Positions 1 through 64,000 of a stretch of 64,000 nucleotides of DNA are shown piece by piece. A program made the translations under genes and the position numbers. The first letter of the stretch is position 1; each line of letters opens with the position of its first letter. The stretch covers positions 290,392 through 354,391 of the forward strand of contig NW_013657653.1 in assembly GCF_000142905.1 (NCBI RefSeq). Direction: 5' to 3'. This DNA is from Thecamonas trahens ATCC 50062 (taxonomy: Eukaryota; Protista; Apusomonadida). Below the pieces are notes generated by a model. It worked only from the letters and a program-made list of their open reading frames with translations. It searched no databases and was not told the origin of the DNA.

Positions 1-1
1 T

Positions 2-3000
2 GGTTGCCAACTCGTTGATGACACCCACTAGCGAGGCGTCGATGCCGAACGGTGTTCGGTGGTAGAGCTCGAGCGCCACAATCTGGAGCGCCCAGGTCTG
101 GCACGCAAGCTGATAGCACCGCGAGACCGCGGTCTCCGCTGGCAGGCCTTCGCCCTCGCCCTCGTCCACTGGCTTGAAGAGGTCGTCCGGCAGCGGGTTG
201 GGCTTGCCTAGCAACGGTGCACAGACCGACCGCCAAAAGTCCGGTAGCTCGCGGAGGACCTGGATGATGCCGCGCGAGTGCGACGAACCCCAGAGCGAGT
301 ACAGCAGCGCGAGTGCCCGCTCAAACAGCCGCGGCTGTTGGGTAAACGCCTTGGGCGCGTGCTTGAGGAGTTTGGTAATCATCGAGAGGCCCGAGGTGAC
401 TCCCACCTTGGACCTGGGCGGCTGCTTGGTCTTGGCCTTGGCCTTCTCGTCCGCCGCAATCCCCTTGGCGGTGCCACTCTCGCCAACTTCGTCGTTGAGG
501 AGCAGCTGCGCAAGGCCAGGCTGGGTCTCGAGCGCGGTCGACATGAGGTTGAGAATGGCGATGCGGACGGCCTCGTCCTCAGCACTCGACTTGAGGCGGT
601 TGACAAAGGTGTCGCGGAAGATGGGTGCGTCGGCGCCAAAGTAGCCCAGGATCGACGGCGACGGCCGCGAGGCGAGCGAGATGGTGCAGATTTGCGAGAG
701 TGTGTCAACGGCAAGAACGGTTACACGCGGCGCGTACGGGTAGTTGATGTACGACGCGATGGCGGCAATGAGCGAGAGTTCGTCGCCACCGACAGTCCGT
801 GAGAGGAGCGATGTGCGGAGCGCGGCGTTGGCCTCCTGCACAGACGGGTCAAAGAGGAGAAAGTGGAGGACCTCAAAGGCGGAGATGATCATGGCCTCGA
901 CAGCCTGCGCTTCGCGAGTTCGCCGTGCAGCAAACAGCGCCTCCACAGCGTGCGGCCCCATGCCGATGACGGTGAGGAGGGCATGATGGAGCGAGCCGTC
1001 GTGCATAAAGGCGTCGACAAGCGAGTCCTTGAGCGAGAACGGCGCCGCGTCGGCCGCACCGGGCTCGGCCACTGCCATGGCCACCACCGAGTCGTCGCTC
1101 GAGGTGTCGTACAGGATCTCGGCAAAAATAGCAAGAATCTTGGTTCCGATCTCCCATCGCTGGAGAACCGACCGGTAGCGCCAGCCGTCGTAGTACGCAA
1201 ATACCTCGGTGCGGAGGTAGTCGACCGCCGGCGCGAGAGCGGCAAACGAAAGTGTTGTTCGCGGCGCATGCCTGCTGTGAAACTCGCCATCGACCGGGCT
1301 CGAGAGATGGCAGTTGACAAGGAGCGTCGAGATGAGGTCGAGAAAGGCCAGCGTCATCGAGTACTCGCCGTTGGGCACCTCAGTGTTGTGTAGAATGCGC
1401 TGCAGCGCCGACCGCATGCCGCCGCCGGCAGCACCCGTGGCAAAAGCCTCCTCCTGCGGCGCGTACGACGGGAGAAAGTCAGAGTACTGCAGCCGCTCCC
1501 AGACTTCGGTCGGATGGGCGAGGGCAAAGTACGAGACGCACGAAAGCGCGGCGGTGAGCATGTCCAGCGGCGGATCCGAGTACGCGCCACAGAGCGAGAG
1601 AATCGGGAATAGGAGCGGGAGAAAGTGCTTGATGGGCGCCGGCGAGCCGAGGAGCTTGCCCAGCGCCGGGTTGGCGCGACCGAAGGCCTCCGGCTCGGCG
1701 TATGCTGCAGGGAACATGTTGTCGAGGCTCGGTTGCTGCTCCAACAGCCGTGCCATCAGCTGCAGAATACAGGTGACGCTTTCGACGAGGTCGAGCGCCG
1801 GTGCGCCGTCACACACGCTCTTGGCAAACTTGGCGAGCGTGGCGTAGAGGACGTGCCAAGCCGAGTAGCGGATGTGGAACTGGATGGTGAGCGGCATGTC
1901 GGGCTCCGAGAGCCGAACACCGACTGTTCCGGCCGGCAGCGTGATGTTGAGCGCATTGCCGAGGTCAATGTCGTGGAGGGTGTAGTACTCGACTTCTTCG
2001 TACGGGTAGGCCGGCTCATCACTCGAGTAGCTGTATCTTTCGACCGAGTTGTCGTCAACGACCGCGGTGAGCGTGTCGAGTTCGCCGAGGATGACAGTGA
2101 CGATGCGGGCACAGTCCGGGTCGGACGCCAGGGCGCGAAGCAGCGAGCAGAGCGGGTAGAATTGGACAGGGAAACGAGCCACGCAGGTGTCGTACAGCGA
2201 GCGGAGGGTGCTCGAGTGAAAGTCGACGTGCCAGAACTGGCGGACGAGGTCGGGCTCCGAGTCGAAGATCTGGACGGCAAACTCGACAACACTCGGCGCG
2301 GCAGCAACCAGGGATGACGCGCCAAACGAGGTGATGAGCGAGAAAAGAAGGCCCTTGAGAACCGACTTGAAACCGACCGAGTTGGGCTTGAAGCCTTCGA
2401 GTTCTGACGACTCGAGCTGCATGAGCGCAATGAGGACGTCGAAGGCGCTATGGCCAATTGCGTACCCCATGGCGACAGAATGGGGATCAGGCGACCTGTC
2501 GCTATTGCCGCCAGCAAAGCTCATGTCTCCCTTGTTGTTTTCCTCGGCGCTCTTGCGCGCAAAATAGTGCTCGCGCTCGAGAACCGCAGCCCAGCCGAGG
2601 AGGATCGGGGCGAGGAACAGCGAGCTCGAGATCTCCATCCAGCCGACAAGCGTCTTGTGAAAGGCAAGAACTTGCTCGTGGTCGGCGATGTAAGGGTGGC
2701 TCCGCCCAAACTCGGCCTGTACATCGTCATCCGGGCCGAGGGCAAGGTCCTCGTAGGCGACGGGCAGGAAGCCCTCGAGCGACATGACCTCGAGCAGAAT
2801 GAGGACGTGGAGGTAGGAGACACGGTCGATGAGAATGCCTGCCCCGTGCGGGAGGAGCGCCGCATTAACCTGGTTCTGGCCAAAGTTCTGGCTGTAAAAC
2901 AGGTTGCTGAGCAAGTCGAGGTCAGCAAACCGCGGCGTGATGGCCGAGTAGTACGCGAGGAAGACGGTTTCGAGGAGTGCGAGCTGCTCGCGGATGTTGG

Positions 3001-4102
3001 CGAGGGCGGCAGCGGTGGTGACGTGCCGAGCGGTGCCGACATCGGACTGAGGCTCGAGCTCGGTGGCGGCGAGCGCCTTGTATCCGTCGACGAGGGCGGC
3101 GGCAAAGGTGGCAGAGACATGTTTGTCGACAAAGGCCTTGCAAACGCTGTGGTAAGCGTTGGTCTCATCCGACGCGTTGCGGAGCATGGCTCCCATGCAG
3201 TGGAAGATGCAAAGCCGCTCGTCAAAGTAGTGGTCAGCAACAGCAAGCGCAAAGGTGTCGTCACTGTAGTCGAACGATTGCATGCGAACACCCTGAGTGT
3301 AAAAGAAGGCGTGGAGGAGGCCGAGAACTTGAAGCTCGTCGACGCCGACAAGGCCTGCAACGCGGACCACAAAGTCTGCCTGATGCTTGTCGACCTTGAG
3401 CGGCTTGCCGCGCCAGCTCACGCTCCCGCTCCGGACCTTCTTGGCCGACGCCGCCGACTGCGGCTTGAAGAACGCAAACGGCTTGAGAATCGCCCCGCTG
3501 TGGACGTCGAGGTACGTTGAGAGCTTCTTGACCGGAACACGTCGCGCATCGGCAGCCTCGAGCGTCTCGAACAGAGTGCGGAACGTCGGATTGAAGTCAA
3601 TTCCTCCAGGAGACGCTCCGGCGCCCGCCTTTCCGATGGTCTTGGCACCAGACGTAGAACTGGTTGTCTTGGAGCTGGACTTGGTACCAATGGCAAAGCC
3701 GACCGACTTTTTCGCTGGAGCATTCGCCTCGGACTTGCCCTTGTCGTCGCCGCCGCCATTGGTGGTCTTGGGCGCCGTGGTGGTCTTGCCAAGGCTGAAG
3801 CCTCCGGCCTTGGGCTTGGCCTTGTCGCCATCGGCGGCCTTGGGCGCGGTGGTGGTCTTGCCAAGGCTGAAGCCTCCGGCCTTGGGCTTGGGCTTGGCCT
3901 CGTCACCCGCGTCAGCAGAGCTTGGCGCGGCGGCATCCTTGGGCTTTCCGGCAAAGGTAAAGCCACCACCGGCAGCCTTGGCCTTGGCAGAAGCATCAGG
4001 CTTGGACTTTGCGGCAAAGGTAAAGCCGCCGGTCGCCTTGGGCTTTGCAGCCGGAGCAGCGTCGCCTCCTCCGGCACCCTTGCTTGCCCCAAACTTGAAC
4101 AT
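2..4102 (-). CDS. NUP188: Nucleoporin Nup188-like scaffold protein with an N-terminal FxFG-like repeat extension (3' end runs off the window)
   Basis: Absent from the ORF track, consistent with having no stop inside the window. ATG at 4102 (MFKFGASKGAGG...); the same frame reads as coding at both ends of the span. VADHYFDERLCIFHCMGAML resembles Nup188 IADYYYEERTCILRCVLHLL as recalled, and WALQIVALELY occurs near the window start. Confidence 0.75.
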   Translation of the reverse strand, partial: MFKFGASKGAGGGDAAPAAKPKATGGFTFAAKSKPDASAKAKAAGGGFTFAGKPKDAAAPSSADAGDEAKPKPKAGGFSLGKTTTAPKAADGDKAKPKAGGFSLGKTTTAPKTTNGGGDDKGKSEANAPAKKSVGFAIGTKSSSKTTSSTSGAKTIGKAGAGASPGGIDFNPTFRTLFETLEAADARRVPVKKLSTYLDVHSGAILKPFAFFKPQSAASAKKVRSGSVSWRGKPLKVDKHQADFVVRVAGLVGVDELQVLGLLHAFFYTQGVRMQSFDYSDDTFALAVADHYFDERLCIFHCMGAMLRNASDETNAYHSVCKAFVDKHVSATFAAALVDGYKALAATELEPQSDVGTARHVTTAAALANIREQLALLETVFLAYYSAITPRFADLDLLSNLFYSQNFGQNQVNAALLPHGAGILIDRVSYLHVLILLEVMSLEGFLPVAYEDLALGPDDDVQAEFGRSHPYIADHEQVLAFHKTLVGWMEISSSLFLAPILLGWAAVLEREHYFARKSAEENNKGDMSFAGGNSDRSPDPHSVAMGYAIGHSAFDVLIALMQLESSELEGFKPNSVGFKSVLKGLLFSLITSFGASSLVAAAPSVVEFAVQIFDSEPDLVRQFWHVDFHSSTLRSLYDTCVARFPVQFYPLCSLLRALASDPDCARIVTVILGELDTLTAVVDDNSVERYSYSSDEPAYPYEEVEYYTLHDIDLGNALNITLPAGTVGVRLSEPDMPLTIQFHIRYSAWHVLYATLAKFAKSVCDGAPALDLVESVTCILQLMARLLEQQPSLDNMFPAAYAEPEAFGRANPALGKLLGSPAPIKHFLPLLFPILSLCGAYSDPPLDMLTAALSCVSYFALAHPTEVWERLQYSDFLPSYAPQEEAFATGAAGGGMRSALQRILHNTEVPNGEYSMTLAFLDLISTLLVNCHLSSPVDGEFHSRHAPRTTLSFAALAPAVDYLRTEVFAYYDGWRYRSVLQRWEIGTKILAIFAEILYDTSSDDSVVAMAVAEPGAADAAPFSLKDSLVDAFMHDGSLHHALLTVIGMGPHAVEALFAARRTREAQAVEAMIISAFEVLHFLLFDPSVQEANAALRTSLLSRTVGGDELSLIAAIASYINYPYAPRVTVLAVDTLSQICTISLASRPSPSILGYFGADAPIFRDTFVNRLKSSAEDEAVRIAILNLMSTALETQPGLAQLLLNDEVGESGTAKGIAADEKAKAKTKQPPRSKVGVTSGLSMITKLLKHAPKAFTQQPRLFERALALLYSLWGSSHSRGIIQVLRELPDFWRSVCAPLLGKPNPLPDDLFKPVDEGEGEGLPAETAVSRCYQLACQTWALQIVALELYHRTPFGIDASLVGVINELAT

Positions 4103-4473
4103 GGTTGGCCGAGGAGAGGAGGAGGAGCAGGACTCGGACTACGCTGGCTGACTTCCCGAGGGCAGAGGGAGAAGCAGAAGGAGAGGTAGAGGGTCTGTGT
4201 CTACTCGACCTTGGGTCAGCGTTAGGTGGTGAGTCATACAGCCTCACCCCATCTTGTGGTCGTCGCCTCGTTCCCCCCCCCCCCCGCCCCCCTGCTGCCA
4301 CCCACTCGTGTCGTCTGATGGCGCCCGCTCGTCCGACGAGTCGCGCCCAACTTGACCACCGCCGGCGCCCACCCTGCCCCTGCTTCAACCCGCCACCAAC
4401 ACCACAGCCACCACCACAGCCACCACCACAGCCACCACGACTACCACCCAACTCTGGAAACGAGACGTTTGCC

Positions 4474-5541
4474 ATGGGAATGACAGATGCTCGGCTGCGA
4501 ATGGCTCGGCTGAGTCTTTTGGTGCTCGCGGTGGTGGTGTGCGTGGCTCAGCTTGGCTCGGCAGCCATGGTGACCAAAGTGCTCCCGAGGGCGGTGGCCC
4601 ATCGCGGCTACTCCTCGGCGGCGCCAGAGAACACGCTGGCTGCACTGAAGATGTCCATTGAGGCAGGCGTGGACGGGGTGGAGATTGATTTGCAAGTGAC
4701 CAAGGACGGGGTCATTGTTCTACTCCATGACGAGGATCTCGACCGGACAACCAACTGCACCGGCTCCATCTCGACGTACAACTTCCTCCCGGCATCAGGC
4801 CCGCCGCAGCTCTCCGAGTGCGACGCAGGCTCGTGGTTTGGACCGCAGTTTGCCGGCGCCAAGATTCCATCGCTGGCCGAGGGTCTGGCGGTGACGGTTC
4901 CAGCTGGTGTGTTCATGGTCCTCGACATGAAGCAGACCGGACCAGGCATCGGTGCTCTCCTCGCCGACGTCATTCCGGATCCCGAGGTCCAGGGCCTCAC
5001 GGTGGCCTCGTGCTGGACGTTTGACCAGATGGCCGAGGTCCGCAACGCACTCAACGCGACCCGGATCCAGTATCTCACCGGCTCGCTTGAGGCGTTTGAG
5101 GCTGATCCGGACGCATTCTTTGCGGACATGGCGCTTCGCGGCGTCGACGGCTTCTCGGTCTCGCGCAAGGTGATTACGCCCGAGTTTGTGGCTGCTGCTA
5201 AGAGTCACTTTATGGCTGTTGCTGTGTGGACCGTCAACGCGGCTGCCGACATGCGGATCATGTTCAGCTACTCGGTTGATGCCATCCTCACAGACTATGT
5301 CACCCGGCTCACGACGACGCTGGCCGAGGCCAATGCCGCTGAGGAGCGTGCCTCGCGTTCGGGCTACACCAAGAACTCAACAGTGGCACTGGCATCCATA
5401 TTTTCGTTTGCCGCGGGAGCACTGGTCTGTATCCTTGTCTTTATCGCCATCCGCTTGATGCGGCGGCGGCAGCGGCGCGCCGCGCGCTCGCCGCGCGGGG
5501 TTACCTCGCCGACCGGCGGCTCATACGGCATGATCCCATGA
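4474..5541 (+). CDS. Glycerophosphodiester phosphodiesterase (GDPD), signal peptide plus C-terminal TM anchor
   Basis: AHRGYS..APENTLAA, GVEIDLQVTKDGVIVLLHD, VWTVN and DAILTD motifs; hydrophobic N-terminus and a C-terminal TM followed by a basic stop-transfer (RRRQRR). Confidence 0.9.
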   Translation: MGMTDARLRMARLSLLVLAVVVCVAQLGSAAMVTKVLPRAVAHRGYSSAAPENTLAALKMSIEAGVDGVEIDLQVTKDGVIVLLHDEDLDRTTNCTGSISTYNFLPASGPPQLSECDAGSWFGPQFAGAKIPSLAEGLAVTVPAGVFMVLDMKQTGPGIGALLADVIPDPEVQGLTVASCWTFDQMAEVRNALNATRIQYLTGSLEAFEADPDAFFADMALRGVDGFSVSRKVITPEFVAAAKSHFMAVAVWTVNAAADMRIMFSYSVDAILTDYVTRLTTTLAEANAAEERASRSGYTKNSTVALASIFSFAAGALVCILVFIAIRLMRRRQRRAARSPRGVTSPTGGSYGMIP

Positions 5542-5553
5542 TGCCGTGGCCAA

Positions 5554-7538
5554 CTACGAGGATGACCCCGAGCTGAGGTCCGGGTCGTACGGAGGATCGC
5601 TGCCTTGTTCGTCGTCAGACGCGGCAAAAGCCTGGAAAATGTCAAACAACCCGCCTCCTCCATCATCATTCTCGCCGTCGCTCCCTTCGTCGTCGCTCCC
5701 GGCCATGACGAGCGAGACCGAGCCGTCGCCGTTCGCCTGGAGCGAGAGGTTGGGGTGGCGGGAGACGATGGAGAGCAGCTGTTGGATGGAGATGCCACCC
5801 CCGCCCCCGCCGCCGCGTCTCTGGTTTCGGCCCCGGCGCATGCGGCGGCGACCGATCCGGGTGCGGACACGGGTGCGGGTGCGGGTGTCGGCCGGGCCCT
5901 CGCCGCCGCTGTCGTCGTCGCTCGACGGGTACTCGTAAGCGTACTCGTACTCAGGATCCGACGCGCCCTCGAAAAACGAGAACTCATCGCGACGGACGCG
6001 GATCTGGGCCCGCTCCTCGGCGGTGAGCGGGCGACGGGTTGGGAGTCGGCGATCGAGGCAGAACCGATGGAGGAGGTCCTGGAGCTCAAGAGGAAGGTAG
6101 TCGATCTCGTTGTCGGCAAAATGCGAGGCGTTGTACGCAATGTGGCGGAGGCAAAGCTCGACGAGGGTGAGGCGGACGCGGGTGACAAGGACGGTGTGGA
6201 ACCGGCCGCAGGCAATCTGCTGGATCTGGGCCACGCCGTTGCGGTAGAGCGGAATAAAGTTGGTGAGCGGCGACGGGGTGTCCGAGTGGAACTGGCCACC
6301 GAACCGCGGGCCGCCCCAGGTGTAGACCTTGTTGTCGGTCGAGATGGCGGCCTCGTTGCCGCGCGAGTTGGAGACTGCCATGACGTCGACGCCTTGGAGT
6401 GCCTCGACCTTGGTCGGGGCGTGCCGCGGCGTCCCGCCCAAAAGTCAGCATCGGAGCTGCCGAGCCCGAGTCGGTTGTCGTGGCCATCGCCCCACGCCCA
6501 CAGCTGGCCGTCGACGTCGACCGCCATGGTGTGGATCCAGCCGGCAGAAATGGCACGGACCCGGCCTGCAAGCGCTTCCACAAGCCGTGGCTCTGAGTCA
6601 AGCTCCGGGTCGACGTACTTGGCGCCATGCCCGAGATACCCGCCGTTCGAGTGCGGCGACTGCGAGCCCCAGGTGTACATGTTGTGGTCAGCATCGAGCG
6701 CGGCCAGATACGTCGAGCCAGCTGCAAGCTGCACCACGCACTTGCCGACCAGCGTTTCGACCCTCGTTGCCATGATCGAAGGCGGCCCAGCGCCGGCTGG
6801 CCCGCCGTACGGGTCGACGAGGACGCGGACGTCAAAGGTAAAGACCGCGCCGTCGCTCGTCAGCACCGCCCCGACCTCGTCGCCCAGCACGATGACACTG
6901 ACTGAAGTCACTCCTTCGATGCGGGTGGTTGTGACCTGAACCTCGCCATCGGACGCCCACACCCAGGCTGTGCCGTCGGCCACCACGCCGCAGAGAGTGC
7001 CCATGCCACCCGGAGTGGAGGTGGCAATCTCGGTGATGCGTAGGTCAGCCAGATCGCCTTGGAGCACCTCGGGCTGTGCCGGATAACCTTCCAGATCATG
7101 CCCGTACCACGACTCGTGCGCGCCGTCCGACACCTCTTGCCCCCACAAGTAGACCTGCCCGGCTCGCGTCAGCGCCAGCGAGAAGAACGACGCCACCGCG
7201 ACCTTGACCACGCACGCCAACTCAAACTGCTGCAGGATCCGAGGCATGGTCTCCCGGTACTTTGTTCCATGGCCAGAGAGCGACGGCCTTCCAAAGGTGT
7301 ATACACTGGACTGGGCGTGAGTAGGGTGCAGAGATGCGGAGAGGAGGGGGGAGGAGAGGTCGCATGACATGTGCCGCAATCGGTGGGGGCGATTGGTGTG
7401 GGCAAGGAGCAGGGGAGGAGACGAGAAGGGAGCGTACTACGTCATATAGGCCACGTCACCATAGCGTTCTTCGAGTTCATTACCAAAGTACTGCTCGTAG
7501 AACGAGGTGGTGGCCGAGGTGGCCGACGAAGCCGCCAT
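5554..7538 (-). CDS. RCC1/BLIP-II repeat protein with acidic low-complexity C-terminus; exons 7538-7438 and 7305-5554, single-base frameshift at ~6440
   Basis: Repeats VYTFG, VYLWG, MYTWG..GYLGHG, ISAGWIHT..GQLWAWGDG..RLGLG, IACGRFHT. Intron 7437-7306 (GTACGC donor, ACTCAC branch, CAG acceptor) gives MTYVYTFG. ORFs 5364..7379 and 5554..6441 join if one T is added in the TTTT run. Confidence 0.8.
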
Positions 7539-7657
7539 GGCTGTGAGGAAGTGCGGTGGGGGTGGCGTGAGCGTGAGGCAGGGAAGGCGGCGAATCGGCA
7601 GAAGTCTACTTGGTCAGTCGCCGTCGCCGCCGCTGGGTCGCGGCGGAAGGCTCGTCC

Positions 7658-9187
7658 TCAGCTGGAGTGGAGAAGCGCTGAACGGGCAATGGAAGCATCG
7701 AGATCGTCGTAGGTGAGCGTGGGAGAGACGACGTTGCGGAGGAGGGCCGCAAGACCGGCAGCGTGGACGAGGCCGTGGAGATCCGCGCCCGAGGCGGAGT
7801 CTGTTGCGGTCACAATGGCATCGAACCGGGGCGATGTCAAGTCAAGGCCTGCAGCGCACGGCATGGCTGCGAGGATGCCGCTGAGGATGGCTGCGCGGTC
7901 GGCGGGGCCCGGCGTATCAACCAGAATGCTAATGTCGAAGCGGCCCGGTGTGAGGAGCGCAGGATCGATGCCGGCCAGCACGTTAGTTGCGCCGACAACC
8001 AAAACGCCATGTGGGGCAGAGGCCGTCATCTCGGTAAGCAGGAGCGTGACGAGGTTGTTGTCCGACGCACTCGCTTTGGACGCACCGCGGACGCCAAACA
8101 CTGCCTGCAGCTCGTCAAAGAAGACCAGGCACGGCGCTGCGGAGCGTGCAACGGCAAACAAGCTCGCCAGCGCCTTTTCCGACGCACCCACAAAGCCAAC
8201 CAGAATGCGAGACATTGGAACTGCGAGAAACGAAGCGCCGAGCGCAGAAGCGCAAGCCTTGGCAAGCATGGTCTTGCCGGTGCCCGGCGGGCCGTGGAGC
8301 AGAACGCCGCGCGCAAAGCCGCCCGGCCCATCGCCAATGTCACGGGCAGAGGCTGCAGCCTTGACCTCGGCTACGACATCACCAAGCAAGGCTTTGGCGC
8401 GGTCGAGACCACCGATGTCGTCAAATGAGACGTTTGGGACAGAGACCGGTGCGTCATACTGCGACAGCGGGGTGACGCGCTCCAGCGCGGTGCAGACGGC
8501 GCCGAGGTGGGCGTCACGCGAGCAACTTGCCATGGCGCAGTCAAGCGCCGCATTGCGGACGCCCTGGCGCAAGTCGTCAAAGACATATCCCTGCGAGACC
8601 GCGCTCAGTGCGCATCTCGTCGAAGGCGTGTCCGGACACTCGAGCCCGGCGGCGGCGGCATCGGCGAGTGCCCGGGTCATCCGCATCGGGCCGGGCATGG
8701 CGGCGAGCGGAATGACCACGTTCACAGACGAGACAACGCGACGCGAAACAAGAGCAGTGCTCTCGGCAATGAGCACGAGCAGAACATCCGATGAGGGCGC
8801 AGCCCGGATCAGCGCCACGAGGCCGAGCTCGGTGAGAAGCTCATCACGATCGGGTGCGCTTGCGGCCCTCCGCTTCCCGGGCGCCAGCAGCTCGACGTCG
8901 TGGACTACAAGCACAACCGGGAGACCTTCAAGTGCCTTCACACCAGCAGCATGGACTGCATGCGCCAGCCCGCGCCGCACATCGCCCGGAAAGCCAGCGA
9001 AGACCTCGGACGGGTGGCAGTGAGCGACGAGACCGCCGGCCGTCTCAGTCTGGTCGACAACCCATGCAGCAGCACCAAGGCCGACCTGTGCAGTGACCAG
9101 GATTGAATGGACCTCAGGATGTGGGTCGCCACCCGCATGCCGTTTCAGTGCCCCTGCCAGTGCCCGCCAGCCGACTTCCGAGGTCAT
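7658..9187 (-). CDS. CDC48/AFG2/PEX6-class AAA+ ATPase with degenerate D1 and intact-looking D2
   Basis: VSFDDIGGL, GVLLHGPPGTGKT (Walker A), LVFFDE (Walker B), GATN..IDPALLTPGRFD (SRH). Likely start MTSEVG at 9187; an upstream exon cannot be excluded. Confidence 0.8.
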   Translation of the reverse strand: MTSEVGWRALAGALKRHAGGDPHPEVHSILVTAQVGLGAAAWVVDQTETAGGLVAHCHPSEVFAGFPGDVRRGLAHAVHAAGVKALEGLPVVLVVHDVELLAPGKRRAASAPDRDELLTELGLVALIRAAPSSDVLLVLIAESTALVSRRVVSSVNVVIPLAAMPGPMRMTRALADAAAAGLECPDTPSTRCALSAVSQGYVFDDLRQGVRNAALDCAMASCSRDAHLGAVCTALERVTPLSQYDAPVSVPNVSFDDIGGLDRAKALLGDVVAEVKAAASARDIGDGPGGFARGVLLHGPPGTGKTMLAKACASALGASFLAVPMSRILVGFVGASEKALASLFAVARSAAPCLVFFDELQAVFGVRGASKASASDNNLVTLLLTEMTASAPHGVLVVGATNVLAGIDPALLTPGRFDISILVDTPGPADRAAILSGILAAMPCAAGLDLTSPRFDAIVTATDSASGADLHGLVHAAGLAALLRNVVSPTLTYDDLDASIARSALLHSS

Positions 9188-9620
9188 GACAAGGAAGGTG
9201 GTGGAGGCGGGGAGGAGGGGAGGGGAGGGTGAAGTGGTGATCGTGCTCTGGATCGTGATCGTGATTGTGTTTGGGCGGTGGCAGGCGAGAGTGGCAGTGG
9301 CAGGAGGAGGGGGAGCCCCCCCCGGGGGGGGGGGGGGGGGAGGAGGGGACACCTGCCACTTGGCAGACACTCTTGACTTGCTCGGGCTAGACCTCGAGGA
9401 GGGTAGTACAAGTTCCACACCCGCACGGCTCGGGCGAGTGCTGGACTGTTGAGCAAGTGGTCCCCCCCCCCCCCCGCACACACCCTGGGCGCTGGAGACA
9501 GTGAGACCGAGCGGGCAAAGCGGCCGTTTTTTCGCGCGCAGCGAGAGGCAGAGGCAAGCAGACGCAGACAAAGGGGAAGAGAGCAGGACGGAGAAGAGAA
9601 CAACGACACGAGGTGAAGAG

Positions 9621-12600
9621 ATGGCTGAAGGATACCTGGACATGTCATCAGACGTCGACTCGCTGACGTCGCCCGTGAGGGGAGGTGGAGGTGGTGAGCT
9701 CGACGCAGCTGCGTTCTCGCGCAAGCCGCGCATTCCGCGGACGCCGCCGGCAGCAGCATCGCCACCACCCGGCGACCGGATTGGCAACTCGCCCGAGTAC
9801 AGCTTTGCTTATCACGAGGAGCTGATTGACTCGCCGCTGGCGCCGTCGTCGGCGGCATGGGCGTCGGCGCGGGCCCGGCTCCAGCACGAGCTGCAAGTCG
9901 ACCAGAAGGAGGTCCTGGCGTCGTTCACCAACGCCACGGCACCGATTCCGGCTGTGCCGGACTCGCCGTCAGCGCTCATCACCTCATTCTCGTCGGCGCA
10001 GGATGACGAGCTGCTGGACTCGGTATTTGAGGAGAACGCAGCGTATACGCCGGTCAAGTCGTCGGTGTATGCCGGGCCGTCGGTGGCTGGCTCGCCGCAT
10101 GGCGGCGCGGCTGTCGGCCACCCCGATGACGATGACGACGAAACCGACGAGGCAGACAACCTCGTGGTGCAGTCGTCGGCGCGAAGGACTCACGCTGCCG
10201 ACCAAGATGACGACGACGACGAGGAGGAGGAGTACGACGGGGACTCGGGCCACATCGGCAACGGCGGGGCAGACTCGACCTCATTTGACGACGCCGGCTC
10301 GTACTCGGCCTCGCCGCCGTTGCCAACCACGGCGCCACCGGTCCGCGGCGGGCCATACCGGGTTGTTGACGGCGAGGACGAGGACGACGAGGACATCTCG
10401 GACGAGTTTGTCATCGACGACAACAAGGACGTCGAGGCCGAGCTAGGCTCGCCGCCGCGCGGGCCGCGGACTATCGACAGCCACGGGAACGTTGCGACGG
10501 GCACCTTTTTGCCGTCGCGCGAGCTGTCGCGGACGCCGGCACGGGTCACACCACGCGGCTCGGAAGCCGCGGGCATGACACTCCTCGAACACGCGGCAAT
10601 GCTGCAGCATACGCAGGCCGAGCCGTCCTCCGTCGAGCGGCACCATGACTTTGCCGACCATGATCACGATCCGCAGTTTGACGCCAGGCCAGGAGCGAGC
10701 AGCCCACCGGCTCGCGGTGGACAGACGGCCGTCCCCCGCCTCCCGCCGTCGCCGGACACCCCACTGGGAAACGACCAGCCGCCGCGGCTTGGTGCCGGAG
10801 TTGGCGCAGCGAATACGTCCGTGTCGGCCGGCGAGGACGAGCTCCCGTTTCAGTCGCAGTTTTATGTCCCAACACCTACCACCGGCGGTGTCCTCCACGA
10901 GGATCGCAAGTCGCTCTCGCTCAGCCCGGCGCGGCGACCCGAGGCACATCGCGCACTCCCGCCGCATGTGGCAGACCGCAGCAGTGGACACGCCGGCCGT
11001 GGAGTCGCGGCACCCGAGCCTCGTTCGCGGAAGCGGACCCGAAGCTCGCGCTCAGGCCGTGGGCGGCGGGCTGACGGTGGCGTCTCGCACTTTTCGTCTG
11101 GCGACGTCGACGGTGGCGGCAGCTCTTACTCGTACTCGCTCGGCGACGGGTACTACTCTTACGACGACGGCGATGAGTACCGATACCCGAGTGGCGGGCG
11201 GAGCGGACGGCATGGTTACCGCCACGGGCACCACAGTCGGTCGCGACGCGACGGGCGCTCGCACCGTGGGAGGCGATCGCGTCCGGGCCGGCAGCGCCGC
11301 AGCGGCCGCGGCCATGGTGGCCAGGCTGCGCCCATGGTCATGCCATTGATGATGGCACCACCGGGGTACTATCCGGGCCAGCAGCCGTACCCCGGCCAGC
11401 AGCCGTACCCCGGCCAGCAGCCGTACCCCGGCCAGCCCTGGTACGGCGGGCAGGGCCAACCGCAGCACCAGCCACCGTCGCATCCTCGCCAGCCGCCGCA
11501 GCAGCACCAGCAGCAGCAGCACCAGCAGCACCGCCACCACCAGCAGCAGCAAGCCCCGCAAGAGGCACCCCCTCCTCGCCGCGGTCCGCCACAGCACATG
11601 CCAGCTGGCCAGGGACAGCAGCTGCCGTTTCGGTTTCTGCAACAGCAGGATCTACAGTCACTGCGCGAGCAGGCAGACTCTGTCACGCCAGAGCATCCGC
11701 TGGCAGCGGCGCAGGCGCAGGCACAGGCGCGGATGCAGTGCCCGGGCCCGGATGGCCCGCCAACGCAGGGTAGCGGGCTCGCGCGCGGTGGCTCGCCAGT
11801 GCAAGGTGGTGGGCCCGCCCGCGGCGGACCTCCGCCCGGGCCACCGAGCGGCGACATGGTCCCGCGGGCGCAGTTTGAGCGCATGCGCGACTCGCTTGAG
11901 CAGCGGCTGCAAGAAGTGACCGGCGAGGCGCAGGAGCTGCACAAAGCTCTCGAGTACACGCGGAGCTCGGCCAAGGCCGAGATTGAGCGGCTACGCGGCC
12001 AGCTCGAGGCTGCGGCCGCCGAAATCGACGGGCTCCGGGCGGCGTCAGCGGCCGGCGAGTCGGACCTCGCGGCACAAATGACCGCGGCCACGGCCAAGAT
12101 CCGTGCTCTCAGCGACGAGGTGGCCGCGCTCAAAGCTGGTGAGGCGGCGCTGAAGCAGAAGGCGGCGTCGGCGGGATCGGAGGCCGAAGGTCTGGCGCGG
12201 CAGGTGACGACGTACAAGGAAAAGGTCGAGTCGTTGCAGGATTTGGTGACCCGGCGCGAGGTGGAGAAGGAAGACGCGCTCTTCAAGCTGGGCGAGTCGC
12301 AGACCATGTGCAAGCGGCTGGAGGAGCAGTGCCGATTGCTGGCGACGAACACCGACTCGTCGTCGTCGGCGGTGAAGCGGATGAAGGAGGAGGTGAGCCG
12401 AATGGCGTCTGACCGCGACGCCGCTGCGGCTGACCGCGAGCAAGCGCGTGATGAAGCAGTCGCGCTGCGGGCGCAGATGGAGTCGATGCACGCGCACATG
12501 TCGCGACTGGCAGACCAGGCTGCAGCGGCCGAGCAGAACGCAGCGTCGTATCGCGCAGCTCTGGACGATGCGTCGTCGGGTGGGTCGGCCGCTGCCGCAC

Positions 12601-13685
12601 TCGAGTCCCGGGTACAGGAGCTACTGGAGCAGAACCGCGGTTTGCGGCAGGCGCTCGAGCAGGCTCGTGCCAGCGGTGGCGGGAGCGGACCCGATCCTGG
12701 CATGCTGGCCCAGCTTCGCTCGCTGCAGGAAGAGAACCATGCGCTGCGGCGTGCCGCTAGCGGCCCTGCCGGCGGTGGCAGCGGCAGCATCGGCATGGGC
12801 CGGTCGAGGCCGACGACATCAGCCGGGCCGGGATCGATCATTGGGCCAGCAGCCTATGAGCGTGAGCGTGAGCGGCCGCGCGAGTTGGAGCGTGGGCGGC
12901 CACGGGAGCGTCAGCCTAGGGGCGGAGTGGACGAGGGATGGCGTCCCGGCACTGCGCCGGCGTCGTCGCCTCCGCGGCGTGTGCGGCCAGGCCAGGCGCC
13001 TGTCTCACCGTATCGGTCGACGTCGCCGGTCAGGCCGGACCACTCGTCAGCTGACTTTGGATGGTCGGATCCGGAGACCGGCGATCGGTGGCAGACATCT
13101 TCGATGGCGTCTTTCTCGCCGCCGAAGAAGCAGAGCAGTGGTCGGCCGCACACGATGGATGGCGGTCGCGGAGGTATGCGCTCGATGGTGTTTGGTGATG
13201 ATGAGATCGGGCGGCCGAGGCGGCCTTTCCGCGATGTCGATCACGTCGGCTCGTTGCTGGTTGACCCGCAGACTGCCGAACCGCGTCAGCGCGGGAGGCC
13301 CGAGCGCCGAGCAGTGCCTGAGCGTCGCGAGCCGCCCCCACCACAGCATCCGCAGTACCCCGGCGGAGGAGGCCCCGGGTCGCAGGTTGAGCGACGGCTG
13401 CGGCGGCGCGAGCCGCAGGCACGCGCGCCGCAGCAGATGGAGCCGTACGCGACGGCGGCATCGCTGCAGGCGCGAATGGAGCAGACCGGGCGGATGGAGA
13501 ACCAGCTGATGCAGTTCTCGCTTGAGAAGCAGAGCCTCGAGTCCAAGCTCGCGCGCATCCCGTCACACCCCAAGACGCGCCGCGAGCGCGAGGAGCGATC
13601 GGCGGTGGAGCATAGGCTGGGGCAGGTGGACAAGGCTATTTCGCAGATCCGCTTCTCCCTCCGCGACATGCACGTCATCGAGTGA
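9621..13685 (+). CDS. Large disordered/coiled-coil protein with MPHOSPH9-like C-terminal domain (centriolar candidate)
   Basis: First ATG of the 1394-codon ORF is at 9621. Central coiled coil. C-terminal EKQSLESKLARIP...EHRLGQVDKAISQIRFSLRDMHVI resembles the recalled MPHOSPH9 C-terminus. Confidence 0.65.
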   Translation: MAEGYLDMSSDVDSLTSPVRGGGGGELDAAAFSRKPRIPRTPPAAASPPPGDRIGNSPEYSFAYHEELIDSPLAPSSAAWASARARLQHELQVDQKEVLASFTNATAPIPAVPDSPSALITSFSSAQDDELLDSVFEENAAYTPVKSSVYAGPSVAGSPHGGAAVGHPDDDDDETDEADNLVVQSSARRTHAADQDDDDDEEEEYDGDSGHIGNGGADSTSFDDAGSYSASPPLPTTAPPVRGGPYRVVDGEDEDDEDISDEFVIDDNKDVEAELGSPPRGPRTIDSHGNVATGTFLPSRELSRTPARVTPRGSEAAGMTLLEHAAMLQHTQAEPSSVERHHDFADHDHDPQFDARPGASSPPARGGQTAVPRLPPSPDTPLGNDQPPRLGAGVGAANTSVSAGEDELPFQSQFYVPTPTTGGVLHEDRKSLSLSPARRPEAHRALPPHVADRSSGHAGRGVAAPEPRSRKRTRSSRSGRGRRADGGVSHFSSGDVDGGGSSYSYSLGDGYYSYDDGDEYRYPSGGRSGRHGYRHGHHSRSRRDGRSHRGRRSRPGRQRRSGRGHGGQAAPMVMPLMMAPPGYYPGQQPYPGQQPYPGQQPYPGQPWYGGQGQPQHQPPSHPRQPPQQHQQQQHQQHRHHQQQQAPQEAPPPRRGPPQHMPAGQGQQLPFRFLQQQDLQSLREQADSVTPEHPLAAAQAQAQARMQCPGPDGPPTQGSGLARGGSPVQGGGPARGGPPPGPPSGDMVPRAQFERMRDSLEQRLQEVTGEAQELHKALEYTRSSAKAEIERLRGQLEAAAAEIDGLRAASAAGESDLAAQMTAATAKIRALSDEVAALKAGEAALKQKAASAGSEAEGLARQVTTYKEKVESLQDLVTRREVEKEDALFKLGESQTMCKRLEEQCRLLATNTDSSSSAVKRMKEEVSRMASDRDAAAADREQARDEAVALRAQMESMHAHMSRLADQAAAAEQNAASYRAALDDASSGGSAAAALESRVQELLEQNRGLRQALEQARASGGGSGPDPGMLAQLRSLQEENHALRRAASGPAGGGSGSIGMGRSRPTTSAGPGSIIGPAAYERERERPRELERGRPRERQPRGGVDEGWRPGTAPASSPPRRVRPGQAPVSPYRSTSPVRPDHSSADFGWSDPETGDRWQTSSMASFSPPKKQSSGRPHTMDGGRGGMRSMVFGDDEIGRPRRPFRDVDHVGSLLVDPQTAEPRQRGRPERRAVPERREPPPPQHPQYPGGGGPGSQVERRLRRREPQARAPQQMEPYATAASLQARMEQTGRMENQLMQFSLEKQSLESKLARIPSHPKTRREREERSAVEHRLGQVDKAISQIRFSLRDMHVIE

Positions 13686-13698
13686 AAGAGCTCGTGTT

Positions 13699-14580
13699 TT
13701 ACGCTTCGCACGACTGCCACGGCTGCGAGAGGGCCCACTTGACGTTGGCCATGTAAAAGGCACCGATGGACGAATCTGGCGTAGCGGCGCCCACGGCAAA
13801 CGTTGACGCAGAGGGTGGGAGGCCAGCAAAGGCCGTCGGGTTGAGGTCCAGCGTGAGCGAGGCAGGCGAAAACGAGGCATCGGCCCAGGCCATGGGCATG
13901 GACGAGCAGTAATGCGACGATGAGAGCGGTGAGTTTTGGATGATCAAGCCGTCAAAAGCGGCAGTCCACATCGGCATGTACTTGGCAAACTCGGCGTATG
14001 TGTACGTGACATCGTCGTCGATGGTCATGGAGGCGTTGAGCAGGAGGTCGCTGGGCTGGATCATGGCAGTGGCGGCAAAGATATCGGGAGCACCGCCGGT
14101 GCCGCGAGCCCAGTTGACGTGAGCGAGAGTCTTAGGCATGTGGTAGAACTCGCGACCGCCGATCACCGCCCAGGAGTTGTCGAGGTACAGCTGAGTCGCC
14201 GTTCCGCCGCAAAACGAGGCGTTGGTCTTGAAGCAGGTAAAGGGGATGAGGACGATGAACTCGTAGTACTGCTCGCAGAGGCCTGGAATGATGTCAATCG
14301 GCGTGGTCTTGAGATCCGTCATGTTGTTGAGCATGAGCATAATGGGATAGCTGCCGGCAGGAAAGCCCCACGAGGCGGCACTGGCTTCATCAAGGAACAG
14401 GCTGCTGTCGTAGGCATCAAGCACCGCCACGGCCGCTGGAGTGGGAATGGCAGCCGTCGCCACCACCGACGTTGTCTCGCCCAGAAGGTGCTGGAACGGC
14501 AGCAGACGCGCCTCCGCGAGCGGCACTGCGGTGATGACCAAGGCAATGACAACCAGTGCGATGAGGGGGAGGGTCGGCAT
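13699..14580 (-). CDS. Acetoacetate decarboxylase-like (ADC superfamily) protein with signal peptide
   Basis: YYEFIVLIP and LYLDNSWAVIGGREFYHMPK match the ADC-family GRE..PK Schiff-base Lys motif; hydrophobic N-terminus ending AEA. Confidence 0.65.
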   Translation of the reverse strand: MPTLPLIALVVIALVITAVPLAEARLLPFQHLLGETTSVVATAAIPTPAAVAVLDAYDSSLFLDEASAASWGFPAGSYPIMLMLNNMTDLKTTPIDIIPGLCEQYYEFIVLIPFTCFKTNASFCGGTATQLYLDNSWAVIGGREFYHMPKTLAHVNWARGTGGAPDIFAATAMIQPSDLLLNASMTIDDDVTYTYAEFAKYMPMWTAAFDGLIIQNSPLSSSHYCSSMPMAWADASFSPASLTLDLNPTAFAGLPPSASTFAVGAATPDSSIGAFYMANVKWALSQPWQSCEA

Positions 14581-14694
14581 GGCGTGAAATGGGAGTGCGG
14601 TGGAAGTCCGAGCAGTGTGCGGGGGTTGGCAAATTCCACAAGGCCAGCACGTGCGTGCACGGCAACGGGTTTAGCGGTCGCGGCGAGCCCGCAT

Positions 14695-17277
14695 TCACTG
14701 GCCGAGCGTCGACCGGATCGACGAGTCTAGCGAGGCCAAATACGACTGCAGCTCGGCCTGCGGCGAGTGGCGGGCGCCGGGCTGAGCGGATGACGGTGGC
14801 GGGAGCGGATGCGAGGGGAGGTCGGCAGACGAGGGGCGCGAGGCCGGGCGGGCCTGATGGGCGGTATGCTGCGGGTGCGGCGGCTCGTAGGCGTAGGCTG
14901 CAGCGTACGGCTGGCGCGGGTTGTAGTGGGCAAAGACCGGTGCAAAGGCGGAGGACGGCCGTGGCGGGGCGCGGAGCGGGTCGGGCTCGGCAGCAGCGAG
15001 GGCCTTAAGGACCGAGTCCTGGACCTCTGCATCATAGGTGAGGCGGTCGTTGCGTGACTTGAGCTGGTTGATGTGGGCGGTAAGATTGGCGGCCTCCGAC
15101 TCTGCGCGCGAACGGGCGTCCGACTCGATGTTGAGCCGCGAATGGAGGTCCTCGATAAGGCCCTGCTGCTCGGCGACGACGCGGTTGCGGTCGGCGAGCG
15201 CGCTCTCGTACTGCGAGAGCTTGGCGAGCTGCTGGTAGTCGTCCTGGCGCTTCGCGAGGAGCGCGTCCTTCTCGGCGACGAGCGCGTCGTACTTGCGCTC
15301 GAGCTCGCGATGCTCTGCCGCTGCCGCGCGAGCCTCCGAGTTTGAGGCTTCGACCTCGCGGGCGAGAACTGCGACCTTGTCAGTCAGTTCTGCAGCGCGG
15401 GGCTCAAACGGAGAGAGCCGCTCGACAGTGGTCTCCAGCGTAGCGATGCGGGCGCGGAGATCGGCGACAAGGTCGCGGTGGTCACGATCGTGAGCGGCGA
15501 CGCGGGCCTCGCACTCGGCAGTCTTGGCGGCAATCGAGGCCGAGGCGTTGGAGGCGGCGTCGGAGGCATCGATACGAGCTCGCTCGAGTGCATGTTGGGC
15601 CGAGTCGAGCTGGTTGCGCGCAGTGCGAAGCTCGTCCTCGAGACGCGAGCGCTCGGCGTGGAGCTCGGTGCGCTCGGCAGCAAAGGCTGCGGCTGCAGTG
15701 GCAGCATCCGAGGCAGCGCGTTCGGCGGCGCGGGTAAGCGAGGCGTTGGCGTCCTTGAGCAGCGACTCGAGATGAGACTTTTCAGCAGCCCAGAGCTGGC
15801 GGTCTGAGTCTGCGGCGCGGAGCTTGGCCTCGGCGTCCTTGAGGTTGTTCTCGGCGGTGGCGAAGAGAGCCTTGGCGGCAGCGACGGCGGCGCGCTCGTC
15901 GTCGAGATGGCTCTCGAGCCGGGCGACGGTGGCGTTGGCGTGGTCGAGGTCGCCGCGGAGGCGCGAGACGGTAGCGTCGGCGTTGGAGGCGGCGGCACGG
16001 GCGTTGGTCAGCGCCGCCTTGGTGGACTCGAGCTCGCGATGCGCCGAGTCGAGCTCGCGCTGGGTTGAGGCGAGCTGCGACGAGGTGGTCATAAACTCCG
16101 AGAAGCGAGCCTCGGCCTCGGCGTGCTGCGATTTGAGCATGGCGACTTCTTTGGAGGCAAGCTGGAGCTGGAGCAGCGCGTCCTCGCGAGCGCGAGCTGT
16201 GGTGGCGAGCTCGTCCTTGAGAGCAGCAATGGTCTGTGCGTGCGAGTGGACAGTGGACGAGGCGGTGGAGGCATCGCGGCGGTTGTCATCGGCAGCCTTG
16301 GTCATCTGGTCGAGCTGCGACTGGAGGGCGCGGAGCGATGCCGCGTCCTCAGCGGTGCGAAGAGCAGAGGCCTGTGCCTTGGCGTCTGCGGCGGCAGCGG
16401 CGTTGCGGGCAGCAGTGAGCTCGGTCTCGAGGCGGGAGATGGTCGTGTGGGCCGAGTCGAGGGCAGCAGAAAGGTCCGAGACCCGGGCCGAGGCCGCCGC
16501 CTCGCGGGCAGCCGTGGCAGTCGACGACGCTTTGAGGCTATCGAGCTCGGCCTCGGCAGCCGAGGCGCGGCCCGAAGCTGACGATGCGCTTGCCGACTGG
16601 ACCTCGAGCTGGGCGGTGAGGGTGGCGTTGGCCATAGACAGCTTCTCCTTCTCGGCGCGGAGGGCAGCGAGCTCGGCCATGGCGGCTTCAAGCTCGTCAA
16701 TGAGGGCGGCGCGCGAAGCACGTGAGCGATCGGCCTCCCGCTCGAGCGACTTGGCCATGGCGTCTGACTGCGAAGCGAGCTCTGCGCGAGCGGCGGCCTC
16801 GGCGTTGAACATGGCGCGGAGGTTGTCCCGCTCGGCAGCAGTCTCCTCGACCTGGTTCCGCAGATACAGCAGATGCGCATCGGCCTGGGCCATGGACTGG
16901 CGGAGGGCGTGGATCTCCGAGTGCTGCGAGTGAATGGACGAGGCGACCTTGGCCTTGAGGGCGGCAATCTCGTTCTCCTGGTAGCGGGTGTAGTCGGGCA
17001 TGAGATGGCGCGGGACCGAGCCTGAAGCAGGAGCCTGACCACCCACTCCAGCCCCTGTCACAGCACTTGCATTGTAGTACGGCGGGGCAGGAGCAGCCCG
17101 TGGTGGTGAGGCCGGAGTGTAGCCTGCGTGCGAGCGTGTGGCGTGCGCGTCGGTTGCGGCAGCAGGAGTACCGCTGGTCTGCGGCTGGCCACTGGCTGTC
17201 CGCGGGAAGACATAGCCCGAGCCGTCAGCAAAGTACAGTGCCTGGACAGGCTTGCCCCCGGGCTGTGGGGCGTACAT
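14695..17277 (-). CDS. Long coiled-coil protein (860 aa), possibly with an upstream exon lost in the gap
   Basis: Ala/Glu/Leu heptad-rich ORF. The ATG is immediately preceded by CAG, with ACTCAC ~25 nt upstream, i.e. an acceptor-like context. Confidence 0.75.
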   Translation of the reverse strand: MYAPQPGGKPVQALYFADGSGYVFPRTASGQPQTSGTPAAATDAHATRSHAGYTPASPPRAAPAPPYYNASAVTGAGVGGQAPASGSVPRHLMPDYTRYQENEIAALKAKVASSIHSQHSEIHALRQSMAQADAHLLYLRNQVEETAAERDNLRAMFNAEAAARAELASQSDAMAKSLEREADRSRASRAALIDELEAAMAELAALRAEKEKLSMANATLTAQLEVQSASASSASGRASAAEAELDSLKASSTATAAREAAASARVSDLSAALDSAHTTISRLETELTAARNAAAAADAKAQASALRTAEDAASLRALQSQLDQMTKAADDNRRDASTASSTVHSHAQTIAALKDELATTARAREDALLQLQLASKEVAMLKSQHAEAEARFSEFMTTSSQLASTQRELDSAHRELESTKAALTNARAAASNADATVSRLRGDLDHANATVARLESHLDDERAAVAAAKALFATAENNLKDAEAKLRAADSDRQLWAAEKSHLESLLKDANASLTRAAERAASDAATAAAAFAAERTELHAERSRLEDELRTARNQLDSAQHALERARIDASDAASNASASIAAKTAECEARVAAHDRDHRDLVADLRARIATLETTVERLSPFEPRAAELTDKVAVLAREVEASNSEARAAAAEHRELERKYDALVAEKDALLAKRQDDYQQLAKLSQYESALADRNRVVAEQQGLIEDLHSRLNIESDARSRAESEAANLTAHINQLKSRNDRLTYDAEVQDSVLKALAAAEPDPLRAPPRPSSAFAPVFAHYNPRQPYAAAYAYEPPHPQHTAHQARPASRPSSADLPSHPLPPPSSAQPGARHSPQAELQSYLASLDSSIRSTLGQ

Positions 17278-18027
17278 CTGCCAGTGGGGGTGGGTGGGGT
17301 GGGGTGAGTGAGAGGGGTGGGTTGGGGGGGTTGGCGTTGGAGGAGGGTGGGAGGGGGGTGGGAGGGGGGGGGGGGGTTATGTNNNNNNNNNNNNNNNNNN
17401 NNNNNNNNNNNNNNNNNNNNNNNNNNNNNNNNNNNNNNNNNNNNNNNNNNNNNNNNNNNNNNNNNNNNNNNNNNNNNNNNNNNNNNNNNNNNNNNNNNNN
17501 NNNNNNNNNNNNNNNNNNNNNNNNNNNNNNNNNNNNNNNNNNNNNNNNNNNNNNNNNNNNNNNNNNNNNNNNNNNNNNNNNNNNNNNNNNNNNNNNNNNN
17601 NNNNNNNNNNNNNNNNNNNNNNNNNNNNNNNNNNNNNNNNNNNNNNNNNNNNNNNNNNNNNNNNNNNNNNNNNNNNNNNNNNNNNNNNNNNNNNNNNNNN
17701 NNNNNNNNNNNNNNNNNNNNNNNNNNNNNNNNNNNNNNNNNNNNNNNNNNNNNNNNNNNNNNNNNNNNNNNNNNNNNNNNNNNNNNNNNNNNNNNNNNNN
17801 NNNNNNNNNNNNNNNNNNNNNNNNNNNNNNNNNNNNNNNNNNNNNNNNNNNNNNNNNNNNNNNNNNNNNNNNNNNNNNNNNNNNNNNNNNNNNNNNNNNN
17901 NNNNNNNNNNNNNNNNNNNNNGGGTGGGGGAGGAGAGAGATAGAGAGAGAGAGGAGTGGGAATGGGGATGTGACGGGAGGGGATGAGGGAGGGAGGGGTA
18001 GGGGTATGGATCGGGTGATCGGTCCCG

Positions 18028-18071
18028 TGGTGATGGTGGTGGTGGTGGTGGTGGTGGTGGTGGTGGTGGTG
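18028..18071. repeat. (GGT)n trinucleotide tract in the divergent interval upstream of CLUAP1
   Basis: Direct observation. Confidence 0.9.
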
Positions 18072-18202
18072 ATCGGTCGGGTGGCTGGCTGGTGGTGATG
18101 GCACTGCCTGTTCTGCAGACAGTGGAGCGGTGGCGTGGCGGTGATAGTGAAGGTGAAGGTGGCTACTTATCTCGGCTGGTGCAGATAGGTCAGGGGACAG
18201 AC

Positions 18203-19443
18203 ATGTCATACCGCAATGTTCGAGGTACGTACATGCGCAGGGGGGGGGCAAGTGCCATGCCATGCCATGCCATGGGTGCGGTAAGGGGGGTTTGGCATGG
18301 CAGGGCATGGCATGGTTTTGGCGCCCAACGGGACTCACCACCACCACCACCACCACCGACATGCATGGACACACGTGGGCGTTTGCGGAGCGGAGACGAC
18401 AGACTTTACAGAAATGATGCGCGCGCTCGGGTATCCCGAGGCTATCTCACTGGAGGCCTTCCGCTACCCCAACTTTATTCTGGTGTCGGACGTGCTGGTG
18501 TGGCTGGTGCGGAGGTACGACGCGCACGCACAGATTCCGACAGACATCGAGACCGAGAGCGACCGCGAGCTGTTTCTCACCGCCGTTGTCTCGTTCATGT
18601 ACAAGCAGGCGCGGATCAAGCTCAACCCGCGCAAGCTGTTGATGGCCGACGGCTACGCGGTCAAGGAGCTGCTCAAGCTGGCGTCGCTGCTGTACAAGGC
18701 GTCCAAGGTGGTGGCCAAGGCCGGTGGCGACGCGCTCGCCGCCATCGTCCTCCCCCGCTCCCGCAAGGTATGGCCGATGACGTGCGCAAGACTAGGGCAC
18801 TCGCCTCGGAGCTCACCAAGCTCTCGGCCGAGCTTTTCGACCTGCTGGAGCGTGAGGAAGCGCTCCGCTCGTCGCGCACATCGGCCATCGAGCGCAACCT
18901 CGACATGGACGCGCTCGCCAAGTCCATCCGCGCCGCCGCCGCTGCCGCCAAGCAAAAGACAGACGCCATTCTCGAGCGCTTCAAGTCACTCTCATCCGAC
19001 GAGGAGCACCTGCGCAAGAAGATCTCCAAGAAGGAGGATGAGCTCGCCCGCAAGGGCCAGCGCATGGACGACCTCAAGGGCCAGCGCCCGGCGTACATGG
19101 ACGAGTACGAGCAGCTTGAAACGAGCTCCGCCACCGCTACGAGTTGTACCTCGAGCGCTTCCGCAACCTCTCATATCTCGAGCAGGAGCTCGACAGCTAC
19201 CAGCTCAAGGACGCCGCGCAGTTTGACGAGGCCGCCAAGTCGCTCGAGGCCCTCCGCACCAAGCTCCACCGCGAGGAAGAAGCCCGCATACTCGGGGATG
19301 ACGCTGAGCTCAGCGACGACCATCCGACGGGCTCGCCCTCGCACCCTGCCGCTCAAGTACGCGGCTCGTTTGCCGGCGGCGACGACTCGTCGTCGTCCGG
19401 CGGCTCATCTATCGGCAGCGACGACGAGGACTCTGACTTTTAA
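18203..19443 (+). CDS. CLUAP1: Clusterin-associated protein 1 / IFT38 (qilin), IFT-B subunit; exons 18203-18224 and 18403-19443 with two single-base frameshifts (~18764, ~19120)
   Basis: Splicing (GTACGT...CAG) gives MSYRNVRDFTEMMRALGYP, matching the CLUAP1 N-terminus; ADGYAVKELLK, RPAYMDEYE and YLERFRNLSYLE are spread over three frames. Confidence 0.9.
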
Positions 19444-19461
19444 CTGCCCGCTGTCATAACA

Positions 19462-22400
19462 CTACGCCCAGCTTGCAATGCCCGACGTCACGCTGGTAAT
19501 GAGCGCCTCACCGGCCTGGCCGGTCCGATTGGCGGCGCCGGCGTTGCCCGGCGACATAAGCACGAGCTTGGTCGCCTGCACGAAGGCAATGGTGTCGGCC
19601 TCAAACGAGAGCCCAGTATCCGACTGTAGCATCTTGATGGCGTCGACGACAAAGGTGAGCTGCGACTTGATTTCCGCCGCCGAGAGGTGCAGCGATGAGC
19701 AGAGCCGCCGGATGCCTTCGGTGCACGAGTCAGCGACAGACTTGACACGCGAGCGCCGGGCCTGGACCTCGCGCGACTCGAATGAGTTGCGGAGGACGTC
19801 GAGGTCGTCGGCCGTGGTGTGCGGCGACGGCGCAACAGGTGCCTCGCCTGCCGCCGCCGCGGGTGCCTCGGCCGCAGCGAGATCCTCCAGGTCATGCTCT
19901 GCAGCCTGGAGCTCCGCGAGCATCGCCGCGTGCTCAGCAGCCTTGGCCGCAGCATCGGCTGCTTTCTTGGCCGACTTTTTGGCCTTTTTGGCCGCCGCCG
20001 CCTCGGTCGCCGCCTCGTCGAGAGCCGCGTCGCGCTCCGCAGTGAGCTCCACGATCCGCGCCTGTGCCGCCTCCTTCTCGGCCTGGAGCTTGTTGATCAG
20101 CTCCAAGCGCTCCGCCGCCACCGTCTTGACCTCCGCCAGCTCGCTCTCCAGCCGCGCCGTCTGGTCCTCTACGGCAGAGAGCGAGAGCTGCGCTGCCTCG
20201 GCCTCCGACTGCGCCACCGCCAGCTGGTCCTCCAGCGCAGTCACCCGCGCCTTGCTTTGCTGCAGCTCGCGCGCAGCTCGAGTCACCTCGGCGCCATCCG
20301 CACTAGCATCAGAGCCTCCGCGCGCCTCGGCCTCTTTCAGCTGCGCCTGCACCGCCGCGATTCGCAGCGCTGCCTCCGCCTTGGCATCCTCCAGCTCTGC
20401 AATCTTGCCCAGCGCCGCCGCATGTGCCTGTGCCAGCGCCTGGTGCTCGGCAGGCGAGACTGTGTGTGCACCAGCGCTTGCTTCGCCGACGCTTGCGCCT
20501 GTGCCCGCGCCCCCGCCCGACTCGCTTGCTGANNNNNNNNNNNNNNNNNNNNNNNNNNNNNNNNNNNNNNNNNNNNNNNNNNNNNNNNNNNNNNNNNNNN
20601 NNNNNNNNNNNNNNNNNNNNNNNNNNNNNNNNNNNNNNNNNNNNNNNNNNNNNNNNNNCTTAAATTCCTACCCCGCGCCCCCGCCCGACTCGCTTGCTGA
20701 CGGCGTCCGCGCCGGGGACGTGGCGCCGGACGCCGGCGCCGGGCTTGGACTCGCCGGCGGCGCCGACCCTGGCTCCTCCGCCTGGACACCGCCGTCGACC
20801 GCGTTCTGTGCCGCAGACCGGTCCATTTCGCGCCGTGACTGGCGCGTGGCCGCGGCTGCGGCGGCTGCTGACGCTAGCGTCGCCGCCATTGTCGCCGCCA
20901 TCGGATCACCTGCAGACGACGATGACGAGGCTGGCTGCGACCGGTCGAGGGGCTCGACTGAGAGCGCCTTGTTGATGGTCACCGTCTGCAGTGCCTTGGT
21001 TGTGTTCGAAATCGCAGTGTACCACTTGCGCTTCTCCTCGGGCGTTGGCGCGTAAATGGTAAAGTTCCCGCGCTTAGAAATGATCTCAAACGCGTTCTTG
21101 GTCACCGCCGTGTCCGGAATGTCGCGGAGCGCTGACGAAATGAGCTCGACCCGACCCTTAAAGTCATAGTTGTAGCCCTTTTTCTTGCCAGGCGCAGCAT
21201 AGATGAGAATGTCTGAAAAGAGGAACCAGTATCGCCGCTGGTTGCGGCCCGAGCCCGAGCCCGGTGACTTTGTGAGATAGCCCTCGAGAATGAGCGAGCG
21301 CGAAGCGTCGACAATCGTGTCAAACGAGCCCGAGATGGTCGACTCGATCCGTTCACAGGTAAACTTGTTCTGCAGCTTAGACACAAACGGCGTGATGTCT
21401 GCACGCAGTTGGCCGAGGTCGTTGAGCATCTGCTCGTACGCCGGCGAGCAGTCCGGCGGCAAGTCGTAGAGCGTGATGGCCTCGTCGCGCATCGACTCGA
21501 AAATCTCCAGATACACTTTGACACCATCGAGAGGAAGCCGGAGCGCAGACTCGACAAAGGCGAGCTCGTACGAGACGTCCAGAAACTTGGAGACCTTGGT
21601 CATCGCCGTCGTCGTCACCGGTGCCAGCGCCGTATACATCGACATGGCGTACCGCTGAAGCGCCGTGTGGAACGCCGCGTTCTTGATCAGCGCATCGGAA
21701 ATAATCTGCGCGTACTGGTCGAGCGACTCGGCGCCCTCGAAACCAAAGATCGAGTTGCGGAGCGAGATGAGCAGCGCCCGACGCAGCTCAATAAACGCCT
21801 CCAGCTTGGCAGACACATCCACAAAGTTGTCCGTGAGGTTGCGCGGGAGCGGAAAGCCTTTCTCCGACGATGTAAACGGCGCCACAAACTTGTCCATTAC
21901 GTCTCGGCAGTTCTTGAGGTACAGCGTCTCGTCCTTGAGAATGGCAGACATCTTGCGCGCCACAACCTCCCGAATCGATGCCTGCTGCGAGGTCTTGGCC
22001 GCGTGCTCAAACGCGTTGGCCACCGCCGCCACATACTCCCCGCTAAACCCAAGGCCCACCAGGTCCAGCTCTGCCGGCGAAACGCTCGAGTTGGCCTTGG
22101 CCGCCGCGTCTGCCCCTGCCGCAAGCACTTGCACCACCACATCCACGTTTCCGCCTACCACAGCGCAATGCAGCGGCGTCGCTCCTGTAGCGGTCGTCTC
22201 GGTCACGTCCACAGACGCCGTCGCAAGCAGGAGCTCCACCACCTCGGCGTGTCCACCGAGACACGCTGCATGCAGCGGCGAGATCCGTGTAAACTTGGTC
22301 CGGCTCAGCGTGTCGCGCCCGTGGTACTGGCCTATCAGCAGCGAGACGAGCTCGGTGCACCCGGCCGCCGCAGCAGCATACAGTGGCGTCTGCCCATGCC

Positions 22401-23611
22401 GATCTCCAGCCCGAAACGAAGCCCCAACTCCGATGAGCGCCTCCACCGCCGCTACGTCGCCCTTGAGCGTCGCTGCCATCAGCGGCGTCACGCCCTCAAA
22501 GTTGGGCGTGTCCTTGTTGGTTGCGTCAAGCGAGCCCTCCAGCTCGAGCTTGGCCAGCTCCACCACCAGATCGACCTAAGCCCAAAGCGTACCCCCGCCT
22601 CGCGGTGGTCCACAGTTGTAAGTACGCCAGTGCGATCGGGCCATGAGCTCCCGGGCAAGATGGTGAGCGGCAGAGAAAGGCCGCTATTGGCCGAACCCAG
22701 CTGCGTGTCGGGCAAAAAAATGCACCCACACCTGCGCATACGGCCAAAAGTAGCGGAGAAGNNNNNNNNNNNNNNNNNNNNNNNNNNNNNNNNNNNNNNN
22801 NNNNNNNNNNNNNNNNNNNNNNNNNNNNNNNNNNNNNNNNNNNNNNNNNNNNNNNNNNNNNNNNNNNNNNNNNNNNNNNNNNNNNNNNNNNNNNNNNNNN
22901 NNNNNNNNNNNNNNNNNNNNNNNNNNNNNNNNNNNNNNNNNNNNNNNNNNNNNNNNNNNNNNNNNNNNNNNNNNNNNNNNNNNNNNNNNNNNNNNNNNNN
23001 NNNNNNNNNNNNNNNNNNNNNNNNNNNNNNNNNNNNNNNNNNNNNNNNNNNNNNNNNNNNNNNNNNNNNNNNNNNNNNNNNNNNNNNNNNNNNNNNNNNN
23101 NNNNNNNNNNNNNNNNNNNNNNNNNNNNNNNNNNNNNNNNNNNNNNNNNNNNNNNNNNNNNNNNNNNNNNNNNNNNNNNNNNNNNNNNNNNNNNNNNNNN
23201 NNNNNNNNNNNNNNNNNNNNNNNNNNNNNNNNNNNNNNNNNNNCGAGAGATATGGTGGAAATGAGGGGAAGGGGGGGGGAGGGAGGGGGGGGAGGGAAGA
23301 GGGGGAGGAGGATTGCAGGGGGATGGAACTGTCGTAGTTGGTGTGGTCCTCTGTCGCGTGTGTGGCTTGGTGGCGGTGGCTTGGAAGCGAACGAATGGCT
23401 GACACGCCACACCAACAGGGGGGAGGGTGCGGGGGCATGCAGAGGGACGTACATTGCCTGTGAGGATACCATGGTGCAGGAGGGTGTTACCTGTGTTGGG
23501 GTCAATGCCCTCCTCTGAGTGCTGCTCAAGAAGCCGGGTAAGTTCCGCCGTGCGGGCCTCGCCGCACTGCTCGGCCCATGCCGTTGCAAGGAGGTTGAAC
23601 AGGCGCTCCAT
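19462..23611 (-). CDS. Ankyrin repeat - divergent RhoGEF (DH) - PH - coiled coil - C-terminal helical bundle protein; exon 23611-23453, intron, then exon from 22575 across a spurious gap to 19462
   Basis: Splice GGCAAT|gtacgt ... cttag|GTCGAT gives the ankyrin repeat GNTLLHHGILTGN-VDLVVEL. Further ANK repeats GVTPLM, GQTPLY, SPLHAAC, GATPLHCA. PH: LILEGYLTK..RYWFLFSDILIY..EEKRKWYTAI. Collapsing the duplicated gap flanks joins ORFs 20668..22566 and 19462..20352 in frame. Confidence 0.8.
20533..20658. other. Assembly gap with duplicated flanks (probably spurious). Other gaps: 17383-17921, 22762-23243, 27535-27634, 50347-50601, 53467-53671, 58793-59417
   Basis: CCCGCGCCCCCGCCCGACTCGCTTGCTGA occurs on both sides of the Ns. 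Confidence 0.85.
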
Positions 23612-23669
23612 GGCGAGAGACGGGTACCGAATGCCGAGTGGCGAGGCGGGCGCAACCGCAGGCCCAGAG

Positions 23670-26600
23670 TCAAACCGAGGCCACAACATGGATGACGTCG
23701 TCGTCGACGTCGTTGCCGGCTAGAACAACGTCGATGGTGGTGTTCGCGCCGGCAGCTGTGCAGGCAGAAGCAAGGGTGTCGCAGAGTGGCGGGATGTGCT
23801 GCGGCCCGAGGCCGACGCCACCGATGTTGAGCGTGAGCGTGGCACCTGTTGGCGGAACGATGGCGGAGGCGATGACGGCAACGCCGGAGCCAAGAAGCAA
23901 GTTATGCGCGAGATTGATGGAGGTGAGTTGCGGATGGGAGGCAACAAATGCCGCGAGCGTTGGGCCGGCCCCGTCGTCGAGCCCATTTGCTGCAATGTTG
24001 AGCGCGGTCAGCTGAGGCCAGGACGACGGCGGCGGCAGCGCTCCAAGCGGTGTGCCCGACGTGTTGAGCAGCGTGAGGTTGGGAAGTCTATCGCCGCCGA
24101 GCACATCGCCCAGCGCAGCCTCGTTCCCATTCGTGACTGTGCAGGCGACGAGCGCGAGAGAGTGGAGCGCGCTCAGCTGTGGCACAAGCTGGGACAAGAG
24201 GCTGACATCAAGCGCGCTGTTTGAGAGCGTGAGCGACGTCAGTGCCGACCAGCCGGGCGCAGCGAGGACAGCCTCGCCCCAGGCAGCATCGGTGGCATTT
24301 GCCTCTGCCAGCTGTAGCTCGGACAGGCCGCAGCCTGTACGATTGACGGCAGCAGCGACAAGAGCGCCTTCCGAGTCGGCGCCGGCGAGCGCGAGCCGCA
24401 GCAGCGGCGGAAGGTTGACGCCGGCAGCACTCAGTGTACTGCTGTCCGGTAGTTCATCGATCCAGGTACCGACGTCAATGTGTGGCGCCGGTGCCAGCGA
24501 GCGCTCGCCAAGCTCTGAGCACTGTAGCAGGTGCGGAAAGTGGGCCACCAGCGGTGTGAGCCGCGAAGATCCCGGACCAGCCACAACCTGTGTGCCGACA
24601 CCATCGGCTCGTCGTGGCTGCGACGCATGCAACGCGCCTAGGAACGACGCTAGCTGGGCATCGGTGAGTGTTGCCGAGCCAGCTACATCAACCACGAGCG
24701 GGTCGGTTGAAAACGAGACAAAGACCGAGCCGTCGGCGCCATTGCCGACTACCCGCTCCACGTTGGCCAGCCGCAGGTAGGTGAGCGCAGGCAGCGCAAA
24801 CTGGAGCGAGGCAAGCGCAGGCAGATCTTCAAGTACCAGTCGCGCCAGCATCGGGTGCTCAAACAATGCAGAGCTGGCGCGGCCCTTGACTTTGGCCAGC
24901 AGCGAGCCGCTCCGCTTGGCCGGCTCGAGCGAGACGAAACTGCTGCAGTCAGAAATGGTGAGCTCGTAGAGCTGCGGCACGGTCTTGTCGAGCAATGGCA
25001 GTTGGACGAGCGCGTGGCACCGCGCCAGCTCGAGATGTCTAAGCGTGGGCACACACTTGAGGGCCTTTCCAAGCACCCCACCGTCGAGCCAGCACAGATC
25101 GGTGAGCGCAAGTCGAGCAAGCGTGGTCTTGGCGTGAATAGAGGCCAGCGTCTTGGCCAAGCCGGCCTTGCCAACGAGGTGCGCCACCGGCGAAAACGTG
25201 CCGTCGCCCAGCGCCGCTGCCAGCAGCGGCGACGGTGCGCCGCGCAGCAGCTGCTTGGCCAGAGCATCCTCCTCCGGTGCCGGAGCATGAGCAAGCAGGT
25301 CGAGGCTCGCCGCCAACGCGTCGGCCTCGATGGCAGCCAGAGGCTCGAGCTCAGCCCGGATGAGCGCAAGCGGCTCGGAGTCGGTACTGCTGGTGGAGCG
25401 GAGGGCAGACGTCCCAAATCGGGCGAGCAGCGCGTGGGCGGCGGGAGTGCCCAGCGCACTCCCGCCGGCGCACAGTGCGTCGTAGGCGGCAATGGCTCGC
25501 GGCGGAACAAGCACGTTGACCAGCGCGTGGGCAGCAGTATCAATGTCGACATCGGCGCCACATCGAGCAAGAATGCTGGCTGACGCGTACTTCACTCGTG
25601 CCAGTCGCATCACGAGATGTGAGAGCCAGGCTGACGGCAAAGTACTCGCGAGGCTGTGCTCGAGAGCCCAGCCGGCCCACGGTCCGGAGCGAACCTCGTG
25701 GCCGACAGCCTGCAGTCGCGAGACAACCACGTCGGCAACATGCAATGGGTCAAGGCTGGCAAGCGCCTCTAGCCCGACCGCAATCGGTTCGGGCGACGTG
25801 TCGGCCAGCCCGCTGCCAGCTAACGCAAGCAGCGCAGGTGAGACCAGGCCCGAGCCGGGCAGCAGGGCAAGCGGCGCTGATACGAGGGCAGCCAGCGGCC
25901 GGCGAGTCACCAACTCCGCCACCAGGTTGCCGAGCGGCGATGCTCCAGTCTGCACCTCGTACACCGCAAGGTACAGCGCGCCACTCCCGGTGGCAACCAG
26001 GTCAAACCACGCTGAACAAGCTGTGCGGCCAAGTAACGCTTGGCCGACATACTGCGGAACGAGGAGCGCGCCAAACATCTCGGCAGCCGACTGCGGGTCG
26101 AGCGGTCCGACCCAAGTGAGGGTGGCCAGGCCCAAGTTCGCCATGATCCCGCCGCGCGGCACGTCGTCGCGCAGTCGGCGAAGCCCGAGGTCGCAGGTGA
26201 GCGAGACAAACGTTCGCGGCTGCGTCGACATCGACGACGGCCGAAACGGGCTGATGGTCTCAGACACCGTATCGAGCAATCGGCGAGTGACTGCCGTGTG
26301 TAGCGTCGGCTCGAGGCTCTTAACAGCCTCGACTGGGTGTTCGGCTCCTGCGAGCGCGTTGGCGAGGGTCTCGCCAAATAGAGCCGCCGCCGCGTCAGCG
26401 TCGCCATCCCACGCAGCAGCCACGAGTCGCGGCAGGTAGCCGGCTCTGCAGGAGGCGGGGCCGAGTTCGATCTTTGACTCTGGCTTCATGCCGTGAAAAA
26501 CCGCCAGCCAAGTAAGAACGTGTTCGAGATCGGCTGCTGTGGCGATTCGCGGCACGCAGAGTGCGCGACGAGCTGCCGCTGCTGCCGCGCCCTCGCCGCC

Positions 26601-27452
26601 AAGCACGGCATCAAACGAGAGCGATTCAAGGAGAGCCGCGAACCCAGATGCCGAGCCACACACACAATGCGGCTGGGTGGCAGCAATGAGAGCGTTCAGC
26701 GGTGGCGCAGCGTCGCTCCGCAGCGCGGCTTGCGCGGCCAAGTAGTCAGCAACGCTTGACGATGGAAGGACTGCAACGTCAACAGTAGCACCAGAGACAG
26801 CGAGGTAGGCTGCCGCCACAAAGGCGGCAACGGCGGAAGCGCGTACTGCAGAGACAGCATCGAGCTCGGAAGCGTGGGCAAGGACCACCCAGGCGGGCGG
26901 GCTCTCAGCCTGCGACGGCACAACCACGCAGCCGCCGCTGCCAAGCAGAGCGTCGACGCCAGCAGGCGCGCCGACGACGATGGCGGCGTCAGTCACGACC
27001 GCCGCCAGCCAACCGTGTGGGCGGCCGAGGACGGTAACCAGCCATGGATCGTGAGCAACGAGACCCTCAATCGAAGCCCAACGCGCACCATACTCGACCG
27101 AGGCCGGTGCGAGGCCGGGTGGAGCCTTTGAGTGGTGAGCGATGAGTGCAGCAGCATCGGCGGCACCGTCGTCAGCAGCGACCAGCGCCCAGCGGTAGAG
27201 CTCGTCCAGCCGATCCTTGTCCATCAGTCGAAGGAGAGAAGCCGGCGGCTTGCGCAAGATGCGGAACAGCACATCACGCGCCGGTGTGGTCCTTCCGCCA
27301 CGGAGCAAGGCCGTGAGGAGCACAGCCAGGGCAGACCCGTTGCCTTCGCCTTCCAGCAGCTCTGCCGCCGCCGCTGCCCACACAGTTGGTGTCGGCGGTG
27401 GAGTGGCAGCCAGGGAGGCTAGTGCAGAGTCGAGGGAGGGGGGTAAGGACAT
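23670..27452 (-). CDS. Large Ala/Leu-rich helical protein with C-terminal leucine-rich repeats (RNI-like)
   Basis: ATG at 27452 (MSLPPSLD); LRR motifs LRHLELARC, LTSLTLSNS, LTLLNTSGT, LTALNIAANGL, LTSINLAHNLL. Confidence 0.75.
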   Translation of the reverse strand: MSLPPSLDSALASLAATPPPTPTVWAAAAAELLEGEGNGSALAVLLTALLRGGRTTPARDVLFRILRKPPASLLRLMDKDRLDELYRWALVAADDGAADAAALIAHHSKAPPGLAPASVEYGARWASIEGLVAHDPWLVTVLGRPHGWLAAVVTDAAIVVGAPAGVDALLGSGGCVVVPSQAESPPAWVVLAHASELDAVSAVRASAVAAFVAAAYLAVSGATVDVAVLPSSSVADYLAAQAALRSDAAPPLNALIAATQPHCVCGSASGFAALLESLSFDAVLGGEGAAAAAARRALCVPRIATAADLEHVLTWLAVFHGMKPESKIELGPASCRAGYLPRLVAAAWDGDADAAAALFGETLANALAGAEHPVEAVKSLEPTLHTAVTRRLLDTVSETISPFRPSSMSTQPRTFVSLTCDLGLRRLRDDVPRGGIMANLGLATLTWVGPLDPQSAAEMFGALLVPQYVGQALLGRTACSAWFDLVATGSGALYLAVYEVQTGASPLGNLVAELVTRRPLAALVSAPLALLPGSGLVSPALLALAGSGLADTSPEPIAVGLEALASLDPLHVADVVVSRLQAVGHEVRSGPWAGWALEHSLASTLPSAWLSHLVMRLARVKYASASILARCGADVDIDTAAHALVNVLVPPRAIAAYDALCAGGSALGTPAAHALLARFGTSALRSTSSTDSEPLALIRAELEPLAAIEADALAASLDLLAHAPAPEEDALAKQLLRGAPSPLLAAALGDGTFSPVAHLVGKAGLAKTLASIHAKTTLARLALTDLCWLDGGVLGKALKCVPTLRHLELARCHALVQLPLLDKTVPQLYELTISDCSSFVSLEPAKRSGSLLAKVKGRASSALFEHPMLARLVLEDLPALASLQFALPALTYLRLANVERVVGNGADGSVFVSFSTDPLVVDVAGSATLTDAQLASFLGALHASQPRRADGVGTQVVAGPGSSRLTPLVAHFPHLLQCSELGERSLAPAPHIDVGTWIDELPDSSTLSAAGVNLPPLLRLALAGADSEGALVAAAVNRTGCGLSELQLAEANATDAAWGEAVLAAPGWSALTSLTLSNSALDVSLLSQLVPQLSALHSLALVACTVTNGNEAALGDVLGGDRLPNLTLLNTSGTPLGALPPPSSWPQLTALNIAANGLDDGAGPTLAAFVASHPQLTSINLAHNLLLGSGVAVIASAIVPPTGATLTLNIGGVGLGPQHIPPLCDTLASACTAAGANTTIDVVLAGNDVDDDVIHVVASV

Positions 27453-27634
27453 GGTTGAGTGGTGGTGTGTGGTGTGGGTGGGGGGGGGGGGGGGAGGGGG
27501 GAGAGGCGGTGGGTGGGCGAGAGAGGGAGGGCGANNNNNNNNNNNNNNNNNNNNNNNNNNNNNNNNNNNNNNNNNNNNNNNNNNNNNNNNNNNNNNNNNN
27601 NNNNNNNNNNNNNNNNNNNNNNNNNNNNNNNNNN

Positions 27635-27862
27635 TCATGGACCAGACAAGCGAAAGCATGATGGGAACCTCGACGAGAACGCCGACCACATTGACAAGCA
27701 CGGCACTGGAATCAAAGGCCGTACGAGGCGATGGCAACGGCGACGCCGAGCTCGAAAAAGTTGGAAGAGGAGATAAAGGTCGCAGGCGCAGCCACATTGA
27801 ACGGAAGCCGGGCGTACCAGGCGAGGACAGCTGCGATGGCAAAGACCAGATAGGTCTGCAGG
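27635..27862 (-). pseudogene. C-terminal fragment of an ACR3-family arsenite/antimonite efflux transporter (one frameshift, runs into a gap)
   Basis: [10 protein letters not shown]...[25 protein letters not shown], then with one T removed DSSAVLVNVVGVLVEVPIMLSLVW; SNFFELA.AVA and VGVLVEVP.MLSLV are ACR3 signature motifs. Confidence 0.7.
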
Positions 27863-27946
27863 GAGAGCGCGTGGGGTGGCGAGAGAGGGAGGCACCTGAC
27901 TTGGCTGGGGGCAGAGGACGGCAGGTCGGGGGCTGGTGGGAGAGGC

Positions 27947-28627
27947 ATGGCTCACAAACGGAGGGATGGGCAAGTGCAAGAAGAACGAGTTTCAGGTGAG
28001 GCGGTGGCGGTGGGCGCAGCAGTGGGGGTGGCGGCGACGGTGTGGGCCAGGGGTGGACTGCTGGTGGCGCTGCTGATGCTGCAGTCGGTGTCGGGGGCGG
28101 TGCTGGGCGCGTTTGAGGCTCTGGTCAAGGCGCATGTCATTGTGGTTGTCTCTCTGACCATGGCGGTGGGCGCGGGAGGGAACGCGTCGAATCAGGCTGC
28201 GGTGGCGATGATCCGCGCTCTGGCCACCGGATCGGTGACGCCTGCGACGGCGGTGAGGGCCATGGCTCGTGAAGCCGCCATCGGCCTGGGGCTGGCGGCG
28301 GTGATGGCTGCGGCGGCCGGCGCTCGGACGGCGTATGCGGTGACGATCGGTGGCGCAGCGCCGGACGATGAGGCTTTGGTCACCGCGTCGATTGCCGCCA
28401 TCGCCATTGCTGTCGGTGCCATCGTCTTTATCTCGGTCGTCCTGGGAGCGAGCCTCCCGCTCGCGCTCCATGCCATCGGACTCGACCCTGCGCACGCCGG
28501 GCCTGTTGCCCAGGTCTCGATGGACATCATCGGTGTCGCCGTCGTGTGCGTCGTCTGTGGCGCGCTGCTTCCCACTCCAGCGGCGGGCGCAGCGACTATG
28601 GCTGGTCACGATGCGACTGAGTTGTAA
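27947..28627 (+). CDS. Stand-alone MgtE-type magnesium transporter TM domain
   Basis: [56 protein letters not shown]; no CBS or N domain. Confidence 0.8.
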
Positions 28628-28895
28628 ACCGTTGTTGTCGACCCAGAGCCTGACCACCACCACCCCACTAGCCGCTGCCGCCACCACAACCGGCCACCAC
28701 TCGACCACACACACACGCACACACACACACTCTCTCTCTCTCTCTCTCTAATCCCATCACCCACCCGCCATCCACCCACACATCCACACCCACGCCCACC
28801 CGTCTACCGCCTTCCCCTTGCCCACGCTCAACCAGTAGAGCCAGCCCGTCTCGATCCGTCAACCGCCCCACCCCGCCCACTGCCCACGTACCCAG

Positions 28896-28896
<1 letters not shown>

Positions 28897-28956
<60 letters not shown>
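28897..28956. repeat. (CA)n microsatellite immediately upstream of the TPT gene
   Basis: Direct observation. Confidence 0.95.
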
Positions 28957-28958
<2 letters not shown>

Positions 28959-28959
<1 letters not shown>

Positions 28960-30077
28960 TGTTGCAGAGACAGCGGTCCCTGCGGTGGACGTCTGTAGAG
29001 CCACCACGGAGTGAAGGAGTCGCGCCGGCCGGAGGTGGTGAAGGCAGCGGCTGGCATTCGGCGCGGCCGGCGGCGCCCACTACTGGCGGCGGGCGCGGGC
29101 TGGTGAACTCGGCAACGATGCGGCTGGTGGCGACGTTTGTGTTCTGGTTTGCATCGTCGATTGTATCATCAAACGTGAAGAAGGCAGTGCTGAACGGGAT
29201 CTCATTGCCGCTGGCGCTGACAACGTTCCAGTTTGGGGCGTGCGCGACGTGCACTCTGCTGTACATCCGTGTCTTCCGCATCCCGTCGCAGCCACACGGA
29301 CGCGGGTACGGCAAGGCCGCGGCGGTGGCGCCGGACGCGCTGCCGCTACATCACGACGAGCGGCCGCACATGCAGCATGCGCTGACGCTCAACGAGATGC
29401 TTACCAAGGTTGTGCCGCTCTCGCTCACCCAAGTCGCGGCGCACTTCTTCACGGCCTTCTCCATGTCGCTTGTCCCGGTCTCGTACATGCACACGGTCAA
29501 GGCCATGGGCCCGATCTTCACCATTATTGTCTCGACAGTCTTTCTCAGCAAGAGCTATCCGCGCAAGGTATGGATTGCGCTCATGTTCATCTTTCTTGGC
29601 GTCTCGCTGGCGTCGGCCACTGAGCTGGTCTTTGACATGCTCGGCCTCATTGCAGCGGCGTCGTCGGCGCTCATTGGCGTCATCCAGTCGCTGTACTCGA
29701 AGCACATGCTGAGCTCGATGTCGATCTCGCACGAGCATCTGCTGTTCTACTCGTCGGCTGTTTCGTTTGTCATTCTTCTTCCTGTGGCGCTCGTCTACGA
29801 CGGGGTCCGTGTTCTCGACGCGCGGCTGTCCGAGGTTGGCTGGCTGCTGGTGCTCCTTGCCGGCTCACACTTTGGCCAGTCGATCGGTGCCTTCCAGTTC
29901 CTGGCGTATGTGACGCCGCTAGCGTATGCCATCGCCAACACTTGCAAGCGCCTGGCCATCATTGTCTCGTCCGTCGTTTACTTTGCACACCCGGTCTCTG
30001 CGCTCAACGCGCTCGGTATGCTCATTGCGTTTGGTGGACAGGCTGCGTATGTGGTCATCAAGTCGTCAGGCCGCTAA
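28959..30077 (+). CDS. Triose-phosphate transporter / SLC35E1-like nucleotide-sugar transporter family protein
   Basis: VPVSYMHTVKAMGPIFT, GVSLASATEL, VTPLAYAIANTCKRL motifs; ~10 TM segments. Confidence 0.88.
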
Positions 30078-30123
30078 TTGTGAGCTGGACAGTGGTGCCT
30101 GTGGGTGTGCGGACGGCTCTCGA

Positions 30124-31362
30124 TCAGTGGTGGTGCCCCTTGCACTCTCGCCCGCCGTGTGAATGCCGCCCTGATGCAGCAGCGTGGCGACAGGTAGTGC
30201 CACATTTCCGCGGAAAGCGGACGACGTTGGAGCACATGGCGCGACCAATGATGACCACGGCGAGAATGACGCAAAAGACGATCGGGAGCGCAACGAGGAA
30301 GACGCTGACCGGGTCGTTGTCGTCAGCCCAAGCACCCGCAGACTTGCTGATGAGGTGCGGGACGACTATGGTCTTCCAGAACTCGTCGCCCGCGCGCCCT
30401 GCGCCGCACACAACGACAGCTTCGTCCAAAATGGTAAAGCCGGCGTCGAAGCACCTGCCTCGTGGGGCAAGGACAGCCGCCTCGTCGCCGACACGCAGCG
30501 CGCACCAGCCGCCCACGCCCTCGGCGACAGTGGCCAAGCGTTCGAGCTCGCCGCCGGCAGCCTCCACCGCGGCCGAGTATGGTGCAACGAGCAGAGTAGG
30601 GAACGTCGCCGCACCCCGCTCGACAGTCTCAAGCAGTGCTGCGAGAAGGTGGCCGGTAGCGGCAGCAGCCACATCGGCTTCGACAAACACGCCCGAGATC
30701 GGGCCCTCGCCGGCGAGCACGTCTGCGGCGGCAGCGGTCGAAGCGTGACCGACCGCGGAGCAGAGACCAAGGTTGGCGACGACGTCGTCGACGATAGGTG
30801 TGCCTGCGGTGACGGCACCGTCCCACAGGACGTCGACGTGCGGCGCATCGCCGGCTCGCGCAGCGTTGTTGAGAGCCTTGGCGAGGTTGACAAAGCGGGC
30901 AAAGTAGCCGAGGACAAGTTCAGTCTCACCCCCGGGCACCGCGACGTGAACAAAGGTTCTCTTTGGTGAGCGATCGGCAGTGTACGCAGCGTCGAGCAGA
31001 GCTTCGTGCAGATCGCCGAGGAGCGCCGAGGAGTGGTCGCTCCTCGCAGCCAACGTTGCCGCGCGCTGGCTCTTGACCAGCGCGGCCGAGCAGTGCATGG
31101 GCGAGAGGATGGACGGCGCGGCGGCACCCAGAGGCAACTGCGTCCATGCATCCTCGAGCGCGCATGCTGCTGACAAGGCCGCTGGTCGCGGAACGGGTGA
31201 GCTCGCCGAGGCAGGCAGAGCCTGCTGGGCACCACCGGCGCGTGTGGCGGAGGCAGCTGGCGCCATGCCGTCCTGGGCGCCGGTAGCCAGCCACCACACG
31301 CAAGCCGCCACGAGAGCAGCCGCCAGCAGCAGGGCTAGGCGGACACGTGCAAAGTGGTCCAT
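30124..31362 (-). CDS. Hypothetical membrane protein (N-terminal signal anchor, C-terminal TM)
   Basis: ATG at 31362 (MDHFARVRLALLLAAALVAACVWW); C-terminal TM SVFLVALPIVFCVILAVVII. The ORF-track extension upstream is translated minisatellite. Confidence 0.65.
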   Translation of the reverse strand: MDHFARVRLALLLAAALVAACVWWLATGAQDGMAPAASATRAGGAQQALPASASSPVPRPAALSAACALEDAWTQLPLGAAAPSILSPMHCSAALVKSQRAATLAARSDHSSALLGDLHEALLDAAYTADRSPKRTFVHVAVPGGETELVLGYFARFVNLAKALNNAARAGDAPHVDVLWDGAVTAGTPIVDDVVANLGLCSAVGHASTAAAADVLAGEGPISGVFVEADVAAAATGHLLAALLETVERGAATFPTLLVAPYSAAVEAAGGELERLATVAEGVGGWCALRVGDEAAVLAPRGRCFDAGFTILDEAVVVCGAGRAGDEFWKTIVVPHLISKSAGAWADDNDPVSVFLVALPIVFCVILAVVIIGRAMCSNVVRFPRKCGTTCRHAAASGRHSHGGRECKGHHH

Positions 31363-31476
31363 GCGAAGAGGTGAGGTGAAGTGCAGGGAGGAAAGGGGTG
31401 GGGATGGGGGTGAGTGGGGCTGGGGCTGGGGTGCGCGGGTGGGGTTGGAGGCGGTGGTTGGGGTATTGAGATAGCT

Positions 31477-31952
31477 GGGCCCATTGGTGATGGTTGGAGA
31501 TGGTGGGCCCATTGGTGATGGTTGGAGATGGTGGGCCCATTGGTGATGATGGGAGATGGTGGGCCCATTGGTGATGATGGGAGATGGTGGGCCCATTGGT
31601 GATGGTTGGAGATGGTGGGCCCATTGGTGATGGTTGGAGATGGTGGGCCCATTGGTGATGGTTGGAGATGGTGGGCCCATTGGTGATGATGGGAGATGGT
31701 GGGCCCATTGGTGATGGTTGGAGATGGTGGGCCCATTGGTGATGGTTGGAGATGGTGGGCCCATTGGTGATGGTTGGAGATGGTGGGCCCATTGGTGATG
31801 GTTGGAGATGGTGGGCCCATTGGTGATGATGGGAGATGGTGGGCCCATTGGTGATGGTTGGAGATGGTGGGCCCATTGGTGATGGTTGGAGATGGTGGGC
31901 CCATTGGTGATGGTTGGAGATGGTGGGCCCATTGATTCTGGTTGGAGATGGT
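31477..31952. repeat. 28-bp tandem minisatellite, 17 units (GGGCCCATTGGTGATGGTTGGAGATGGT and a GATGATGG variant)
   Basis: Units start every 28 nt from 31477 to 31925; no spacers. Confidence 0.97.
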
Positions 31953-32059
31953 GATGGCTAAACCCATGCATCATTGCTGGTGTTGGCGGAATGCTGATTG
32001 GCTGGGGGGCCACTCGTCTCGCCCTTTCACCCGAACAGGCCACGACGTACTGACTGACC

Positions 32060-35000
32060 ATGGCGGTCCATGGCGTGCAGACGCCCTCCGAAGTCGTCAA
32101 GAAGGCCACAATGGCCCTGCTGGCAGCTACAAAGGCCGTTCACGCACAAGTGCCTAATGGAGAGCCACTTGTGTCCGCTGCCGCTGCCTACGCTCGTGCC
32201 CTTGGCACCAAGCTCCAGCTGAAGACCTCGTCGTACGCGTGCGCCGAAGCCGCTCTGGCCACGGGCGTCGCCGCAGGTCTTCCGCAAGTCATCGCCGCCC
32301 TTGTCGCCTGGCGCGAGGCGCACCCGGACGAGGCGCATACGCCGGCGGTGGCCTCGCTCGCCGCTGCCTGGGCTGCTGCCGCTGCCGACGTCGGCTGCGT
32401 CGCCGGCGACCTCGCCCAGCACACGGTCGCCAACGCCGACCTCTCCGCCGGTCTCTCGCGCCGCCCGGCCGCCTTGCCTCCGTCACCGGCGGCGTCGTCG
32501 TACGCGCTTCTGGCAACCATACTCCGCGCGCTACTTGCGCCCGACGCGGCTGACATCGGCCCCGTCGTCCGCGTCGCCTCGGCAGGCCTCCTTGCTGAGG
32601 CTGCCGCTGTCTTCAATCCAGACGCTGTCGAGTCATGGGCAACGCAGCTCGACATGCTCTGTGGCGCCATCGAGACCTACGCCGACGACCCAGCGAGCCT
32701 TCCGCGACCGGCATCGGGTCCGCCGCTCCTTCTGCACCTTCGCTCGTGGCGCCAGCTGGCGTCGGACGTCGCCGCCGCCGCGCCCACCGCCTCCCTCTAC
32801 TCGGCAGCCACCTACTTTGCCAGGCTCTTCAACAAGCTCGTCGCTCACATCCGCGACAACGGCGCTGTCGTCTCTAACCTCTTCCATTACCAAAAGATGT
32901 CGGCCTCGCTCGGCATGCCCAAGAAGGTTGTTGTCTCGCTTGTCGAGGCCTTTGCCGCCATGCGGACCGCCGGCGCAGACGTCGCCTCCAACCCGACCGC
33001 CGCGGAGTGGACTCGCATCCGCTCGGTCGTCACCGAGCTCCTTCCGCTCGCCGTCGAGACCATCACCACCTGCACCCGCATGCAGGCCGCGCTCCCACCT
33101 TCGCCATTCACTGACGTCCTTCTCACTCTGCTCAATGAGCTCTGGGCTGTCGCCCGCGTTCTCGGCAAGGCGCTGGCAACCTTTAACGCAGCCATCACCT
33201 CCCCGCGGCTTCTCTCTGACGACGCATGGGATCCGCTGCTCAAGGTCATTGTCGGCCTGGCATCCGCCGCAGAGTCTGCAGACGCTGGCTTGCTTGCGCC
33301 GGCCAGCTATACCGCAGGGTCGGCCGCCGACGCAAAGGCTGCCGTCAATTCCCAGCTGGAGGTCGTCCTCGCCGCTGTCGGTAGCCTCGGCGAAGCCATC
33401 GTCGACGAGGTCGTGTGGCCCATCTGTGCCACCCACGGCGCCGCGCTCGCTGACCTCGTGCAAAAGGTGACCCAGCTGACGCTCATGAGCGTTCGGCTTG
33501 CCCGCAGCGTGCCGAATGAGACCGGCACAGCCTTTCTGGGCTGGATTCGATTCGTTGTCTCTGAGCTCGTTGCCGTCATCCACTTCGCTGCCTCGGCACT
33601 CCACGAGTCGTCGCCGCCGGCGTACGCCGTCTGGCTCGCGCAGATGAACGCTGACTCTACCGCCGCCGCTGCCGCTGCCGGCTCCGGCATGGCCGCCGTA
33701 AGCACCGATGACGACACCGCGCTCCTCGGCGGCGGTGCGTACGTCATCGGTGAGCTCTGTGCTGCTCTCCAGGCTGCGTTTCACCCCGCGCTCGCCAGCG
33801 AGCTGGTCCTCGACGGCCTGCCGCTGATCACCACAGCTGCCGCCGACGCCGCTTCCGCCGTCGTTACTTCTATTTCACCGTACGTGGTGCCGGCCGGGAG
33901 CCTGGTGCCGGCGGCGGTTCTCGTTGCTGATTCTGTGCCTGTGGCGAGTGGGCTAGGTGCGAGTGAGGCCGGCGGCGGTGTCACGCCAGGCCTTGTCGCG
34001 TGTGTTGCGCTGGCTAGAGTCGACGCGCTAGCGGCGGCGAGTGCCAAGCTCGCCGATCTCGGTTCTAAGCAAGATGTCCAGCTTTCGACGCTGGTGATGC
34101 TGGGAACGGATGCGGTCGAGGCTGCCACCGCTCTCGTGACCCTGTGTTCGGCACTGGGCGCATCGCTTGACCCGGTCCGCGGACGGACTCTCGCGGCGCT
34201 CGGGGCACATGGCAAGATTGCGGCGTCGGTCCTGGTCCGGTTCGGTGAGTCGGCAACAGGCTCGCTCCCGCGGCTCTCCAAAGCAGTCATCGAGCCGCTT
34301 GTCTCTGGTCTTGCCCGTCACTGCACCCGAGTGCTCGATGTGCTCTGTGGCCCGTCAGCCATCGCTCCTGAGCTCCTTGCACAGTGGGTCGAGGGTTGGG
34401 GCGCGCCATCGCGCGAGGCCGTCGACGCCCGCGTGGCTGAGCTGGCGCGCGCATGTACCGCTGCCGCCGCCGTCGCAACCAGCGATTCATCTGCTGTCGG
34501 TGTTGGGAGCAGCGGTGCCGGGCCGGCGAGCTCCCGTGGCGCCGAAGCGCCCTCGGCGCCGGTCGACATTGACGCCCTTGTCTCGGGTCTCCAGTCGGCT
34601 ATGTGGCGCGGGCCGCAGGGTGTGGCGGCCTCGATGGGCAATGTGACGCCAGACCTTGCCGAGGAGCGAACTCGGCTGACCCGCGCACTGGACGAGCTCC
34701 GCGAGGGCAACACCGAGCTGCTGCGACTGATGACTGAGGATTCGCTAGTCTCAGGCATTGTGCTCGACGAGGTCATTGGCGCGCCACTCAAGGCTCTTGT
34801 CCTTGGGTGCATGCAGGTCTTTCTTGTCCTGCCGAATGCAACGGCAACTACAGCGGGCGACTCGCACTACGCCAACGTGGCCAAGATGGGCGTTGCGCTT
34901 TGCTCGGCGTATGCGCGGGTCTTTGACCTCGGCTCTGTTGCGCCGTCGGGCAAGCACCTGCTGTTCGCGGCGCAGCGGCTGGAGGCCCTCGACACTCTTC

Positions 35001-38000
35001 GGGCGGTCCACGAGCAGATCCGTGACAACGGGCGGAGTTTTGTGGCCGACGTGCCGGTCATCGACCTCGGCGCCGGATCGCTGGCAAACCAGCTCGGCGG
35101 CGTGGCTGAAGCCCTGGTGGCCGCGCTAGACGAGGCGCGGAAGACACTCGCGTCACAGCCGTCGTACGCGCTCACCGCGCTCTCGTCGGTCGGCAGCATG
35201 CTCGACGCCATGGCCATGTCGACCTCGCACCTTGTTCGCCAATGGCCGCGGTGTGATGACGAGGCTGCAGCCGACAAGCTCTGGCAAAACGTGGCGGCCC
35301 TCGGCCGTGGTGCCGGGCTGGCTCCGTCCGCAGCTGCGCCATCGTACCTGGGCGTGGTGACGGTGGCGCGCGATCTGCTCGAGCTGCCGCAGTTTGGCGG
35401 GAGTGGCGACGAGCTTCTGGTAGCAGTGGCACGGCTTGTTCCGCAGCTTGCGAGTGGTGTCGAGGCGACTGGGCAGCTGCTGCGCTCGGCGGCGCAGCCG
35501 GTTGTTGATGTGGCCGGCGATAGCAGGGACGTCGACGTCCTAGCCACCGTGGTTCAGCTCGTGGTGTTTGCCCGCGAGGTGAGCCAGGTGCTCGGCAGTG
35601 TCTTCCGAGCGGTGGCGCTTTCTCTGGCTACCCACATTGCGCCAGCTGGCGTCGGCAGCAGTGCTGCGCTGGAAGCGCCAATCAGCTCAGGCCTGGTGGG
35701 CGTCCTTGTGGCGTCGCTGGCAGCGTGGCTGGCGCCGAGTAGCGACGGCGGCATCTTGGTTCCTCGGACGTGGCTGGCGAGTCCCGGCGTGGCCAGCGCT
35801 GTCGGCCTCGGACAGGTGCCTCGGGCCGGTCTGGCCGGGGCGATGCTGCGCTCCGCTCGCTCGTCGAAATGGGCGAGCGGCTGGGACGTGGCTCGCCCGG
35901 CGGTGAGGTGGGTGAGACCAGCAGCGCCTCGTGCATCACGTCGCTTGGAGTGGAGACGGCGACCAAGGCCAGCTTTACAACGTTCTGTCGACTCGCCACC
36001 GGCGTGCAGCTCGCGGAAGCATCCGAGCTCGCTGGGCAAGACGCTTGTGCGCTTGTGAGCGCGGCTGCGCAGGTGAGTCTGGCGAGTCTGACGTGTGCGC
36101 TGGTGGTGACAGCGTCGCGGCGAGTGGCGGTGTCGTCGGTAGGCAGCGGGCTCACGCCGCAGGCACGGGTCTGGCTCCGTGGCGCAGTCAAGATTGGGAC
36201 GCTGGGTGCCGAATGGTGTGTGGCAGCGGGCCGCGGACAGCTCGATGTCGCCGGACTCGGGGGTGCCGCGCCAGCGCTTGCGCTTGTGGTGCCTGCGTTT
36301 GACTCGTTGGGCGCGGTCAAGTCGCGCGAGGCGACGCTGGTGGTGGAACGGTTGGAGGATGGGTTGTGCGTTGGGTTTGACGAGGCCAAGCGTGGGCTAG
36401 TCAAGCTGCAGGGCCTGGTGCCTGCGGCTGCGCAAGCGATGCAGATCCGGGCGAGCGGCGGGGGCGGGAGCGAGATGGAGGCCGCGCGGCATGTTGTGGA
36501 ACCGTTTGTGACCGGACGGGTCCTTGCCCAATGGCTGGGCGGACTCGACGCGGTGCTGCTACGGGCGATGCAGCGGGTTCTCGGCCTTCTTGCAGCAGCG
36601 TCTGTGGCCGAGGCTGTGGAGGCGCTCACGGCGTGTCTCCCGCCGCTGTGCGTTCTTGCGGGATCTGTGAGCATGCACGTGGTGGCGGGATCAGGCGGCC
36701 CGCAACAGGGCTCGCTGACCGTGGCCAAGTACCTGAGCGGTGCATTCAAGGCTCTGCTCGAGTGCGTGCACATTCTCTGGTTTGTGGTGAATCAGGGTCG
36801 GGCAAGCGGGCGGTCGGCTCAGTCGGTGCTCTTCTCGCCGGCTGTGCTGGCCAAGCTCGGGCTCAAGATCCACAACTTTGCGCTTGCGCTGACGGATGCG
36901 GACGGAATGATGTGGCTCTCGCTGCGGTCCAAGGTTGCCGCCAAGGTTGCGTTGCAGCTGCTGGACGTTGTAGCGCCACCGGATGCTGAGTTTGAGCGGC
37001 TGGCGCGGCTGTATGGATCGGGAGCAGCGCGGGCGGCGTCGGAGGAGGTGCTGCGGAGCACGAGCGAGACGACGCTGGCGGCTCACGTCCGAGTGGGGCT
37101 GGTTCGAACCCTCAACTCTGCGGTACCTGTGCTGGAGGCGATCCAAAATGCACCTGCACAGGTGAGCAGCCACGCGGCGACGCATGCGCGGCATCTGCAT
37201 GTGACGGTACTTGCGTGCTTTTGTGCGGCGTCGGGTCCGCGAGCTCGTGGCGAGATCCGCGACGAGGCCGAGGACCTGGGCCGCGAGCTGCTCGATGTGG
37301 GTACCGAGCTGGAAATGGTGATGGGGCGGTTGATGAAGGTCAACTTTGCGATCAGTATGGAGTCATCGCGGGAGCAGTACCTGCTCGTGCGGCTACTGGG
37401 CCGGATGGCGCGGTATGCGCAGGACGCGTCGCACGGGCTGCTGTTTGACGGACAGGGCTCGTCTGAGATCAACAACAGCGCTGGAGCGATTGCCAAGCTC
37501 TGCTCTTCACGGATGCAGGTGTTTGGTGCGGTCATTGCGCGCGAGCTCGAGCTCCAGGCGGGCGAGGTGCTTGTCGAGGTCCGGCCCGGCATCGGCGCGG
37601 CAGAGGACGGCGATGGGCGGGCGCTGGTGAGCCACGCCAAGAACATCGGAGTCGGCGTGCAGAGGATGGTGAGTGTGCTGGACGAGGTTCGCCAGGTGCT
37701 GGTGGCGGCCAATGTGGAGATGCGCGGCGACATTGGCGAGCTCTCGCGCGAGCTGACCGCGTCGGGCTCGGGCGTTGTCCGTGTTGCGGCCGAGTGCCAG
37801 AACTCGCTCGGCGATGAGGCGGTGGTAACCCGTGTCCGCGAAGCGCTGAACAAGCTTGTGGGTCAAGTCAACAGCACGCTCGCGTTTTTCACGCTCCGGG
37901 CCGAGCTCCGTGAGTTGCAAGAAGTCGCGGTTGCGTCGCTCAAGAAGATCTCGTCGGGCTTTGCAGGTGAGCTGCGAGCGCTGCTGTACGCGATCGGGCG

Positions 38001-40481
38001 GTCGGGCGCAGCAACGGCTGACATGCTCGGTATTCTCAACGCCGGAAGCAACCAGGCGACGAGCGTAATTGAGACCACGCGGCAGAGGATCGCTGACGTG
38101 TCGGCGACGGCCAAGCCGTATCTTCTTGGACTCCCGTCGGACGAGCTCCGCGACCTTGTGATGCGACCGCTCAAGGTGTACCTGCAGAGCGCGATTTCAC
38201 TGTTCCGCGAGTGCGTAGCCATGACGCCGGCTAACTTTCTCTTCCACTGCGAGTCGATCAAGGGCAAGGCCCACGTGGTGTCGGTCACGCTCTCGGCGCT
38301 CCTGGTCTCGATCTTTGACACCGAGGAGAAACGGCAGCTCTTGCTCGAGCGGGCGGCGCTGGAGCAGGATGCAGCCAAGGCTGCCGAGCGCGAGCGGATC
38401 CGGGCCGAGCTCGAGCTGCGCGACAAACTCGAGCGCGAACGGCTGGAGCGCGAGCGGCTCGAGCGGGAGCGACTGGAGCGTGAGCGGCTCGAGCGCGAAC
38501 GGCTCGAGCGGGAGCGAGTGATGCGGGAGAAGCTTGAGAAGGAGCGGGAGCTCGCTGCCAAGCGCGAAGCAGAGGCTGCGGCTGCCGCCAAGGCCGAGGC
38601 CGAGGCACGCGCAGCTGCTGCAGCCGCTACAACTGTGGCGGTCGAGGCCAAGCCTGAGCCCGCTGTCGATGACGTCGATGCGCTACTCGGCGAGCTGGCC
38701 GGCGATACAGGAGACAGCGCGGCCAAGTCCGAACCCGAGCCCGAGCATGCGGTCGATGACGTGGATGCGCTACTCGGCGAGCTGGCCGGTGATGCAGGAG
38801 ACAGCGCGGCCAAGTCGAACCCGAGCCCGAGCATGCGGTCGATGACGTGGATGCGCTACTCGGTGAGCTGGCCGGTGATGCAGGAGACAGTGGGGCCAAG
38901 CCCGTGGTCGATGGCGTGGATGCGCTCCTCGACGAGCTGGCCGGCGAGAGTAGGTCCGAGCCGGTTGCTGCTACAGCCGAGGCCCAGGCGGGCTCGGAAG
39001 CGCAGCAAAAGCCTGTTCGGAAGGATACAGCCCAAGTGGTGGACGACGTCGATGCGCTGCTCGGCGAGCTGGCTAGCGATGTGGGAGTGGGCGAGGGCCA
39101 GCGCAAGACCACCGATCAGGCTGTGGAGGATGTCGACGCACTGCTCGGCGAGCTGGCTGGAGAGGCGGGCCCAGGTGACAACACATGCGTGAGTGCGAGT
39201 GCTGCAGCTGCCGGTACGCCGGAGCATGACGATGTCAACGCCCTGCTCGACGAGCTTGGCGGGGCCGAGCCCGACGAGGCGGTTGAAGATGTGGACGCGC
39301 TGCTGAACGAGCTCGGCGGCGGCGATGGCAGCAGCAGCGTGAGCAAGCCGCAGCCGAATGTGGGCGGCGAAGCAGAGGAGGCGAACGTTGACGTGCTACT
39401 CGGCGAGCTGAGCCAGGCCCGGAGCGCGCCAGAGGAGTCTGTGGATGACCTGCTGCAGGATCTCGACCGGCGGTCGGGTGGGCGAAACAAGTCTGTGCGC
39501 GCACCTACCATTATGGGCATGTCGGCGCTGGAGGCGCTTGTTGGCGACATCGAGACCAAGCCAGGTGGAGCGGGGCGGTCGCGCAAGTCGACCCTCAACG
39601 CGCTCTCGGTCAACGAGCTGCTCTCGACACTTTCTGAGATGGAGACGCCGCGGTCGACGCCCTTTGCAGCTGCGACGCCGGCCGAGTCGGCTGACGACCA
39701 GGAGGACGTCGACTCGCTCCTCGCCGAGCTGGCAGGCAAGCTCGAACCTGTGACGGCGCCCGACGAGGGCGAGGATGAGATCGAGCGACTGCTCCGTGGT
39801 TTCTCGGCGGGCGGCGATGCTGCGAGTGCTGGCACGAGTGGGTCGGCCGGAGACAGCGCTCCGGCCGCAGCGACTGTAGCGGGCTCTGGCGAGTCGAGCA
39901 CGCAGGCGTCGTCGATCTCGATCGAGGCGCTGCTGGCCGAGATGGAAGGACCGCCGCTGACAACCGGGCCCGAGAGCGGCAGCGGTGGCAACGATGGCAC
40001 GCCGGCGTCTGCCTTGCCAAAGCACGTGCGGCGCAAGCCGACGGTGCGTCCGTCATCGGTCTCGCTCGTGGAGCTCCTCTCTGTCCTCGATGACGAGCAA
40101 GAGTCGAGTGAGAGTCGGGCAACGCGTGAGACTGCAGCCGGGGTCGGGGCGAGCGAAAGTGTCGCTCAGGGCGGCGGTGACGACGACGACGACGACATCG
40201 ACGCGCTGCTGTCGGCACTGGAGAACGAGACGGCGCAGATGGACGTGACCGACACGCTGCTGAAGGACGTTGACGAGCTCATCAACGAGGCGCCGGGCGG
40301 GCTCGACGCTGATCTTATCAATGCGCACCCAGAAGACATGCTTGAGGGCTTGTTGGGCGACATGATGGGCGGCGGCGGAGCCGGGTCAGACGGTGGATCT
40401 GGACACGACGAGGACGCGTTCGGCTCTGTCGGCGACACCATGTCGATTCTTCTGGCGGAGCTGGAAGGGATCGAGGCGTGA
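32060..40481 (+). CDS. Giant (~2,800 aa) helical-rod protein with LERER repeat and many paxillin-like LD motifs; frameshifts at ~35838 and ~38816
   Basis: ORFs 32060..36058, 35770..39192 and 38847..40481 join by adding one G in GGGG (35837-40) and one C at ~38816, where the previous repeat copy reads AAGTCCGAA versus AAGTCGAA here. Confidence 0.72.
38664..38900 (+). repeat. ~87-bp coding tandem repeat (about 2.7 copies) encoding AVDDVDALLGELAGDxGDSAAKSEPEPEH
   Basis: Near-identical copies visible at ~38664, ~38751 and ~38837. Confidence 0.9.
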
Positions 40482-40513
40482 GGCGAAGACGCATGCATGT
40501 ATGTGGCTGTACT

Positions 40514-41332
40514 TTACATAAAGCCCTCCTCGAACTCGTCGACATCGACGGGGCCAAGCGACTTGTTGGAGACGTACTCGGAGGCGAGCTGGGCCTCGAG
40601 GGCCTTTTCTGCGGCGCGGGCCTCTGCGGCGGCGATGCGGGCCTGCTGGTCGGCGAGGGCCTTGGCCTTTGCGGCCTCCTTTGCAGCCTTCTTGTTCTTG
40701 CGAATGACGGCGCGATCGCGCTTCATGCGGAGAGCAGCAAAGTCTGGCGACTCGTCGGCAGACATGACCTTCTTGAGGCGCTTGAGCACCTCGGGGTCCT
40801 TTGTGACGTTGCGAACTGTGTGGACCTTGCGGCGGTTCTTGAACGACACGGCGCCGGCCTCCATGTCTGCGGTCTTGAGCAGGTTGGACCAGGGCGTGTA
40901 GTTGATGTCCACGGCGGCGCGTTTGGAGCCTTCGATGGAGTTGGCCTTTGTCAGCTGGCACGCGTCCCAGATGACCGACGCTGGCAGTTCGTCCAGGCTC
41001 TGGCCGTAGCGCATGCGGACATATACGTGTGCCGAGGAGAGGTCCTTGACGTGGAACCAGACGTCCTCGTCAAAGCCATGGGCAATGAGCTCCTCGTTCT
41101 CCATCTTGTCGCGCCCGCGGTAGAGCGCATACACCTTGCCGTCATCCGGGGCTCCTGGGACGTCCTCAGGTATGCCTTCAGCGGTGGCCTTTCCCTTGCC
41201 CGTCGCCTTGCCCGTCGCCTTGCCCATCCCCTTGCCCGTCGCCTTGCCCGTCGAAGGTGGCGGGGCCGAGCTTGCCGCCGCCCCGGGGGCAGCATCGCCA
41301 GCTGGGTGCTGGGTGGTGTAGAAGAAGACCAT
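40514..41332 (-). CDS. CCDC25: CCDC25/Jlp2-like NFACT-R (DUF814) RNA-binding protein
   Basis: MVFFY...LYRGRDKMENEELI..DVWFHV..LSSAHVYVR..QLTKANSIEG..YTPWSNLLKT..M..GAVSF. Confidence 0.9.
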   Translation of the reverse strand: MVFFYTTQHPAGDAAPGAAASSAPPPSTGKATGKGMGKATGKATGKGKATAEGIPEDVPGAPDDGKVYALYRGRDKMENEELIAHGFDEDVWFHVKDLSSAHVYVRMRYGQSLDELPASVIWDACQLTKANSIEGSKRAAVDINYTPWSNLLKTADMEAGAVSFKNRRKVHTVRNVTKDPEVLKRLKKVMSADESPDFAALRMKRDRAVIRKNKKAAKEAAKAKALADQQARIAAAEARAAEKALEAQLASEYVSNKSLGPVDVDEFEEGFM

Positions 41333-41388
41333 TGACTCAGTGTCCGGGTCAGGTGTGGGTGGTATGGGAGAGGGGTGTGGGGAGTGGA

Positions 41389-41500
41389 GACGGTGGCAGT
41401 GGTGGCGGTGGGGGACGGTGGCAGTGGTGGCGGTGGGGGACGGTGGCAGTGGTGGCGGTGGTGGGTGGAGACCACCTCACCCCCCCACCCCACCCCCTAC

Positions 41501-41543
<43 letters not shown>
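41389..41543. repeat. 25-bp tandem repeat x3 (GACGGTGGCAGTGGTGGCGGTGGGG) followed by (CA)n, in the divergent CCDC25/DHHC interval
   Basis: Direct observation. Confidence 0.9.
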
Positions 41544-41545
<2 letters not shown>

Positions 41546-41565
41546 TCGACCACCACTTGACGCAG

Positions 41566-42825
41566 ATGGTGCTGGAATGGGTGGCTGAGCATGTGGACGG
41601 CGCAGTGGTGGTCCTTGGCATCTGTCTGCTCAACTTGGTGCCTGTGGCGTATGAGCTGTGCGTCTCGGCTGCTCTTGGTGCAGGCTACGACGTGACCCGG
41701 TGGCGGTGGTTTGCGGCGGCGAGCGCAGGCGTCGATGGCGTGGGCGTGGCTGGCGAGCGCGGCCTCATCGCCGTTGTTGTCGCCTTTATCACCACTGCCA
41801 TCTACCTCCATGTCTCTGCCTTTTATCCGTTCTTTGACCAGCACGCCGCCTGGCTCCCCTGGATCGTCCTCCACCTCCTCCCCTCGCTCGTCCTCAACTC
41901 GGGCATGCTGCTCTGCTTCGCCCTCGCCTGTCTCCGCTCGCCGGGCGCTGTCCGCCCGCCTCCAGGCGCGGATCCCTTTGCCGCCCTCCCCTCGGACGTT
42001 GTCGCTCGCATCGAGGCCAAGCTCGGTCCCGTCGGCGCCATCCCTGGTGCCTCGCTCGCCCGCGCCCTCCGCATCTTCGGCATCCGCTGGTGCGGTTGGT
42101 GCCGGGTCGTCAAGACGCCGCACACGCATCACTGCGGGACGTGCAACGCGTGCGTGCCGCGGATGGATCACCACTGCCCGTTTACGGCCAACTGCGTCGG
42201 CCGCGACAACATCCGCCACTTCTATCCCTTCATCTCGTACACCGTCGGCGCCGCCCTCTACGCTATGATCCTCACTTGGCCGTCCTTCCGCACCTGTTAC
42301 TGGGCTCTGCCGGGCAACACAGCTGCTAGCGCAAGCCACTCACACGCGCCGGACGCCATGCACTCTGCCGATCCCGAGCTCGACGCCCTCTGCGAGCGCC
42401 TCGGCTCGCGAAACCGCCTGCTGTTTCTTGTTGCGGTCGGCTCGTTTGTCGTCCTCGGCGCCCTCCACGGCTACATGACCTATCTGCTCCTCACCGGCCG
42501 CACCATGCTCGAGAACATGCCGTTCATGTCGACTCACAAGCCTGATGGCGACCCTGAGGGCGTCGCCGCTACCCGCTCGCCATCGGCCATCCAGCGGCCG
42601 TCGCTCCGCGAGTATTATGACGGCCGCGAGCCTGATGACGCTGACGATGACGACAACGACTACAGTCTCCACCCCAAGCAACGCTCCTGGCTTCGCGGCC
42701 TTGCACGCGCGCGCGCCAACCTCGAGCTCGCCTTTGGTCCTGTGCACCTGTGGTGGCGGTGGTGGTTTCCGCTCGCCGATGCCGTCTACTGCCTTGCCAC
42801 CGGGCGCAGCTTTGGCCGCCCGTGA
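41566..42825 (+). CDS. DHHC-type palmitoyl-acyltransferase
   Basis: WCGWCRVVKTPHTHHCGTCNACVPRMDHHCPFTANCVGRDNIRHF, TM helices and a TMLE (TTxE-like) motif. Confidence 0.92.
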   Translation: MVLEWVAEHVDGAVVVLGICLLNLVPVAYELCVSAALGAGYDVTRWRWFAAASAGVDGVGVAGERGLIAVVVAFITTAIYLHVSAFYPFFDQHAAWLPWIVLHLLPSLVLNSGMLLCFALACLRSPGAVRPPPGADPFAALPSDVVARIEAKLGPVGAIPGASLARALRIFGIRWCGWCRVVKTPHTHHCGTCNACVPRMDHHCPFTANCVGRDNIRHFYPFISYTVGAALYAMILTWPSFRTCYWALPGNTAASASHSHAPDAMHSADPELDALCERLGSRNRLLFLVAVGSFVVLGALHGYMTYLLLTGRTMLENMPFMSTHKPDGDPEGVAATRSPSAIQRPSLREYYDGREPDDADDDDNDYSLHPKQRSWLRGLARARANLELAFGPVHLWWRWWFPLADAVYCLATGRSFGRP

Positions 42826-43698
42826 CTACTTTGTCCTCACGCCGCGCAGCTTCTCGGTGAACTGGTAGTAGATCCAGTCGCCATCCTGCTCGTCGTCGTC
42901 GTCCCCGTCGCCGGCGCCCATGCCGGTGCACCCGGGCGTGGTGAGTTGGATGCGAAAGACGCGCGAGCCGTCGCGCGGCTCCTTGGGCACCAGCTGCTCT
43001 TTGGGGAGAAAGTGTGGGAGGGTGAGGCCGCGCGCGGCGCGGATAAGAACGTGCAGCCGCGCAATCGGCAGCTGCTTGGTGGCTGTCAGCTCGGCGCCGC
43101 GCATCACCACATGCCGCAGCGTCGACCGGATGGCCCGCTCCATGCCGCGGGCGTCGACCTCGTCGCTCGCTTCGCCGCCAGAGGCGCACTCGCGCGGAAG
43201 AACGAGTGTCAGCCGCTCACGCGGCGCCAGTACCGTTGTTCCGAGGATAAAGTCAACAGCACGGATGGAGGCCGGCGCAGCAGCGAGTGCGGCCGTGAGC
43301 TCTTCAAAGAGCGTGGAGAGGCCTGTGGCAAGCGCGATGGCTGCCCGCGGCGCGGCGGCGCTAAATCCGCGTGGGGCCGGGGCGCTCGCCACCGCCGCAG
43401 CATCGGCCACCAGCTGCTGGTACGGCGACGGAAGCTGCTGCCGCAGGTACAAGACCTGTGCAAGGATGCGCGGCACAAGGTGAGGGAGCCCGGCGTGTGT
43501 TGCGCCGCAGCCTCCGCCCGGGCCATCGCTTGGCGCAAAGGCGACCGCAAACACGACCTTTTCGCGCCGCCCGCCCGCCCCGCTCCGCGACGCCCGCGCC
43601 CTCCCGCTCCCGCCACCCGCCCGCCGCGACGCAAAGAACCGTCCCTTGCCCAGCACCGCCGCCGCCGAGGGTGGAGGCGCTGCCCGTGTTCGTTCCAT
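42826..43698 (-). CDS. MAD2L1BP: p31comet / MAD2L1-binding protein (HORMA fold)
   Basis: ILAQVLYLRQQLPSPYQQL, FILGTTVLAPRE and C-terminal WIYYQ..KLRG resemble the recalled p31comet motifs (YQRQQLPLPYEQL; LGG..SPKE; WFQ....KG). Confidence 0.75.
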   Translation of the reverse strand: MERTRAAPPPSAAAVLGKGRFFASRRAGGGSGRARASRSGAGGRREKVVFAVAFAPSDGPGGGCGATHAGLPHLVPRILAQVLYLRQQLPSPYQQLVADAAAVASAPAPRGFSAAAPRAAIALATGLSTLFEELTAALAAAPASIRAVDFILGTTVLAPRERLTLVLPRECASGGEASDEVDARGMERAIRSTLRHVVMRGAELTATKQLPIARLHVLIRAARGLTLPHFLPKEQLVPKEPRDGSRVFRIQLTTPGCTGMGAGDGDDDDEQDGDWIYYQFTEKLRGVRTK

Positions 43699-44412
43699 GT
43701 CGGTGGAGGGGGGTGAGGTGGCGACTCACAAGCTACCGCGAACTACCTCGTAGCGGTGGTTGGCTGGTGTGGCACCGCTGCCGCGAGTGGAGCTAGTAAG
43801 CTGCGTGGGCCGCTCTCGAGATACAGATGTGCTTTATTTCAACATACTTTGGCTGACGCTGACTGCTATGTTGTCTTCTATGTAGCCATGTGGCTCTGTG
43901 CACTTTTGGGGGCCTGAATCAGTGCTTGGTCGTCATGATCGTTTGCCGGTCCCAGATCCCCACGTCTTTGCGGACGTGATCTCTGATTTCGATTGAACGC
44001 GCCCACTCGTCGGCTGCGGGGAGGCCTGCCGATTGATAATGCCGCCTGCGCTCCGCTTAGTCCAGACTATGGGGACGACCTCGCGCATCGGACCCTATGC
44101 CGAGGATGGACAGATGGCCAGTGTCCTGCCAGACTGTGCGATCTGACCCTGGGCGTGACGGTTGGGAGAGGAGCTCTTCAGTGATGACCGGCACCTGCCC
44201 GGTGTCGCATCGCAACACTTGGCCGGTCACCACTACAGTGGGGACGCCGACATCGAGTGCCCCCTCAGTGTAGCCTCGCGTTATCGCCCAGTCGAGTGAT
44301 GGCCCGATGTATGCCGGCGGTCGGGCCGATCACGCGATGCTCCCCCCCGCTGTCCGCCCCGTCAACCTCTCCTCCCCATCGACTCGTGGGCGGACGTGGG
44401 TGGCCACACTGC

Positions 44413-45128
44413 ATGACCACGGTATTAGCACTAGCGACATGCCTCCCCGCCACGCTCGACACCACGTATGGCTATGACAAGGCCCTCAAGGTGCGTCTCA
44501 GGCAGATTCCTGCACGTCACCGTCACGCCATGCTGCAGCGACTCACTACAGCTCACAGATTGTGCAGTACGGCGTATGGGCGGCGACGGCCAACAATGTT
44601 GAGGCGTCCGAGCGATGGCGACCGGCAATGGCGGCAATCTCGGGAACGCGCCGCATGCTGCGTGCGGGCAAGGCTCTGCCGTCCCTTCGAGCAGCAGCGA
44701 AAGCGGCGGGCGTGGCCCGAAGTGCAGCCGATGGACTGCGCGCGTTGATGTGGGCGCTCGAGAGCGCCGCAAGCGCATGCGATGCTGGCTACTACCTGGC
44801 TGACAACGCATCGGTTGTGTCGAGCTGGGGTGTGGTCAGCTCGCCTGCGCCTTACTCGGCGAGCCTCGATCACGTCGCCAACTTGGCATGGGCGGCGTCG
44901 ATTGTGCTCCGCGCCCCGGGCGCTCTCCTTTCCCTCCGCTCAGCCCCGTCGCTCTCCGCACTCCTTGACCTGCTCCTCCTCGCTCTCGATGCCGTCCTCG
45001 CGGGCTTCTTCCTCTGGCCACCCACCTCCCACCCACCGATCTCTGCTCGCACTGCCGGGATCATCGGCTCACTCTCTGCTCTCATCTCGCTCCTCCGGCG
45101 GGCATCGTCCTCCCTCTCGGCAGTTTGA
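44413..45128 (+). CDS. PEX11: Peroxin PEX11-like; exons 44413-44490 and 44559-45128
   Basis: A 68-nt intron (GTGCGT, ACTCAC, CAG) gives LDTTYGYDKALK-IVQY (PEX11 G.DK..R..QY), followed by ISGTRRMLRAGK and C-terminal AGIIGSLSALISL. Confidence 0.78.
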
Positions 45129-45610
45129 CAAACAACAGCATGGTCTTTTTTTTCTTCTATTCTGTGCCACCATGCCACTCCTTGCTCACGTCACGCTCGC
45201 CACACGCGAGAGCCAGGCCCCGCACCCATAGACGTTCGTCACGAGGGCACACTCGTCTCGAGCCTCCGTCTCGGATCTTGTAAGCGCTCCAACAAGCCAA
45301 ACCACCTCTACCCACACACCCTACACCCACCCCGCCCACCCCGCCCCCCCTCCCCCCCCCCCCCCCACTCAATCGTCTACCCCCAATTCCCCTCATCCCC
45401 CCCCCCCTCCCCCCTTCTGGGAGACTTTCGATTCTTCACGAACGTTTCGAGCGGGAAAAAAATAGTGGCGCAAAAAAAGGGCCCGGGAAAAACCGAACAC
45501 ACACACACACACACATACACACACGCGCACGCACGCGCACACGCTCCGGTCACTCTTCTTGCAAAGAGCCAGAGCATCGGCACCGCTCATCATCTATTCC
45601 CCTGTGCCCA

Positions 45611-46480
45611 ATGGCTTCGTCCCCTGCCACAGGTATCTTCCGCACCGCCCTTCTCCGCGTAGTTGGGCATGTAAAGGTGCTCTCGGCCCGCTACGCCGCC
45701 GCCGCCGCCTCGCGGCCGTTCCTCACTGCTGCTGCCACCTCGGGCTCGCTCATGACTGCCGGCGACATTGTGGCCCAGAGTTTGGAGCGCGACCAGGCTC
45801 GCCGCGAAGGCATGCCTGTTCCGGCTCATGACGTCGGTCGCACCTTTGTCATGGCCTCGTGGGGCCTCACCGTGCTCCCGGCCGTCTGGGCGCCGTGGTA
45901 TCCACTCCTTGATCGGGTCATATCAGCCACGGGTCTTAAGGGTGCCCTAGCCAAGGCTCTCCTCACGGCCGTCACCATGGCGCCGCTCTCCAACGGCGCG
46001 TTTTTTGCCTACTCGACCAGCGTCGAGTACTGGATGGAGTGCCACCTGCCGAAGCTGCTCGCGCCGCTGCCGATCTCGCTCTCGCGCCCGCTCGCTCCTC
46101 CCGACACTCGCCCACTTGCACTTGTCGCTGCAGTGGTCTCCGAGCGTGCAGCGTCGCTACCGCCACCTGTCATCGAGCTCGCCGCCACGGTCGCCGAGGC
46201 CGACGCACAGCAAGACGCGCTCGCTGCTGATGCCTCTCCCGTTCCCGCCGTCGCTGCCGACAAGCGCCTGGCCCGATTCATCCCGCCCGAGCTCACGCAC
46301 CGGATCCTGACCAAGCTCACCGATGAGATGCCAGGCACCGTCGTCGGCTCGTTTACCATCTGGGTCCCAACCAACACCATCGCCTGGTGGCTCATCCCCC
46401 CAACTCTGCGGTTCCCGGCGACGTCGACCATCTCCGTCCTCTGGAACTCGTATCTCTCGCTTGCTCAGCACCGCGAGTAG
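45611..46480 (+). CDS. Mpv17/PMP22 family membrane protein with an internal insertion
   Basis: RPFLT..TSGSLMTAGDIVAQ, HDVGRT, WY..LDR, IWVP.N....IPP.LR....ISVLWNSYLS. Confidence 0.85.
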   Translation: MASSPATGIFRTALLRVVGHVKVLSARYAAAAASRPFLTAAATSGSLMTAGDIVAQSLERDQARREGMPVPAHDVGRTFVMASWGLTVLPAVWAPWYPLLDRVISATGLKGALAKALLTAVTMAPLSNGAFFAYSTSVEYWMECHLPKLLAPLPISLSRPLAPPDTRPLALVAAVVSERAASLPPPVIELAATVAEADAQQDALAADASPVPAVAADKRLARFIPPELTHRILTKLTDEMPGTVVGSFTIWVPTNTIAWWLIPPTLRFPATSTISVLWNSYLSLAQHRE

Positions 46481-46516
46481 CCGCAGCCGGATTCACTGGT
46501 TGCGCTCCGCGGCTTG

Positions 46517-48115
46517 TCAGCCCGATGCCGACGGCAGGCACGATTCGGAGCAAAAGAGCGAGCCCCCCTGGGCGTGGATGGCCTTGCCCTCGAGAGGCGT
46601 TCCGCAGGTAAAGCATGTCAAGCACTCGGGGTGGAGCGTCATGTCGAGAATGCGCATGATACGACCCGGAATGACGTTGCTGCACCGGGTGCAGGCCGTG
46701 CCGTGCCGCGCGAGGTAGTGGCTCTCGCAGAACAGCACGCGGTCGACGGCCCTAAAGGAAGTAGCAAGTGCGCTGCCACACTCGGAGCAGACAAAGCACT
46801 CTTTGTGGTAGTGTGCACCCTCGGCAGCCAGGAACGATGCGCCGGCCACAATTGACTTGGTGCACGCAGCACAGCTGAGCGAGGTCACCGTCTCGGACCG
46901 CCGATGTCGCTGCTCGGGCGTGGCGGCGGCGGCAGCAGCAGCAGCAGCGGCGGCGGCCTCGGCGCACGCCGGGCAGTACATGGCCTCGGCGACAAGCGAC
47001 ACCGCCGATGCCGACGGCACCAGCTCGGCCGAGCACGAGGCGCACACGCGTCCGTGCAGCCGCCGGTAGTCGGCCTTGCAGTACACTGTCGTGTTGTGCA
47101 GCCGAAAGTCGGCCGAGGTGCCGAGCTGGACCCCGCACGCATGGCAGGCAAAGCAGTGCTCGTGGTACTTGCGGACCACAGGCTTGGAGAGGTGGACAAC
47201 CGGGCCCGAGAGCTCAAGCAGGCAGAGCGCGCACCGGATCTGCGCCGCGGCGCCAGTCAGGTCGACCGGGATCAGCGCCGCGTCCGGCAGTGCACTCGTA
47301 ATGTCGTCGAGGCTGGCCAGGATGGCCGGCCACGCCGGGCGCGCCTCGGGCTCGACCTCGCAGCACGCCATGACGAGGGCAATGAGCGGGTCCGGAACCC
47401 GCGGCGTGCTCAGCTCGCGGAGTGAGGCTTCCACAATGCCAAACTCATTTGTCCGGTCCAGCACGTCTGGGTCCGGCAGCTGGCGGGTGATGAGCTCGGT
47501 GAGGGTGACGCCAAAGCCAAAGATGTCAGCCAGCTCCGAGTACTCCTTACCAAACAGCACCTCGGGCGCCATCCAGTAGTGCGAGCCAACGATCGAGAGG
47601 CGCTTCGCCTTGGCACCCTTGGGCGCGCGCGGCACCTGCTTGGCAATGCCAAAGTCGGCGACCTTGACGTGGAACCCGTCGTCGAGCAGCAGGTTTCCGG
47701 CCTTAATATCACGATGCATGACGCCCTTGGAGTGCAGGTACATGAGCGCGAGCACTGTCTCTCGTGCCATCCGCATCCGCAGCTTCCACGAGACCTCGAC
47801 GGCAGCGTTCTCCAGAAGGCCGAGCACATCGCCGCCCGGCGCAAACTCGGTTACAATGTACAGCTGGTCCGGCCCGGCCGACACGCCCATGAACGAGATG
47901 ACGTGCGGGTGCCGCAAGGCCTTGAGGACAGCAACCTCGTTGCGGAATGACTCGATGACCTCGGCCTTGTCCTCGGCCGCAACCTTGAGCGCTTTGAGTG
48001 CCACGCTCGTTGCCAGGTACTCGCCCTTGTACACCACGCCAAAGAAGCCAGCCCCGAGCTCCTTGCCCAGCCGCAGGCTCTCAAACGGGATGTCAAACTC
48101 GTCCACCGCGTCCAT
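46517..48115 (-). CDS. TKL kinase (LIMK/TESK-like catalytic domain) with C-terminal LIM domains
   Basis: GAGFFGVVYKG, VALK, HRDIKAGN, DFG, VGSHYWMAPE, DPDVLDRTNEFG; LIM motifs CxxC..YHEHCFACHAC..YC, CxxC..YHKECFVCSEC..FCESHY, CxxC..HPECLTCFTC..FCSESC. Confidence 0.92.
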   Translation of the reverse strand: MDAVDEFDIPFESLRLGKELGAGFFGVVYKGEYLATSVALKALKVAAEDKAEVIESFRNEVAVLKALRHPHVISFMGVSAGPDQLYIVTEFAPGGDVLGLLENAAVEVSWKLRMRMARETVLALMYLHSKGVMHRDIKAGNLLLDDGFHVKVADFGIAKQVPRAPKGAKAKRLSIVGSHYWMAPEVLFGKEYSELADIFGFGVTLTELITRQLPDPDVLDRTNEFGIVEASLRELSTPRVPDPLIALVMACCEVEPEARPAWPAILASLDDITSALPDAALIPVDLTGAAAQIRCALCLLELSGPVVHLSKPVVRKYHEHCFACHACGVQLGTSADFRLHNTTVYCKADYRRLHGRVCASCSAELVPSASAVSLVAEAMYCPACAEAAAAAAAAAAAATPEQRHRRSETVTSLSCAACTKSIVAGASFLAAEGAHYHKECFVCSECGSALATSFRAVDRVLFCESHYLARHGTACTRCSNVIPGRIMRILDMTLHPECLTCFTCGTPLEGKAIHAQGGSLFCSESCLPSASG

Positions 48116-48449
48116 GCTCTCCCTCTCCTCCTCGCTGCCTTGCTTGTGTGAGATGTGTGCTTCCGTACCTGTCCCCGTCCCGTCTCCTTGCCTTGTTGCT
48201 CTCGGGACGAATGCTTGCTAGAGTCTCCCAGTTATCAAGCCGCCGCTCCTGCTTTTCCGGCTTGCTAGCACGGTCATTGCGTAACTATTTTTTTTATCCA
48301 CGCCCACGCCCACACTTCCCCAAAAAACCATCCCACCCACCCTTCAGCCAACTATTCGCCCCACCACCGTTGCTGTCACTTCACCTGTCGCTCGCTCTCG
48401 ACGTACCGGCCTTGCCTTGCCTGCAAGCACACTCTACGCCCCGTCCCGC

Positions 48450-51046
48450 ATGGCGCTGCTATCAGAGGTCATCGGCTTTTCGTCGGAGAACTCGACCTCG
48501 TCATTGGGCAGGGAAAGGCACGCTCTACGTCACGAGCGACGCGGTGATGATGCCGGACGCGGACTCGGCTCGGCCTCGTACGAGCTTTACACCTACTCGT
48601 GCTCGTCAAACGACGAGATGGAGGCACGCGCACTCCCGCCGGCTCCTCGACCGAGTGCTGATGCTCCGAGCGCGAACCGGAGCCTGGCTTCGGGCTCGGG
48701 TTTGGGCTCAGGCTCGGGCTCGGGCTCTGGCTCGCACTTTGAGGTCATCGACACAGTTGGCTCGAGCCGCGAGGCGCCGATGGCGTCAAACCGGACGCTG
48801 GACGAGCTTGAGGGCGGCGCGACACTGACGCTCTCGTCGCGGACCCGGACATATCTGGCCAAAGCAATTAAGGCGACGGACGAGATCCCGGTAGCGCCTG
48901 ATCCCCACGGCGACGCGGCGCCGGCAGGCAAGCTGCTCAACCAGTTCCTGGCCTCGGGCATCTGCTGTAACAACATCGGCTCGTCGTGTCTGTACGTCAT
49001 TGCGCTCTGCGCAGCGCCGGCGGGCAAGTACGCGCCCATAGCGCTACTCATCATCTGCGGCCTGCTCTACCTCTTCCGCTCGATCTACACCGAGGTAGTC
49101 TCTGCGCTCCCTGTCAACGGGGGGACGTACAACCTCCTGCTCAATACCACGTCCAAGGCACAGGCCTCACTCGCAGCATGTCTCACCATGCTCTCGTACG
49201 TGGCGACGGCAGTCATCTCGTCGTCGTCGGCCATCCGGTACATCAAGTCGCTCGCCACCGACGTTGAGTGGTTCAATGTCATCACCTTTACCATTGCACT
49301 CCTCGCCTTTGTTGCCATCCTCAATCTGCTCGGCATCACCGAGTCTGCCGGCGTTGCACTCGGCATTCTCCTGCTCCACTGCTCGTCGCTTGCGATTCTC
49401 CTGGTGTGCTCGGCCATCAAGGCTGTGACCGACATGCCGCGGGTCGGCAACGAGTCCGTCCTCTCGCACAACTGGACGTCGACCTCACCCGACGGCGGCG
49501 TGGTCTCGGCCATTTTTTCGGCTTCTCGGCCGCGCTCCTCGGCATTTCCGGCTTTGAGTCGTCGGCTAACTACGTGGAGCAGCAGCAGCCGGGCGTCTTT
49601 CCCAAGACCCTGCGGAACATGTGGATTCTGGTCACCATTATCAATCCCGCCACCGCCTTTCTCGCGCAGTGCCTTGTGCCGATGGCGCTTATCGAGGAGC
49701 AGGCGACCGAGGGTGCGCTGCTCTCGCTCATGGGCCGCATCGCAGCCGGCAAGTGGCTTGAGGTGCTCATCATCATCGACGCCGGCCTTGTCCTCACTGG
49801 CGCCGTCATCTCGTCGTTTGTCGGCTTCAACGGCCTTGTCCACCGCATGACCATGGACCGCTGTCTCCCGCAGATTCTGCTGCGGACCAACAAGCTCCGC
49901 GGGACCCGCCACTACATCATTGTCGGCCTCTGGCTCCTCACCTCGGCCATGGTTCTCTTCACTGGCGGCAAGATCGACATCATGGCCGGGGTCTACACCA
50001 TTGCTTTTCTCGCCGTCATGACCCTCTTCACCGTCGGCAACATGCTGCTCAAGCTCCGCCGGTCGAACTTGCCTACCCGGCTCCGTGCCTCGTGGCCGAC
50101 CGTCATTGTCGCCTTTCTTGGCGTTGTCCTTGGTCTCATCGGCAACATTGTGTCGCGCGACCAGACCGCGCTGGCGGGCTTCTTCATCTTTGGTGCCGTC
50201 TTTGCGCTCCCGGTCCTGGTCATGCTCAACCGAACCCAGCTGCTGCGGATGGTGGCGACCGCGACGGCGAGCTTTGCGTCTGGCGTCGAGCCGGCCCACC
50301 CGCTGGCCGACGCCGACACGAGCGACGAGGCCGCGCTGGCCGGCGCNNNNNNNNNNNNNNNNNNNNNNNNNNNNNNNNNNNNNNNNNNNNNNNNNNNNNN
50401 NNNNNNNNNNNNNNNNNNNNNNNNNNNNNNNNNNNNNNNNNNNNNNNNNNNNNNNNNNNNNNNNNNNNNNNNNNNNNNNNNNNNNNNNNNNNNNNNNNNN
50501 NNNNNNNNNNNNNNNNNNNNNNNNNNNNNNNNNNNNNNNNNNNNNNNNNNNNNNNNNNNNNNNNNNNNNNNNNNNNNNNNNNNNNNNNNNNNNNNNNNNN
50601 NCTGTACGTCTGCGCCGCCGCGGAGCCGTTCGTGGCTCGCCACCACCATCGCGCGCCGAATTCATTTCCCGGCCAAGCGCCTCGCCCACCACTTGACCCA
50701 CAAGCCGCTTGTTTATTTTACCAACCACGACGATCCTGTTGTCCAGGCCAAGGTCGTTCGCTACGTCCTCAACAATGAGCTGCGCCGGTGGATCAAGTTT
50801 GTGCGGGTTTATCCTCACCGCACCACCGTGCCAGGGGCCATCCCAGCCTCGTACCTCTACCTCCAACGGCAGCATCCAGACATGCGCATCGATTACGTCG
50901 CCGTCGTTGGCGACTTTTCGCCCGCCATGGTCCGCCACATCTCGTTTGTCCTCCACGTCCCCACCATGTTCATGTTCATGTCGAGCTTTGGCGACTCGTT
51001 CCCGCACTCGTACATGTCGCTCGGTGGCCTCCGCCTGCTGATGTAG
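48450..51046 (+). CDS. APC-superfamily amino-acid permease (frameshift at ~49515, gap 50347-50601)
   Basis: ASGICCNNIGSSCLYV, EVVSALPVNGGTYNLLLNT, GISGFESSANYVE, FPKTLRNMW; the frames join with one extra T in the T6 run. Confidence 0.88.
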
Positions 51047-51052
51047 CCTGTC

Positions 51053-51778
51053 CTAACACTCAATCCCATCCCCTGCCTCTGCCACCAACCCTGCCTCTGC
51101 CAGCTCGTCCTCCAGCTCGACGACCCGTGCTCGGAGTGCCGTCATTCCGGCCCGCAGCTCTGCGTTGGTCGCCATCAGCTCGTTCGCCCGGCTCGCCGCC
51201 CGTCGCCGCAGCTCGTTTGCCCTGCTCACCGCCGCGGCATCGCGAGCGCGGCCGGCCTCGAGCTCGGCAACCCGGGACTCGAGCCGGGCACATGACGCCC
51301 GCGCATCGTCTAACGCGCTGTGGACCGTCGTCCGGCCCCCCTGCTCGGTACTGGACGCCCGCAGCAGTGATCGGCGAGTCGCCTCGGCCGTCGGCGACGT
51401 CAGCGGCTGCTGCGGCGGCTCGGACTGGGACTGGGACTGGGACGGTGGCCATGGCGTTTGCAGAGTCTGCGGCGGAGGCGTCCACGGCGTCCGCGGCGGC
51501 GACGCTGACACTGCCCGGCGGCTCGGCACGTGCCCCTCCACAGCGTCGAGCACCTCACGCGGGACAGGAAGGCCGGCGCGGCCCAGGAGGCCCGCCAGGT
51601 GCAGGATGTGGTCGTGGGCGGTGTTGAGCCGTGCGCGGAACAGGAGCTCGCGGTGGGCAACCAGGTCCATGGCCTCAACAATGGCCGTGCGAATGGCCGG
51701 TATGGTCTCGGGCAGCGGTGCCGGATGCGCACCAGCTGACAAGGGGCTTGTTGGTCTTCTGGAGCTGTGTCCGTCCAT
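51053..51778 (-). CDS. Hypothetical coiled-coil protein
   Basis: ATG at 51778 (MDGHSS); C-terminal heptads (LESRVAELE, LRARVVELEDELAE). Confidence 0.6.
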   Translation of the reverse strand: MDGHSSRRPTSPLSAGAHPAPLPETIPAIRTAIVEAMDLVAHRELLFRARLNTAHDHILHLAGLLGRAGLPVPREVLDAVEGHVPSRRAVSASPPRTPWTPPPQTLQTPWPPSQSQSQSEPPQQPLTSPTAEATRRSLLRASSTEQGGRTTVHSALDDARASCARLESRVAELEAGRARDAAAVSRANELRRRAASRANELMATNAELRAGMTALRARVVELEDELAEAGLVAEAGDGIEC

Positions 51779-52291
51779 GGCGGCCGCAGCTGCGAGAGGT
51801 GGTGACCACCCACCGGGACGCTGCCAGGGCTTGACTGGGGGAGAAGAAGGGGGGGGGGCAATTAAGGCGCGACCAAGACACATCCAATGCAATTGCAGAG
51901 TTGGTCTGGAGAGTGTCCAAGCCCCTCGTGCCCTTCCCCCTCACCTGGCCCCTTCACCCAGTCTGCTTTCCCCCAAGCAGCCCCCTCCCCCCCACACCCC
52001 CTCCCTCCGGAAACAGAAAACTAAACCCAAAGACCGGGTCGTTACCTGTCATCCCCATGGCCAAATCCCGCGCTTCGCAAATCAAGTCGCGCGCGTGGAA
52101 AAAATACCCGCCTGCATGCCCCCCCCCCCCCCCCCCCCTCTCCCTGTCCTGACCCACGCTGCTGACAACGGCAAGTCGCACCACCTCTCGCAGTAGTGCG
52201 GCACGAAGCGTTTCGGGCCCCCATTACACGACACAGGATTCGGCTGTCTTCGGTTATCCTCCCGGTCTTTGTCATTGTCCTTACAGCGCGT

Positions 52292-53281
52292 ATGGGCTCC
52301 CTGGTGACCTCGGCATGCAACGCTCTGTTTAACCTACAGTGGTGGCAGGCTGGCCTTGCGCTGCTTGTGGTGTACAAGGTCATCCAGTGGCTGGTCTGGC
52401 TCACGTCGACCGAGTCGGTCAAGGGCAAGGTCGCGGTCATTACCGGTGGCGGCAGCGGGCTCGGCCGGCTGATGGCGCTCAACCTGGCCAAGCAGGACGC
52501 CGTCGTTGTCCTCGTCGACATCAACCGCAAGGGCCTCGTCGACGTGGTCAACGAGATTGCTGCTTTCAACGGTCTCGCCTACGCGCACCTCTGCGATGTC
52601 ACCGACCGCGACGCGGTCTACTCGCTCGCCGAGCAGATTTCTGCCACCGTCGGCCCCGTCGACATTGTAATCAACAACGCTGGCGTTGTTTCGGGCAAGT
52701 CGCTGCTCGAGGTCTCCGACGCAATGGCCGAGCTCACGTTTGACGTCAACGCCGTCGCTCACTTTTGGTTTGTCAAGGCCTTCCTCCCCTCGATGCTCGT
52801 CCGCAACTCGGGCCACATTGTGTCTATTGCCTCGGCCGCAGGCCTGGCGGGCGTGGTCGGCCTCTCCGACTACTGCGCCTCCAAGTTTGCCGCCATCGGC
52901 CTCATGGAGGCGCTCCGCCTCGAGCTTGCCCGTCAGAACTCGGAGGTCAAGACCACCACCGTCATGCCGTTTTACATCAACACTGGCATGTTCGACGGCG
53001 CCTCGGGCATTCCGTTCATCCTCCCCATCCTCGACGCCCAGGAGACTGCCGACCGCATCGTCCTCGCCATCCAGCGCGGCGAGAAGATGCTCTACCTCCC
53101 GCCCATCCTCGGCTTTGTCTCCCTCCTCCGCGGCATCATGCCCATCGGCCTCTTTGACTACCTCTCCACTCTCCTCGGCATTTCGGCCTCGATGGACCAA
53201 TTCAAGGGCCGTGGCCAGGATTGGCACGAGGGCGCCGACAACTCGGTCTCGATCACTGACGAGAGCGATGATGAGTTCTGA
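52292..53281 (+). CDS. Short-chain dehydrogenase/reductase, SDR16C (retinol dehydrogenase / 17beta-HSD11-like)
   Basis: ITGGGSGLGR, INNAGVVSGK, YCASKFA catalytic motif, PFYINTGMF; N-terminal TM. Start uncertain. Confidence 0.92.
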   Translation: MGSLVTSACNALFNLQWWQAGLALLVVYKVIQWLVWLTSTESVKGKVAVITGGGSGLGRLMALNLAKQDAVVVLVDINRKGLVDVVNEIAAFNGLAYAHLCDVTDRDAVYSLAEQISATVGPVDIVINNAGVVSGKSLLEVSDAMAELTFDVNAVAHFWFVKAFLPSMLVRNSGHIVSIASAAGLAGVVGLSDYCASKFAAIGLMEALRLELARQNSEVKTTTVMPFYINTGMFDGASGIPFILPILDAQETADRIVLAIQRGEKMLYLPPILGFVSLLRGIMPIGLFDYLSTLLGISASMDQFKGRGQDWHEGADNSVSITDESDDEF

Positions 53282-53342
53282 CCATTCTCTAAGCTCCATC
53301 CGCATAAACTCTTTCAGCCCGTCCCATGATTTTTACTTCCGG

Positions 53343-53343
<1 letters not shown>

Positions 53344-53402
<59 letters not shown>
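53344..53402. repeat. (GT)n microsatellite
   Basis: Direct observation. Confidence 0.95.
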
Positions 53403-53404
<2 letters not shown>

Positions 53405-53690
53405 TGGGTGGGGAGGGGGGAGGGGGGGGAGGGGGGAGGAGGAGGAGCACGCCTCATTCGTTCGATNNNNNNNNNNNNNNNNNNNNNNNNNNNNNNNNNN
53501 NNNNNNNNNNNNNNNNNNNNNNNNNNNNNNNNNNNNNNNNNNNNNNNNNNNNNNNNNNNNNNNNNNNNNNNNNNNNNNNNNNNNNNNNNNNNNNNNNNNN
53601 NNNNNNNNNNNNNNNNNNNNNNNNNNNNNNNNNNNNNNNNNNNNNNNNNNNNNNNNNNNNNNNNNNNNNNNGCACCCCTCTGAGCGCAAC

Positions 53691-55001
53691 ATGGCCAAGC
53701 GCAAGGTGTCCAAGTCCGAGTCTGAGCCCACCGCCGGCGGGGCGTCGAAGCGGAGCAAGAGTCTCGGCGCGGTGGCAGGCAGCTCAGCATCGCAGTCGGA
53801 GCCGCAGTCGCAGCCGCAGCCGCAGCCGCAGCCGCAATCGCAGTCGCAGCCTCGAGAGCTCGAGGCAAGCATGCTCGATGATTTTATTCTGCGCAAGATC
53901 GTGAAGGAGAACCACGGCAGCGAGGTTGTTGGTCTCGAGTTCAACCGGGTCCAGGCCGATGCGAGCAACATGGTGGCCACCGTGGGCGCCAACCAGCTCA
54001 ATGTGTACGATAACGAGCACATCGGCGACCATCTCGACATTGTTTCGCAGTACATGGCGCCTGACACCGAGGACTCAATCTTGTGTATGGCATGGGCGGA
54101 TGCTCCGGTCGACTCTCTGCTGGTCGTCGGCAACTCGGCCGGCCGGGTTCAGGTGATCTCCCTCGTCAACTCGGTGGTCATCGCCGAGGCCACCGTCCAC
54201 AGCGCGGCGGTCACTGCGCTCCATGTTCCGCTCACTACATCCGACCACATGCTCATTACGGCCTCGCGCGCCGAGGGCGTCGTCAAGGCCTGGTCGCTAC
54301 CGGATCTGACGCCGCTGGCGTCGCTCGCCTCTGCTGCCGGCTGCATCACCTCGGCCGCGCCTGCGCCGCACTGGGCGGCGGCGCGGACGGCGGCAGAAGA
54401 GCCCGCGTCGGACGTCACGCTCGTTGTCGGCACGCTTGGCGGCGACATCGAGGTCTGGGACGTGCCGACCGATGGCAGTGGGCGCGAGCCAGTCGCTCGC
54501 GGCTCGCTGGTCCGCAGCGAGCTGCCTGCCCGCCAGCACCTGGCGCCCATCGACTGTGTCCGCGTCATCTCGACAACAGCGCTTGTCTCAAAGTCGACCG
54601 ACGGCCGGCTGGTGGTGTGGCAAAAGGGCGAGGCCGCTGCCCTCGAGACCGCCGTCGCCAAGTGTGCGCTCGCTGTCGAGCCACCCACGCCGCAGGCTGG
54701 CCCCATCTTTACCTCGTTTGACGTCTCGGCCAACGGCAAGTATCTGGCGGTTGGCTCGGCCAAGACGGTCCAGCTCATCTCGACCGAGACCTGGTCAGTC
54801 GACAAGGTGTTGGAGCACCATCGGGTGCGGACCGAGGTCTACACCGCCCGCTTCACCAAGACCGGGAGCTCGATCATCTTTTCCGGCTCGGACGCTTTCA
54901 TTTGGCGCTTTGACTACTTTCCGCCCGAGACCGCTGACGAGAAGGCCGTGCGCGAGGCGCGCGAGGCACGGCAGTCCAAGATCCAGTTCCGTGACAGCTA
55001 A
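53691..55001 (+). CDS. WD40 protein related to Polycomb EED/ESC/FIE
   Basis: KENHGSEVVGLEFN..ATVGANQLNVYD, CMAW..LLVVG..GRVQVI and H..IDCVR...LVSKSTDGRLVVW parallel recalled EED motifs (KEDH..FN; ATVGSN; VDCVRW..ILSKS); N-terminal NLS-like MAKRK. Confidence 0.7.
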   Translation: MAKRKVSKSESEPTAGGASKRSKSLGAVAGSSASQSEPQSQPQPQPQPQSQSQPRELEASMLDDFILRKIVKENHGSEVVGLEFNRVQADASNMVATVGANQLNVYDNEHIGDHLDIVSQYMAPDTEDSILCMAWADAPVDSLLVVGNSAGRVQVISLVNSVVIAEATVHSAAVTALHVPLTTSDHMLITASRAEGVVKAWSLPDLTPLASLASAAGCITSAAPAPHWAAARTAAEEPASDVTLVVGTLGGDIEVWDVPTDGSGREPVARGSLVRSELPARQHLAPIDCVRVISTTALVSKSTDGRLVVWQKGEAAALETAVAKCALAVEPPTPQAGPIFTSFDVSANGKYLAVGSAKTVQLISTETWSVDKVLEHHRVRTEVYTARFTKTGSSIIFSGSDAFIWRFDYFPPETADEKAVREAREARQSKIQFRDS

Positions 55002-55026
55002 TGGCCGCCACAAACTACACTTGTGC

Positions 55027-56139
55027 TCAGTAAAGATCCACCTCGTCGGGGTCGTCGACGCCGACTTGTGGGTCGTGCGGCGAGACGTGGCGGTCGATCT
55101 TTGAGAGCGCGATCTGGAAAGCGAGCGAGGCGTCCTTGGACGGCTGTGCAGGCTTGTACGACGACGAGGAGCCGTACATCATGCGGCGGACGCCGACCGA
55201 GTGCAGCTCCTGCAGCTCCTTGGCGTGGATGTCGGCTTCGAGCTTGCGCTGCGCTTTGACCTTTTCGATGGCCACGCGCATGCGGGTGATCTTGCTCTCC
55301 AGCGCCTGGACGTTCGCGCGGAGGTTGTCGTTCTCGTCCTTGGCCGCGTTGAGCTGCTCGATGGCGGTCTTAAGCGCCTTGCGCGACTCGCCGAGTGCCT
55401 TGTTTGTCGACTTGAGCTCGTTCTTGCTCAGATCGCGCTCGTGGTTCGCCTGCGTCAGCCGCGACCACAGGTTCGACGCCGAGGCCTCAGCAGCCACCCG
55501 CTTCGCCGAGGCCTCCTTAGCCTCCTCGCGCACAACCACGAGCGTGTTCTTGGCCTCGTCCAGCTCGGCCTGCAGATCCTCGCAGTGGACGTGCAGCTTG
55601 TCGAGCTCGCTGCGGCTCTGCATTTGCGCCTGCCGGTGAGTCTTGACCGTCTCGGTCAGCTCGGCAATCTGGCTCTCGTACGCGACTATGCTCTCCTCGG
55701 CGCGGGTGTGCTCCATCTCCAGCTCAGCTTCGAGCCGCGTCAGTCGCGCCATCTGAGCCGTCGCCAGCTTGTTCCGCGCCACCCACTCCTGACACACCAG
55801 ACAGTACTCGGCCGCCACCTCGGCAGCCTCCACCGACTCTGGAATGAGATGTCCGCGCCGCTTGACCAGCAGCTTGCACCGCGGCGCCCGCTTCCTCCGG
55901 CGCTTGCCCTTGCTCTTCCTGCCACCGAACCCGGTCTGCCCTATCCGTCCCTTCCGCCGCCCGCTTGCCATCCCTGTCCTTGTTCCCCTACTCGTTCCCG
56001 TCCCTGTCGCCACCGTCCGCCCGCCGTCCTTCCCCTCATTGCCCTGCCCGTTGGCTCCGCTCGTCCCGCCCGACTCGGCATACTCGTACTCGTACTCGCC
56101 GTCGTTTCCTCCGCCACCCCGGCCACTACCAGACGCCAT
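55027..56139 (-). CDS. Hypothetical coiled-coil protein with basic N-terminal region
   Basis: 370-aa ATG-initiated ORF with a long heptad region, KSKGKRRRKR and YCLVCQEW. Confidence 0.75.
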   Translation of the reverse strand: MASGSGRGGGGNDGEYEYEYAESGGTSGANGQGNEGKDGGRTVATGTGTSRGTRTGMASGRRKGRIGQTGFGGRKSKGKRRRKRAPRCKLLVKRRGHLIPESVEAAEVAAEYCLVCQEWVARNKLATAQMARLTRLEAELEMEHTRAEESIVAYESQIAELTETVKTHRQAQMQSRSELDKLHVHCEDLQAELDEAKNTLVVVREEAKEASAKRVAAEASASNLWSRLTQANHERDLSKNELKSTNKALGESRKALKTAIEQLNAAKDENDNLRANVQALESKITRMRVAIEKVKAQRKLEADIHAKELQELHSVGVRRMMYGSSSSYKPAQPSKDASLAFQIALSKIDRHVSPHDPQVGVDDPDEVDLY

Positions 56140-56308
56140 ACTTGTCCAACTATGCCGGCTGTACGGTTGTGCTGAAGAGCTGTGATGTGAGCTGAGATGG
56201 CTGGGTGGGGGGGGGGCGAGGAGGAGGTGAGGTGGTCGGTAGTCGAGGACGACGCAGCTCTCGTCGCCCTCGCCCGCTTACACCACACCACTCCACCGAC
56301 CAGCGGAC

Positions 56309-56797
56309 ATGAGCTCGACAGAGTACGACTACGAGGCGCGGTGCATGTGTGGGGCTGTGGCGTACGGAATGGTAGGCGAGCCGATCATGAGCGTGTACTG
56401 CCACTGCTCGATGTGCCGGAAGCACACAGGTGCGCCGTTTGTCCACTCGGCGGCATGGATGGCGGAGAAGGTGACTGTAGTGTCTGGCGATGGTGATGCC
56501 TGCGTCATCGCATACAACTCGAGCGATGCCTTTACCCGCGGATCGTGCGCAGCTTGTGGTGGAGCGGTGGCCAACGCTGTTGCTGCCCACGGTATGATTG
56601 GATTTCCCGTCGGCATCATCGACGGCGCCTACGTTGACAACACCTACAAGTCGGCCTTCAAGCCGGCATGTCATCTCTTCTACGGCAATCGCGTGGTCGA
56701 CATCGTCGATGGCCTGCCCAAGCTCAAGGCCAAGTCACCAGAGGACGGCGTGCTTCCCGAGACCGCCACCTCTGCTCCTGCCGGCGACGACGGTTGA
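56309..56797 (+). CDS. GFA / CENP-V / Mss4-like zinc-binding protein
   Basis: CMCGAV, CHCSMCRKHTGAPF, CAACG, FKPACHLFY..RVVDIVDGLPK. Confidence 0.9.
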   Translation: MSSTEYDYEARCMCGAVAYGMVGEPIMSVYCHCSMCRKHTGAPFVHSAAWMAEKVTVVSGDGDACVIAYNSSDAFTRGSCAACGGAVANAVAAHGMIGFPVGIIDGAYVDNTYKSAFKPACHLFYGNRVVDIVDGLPKLKAKSPEDGVLPETATSAPAGDDG

Positions 56798-56976
56798 TCA
56801 CCCGCCGCTAGCCCATGGCTCGCACTGGCCCATGGCCCGTACTAGCCCATGGCTCGCACATCTGACCGAGCCAGCAAGTCTAGCAGCCGTCCGTACTCGG
56901 GTTATCTGCTTCTGCCCGCACCGGCTCGATCAACTGCTCGTGTGGAAGCCACACACTTGTCCCGAATACAACTCTG

Positions 56977-57734
56977 ATGGCAGCAGAAGGACTGAGCCTG
57001 GACAAGGTGCTGAGCGAGACGACCGTAGACCGGGACGAGGAGATGGTGGCCTCTCTTGGCGGAGTACGTACCTACTTGTTGATATGACTTTGCACACAGC
57101 TGCCGTCGTAGCCTCCCTCCCTCCCTGCCTTGTTGGTGTACCCTGTCGTGTGCGCCTGAAAAAGGGGTGCCTTGGCAAATGGCCCGCTGGGGGCGCTCGG
57201 CCACAGCTTCCCTGCTCGCGTGAGGGGCCACAGTGACTGAAGATAACGAATCTGAGGAACAGGACTCACATCAGGCCATGGCGTATGTGTGCGGCTACAG
57301 ACTGGTGTGCTCAAGTGTGTGCTGGACGACGGAACGACCTCGGTGCAGACGGTCAATCTTGGGCAGGTACGGTACAATGTTCGGCAGGCTGTGTTGCCGC
57401 CCCACATCACCCCCTTCTCCCTCGCTCCGCTCTACCTCGCTTCGCTTTGATTTGATCATGGCGGCGCTATGGATGGGCCAAGTCGACGCGTACTAGCTGC
57501 TCCGCTTCCCCTCCCTCCCTTCCCCTCATATGTACCAACACTCACTCTGACAGCGATCCGGCACAGACGGTCCAATATCTCAAGCTGCTGCTGGCCGAGG
57601 CCTTTGAGAAGCCCATATCTTCGCTCTCGCTTTCGTACAACGACGAGCCGCTCATCGATCCCATCTCCATCTGCGATTGCATCCCAGAGGCTGCCTTTGA
57701 TGGCGAAGTTGTCATCAACGTGAGCGTCCAGTGA
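56977..57734 (+). CDS. Small 3-exon ubiquitin-fold protein (106 aa): exons 56977-57063, 57301-57366, 57567-57734
   Basis: Both introns are phase 0 with GTACGT/GTACGG donors, ACTCAC (and CTGAC) branch motifs and CAG acceptors. Product ...TGVLKCVLDDGTTSVQTVNLGQTVQYLKLLLAEAFEKPISSLSLSYNDEPLIDPISICDC...VINVSVQ has a beta-grasp pattern. Confidence 0.72.
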
Positions 57735-57780
57735 CATCAGCCGGGCGTTAAAGTGTACGGAGAGGACTGCGTTTATCCCC

Positions 57781-58518
57781 CTATGACATGGCCTCGGCTT
57801 GGAGCTCTTGCATCAACTCAGCCAGCTCTGTCTCCACCCGCCCCAGTGCAGCCTTGCTCTCAGAGAGCTTGGCGGAGAGAACCTCGCCACGCGGAACGAC
57901 GCCGTCGACAGGCTCATCGCCCTCGCCGCTGTCGGTAGTTCCGCTTGCCTTGCGCAGCACGTCCTCGGATTGCACGCGCAGTGCATGGATGGCCGAGACG
58001 AGCATGAGCCTATCGCGCTCGACCTGCTGGATGGAGCGGACAAGAGCCGCCAGCGGCTTCGACGCCAGTTCGCTCTCCGGCGCACGCAGGCGGGCCTCGA
58101 TGTTGCGGACAGCGTTAGATGTGGTGGCAAAGATGCCTGTCGCCTCCTCAACCCGTGCCATGTAGCTTTGTGGCGAGATGCGATCGACGGTACCTGCCGG
58201 CGCGAGCAGCGCCTCCAACGCCGCGTTCATCTCGGCGTACGTCTCCTGCCGCCGCAACTGCAGCCGCACCATCCGCGCCATCAGCTCGCCCGTGCTCTGC
58301 GCAGCCACAGGCGTCGCAGCCATCGCCTCGGCCGGTGGCACTAGTGCTCCCGTCGAGCACGCCCGGCCTTCATCCCCGCCACAGCAGCCCGCCGCGCCCG
58401 CCGCGTCCGCCGCGCCGGCGACGTCGGCTGTGCCCGCCGTGCTCGTGTCCGTCGCGCCCCCAGCCGCCTCTTGGCCCACCGCTACCGCCTCCATCTCCTC
58501 CTTGCACGACTGCGACAT
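57781..58518 (-). CDS. REX1-B (required for excision 1-B / C19orf60-like) protein; start uncertain (58596, 58518 or 58494)
   Basis: LQLRRQETYAEM, Y...V.EAT..FATTSNAVRNIEARL and LAALVRSIQQVERDRL follow the recalled REX1-B pattern. Confidence 0.7.
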   Translation of the reverse strand: MSQSCKEEMEAVAVGQEAAGGATDTSTAGTADVAGAADAAGAAGCCGGDEGRACSTGALVPPAEAMAATPVAAQSTGELMARMVRLQLRRQETYAEMNAALEALLAPAGTVDRISPQSYMARVEEATGIFATTSNAVRNIEARLRAPESELASKPLAALVRSIQQVERDRLMLVSAIHALRVQSEDVLRKASGTTDSGEGDEPVDGVVPRGEVLSAKLSESKAALGRVETELAELMQELQAEAMS

Positions 58519-59417
58519 GCCCTGCCAGCCGAACTTGTTCTCCAGACGAGTGTCCCGTCCGCTAGCCACACCGCCTCTACCGCCTCGCTCTGCCATCGCC
58601 TCACCTTCCCCTCCCCCTTCCCCCTCCTCCCCACACCCATGCCCATTCCTAATCAACCAACCAGCCATCCAACTAGCTAGCCACGGACTTTCATCTTATC
58701 ATCATCACTACCATTACCAATCCGATCATCATCCCCATTTCCCCTATGCCTTTCCCATCGCCCCAACGCCCCAAAGCCTGCCCCTCCATCTCNNNNNNNN
58801 NNNNNNNNNNNNNNNNNNNNNNNNNNNNNNNNNNNNNNNNNNNNNNNNNNNNNNNNNNNNNNNNNNNNNNNNNNNNNNNNNNNNNNNNNNNNNNNNNNNN
58901 NNNNNNNNNNNNNNNNNNNNNNNNNNNNNNNNNNNNNNNNNNNNNNNNNNNNNNNNNNNNNNNNNNNNNNNNNNNNNNNNNNNNNNNNNNNNNNNNNNNN
59001 NNNNNNNNNNNNNNNNNNNNNNNNNNNNNNNNNNNNNNNNNNNNNNNNNNNNNNNNNNNNNNNNNNNNNNNNNNNNNNNNNNNNNNNNNNNNNNNNNNNN
59101 NNNNNNNNNNNNNNNNNNNNNNNNNNNNNNNNNNNNNNNNNNNNNNNNNNNNNNNNNNNNNNNNNNNNNNNNNNNNNNNNNNNNNNNNNNNNNNNNNNNN
59201 NNNNNNNNNNNNNNNNNNNNNNNNNNNNNNNNNNNNNNNNNNNNNNNNNNNNNNNNNNNNNNNNNNNNNNNNNNNNNNNNNNNNNNNNNNNNNNNNNNNN
59301 NNNNNNNNNNNNNNNNNNNNNNNNNNNNNNNNNNNNNNNNNNNNNNNNNNNNNNNNNNNNNNNNNNNNNNNNNNNNNNNNNNNNNNNNNNNNNNNNNNNN
59401 NNNNNNNNNNNNNNNNN

Positions 59418-62400
59418 TCACTACAAGCCACTACAGACGCAGCAAATGCATTTGTGCAGGAAGCCACGCCTGCGTTGTGTATGGCTGCCCATCAAGGTCT
59501 GACAGAAGCGGTGGCTGTCCTGCTTCAGCATGGCGCTGACGTGGCCGGTGAGGGCCAGGCCGGCGCTCCCTTGCACTATGCTGCTGTTGGTGGCTGCGTC
59601 CCAGTCGCTCGCTACTTGCTCAAGGCAGGCGCTGATCCGATGGCACTGGCCCGGTCCGGTGGCTACACTCCGCTGTATTTGGCGGCACTTCATGCGAGGC
59701 TGGACATGCTGCGGATGCTGCTCGGGTTGGTGCCGGCGGCCCACGTCGGCGCCACCATGACCAACGGCGCAACGGCGTTGCATGGTGCGGCCATGTCGGG
59801 CTCGCTCGACGTTGTCGCTGCCCTGCTCGACGCCGGTGCCGATCCCAACGCGCGCTCGGACCGCGGTCATACCCCGCGCGACTATGCGGAGCTCTCGTTC
59901 CCGGGCAACAAGGCGCTGAGCGAGGCGCTGGGATCGGGCCGTGGACGCACAGCACGCGGCGGGGAGGCACCGGGCGCGCGAGAGGTAGCTGGGCGCGACG
60001 CCGCCCAGGGTGGGCGCTTTGTTGACGCTGCCCGCATCGCATCCGGCGAGGCCGCGGCTCTTGGCGAGCTCAAGTACAAGTACCGGCCCGGCGGCACCGA
60101 CCAGGCCCGCGACGAGGCCAGCGCCCGGCGGCGAAAGGCCAAGTCGGCCAAACTTGCCCGGAAGCATCCGCGTGAGTTCTTTGCGCAGTCTGCCCGCGCC
60201 CGCCGCGACTCGGTCCAGATCGAGACGACGCTGCCCGGCGCCAACTACCAGTCCCCGTACAAGGCGTCACAGCTGACGCGTGCCTCGCATGCCCGGGCGA
60301 CCTCGGCCGACGCCAAGGTCTCGGCCATCAAGTTTCCGACCACCCGCGAGTTCCTCGAGGGCACGTCGGCACGCGACGCGACGCAGCAGCAGCTACTCGC
60401 GCTGCGTGAGCTCAAAAAGGCAGCGCTCGCCGAGCTAGACGCCGTCGAGACCGACGCTGAGGCCATTGTCCGTCGGCAGCAGGCCATCCAAGCCAACCTC
60501 GATGCGCTCCGTGACCAAGACCGCGCCCTCGAGGCCGAGGCCTTTGCCGCCGCACAAAAAGCTCGTCGCGACCGCGAGGACGCCGAGGCCTGGCGCGACG
60601 CCGAGGAGAACGCCCGCGCCGCGCACGGCCTCGAGCTCCACAAGCGCAAGACCCAGCTGCTTGCCAACTGGGACAACCAGAAGGCCGCCATTGTCCGCGA
60701 GCTCCAGGGCGAAGCGTGGAGCACCGAGCTCGAACTCCGTGAGCACCTTGAGAGGCGACAGGCCGCGCACCGAAGCCATCTCGAGCACACCATCGCCGAG
60801 GCCGAGGCCGCGTACGAGCTGCGGCGGGCCGAGCTCGATGCCAAAACCCGGCTGGAGCGCGCTCGCAAGCGCGAAGAAGCGCAGGCACTTGCTGACGCTG
60901 CCCGCTACCGAAAGGCGACCCGTGAGGCAACCGATGCCCACGAGGCCCGCCTCCAGGCCGAGCTCGCCGACGCCCGGCGGCAGCATCGTGCCGAGGCGGC
61001 GGCACTGCGCAGGCGCATCCAGCACCTCGAGTCGCGCCAGAAGCACGAGGGTCACGAGGCCGAGGTCCGCAAACGCCGCGTCGTTTCCCAGCAGTCGAAG
61101 CTCGACACACTTCGTGACAATCTCGACGCCCAGGACGCGCGCGTCACCGCCAACATCATCCGCTCCGAGCAGGAGCGGCTCATGGAGCGGATTGCACGGA
61201 CCGAGGCCAAGACGGCGCGGAATATGGGGAAGATTGAGGCGCTCAACGAGACGACGGCGGCCGAAATCGCCCGCCAGCGCTCGCTCACCGCCGACCACGA
61301 GGCCATGCACCGTGCCGAGGCTGATGCTGCCAAGTCTGCCTGGGCTGCCATCCTCGACCAGGAGGCTGCCGCGTTTGAAGCCGCCAAGGTCCGCCTTGTG
61401 GCCAAGATCCGCACCCAGGACGACTTTAGCAAGGAGCTTGCCGAGCTTGAGGCGTTGGAGGACCGCGCTGCCGCCCGGCTAGCCCGCCCGGTCACCTTTG
61501 CTCCTCCGGAGCGCAACGCCGACGCATCGGCACCGCCCAAGCGCGCCCGCACTCTGGCCGAGCAGTCGATGGCTGCCGCCCGGCTGGCTGTTCCGCGCAC
61601 CGTCAACGAGTCACCGCCTCGTCAGAGCACGCCGGGAGGAGGCCCCGCGCCTTCGAGTCCCGGCCGGAGGTCGGCGACGCCGTCAAGGCCGCGCACGGAG
61701 CGCAAGCGCAACTGGGAGGCCGAGCGTGCTTCACGCATCGCCTCGGGCTACACCGTGCCGGGGGAAGCGAGCCCCAAGGGAGAAGCTGACGAATCGGCGG
61801 CAGCGGCAGGTGTCCGCGGCTTTGCCACCGCCTCGGCCGCCGAGCTGGCCGCCAAGTCGGCGGCAGTCTCGAGCATGGCCAAGTCTAATCGCAAAACGGC
61901 GTCGGCCAAGATCCACTTGCCGGACACGTCGGTCGTTGTTGTGCCGTGGCAGCCAAAGCTCCTCGTCTCGGACCTCATTTCATCGCTGGTGAAGCGGTAC
62001 GAGCTGGAGGCGCAAGCGGCAGAGCTAATGCCGGGCATCCTCGATCCGGCCCGCGAGCCGACGCTCCGCAGCAACGCTCGGTTCCGGCTTGTGTACGGCT
62101 GCTCCTATGCGCTTGTCGACGCCGCCTCGCCACTGGTGGTGAACAAGCTGCTGCGGCTGGGCAAGCTGGCGAACACCACCCGGCTGTTTACGCTCCAGGA
62201 CGTGGCGCTGCTCAACGCTGTTGCCGAGGCCGATGCGGTGCTAGACGCCGCCGACGGCGACGAGCCTGCGGCCGACTCGGTGGCGGCGGCGGCGCGAACG
62301 GCAGCGGTGGCAGCCATCTCTGCAGCAGAGCGGTCGCCGGCAAGTACGTCGGCAAGCACGTCGCGATCGCGGTCGCGGCGGTCGGCTCGCAAATCGGGCA

Positions 62401-63815
62401 TCCACCGGGCGTCGCGACAGCTCGACACTATCAATCGGCTCGCCCAGCCGCGGCAGGCAAGCCGGGCGAGGGAGCGCGTGTCTGACGCGCGCGCGGCCTC
62501 GGCCCGGCCGCGTCGCAAGCGCAACTGGGAAGCCGAGTATCTGCGACGTAAGGCGTTGTCGGCGCGCGGGCCTGCCCCGCACGGAAAGGAGACCCGCCGT
62601 CCGCGACAGGCCACGCCGTCCTCACCGGAGCACCAGTACGAGTACGAGTACTTTGAGGAGGAGGTGACGTACACCGAGGCGTCGCTGGCAGGTGGCGAGA
62701 CGCCCGACTCGCCGGACTTGCGCAGTCACCGGCTCCGGGTCTCGGAGCTTGACGTTCCACGGCAAGTCTCGCCGCTGCACTCGGTTCCGGACGAGTACGG
62801 CCTGTACTCGGTGCCAACCGAGGATGGCGACGCCGAAGAGGCGGCCTATGCGTTGCTGGCGTCGCCGCAGGCCGGCGGCGATGACGTCGCTCGGGTGGTT
62901 ACCTTTGGCTCGGTCACGGCCGATGGTCACGACGAGGCTGAGACCGGAGCCGAGGCTGGCGCCGACGGCGATGAGACTAGCGGGGACGCTGGTAGCAATG
63001 AGTCGGACGGCGCTGATGCTATGAGCGGTGTGATCTCGAGCTCACCGCCCAAACCGCGACATGGAGATTCTGCAGTGGCTGTGCCGGCCGCCATCATCGA
63101 GATGCTTCCCGGTAGCGGGCTGTCTGTCGACGAGGTCCGGTCGCGAACGCGCTCGAATGCGGAGCTGTACGACCAGCACCCGTTCTCGTCGCCAACGCTG
63201 CACTCGGGGGCAACAACGTTTGCCCGGCCGGCGCATCGGCCTGTAGTTGACGGCATTGTCGTGGAGGGCAACCAGCCTGTGCCGTCGTCTGCGCTCGCGC
63301 TCGAGGCTCTGGTCGAGGAAGAGGTTGTCAAGTGGGCACCGGTCCGGATCAAGTCGAAAAAGTGCGGACCTGTTCACTCGCTGCGGTACCGGCGGCTGCG
63401 CCGGATTGTGATCTCGGTGGCGAGCAAGGAGTCTGAGACGGCGGTGCAGATTCTGGGCGTGTTTGCCTGTGTCGGAGGTAGCGTCAACGCGCGGCGGTTG
63501 TACGAGCTCGCGCTGGTCGAGCAGCAGTCGCCGGGAAGAGCCATCATTGGATGGGACAACCGCCTCGACAAGAAGATGTTTGGCGGAGTGTCGGCCAAGG
63601 GTGAGCGGTATCCGTTTACGCTTGTTGTCGACGTGCGGGTCGACGGGCACAAGGCGCCAGTGAGGCTGAGCAAGACGATCATGTGCAAAGTGTACGATAC
63701 AGACACTTCGTTCTCGTACCGGACTATGAGCGGATCCAGCAGCGGGACGTTCGAGGCTGTGGCGGGCGGGCACCCTGGCCGGGTGGTTGTCATGGTGCCG
63801 CCGGCCGAGGAATAG
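59418..63815 (+). CDS. Ankyrin repeat - coiled coil - RBD-like - DUF3694-like multidomain protein (5' end in gap)
   Basis: ANK: PLHYAAVGG, GYTPLYLAA, GATALHGAAMSG, GHTPRDYA. Long coiled coil. AKIHLPDTSVVVVPWQPKLLVSDLISSLVKRYEL is Raf-RBD-like. The C-terminus resembles the KIF1/KIF13/RABGAP1 DUF3694 region. Confidence 0.78.
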   Translation, partial: SLQATTDAANAFVQEATPALCMAAHQGLTEAVAVLLQHGADVAGEGQAGAPLHYAAVGGCVPVARYLLKAGADPMALARSGGYTPLYLAALHARLDMLRMLLGLVPAAHVGATMTNGATALHGAAMSGSLDVVAALLDAGADPNARSDRGHTPRDYAELSFPGNKALSEALGSGRGRTARGGEAPGAREVAGRDAAQGGRFVDAARIASGEAAALGELKYKYRPGGTDQARDEASARRRKAKSAKLARKHPREFFAQSARARRDSVQIETTLPGANYQSPYKASQLTRASHARATSADAKVSAIKFPTTREFLEGTSARDATQQQLLALRELKKAALAELDAVETDAEAIVRRQQAIQANLDALRDQDRALEAEAFAAAQKARRDREDAEAWRDAEENARAAHGLELHKRKTQLLANWDNQKAAIVRELQGEAWSTELELREHLERRQAAHRSHLEHTIAEAEAAYELRRAELDAKTRLERARKREEAQALADAARYRKATREATDAHEARLQAELADARRQHRAEAAALRRRIQHLESRQKHEGHEAEVRKRRVVSQQSKLDTLRDNLDAQDARVTANIIRSEQERLMERIARTEAKTARNMGKIEALNETTAAEIARQRSLTADHEAMHRAEADAAKSAWAAILDQEAAAFEAAKVRLVAKIRTQDDFSKELAELEALEDRAAARLARPVTFAPPERNADASAPPKRARTLAEQSMAAARLAVPRTVNESPPRQSTPGGGPAPSSPGRRSATPSRPRTERKRNWEAERASRIASGYTVPGEASPKGEADESAAAAGVRGFATASAAELAAKSAAVSSMAKSNRKTASAKIHLPDTSVVVVPWQPKLLVSDLISSLVKRYELEAQAAELMPGILDPAREPTLRSNARFRLVYGCSYALVDAASPLVVNKLLRLGKLANTTRLFTLQDVALLNAVAEADAVLDAADGDEPAADSVAAAARTAAVAAISAAERSPASTSASTSRSRSRRSARKSGIHRASRQLDTINRLAQPRQASRARERVSDARAASARPRRKRNWEAEYLRRKALSARGPAPHGKETRRPRQATPSSPEHQYEYEYFEEEVTYTEASLAGGETPDSPDLRSHRLRVSELDVPRQVSPLHSVPDEYGLYSVPTEDGDAEEAAYALLASPQAGGDDVARVVTFGSVTADGHDEAETGAEAGADGDETSGDAGSNESDGADAMSGVISSSPPKPRHGDSAVAVPAAIIEMLPGSGLSVDEVRSRTRSNAELYDQHPFSSPTLHSGATTFARPAHRPVVDGIVVEGNQPVPSSALALEALVEEEVVKWAPVRIKSKKCGPVHSLRYRRLRRIVISVASKESETAVQILGVFACVGGSVNARRLYELALVEQQSPGRAIIGWDNRLDKKMFGGVSAKGERYPFTLVVDVRVDGHKAPVRLSKTIMCKVYDTDTSFSYRTMSGSSSGTFEAVAGGHPGRVVVMVPPAEE

Positions 63816-63844
63816 CCGATAGCGCTACCGTAAAGTGGCAGCAG

Positions 63845-64000
63845 CTACGCGAGCTTGGGGTGGTGGATGGCGTGACGGAAAGCTTCGGCGCAGTTCAGGA
63901 AGACCGGCTGGACTTGCGGATAGAGGACCTGGAGCTTAGCGGCACGGTCGGCGTTTGTCGGGTGGGTGCGAAGGAGGGCAAAGCCGGAGCTCGGGGCGAT
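63845..64000 (-). CDS. 3' end of an M48 (Oma1/Ste24-like) metallopeptidase, partial
   Basis: Frame from 64000 reads IAPSSGFALLRTHPTNADRAAKLQVLYPQV...*, matching the M48 L.THP...R...L motif. Confidence 0.6.
   Translation of the reverse strand: MAPSSGFALLRTHPTNADRAAKLQVLYPQVQPVFLNCAEAFRHAIHHPKLA

What the first reader, a model, noticed from the sequence alone, without database searches (positions are those of the whole stretch)
32060..40481. Giant mosaic adhesome-like scaffold: helical rod + LERER repeat + ~18-20 paxillin-type LD motifs in one polypeptide
Seen: three ORFs join by two single-base corrections into ~2,800 aa, comprising ~2,100 aa of Ala/Leu/Val-rich amphipathic helices, then (LERER)x5-6, then an acidic disordered tail with repeated DDVDALLGELA, DGVDALLDELA, EDVDALLNELG, SVDDLLQDLD, EDVDSLLAELA, DDIDALLSALE and similar. 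Established: paxillin LD1 is DDLDALLADLE and LD motifs bind helical bundles (FAK FAT, vinculin tail, talin R8, GIT); paxillin has only 5; the LERER repeat of Mena binds the alpha5-integrin tail; apusomonads encode an integrin adhesome. Inference: this may be an undescribed multivalent or self-associating adhesion/mechanosensing scaffold carrying both LD-binding bundles and many LD ligands. The talin/vinculin-like nature of the rod is a guess from composition.
Basis: partly seen in the sequence, partly recalled or inferred. Interest (0 to 1): 0.85.

Follow-up and report, generated by a model that had tools for sequence, protein, structure and literature searches.

The report
Giant orphan scaffold with ~20 LD motifs
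This is one real 2,807-codon gene of the protist Thecamonas trahens (public model AMSG_05859, function unknown). It encodes a long helical body, a short charged helix and an acidic tail with about 20 selectively kept copies of the paxillin-type "LD" docking motif, far more than the five of human paxillin, but what the motifs bind is untested.

Summary
The three + strand ORFs (32060-36058, 35770-39192, 38847-40481) are one gene. Contigs from the organism's own reads carry an extra G after 35836 and an extra C after 38815, and an independent estuary metagenome also carries the G. Both frame breaks are therefore assembly errors. The gene is Thecamonas trahens AMSG_05859, and its public 2,781-aa model hides the breaks with two false introns.

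Environmental variants show purifying selection (14 synonymous, 7 non-synonymous changes, omega about 0.18).

The tail holds 18-20 LD-like motifs against 0.4 expected from shuffles. The core positions 0, +1, +3, +4 and +7 are kept while the flanks have drifted. A profile of the copies finds paxillin LD1 peptides first in the whole PDB. It also recognises the eight LD motifs of T. trahens' own paxillin.

The 2,120-aa rod is amphipathic and helical but a complete orphan. It has no Pfam, PDB, talin or vinculin similarity, no paralogue and no homologue in billions of proteins, and its fold could not be predicted.

LERER x6 is a 15-bp tandem repeat and resembles Mena in pattern only.

A 2019 LD-motif predictor already listed this protein in a supplementary table.

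Binding partners are untested, because the complex predictor was unavailable.

Verdict: a new, extreme variant of a known motif class, of moderate interest.

The parts
32060..40481 (+). Whole coding sequence of AMSG_05859, 2,807 codons plus stop once the two missing bases are counted
   Evidence: The N- and C-termini match the public model P0001.
32060..35836 (+). Rod part 1 (1,259 aa): Ala/Leu/Val-rich amphipathic helices with no detectable relative
35833..35840 (+). Frame break 1: the assembly lacks one G of a G run (extra G behind 35836 in the reads)
   Evidence: table 4 (X3 depth 5.4, X1 depth 3.7).
35839..38418 (+). Rod part 2 (860 aa): helical, and an orphan
38419..38628 (+). Charged Glu/Arg/Lys/Ala helix of about 70 aa. 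It includes LERER x6 (38428-38517) and is read as a single-alpha-helix-type spacer.
   Evidence: K+R 22, D+E 21, no Gly or Pro. The spacer role is inferred.
38629..40478 (+). Acidic, probably disordered tail (about 617 aa, net charge -104, 3 aromatic residues) carrying the LD-like motif array
38651..38904 (+). Three tandem 87-bp units (TRF reports a period of 86 bp because one base is missing in the assembly), 92% alike, each encoding one LD-like motif. This is the youngest part of the array.
   Evidence: (self-BLAST, 96% identity).
38815..38816 (+). Frame break 2: the assembly lacks one C (extra C behind 38815 in the reads)
   Evidence: table 4 (X3 depth 7.27); comparison with the neighbouring repeat copy.
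38674..38697 (+). LD-like motif 1 (VDALLGEL)
38761..38784 (+). LD-like motif 2 (VDALLGEL)
38847..38870 (+). LD-like motif 3 (VDALLGEL). It is missing from the public protein model.
38916..38939 (+). LD-like motif 4 (VDALLDEL)
39048..39071 (+). LD-like motif 5 (VDALLGEL)
39132..39155 (+). LD-like motif 6 (VDALLGEL)
39234..39257 (+). LD-like motif 7 (VNALLDEL)
39291..39314 (+). LD-like motif 8 (VDALLNEL)
39387..39410 (+). LD-like motif 9 (VDVLLGEL)
39441..39464 (+). LD-like motif 10 (VDDLLQDL)
39528..39551 (+). LD-like motif 11, degenerate (LEALVGDI)
39609..39632 (+). LD-like motif 12, degenerate (VNELLSTL)
39708..39731 (+). LD-like motif 13 (VDSLLAEL)
39780..39803 (+). LD-like motif 14, degenerate (IERLLRGF)
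39921..39944 (+). LD-like motif 15 (IEALLAEM)
40197..40220 (+). LD-like motif 16 (IDALLSAL), preceded by a run of Asp
40341..40364 (+). LD-like motif 17, degenerate (LEGLLGDM)
40440..40463 (+). LD-like motif 18 (MSILLAEL), five residues from the C-terminus

Best explanation
The region is a single intron-less gene, T. trahens AMSG_05859. Two one-base homopolymer-type assembly errors split it in this assembly.

It encodes a giant cytosolic scaffold found so far only in this lineage. The scaffold has three parts:
- a helical body of about 2,120 aa with unknown fold;
- a Glu/Arg/Lys-rich helix of about 70 aa (LERER x6 plus an EAK-rich stretch), most simply read as a stiff single-helix spacer;
- an acidic, disordered tail of about 617 aa that carries 18-20 short amphipathic LD-type motifs (consensus D-D-V-D-A-L-L-G-E-L-A-G).

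The array grew by tandem duplication and is still doing so (three 87-bp copies). Selection keeps the LD core positions.

Inferred mechanism: each motif folds into a short helix on contact with a groove of an LD-binding domain. These would be the same readers used by T. trahens paxillin, whose eight LD motifs are nearly the same (D-D-L-D-S-L-M-A-D-L-G-G). The vinculin tail is the best-conserved candidate found here, and parvin and talin are others. The protein could then gather many copies of such a partner on one molecule, or compete with paxillin for them.

Shown: one gene, selection on the gene, the motif array and its selective maintenance, LD1-likeness, and the orphan status of the rod. 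Inferred: disorder of the tail, the spacer role of the charged helix, and all binding.
For: One gene.
- The extra G and extra C are present in the reads, the codon-phase signal is continuous, and the public model has 2,781 aa.

A functional gene.
- Of 21 differences in environmental contigs, 14 are synonymous. Omega is about 0.18, and P = 1.6e-4 against a synonymous-site share of 0.27.

The motif array is not chance.
- 18 loose matches against 0.43 in shuffles, and 13 strict matches against 0.06.

The LD core is under selection (17 copies).
- Positions 0, +3, +4 and +7 are 100% hydrophobic.
- Position +1 is 88% acidic and position +6 is 82% acidic.
- Leu at +3 is written with five different codons.
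- Codon pairs that differ still keep the residue in 52% of core comparisons, against 8% in the flanks.

LD1-likeness.
- The profile of the copies ranks paxillin LD1 peptides first and second (E = 0.008 and 0.012) and leupaxin LD1 fourth in the PDB.
- The same profile marks 7-8 LD motifs in the T. trahens paxillin orthologue.
- Genome-wide, the DNA pattern for D-hydrophobic-D-[AS]-L-hydrophobic-x-[DE]-L has 18 hits against 1 in the control. Seven are in this gene, six in paxillin and one in a second LD+LIM gene.

A reader is present.
- T. trahens vinculin has a conserved tail domain (E = 3e-24 to human Vt structures).

Prior work.
- An independent machine-learning LD-motif finder also listed this protein (PMC7703752, Supplementary Table 5).
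Against:
- The motif also fits other short-motif classes. D-V-D-A-L-L matches the acidic dileucine pattern [DE]xxxL[LI]. LD motifs overlap nuclear export signals (PMC7703752) and LxxLL-like boxes.
- The PDB profile hits are only borderline significant (E about 0.01).
- Pfam scans of the own genome found no FAK FAT, GIT or CCM3 domains, but the controls for those scans were uninformative.
- T. trahens parvin was not identified, and the talin R8 region is poorly conserved.
- Nothing ties the rod to adhesion.
- Expression was not shown. Only DNA contigs were laid, and the two metatranscriptome runs with a small share of the words were not examined.
- The second frame correction rests on one run plus internal evidence.
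Confidence: 0.45

Rival explanations
1. The tail motifs are functional, but they dock on something other than adhesome LD-binding domains. Candidates are AP adaptor complexes (acidic dileucine [DE]xxxL[LI]), exportin-1 (a nuclear export signal), EF-hand proteins bound in the way calpastatin helices bind calpain, or an unknown lineage-specific partner.
For: D-V-D-A-L-L fits [DE]xxxL[LI] by inspection. Alam et al. report that LD motifs and nuclear export signals overlap and interconvert. The rod has no link to any adhesome family. The profile also gave near-threshold hits to unrelated helical peptides, hFip1 and endofin.
Against: The best PDB matches are LD1 peptides, not sorting signals. Positions 0 and +7, which are needed for LD binding but not for a dileucine signal, are 100% hydrophobic. 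In this genome the strict motif is otherwise nearly confined to paxillin-family genes.
Confidence: 0.3
2. The rod is built of LD-binding helical bundles, and the tail motifs dock onto the protein's own rod, within one molecule (autoinhibition) or between molecules (network formation).
For: The rod is about 75-80% helix. Predicted helices are mostly 20-35 residues long, which is longer than typical HEAT/ARM helices, and they are strongly amphipathic. A vinculin-head-like gene in the same genome also ends in LD-like motifs.
Against: The models have pLDDT 41-44, so helix packing is unknown. Foldseek gave no match. There is no sequence similarity to talin, vinculin or FAT families. The rod shows no internal repeats. 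The idea could not be tested.
Confidence: 0.15
3. The array is a neutral by-product of tandem duplication in a low-complexity acidic region of a fast-evolving orphan gene or a decaying pseudogene, and has no specific binding role.
For: The gene has no homologue anywhere. The first three copies are recent 87-bp duplicates. The genome assembly shows two frameshifts.
Against: The frameshifts are absent from the reads. Omega is about 0.18. Old copies keep the core residues through synonymous change while the flanks have diverged.
Confidence: 0.07

Closest known systems
Paxillin-family LD motifs (consensus LDxLLxxL; human paxillin LD1 is the best match)
   Same: The pattern is the same: hydrophobic at 0, +3, +4 and +7, acidic at +1 and +6, with acidic residues in front. 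The motifs sit in an acidic, low-complexity region. Paxillin LD1 and leupaxin LD1 peptides are the top PDB matches of the motif profile.
   Different: Position 0 is Val or Ile rather than Leu in most copies, and Gly is common at +5. There are 18-20 copies, against five in human paxillin (PMC2572193 abstract, seen; PMC7703752). There are no LIM domains and no match to Pfam Paxillin PF03535. Binding is untested.
Thecamonas trahens paxillin orthologue (G000:C13, L057:546-2213:-)
   Same: It is in the same organism and has nearly the same motif, including the Gly after it (D-D-L-D-S-L-M-A-D-L-G-G against D-D-V-D-A-L-L-G-E-L-A-G). It was also expanded by tandem duplication, to eight motifs.
   Different: Paxillin has four C-terminal LIM domains and Pro/Ala/Gln-rich neutral linkers, and is 556 aa long. 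AMSG_05859 has acidic linkers, a 2,120-aa rod and no LIM domain. No homology is detectable outside the motif.
Non-paxillin LD-motif proteins predicted by LDMF (Alam et al. 2019, PMC7703752)
   Same: AMSG_05859 is row 81 of their Supplementary Table 5. The paper notes that most such proteins in unicellular relatives of animals are species-specific.
   Different: The main text does not mention Thecamonas and the supplementary file names this protein only once, in Table 5, so the number of motifs, the rod and the gene-model errors are not discussed there. I did not read the whole supplement. The public model they used lacks one motif copy.
Mena (ENAH) LERER repeat, which binds the alpha5 integrin tail (PMC3514034)
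   Same: It has the same five-residue unit, LERER, in tandem.
   Different: There are six units here, made by a 15-bp tandem repeat. No EVH1 or EVH2 domain is present. Homology cannot be inferred from a low-complexity charged repeat, and T. trahens integrin tails were not examined.
Talin rod, vinculin and alpha-catenin helical bundles
   Same: Like them, the rod is long, Ala-rich and all-helical, with amphipathic helices of about 20-35 residues.
   Different: No similarity at the sequence or profile level, even to T. trahens' own talin-like and vinculin genes. There is no FERM, I/LWEQ or Vinculin domain, and the fold is undetermined.
FAM21 tail of the WASH complex, with about 21 LFa motifs that bind retromer (from my own knowledge, not tested here)
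   Same: The design principle is the same: a folded body followed by a long acidic disordered tail that carries about 20 copies of one short docking motif for multivalent capture.
   Different: The motif, the partner and the body are different. This is an analogy only.

Membership tests
LD-motif class of short linear motifs | Core consensus L(0)-D(+1)-x-L(+3)-L(+4)-x-x-L(+7) | tested here: met
   13 strict and 18 loose matches in the tail. Positions 0, +3, +4 and +7 are 100% hydrophobic and +1 is 88% acidic. The top PDB hits are LD1 peptides. Position 0 is mostly Val or Ile.
LD-motif class of short linear motifs | The motif lies in an accessible, disordered region rather than a folded core | tested here: inconclusive
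   Composition argues for disorder: net charge -104, Gly 12%, 3 aromatic residues in 616 aa. No disorder predictor or structure model was run on the tail.
LD-motif class of short linear motifs | Binds an LD-binding domain (FAT, vinculin tail, parvin CH2, talin R8, GIT, CCM3) | not testable with these tools
A conserved vinculin tail exists in the genome.
Paxillin family | Four C-terminal LIM domains | tested here: not met
   Pfam finds no LIM domain in any of the three pieces. The true paxillin orthologue lies elsewhere, on G000:C13.
Paxillin family | Match to Pfam Paxillin (PF03535) | tested here: not met
   No hit at E <= 1.
Talin / vinculin / alpha-catenin | Match to the Vinculin (PF01044), talin rod or I/LWEQ profiles, or to solved structures by sequence | tested here: not met
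   phmmer against T. trahens talin-like and vinculin ORFs gave nothing.
Talin / vinculin / alpha-catenin | Fold made of 4-5-helix bundles | tested here: inconclusive
   The AlphaFold2 single-sequence models have pLDDT 41.4 and 43.8. Foldseek against the PDB gave TM scores <= 0.12. No homologues exist from which to build an alignment.
Ena/VASP (Mena) | EVH1 and EVH2 domains flanking the LERER repeat | tested here: not met
   No Pfam domain of any kind was found. Only the LERER x6 pattern is shared.
ER/K-type single alpha helix | A long run rich in Glu, Arg and Lys, without a hydrophobic seam and without Gly or Pro | tested here: inconclusive
   In 70 aa there are 22 K+R, 21 D+E, no Gly and no Pro. 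Leu recurs every 5 residues, which does not fit a heptad (by inspection). No dedicated predictor was run.

The most novel reading that the evidence does not exclude
Thecamonas trahens has built a lineage-specific hub for the LD-motif system. This giant protein would display about 20 paxillin-like LD motifs on a spacer helix and gather many vinculin, parvin or talin-type readers at once, or buffer them against paxillin. It would be part of a wider expansion of LD signalling in this organism, which also has a paxillin with eight LD motifs, a second LD+LIM gene, and a vinculin-head-like gene that ends in LD-like motifs. That would be a multivalent, condensate-like way of assembling adhesion plaques in a unicellular relative of animals and fungi.
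Probability: 0.3. Interest if true: 0.65.

Novelty: new variant of a known kind. Interest (0 to 1): 0.45.

Why it matters
LD motifs are the docking code that links paxillin to vinculin, FAK, parvin, GIT and talin in animal cell adhesion. Human paxillin has five, and other described proteins are reported with fewer (my own knowledge). T. trahens belongs to the sister lineage of opisthokonts, and a complete integrin adhesome has been reported for it (10.1101/2020.04.29.069435).

A protein from this organism with about 20 selectively maintained LD1-type motifs would be the most multivalent LD ligand known to me. It offers a natural test of what multivalency does in this system. It also shows that the motif class was being amplified independently outside animals.

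There are practical gains too. The public gene model is wrong at two places and lacks one motif copy. The rod is 2,120 aa of selected, helical protein with no relative in billions of sequences.

The limits are clear. The gene is an orphan in one species, no partner is known, and a published predictor had already listed the protein.

Tried and rejected
Homology searches for the rod and the tail all returned only the protein itself:
- The search for homologous proteins with ORF1, with P0001 residues 1-1258 and with P0001 residues 2180-2781;
- a full HMMER scan of 1.84 billion cluster representatives with rod part 2;
- two metagenome-contig scans;
- own-genome searches with both rod pieces and with the tail.

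Other negative results:
- Pfam found nothing real. The weak Pup, Caskin and DUF1631 hits in the tail are below their cut-offs and driven by composition.
- PDB sequence searches of the rod found nothing.
- Single-sequence AlphaFold2 of both rod pieces gave pLDDT 41-44, and Foldseek on one of the models gave only noise. I ran no further search on such models.

- Complex prediction (T. trahens vinculin tail L055:6573-7115 with the 32-aa motif peptide window:39012-39107) was unavailable, and nothing was folded.

Partners I could not pin down:
- A search for T. trahens parvin among 67 CH-domain hits was abandoned after the first candidate proved to be an actinin-type actin-binding domain.
- Talin R7R8 of T. 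trahens is too weakly conserved to delimit.

Readings rejected:
- Introns at the two frame changes. The reads contain the missing bases.
- A membrane protein. Only three 19-residue windows reach a Kyte-Doolittle hydropathy of 1.9-2.0.
- A pseudogene. Omega is about 0.18.

Handling of the broken frames: no joined or corrected protein was handed to any tool. The pieces were searched apart, and scripts used X at the breaks. One weakly supported joint in metagenome X1 (37555 to 38587, side 24) was taken as cross-mapping from another organism or a repeat.

Full report
OBSERVATION

The window is about 65% G+C. It contains three long + strand ORFs at 32060-36058, 35770-39192 and 38847-40481.

The G+C content at the three codon positions shows one unbroken coding signal from 32.1 to 40.5 kb. 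It changes phase once near 35.8 kb and once near 38.81 kb.

At the second site, the third copy of an 87-bp tandem repeat reads 'aagtcgaaccc' where the second copy reads 'aagtccgaaccc'.

I laid public contigs on 35400-39400.
- The organism's own 2010 DNA run (X3) carries an extra G behind 35836, in a run of G (depth 5.4), and an extra C behind 38815 (depth 7.27).
- An independent estuary metagenome (X1) also carries the extra G (depth 3.7).
- The environmental contigs break inside the tandem repeat, so they do not cover the second site.

Both frame changes are therefore assembly errors, not introns or real frameshifts. The product is 1259 + 1 + 992 + 1 + 554 = 2,807 residues.

IDENTITY

A full HMMER scan of 1.84 billion cluster representatives with rod part 2 found exactly one protein, P0001 (2,781 aa, 100% identical). 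This is 'uncharacterized protein AMSG_05859' of Thecamonas trahens ATCC 50062 (KNC50090.1, A0A0L0DD16).

Its sequence shows that the annotators bridged both frame breaks with false introns. As a result the model contains about 15 out-of-frame residues at each site and lacks the third LD-like motif copy.

The own genome has 28.7 Mb in 131 contigs, and the window is C27:290392-354391.

IS IT A WORKING GENE?

The environmental contigs (X1, X8) differ from the window at 21 positions. In the corrected frames, 14 differences are synonymous and 7 are not.

With a synonymous-site share of 0.27, this gives omega of about 0.18 and P = 1.6e-4. All three former 'ORFs' contribute to these counts. Expression itself was not shown, because only DNA contigs were laid.

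THE ROD (32060-38418)

- Composition: piece A is Ala 21%, Leu 12.8% and Val 10.8%.
- Secondary structure: single-sequence AlphaFold2 predicts 75-80% helix, with about 70 helices that are mostly 20-35 residues long. The confidence is only pLDDT 41-44, so the packing is unknown. A Foldseek search returned noise.
- Amphipathicity: the mean hydrophobic moment peaks at 100 degrees per residue, with z = 6.6 and 5.2 against shuffles. This confirms amphipathic alpha-helices.
- Membrane spans: there is no convincing transmembrane segment.
- Internal repeats: none detected.
- Similarity: there is no Pfam family at E <= 1 and no PDB sequence match. Nothing matches T. trahens' own talin orthologue, four other I/LWEQ giants or two vinculin-family genes. 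There is no paralogue in the genome, and no homologue in the large protein collections or in metagenome contigs.

The 'talin/vinculin-like' idea is therefore unsupported at the sequence level and undecided at the fold level.

THE CHARGED HELIX (38419-38628)

Six LERER units are written by a 15-bp tandem repeat (5.9 copies). They are followed by an EKLEKERE stretch and an Ala/Glu/Lys-rich stretch.

In 70 residues there are 22 Lys+Arg, 21 Asp+Glu, no Gly and no Pro. Leu recurs every five residues, which gives no heptad seam. I therefore read this segment as a single-alpha-helix-type spacer, which is an inference.

Mena's LERER repeat does bind the alpha5 integrin tail (PMC3514034). Six units of a charged pentamer are not evidence of homology, however, and no EVH1 or EVH2 domain is present.

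THE TAIL (38629-40478)

The tail has net charge -104 and only three aromatic residues.

Motif counts:
- The loose LD pattern occurs 18 times, against 0.43 +/- 0.68 in shuffles.
- The strict pattern occurs 13 times, against 0.06 in shuffles.
- The rod has no strict match.

Conservation across 17 aligned copies:
- Positions 0, +3, +4 and +7 are hydrophobic in every copy.
- Position +1 is acidic in 88% of copies and position +6 in 82%.
- Leu at +3 is written with five different codons.
- Among codon pairs that differ between copies, the residue is kept in 52% of comparisons at core positions, against 8% in the flanks.

The three youngest copies are 87-bp tandem units, 92% alike. The array thus grows by duplication, and the LD core is then held by selection.

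IS IT LD-LIKE BY AN UNBIASED TEST?

A profile of 18 copies (alignment A1) was searched against all 177,635 distinct PDB sequences.
- Paxillin LD1 peptides came first and second (4edn_K at E = 0.008; 2vzd_C at E = 0.012).
- The leupaxin LD1 peptide came fourth.
- The PYK2-FAT/leupaxin-LD1 fusion was also listed.
These E-values are borderline, but the ranking is telling.

Within the organism, I identified the paxillin orthologue on G000:C13. It has a 556-aa open frame and four LIM domains, and its best PDB hit is paxillin LIM2/3 at E = 2.5e-39. Its N-terminal half has eight LD motifs, D-D-L-D-S-L-M-A-D-L-G-G, five of them in tandem repeats of about 35 aa. The A1 profile marks them.

A DNA pattern for D-hydrophobic-D-[AS]-L-hydrophobic-x-[DE]-L has 18 matches in the 28.7-Mb genome, against 1 for the reversed control (for the golgin):
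- seven lie in this gene;
- six lie in paxillin;
- one lies in a second LD+LIM gene on C46;
- the remaining four lie in a low-complexity run on C33 (two), on C37 (one), and in a golgin coiled coil on C51 (one).

The motif is thus nearly private to the paxillin family and AMSG_05859.

PRIOR KNOWLEDGE

No paper in the library names AMSG_05859 in its text. Alam et al. [quoted passage not shown] Their main text does not mention Thecamonas, and the supplementary file names the protein only in that table.

They conclude that LD signalling arose in unicellular eukaryotes with paxillin and vinculin as its core, and that most non-paxillin LD proteins are species-specific. T. trahens is reported to have a complete integrin adhesome (10.1101/2020.04.29.069435).

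In the own genome I found:
- vinculin with a well-conserved tail (E = 3e-24 to Vt structures);
- a talin orthologue.

The Pfam scans for FAT, GIT and CCM3 found nothing, but their controls were uninformative.

MECHANISM AND ODDS

The best-supported reading is a giant lineage-specific scaffold whose acidic tail offers about 20 LD-type helices to the readers that paxillin uses. That would make it a multivalent collector of those readers, or a competitor with paxillin for them. I give this about 0.45.

Rivals:
- The motifs serve another reader, such as AP complexes, exportin or an unknown partner (about 0.3).
- Neutral repeat expansion or a pseudogene (about 0.07). The reads, omega and core conservation argue against this.

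The planned test was T. trahens vinculin tail against a 32-residue motif peptide.

EARLIER NOTES OF THE SCAN

Note s1-754185 (87-bp tandem duplication of the motifs) agrees.

Note s1-749533 (a 'mini-vinculin' fused to LD motifs elsewhere in this genome) led me to G000:C19. There, a 630-aa open frame with a vinculin-head-like match ends in an acidic tail with at least three LD-like motifs. This adds a second case of the same style of tail in this organism. I checked it only in part.

VERDICT

This is a new, extreme variant of a known motif class on an orphan body, and it is of moderate interest.

Noticed in passing
L057:546-2213 (-), = G000:C13 about 505045-506712: The T. trahens paxillin orthologue (four LIM domains) carries eight LD motifs, five of them in near-identical tandem repeats of about 35 aa. 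Human paxillin has five. LD motifs are therefore being amplified in paxillin itself in this lineage.
   Followed up: partly
L062:1110-2150 (+), = G000:C46 about 229609-230649: A 347-aa open frame with two LD motifs (DDLDSILADL, DDLDALLNDL) followed by four LIM domains. This looks like a second, leupaxin-like member of the paxillin family.
   Followed up: partly
L060:1090-2979 (-), = G000:C19 about 427089-428978: A 630-aa open frame with a vinculin-head-like match (PF01044 positions 43-215) that ends in an acidic tail with at least three LD-like motifs (for example SDLDALLDTLGAG). The last residues look out of frame, so the array may continue past another assembly error or an intron.
   Followed up: partly
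G000:C33:154704-154789 (-), in L061: LDLDAFLLDL is repeated three times within about 30 residues of an 820-aa open frame. It is a low-complexity run that matches the LD pattern, and its nature is unknown.
   Followed up: no
G000:C43, C45, C60, C15, C50, C7, C12: Seven loci carry an I/LWEQ domain in open frames of about 700-3,200 aa. Only C60 was confirmed as the talin orthologue. The talin/Hip1R family looks expanded in this genome.
   Followed up: partly
window 35758-35840 and 38806-38916: The public protein model KNC50090.1 / XP_013757252.1 bridges both assembly errors with false introns. It contains two short out-of-frame stretches and omits one LD-like motif copy. The true length is 2,807 aa, not 2,781.
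   Followed up: yes
window 35400-39400: Estuary and marine metagenomes from several studies (X1, X8, X10 and others) hold this stretch at about 99% identity. T. trahens or a very close strain therefore occurs in those waters. Two metatranscriptomes held a small share of the words and were not examined.
   Followed up: partly
window 30124-32109 (-): A 661-aa mechanical ORF lies upstream on the opposite strand and overlaps the start codon region. It has no Pfam match, so it may not be a gene.
   Followed up: no
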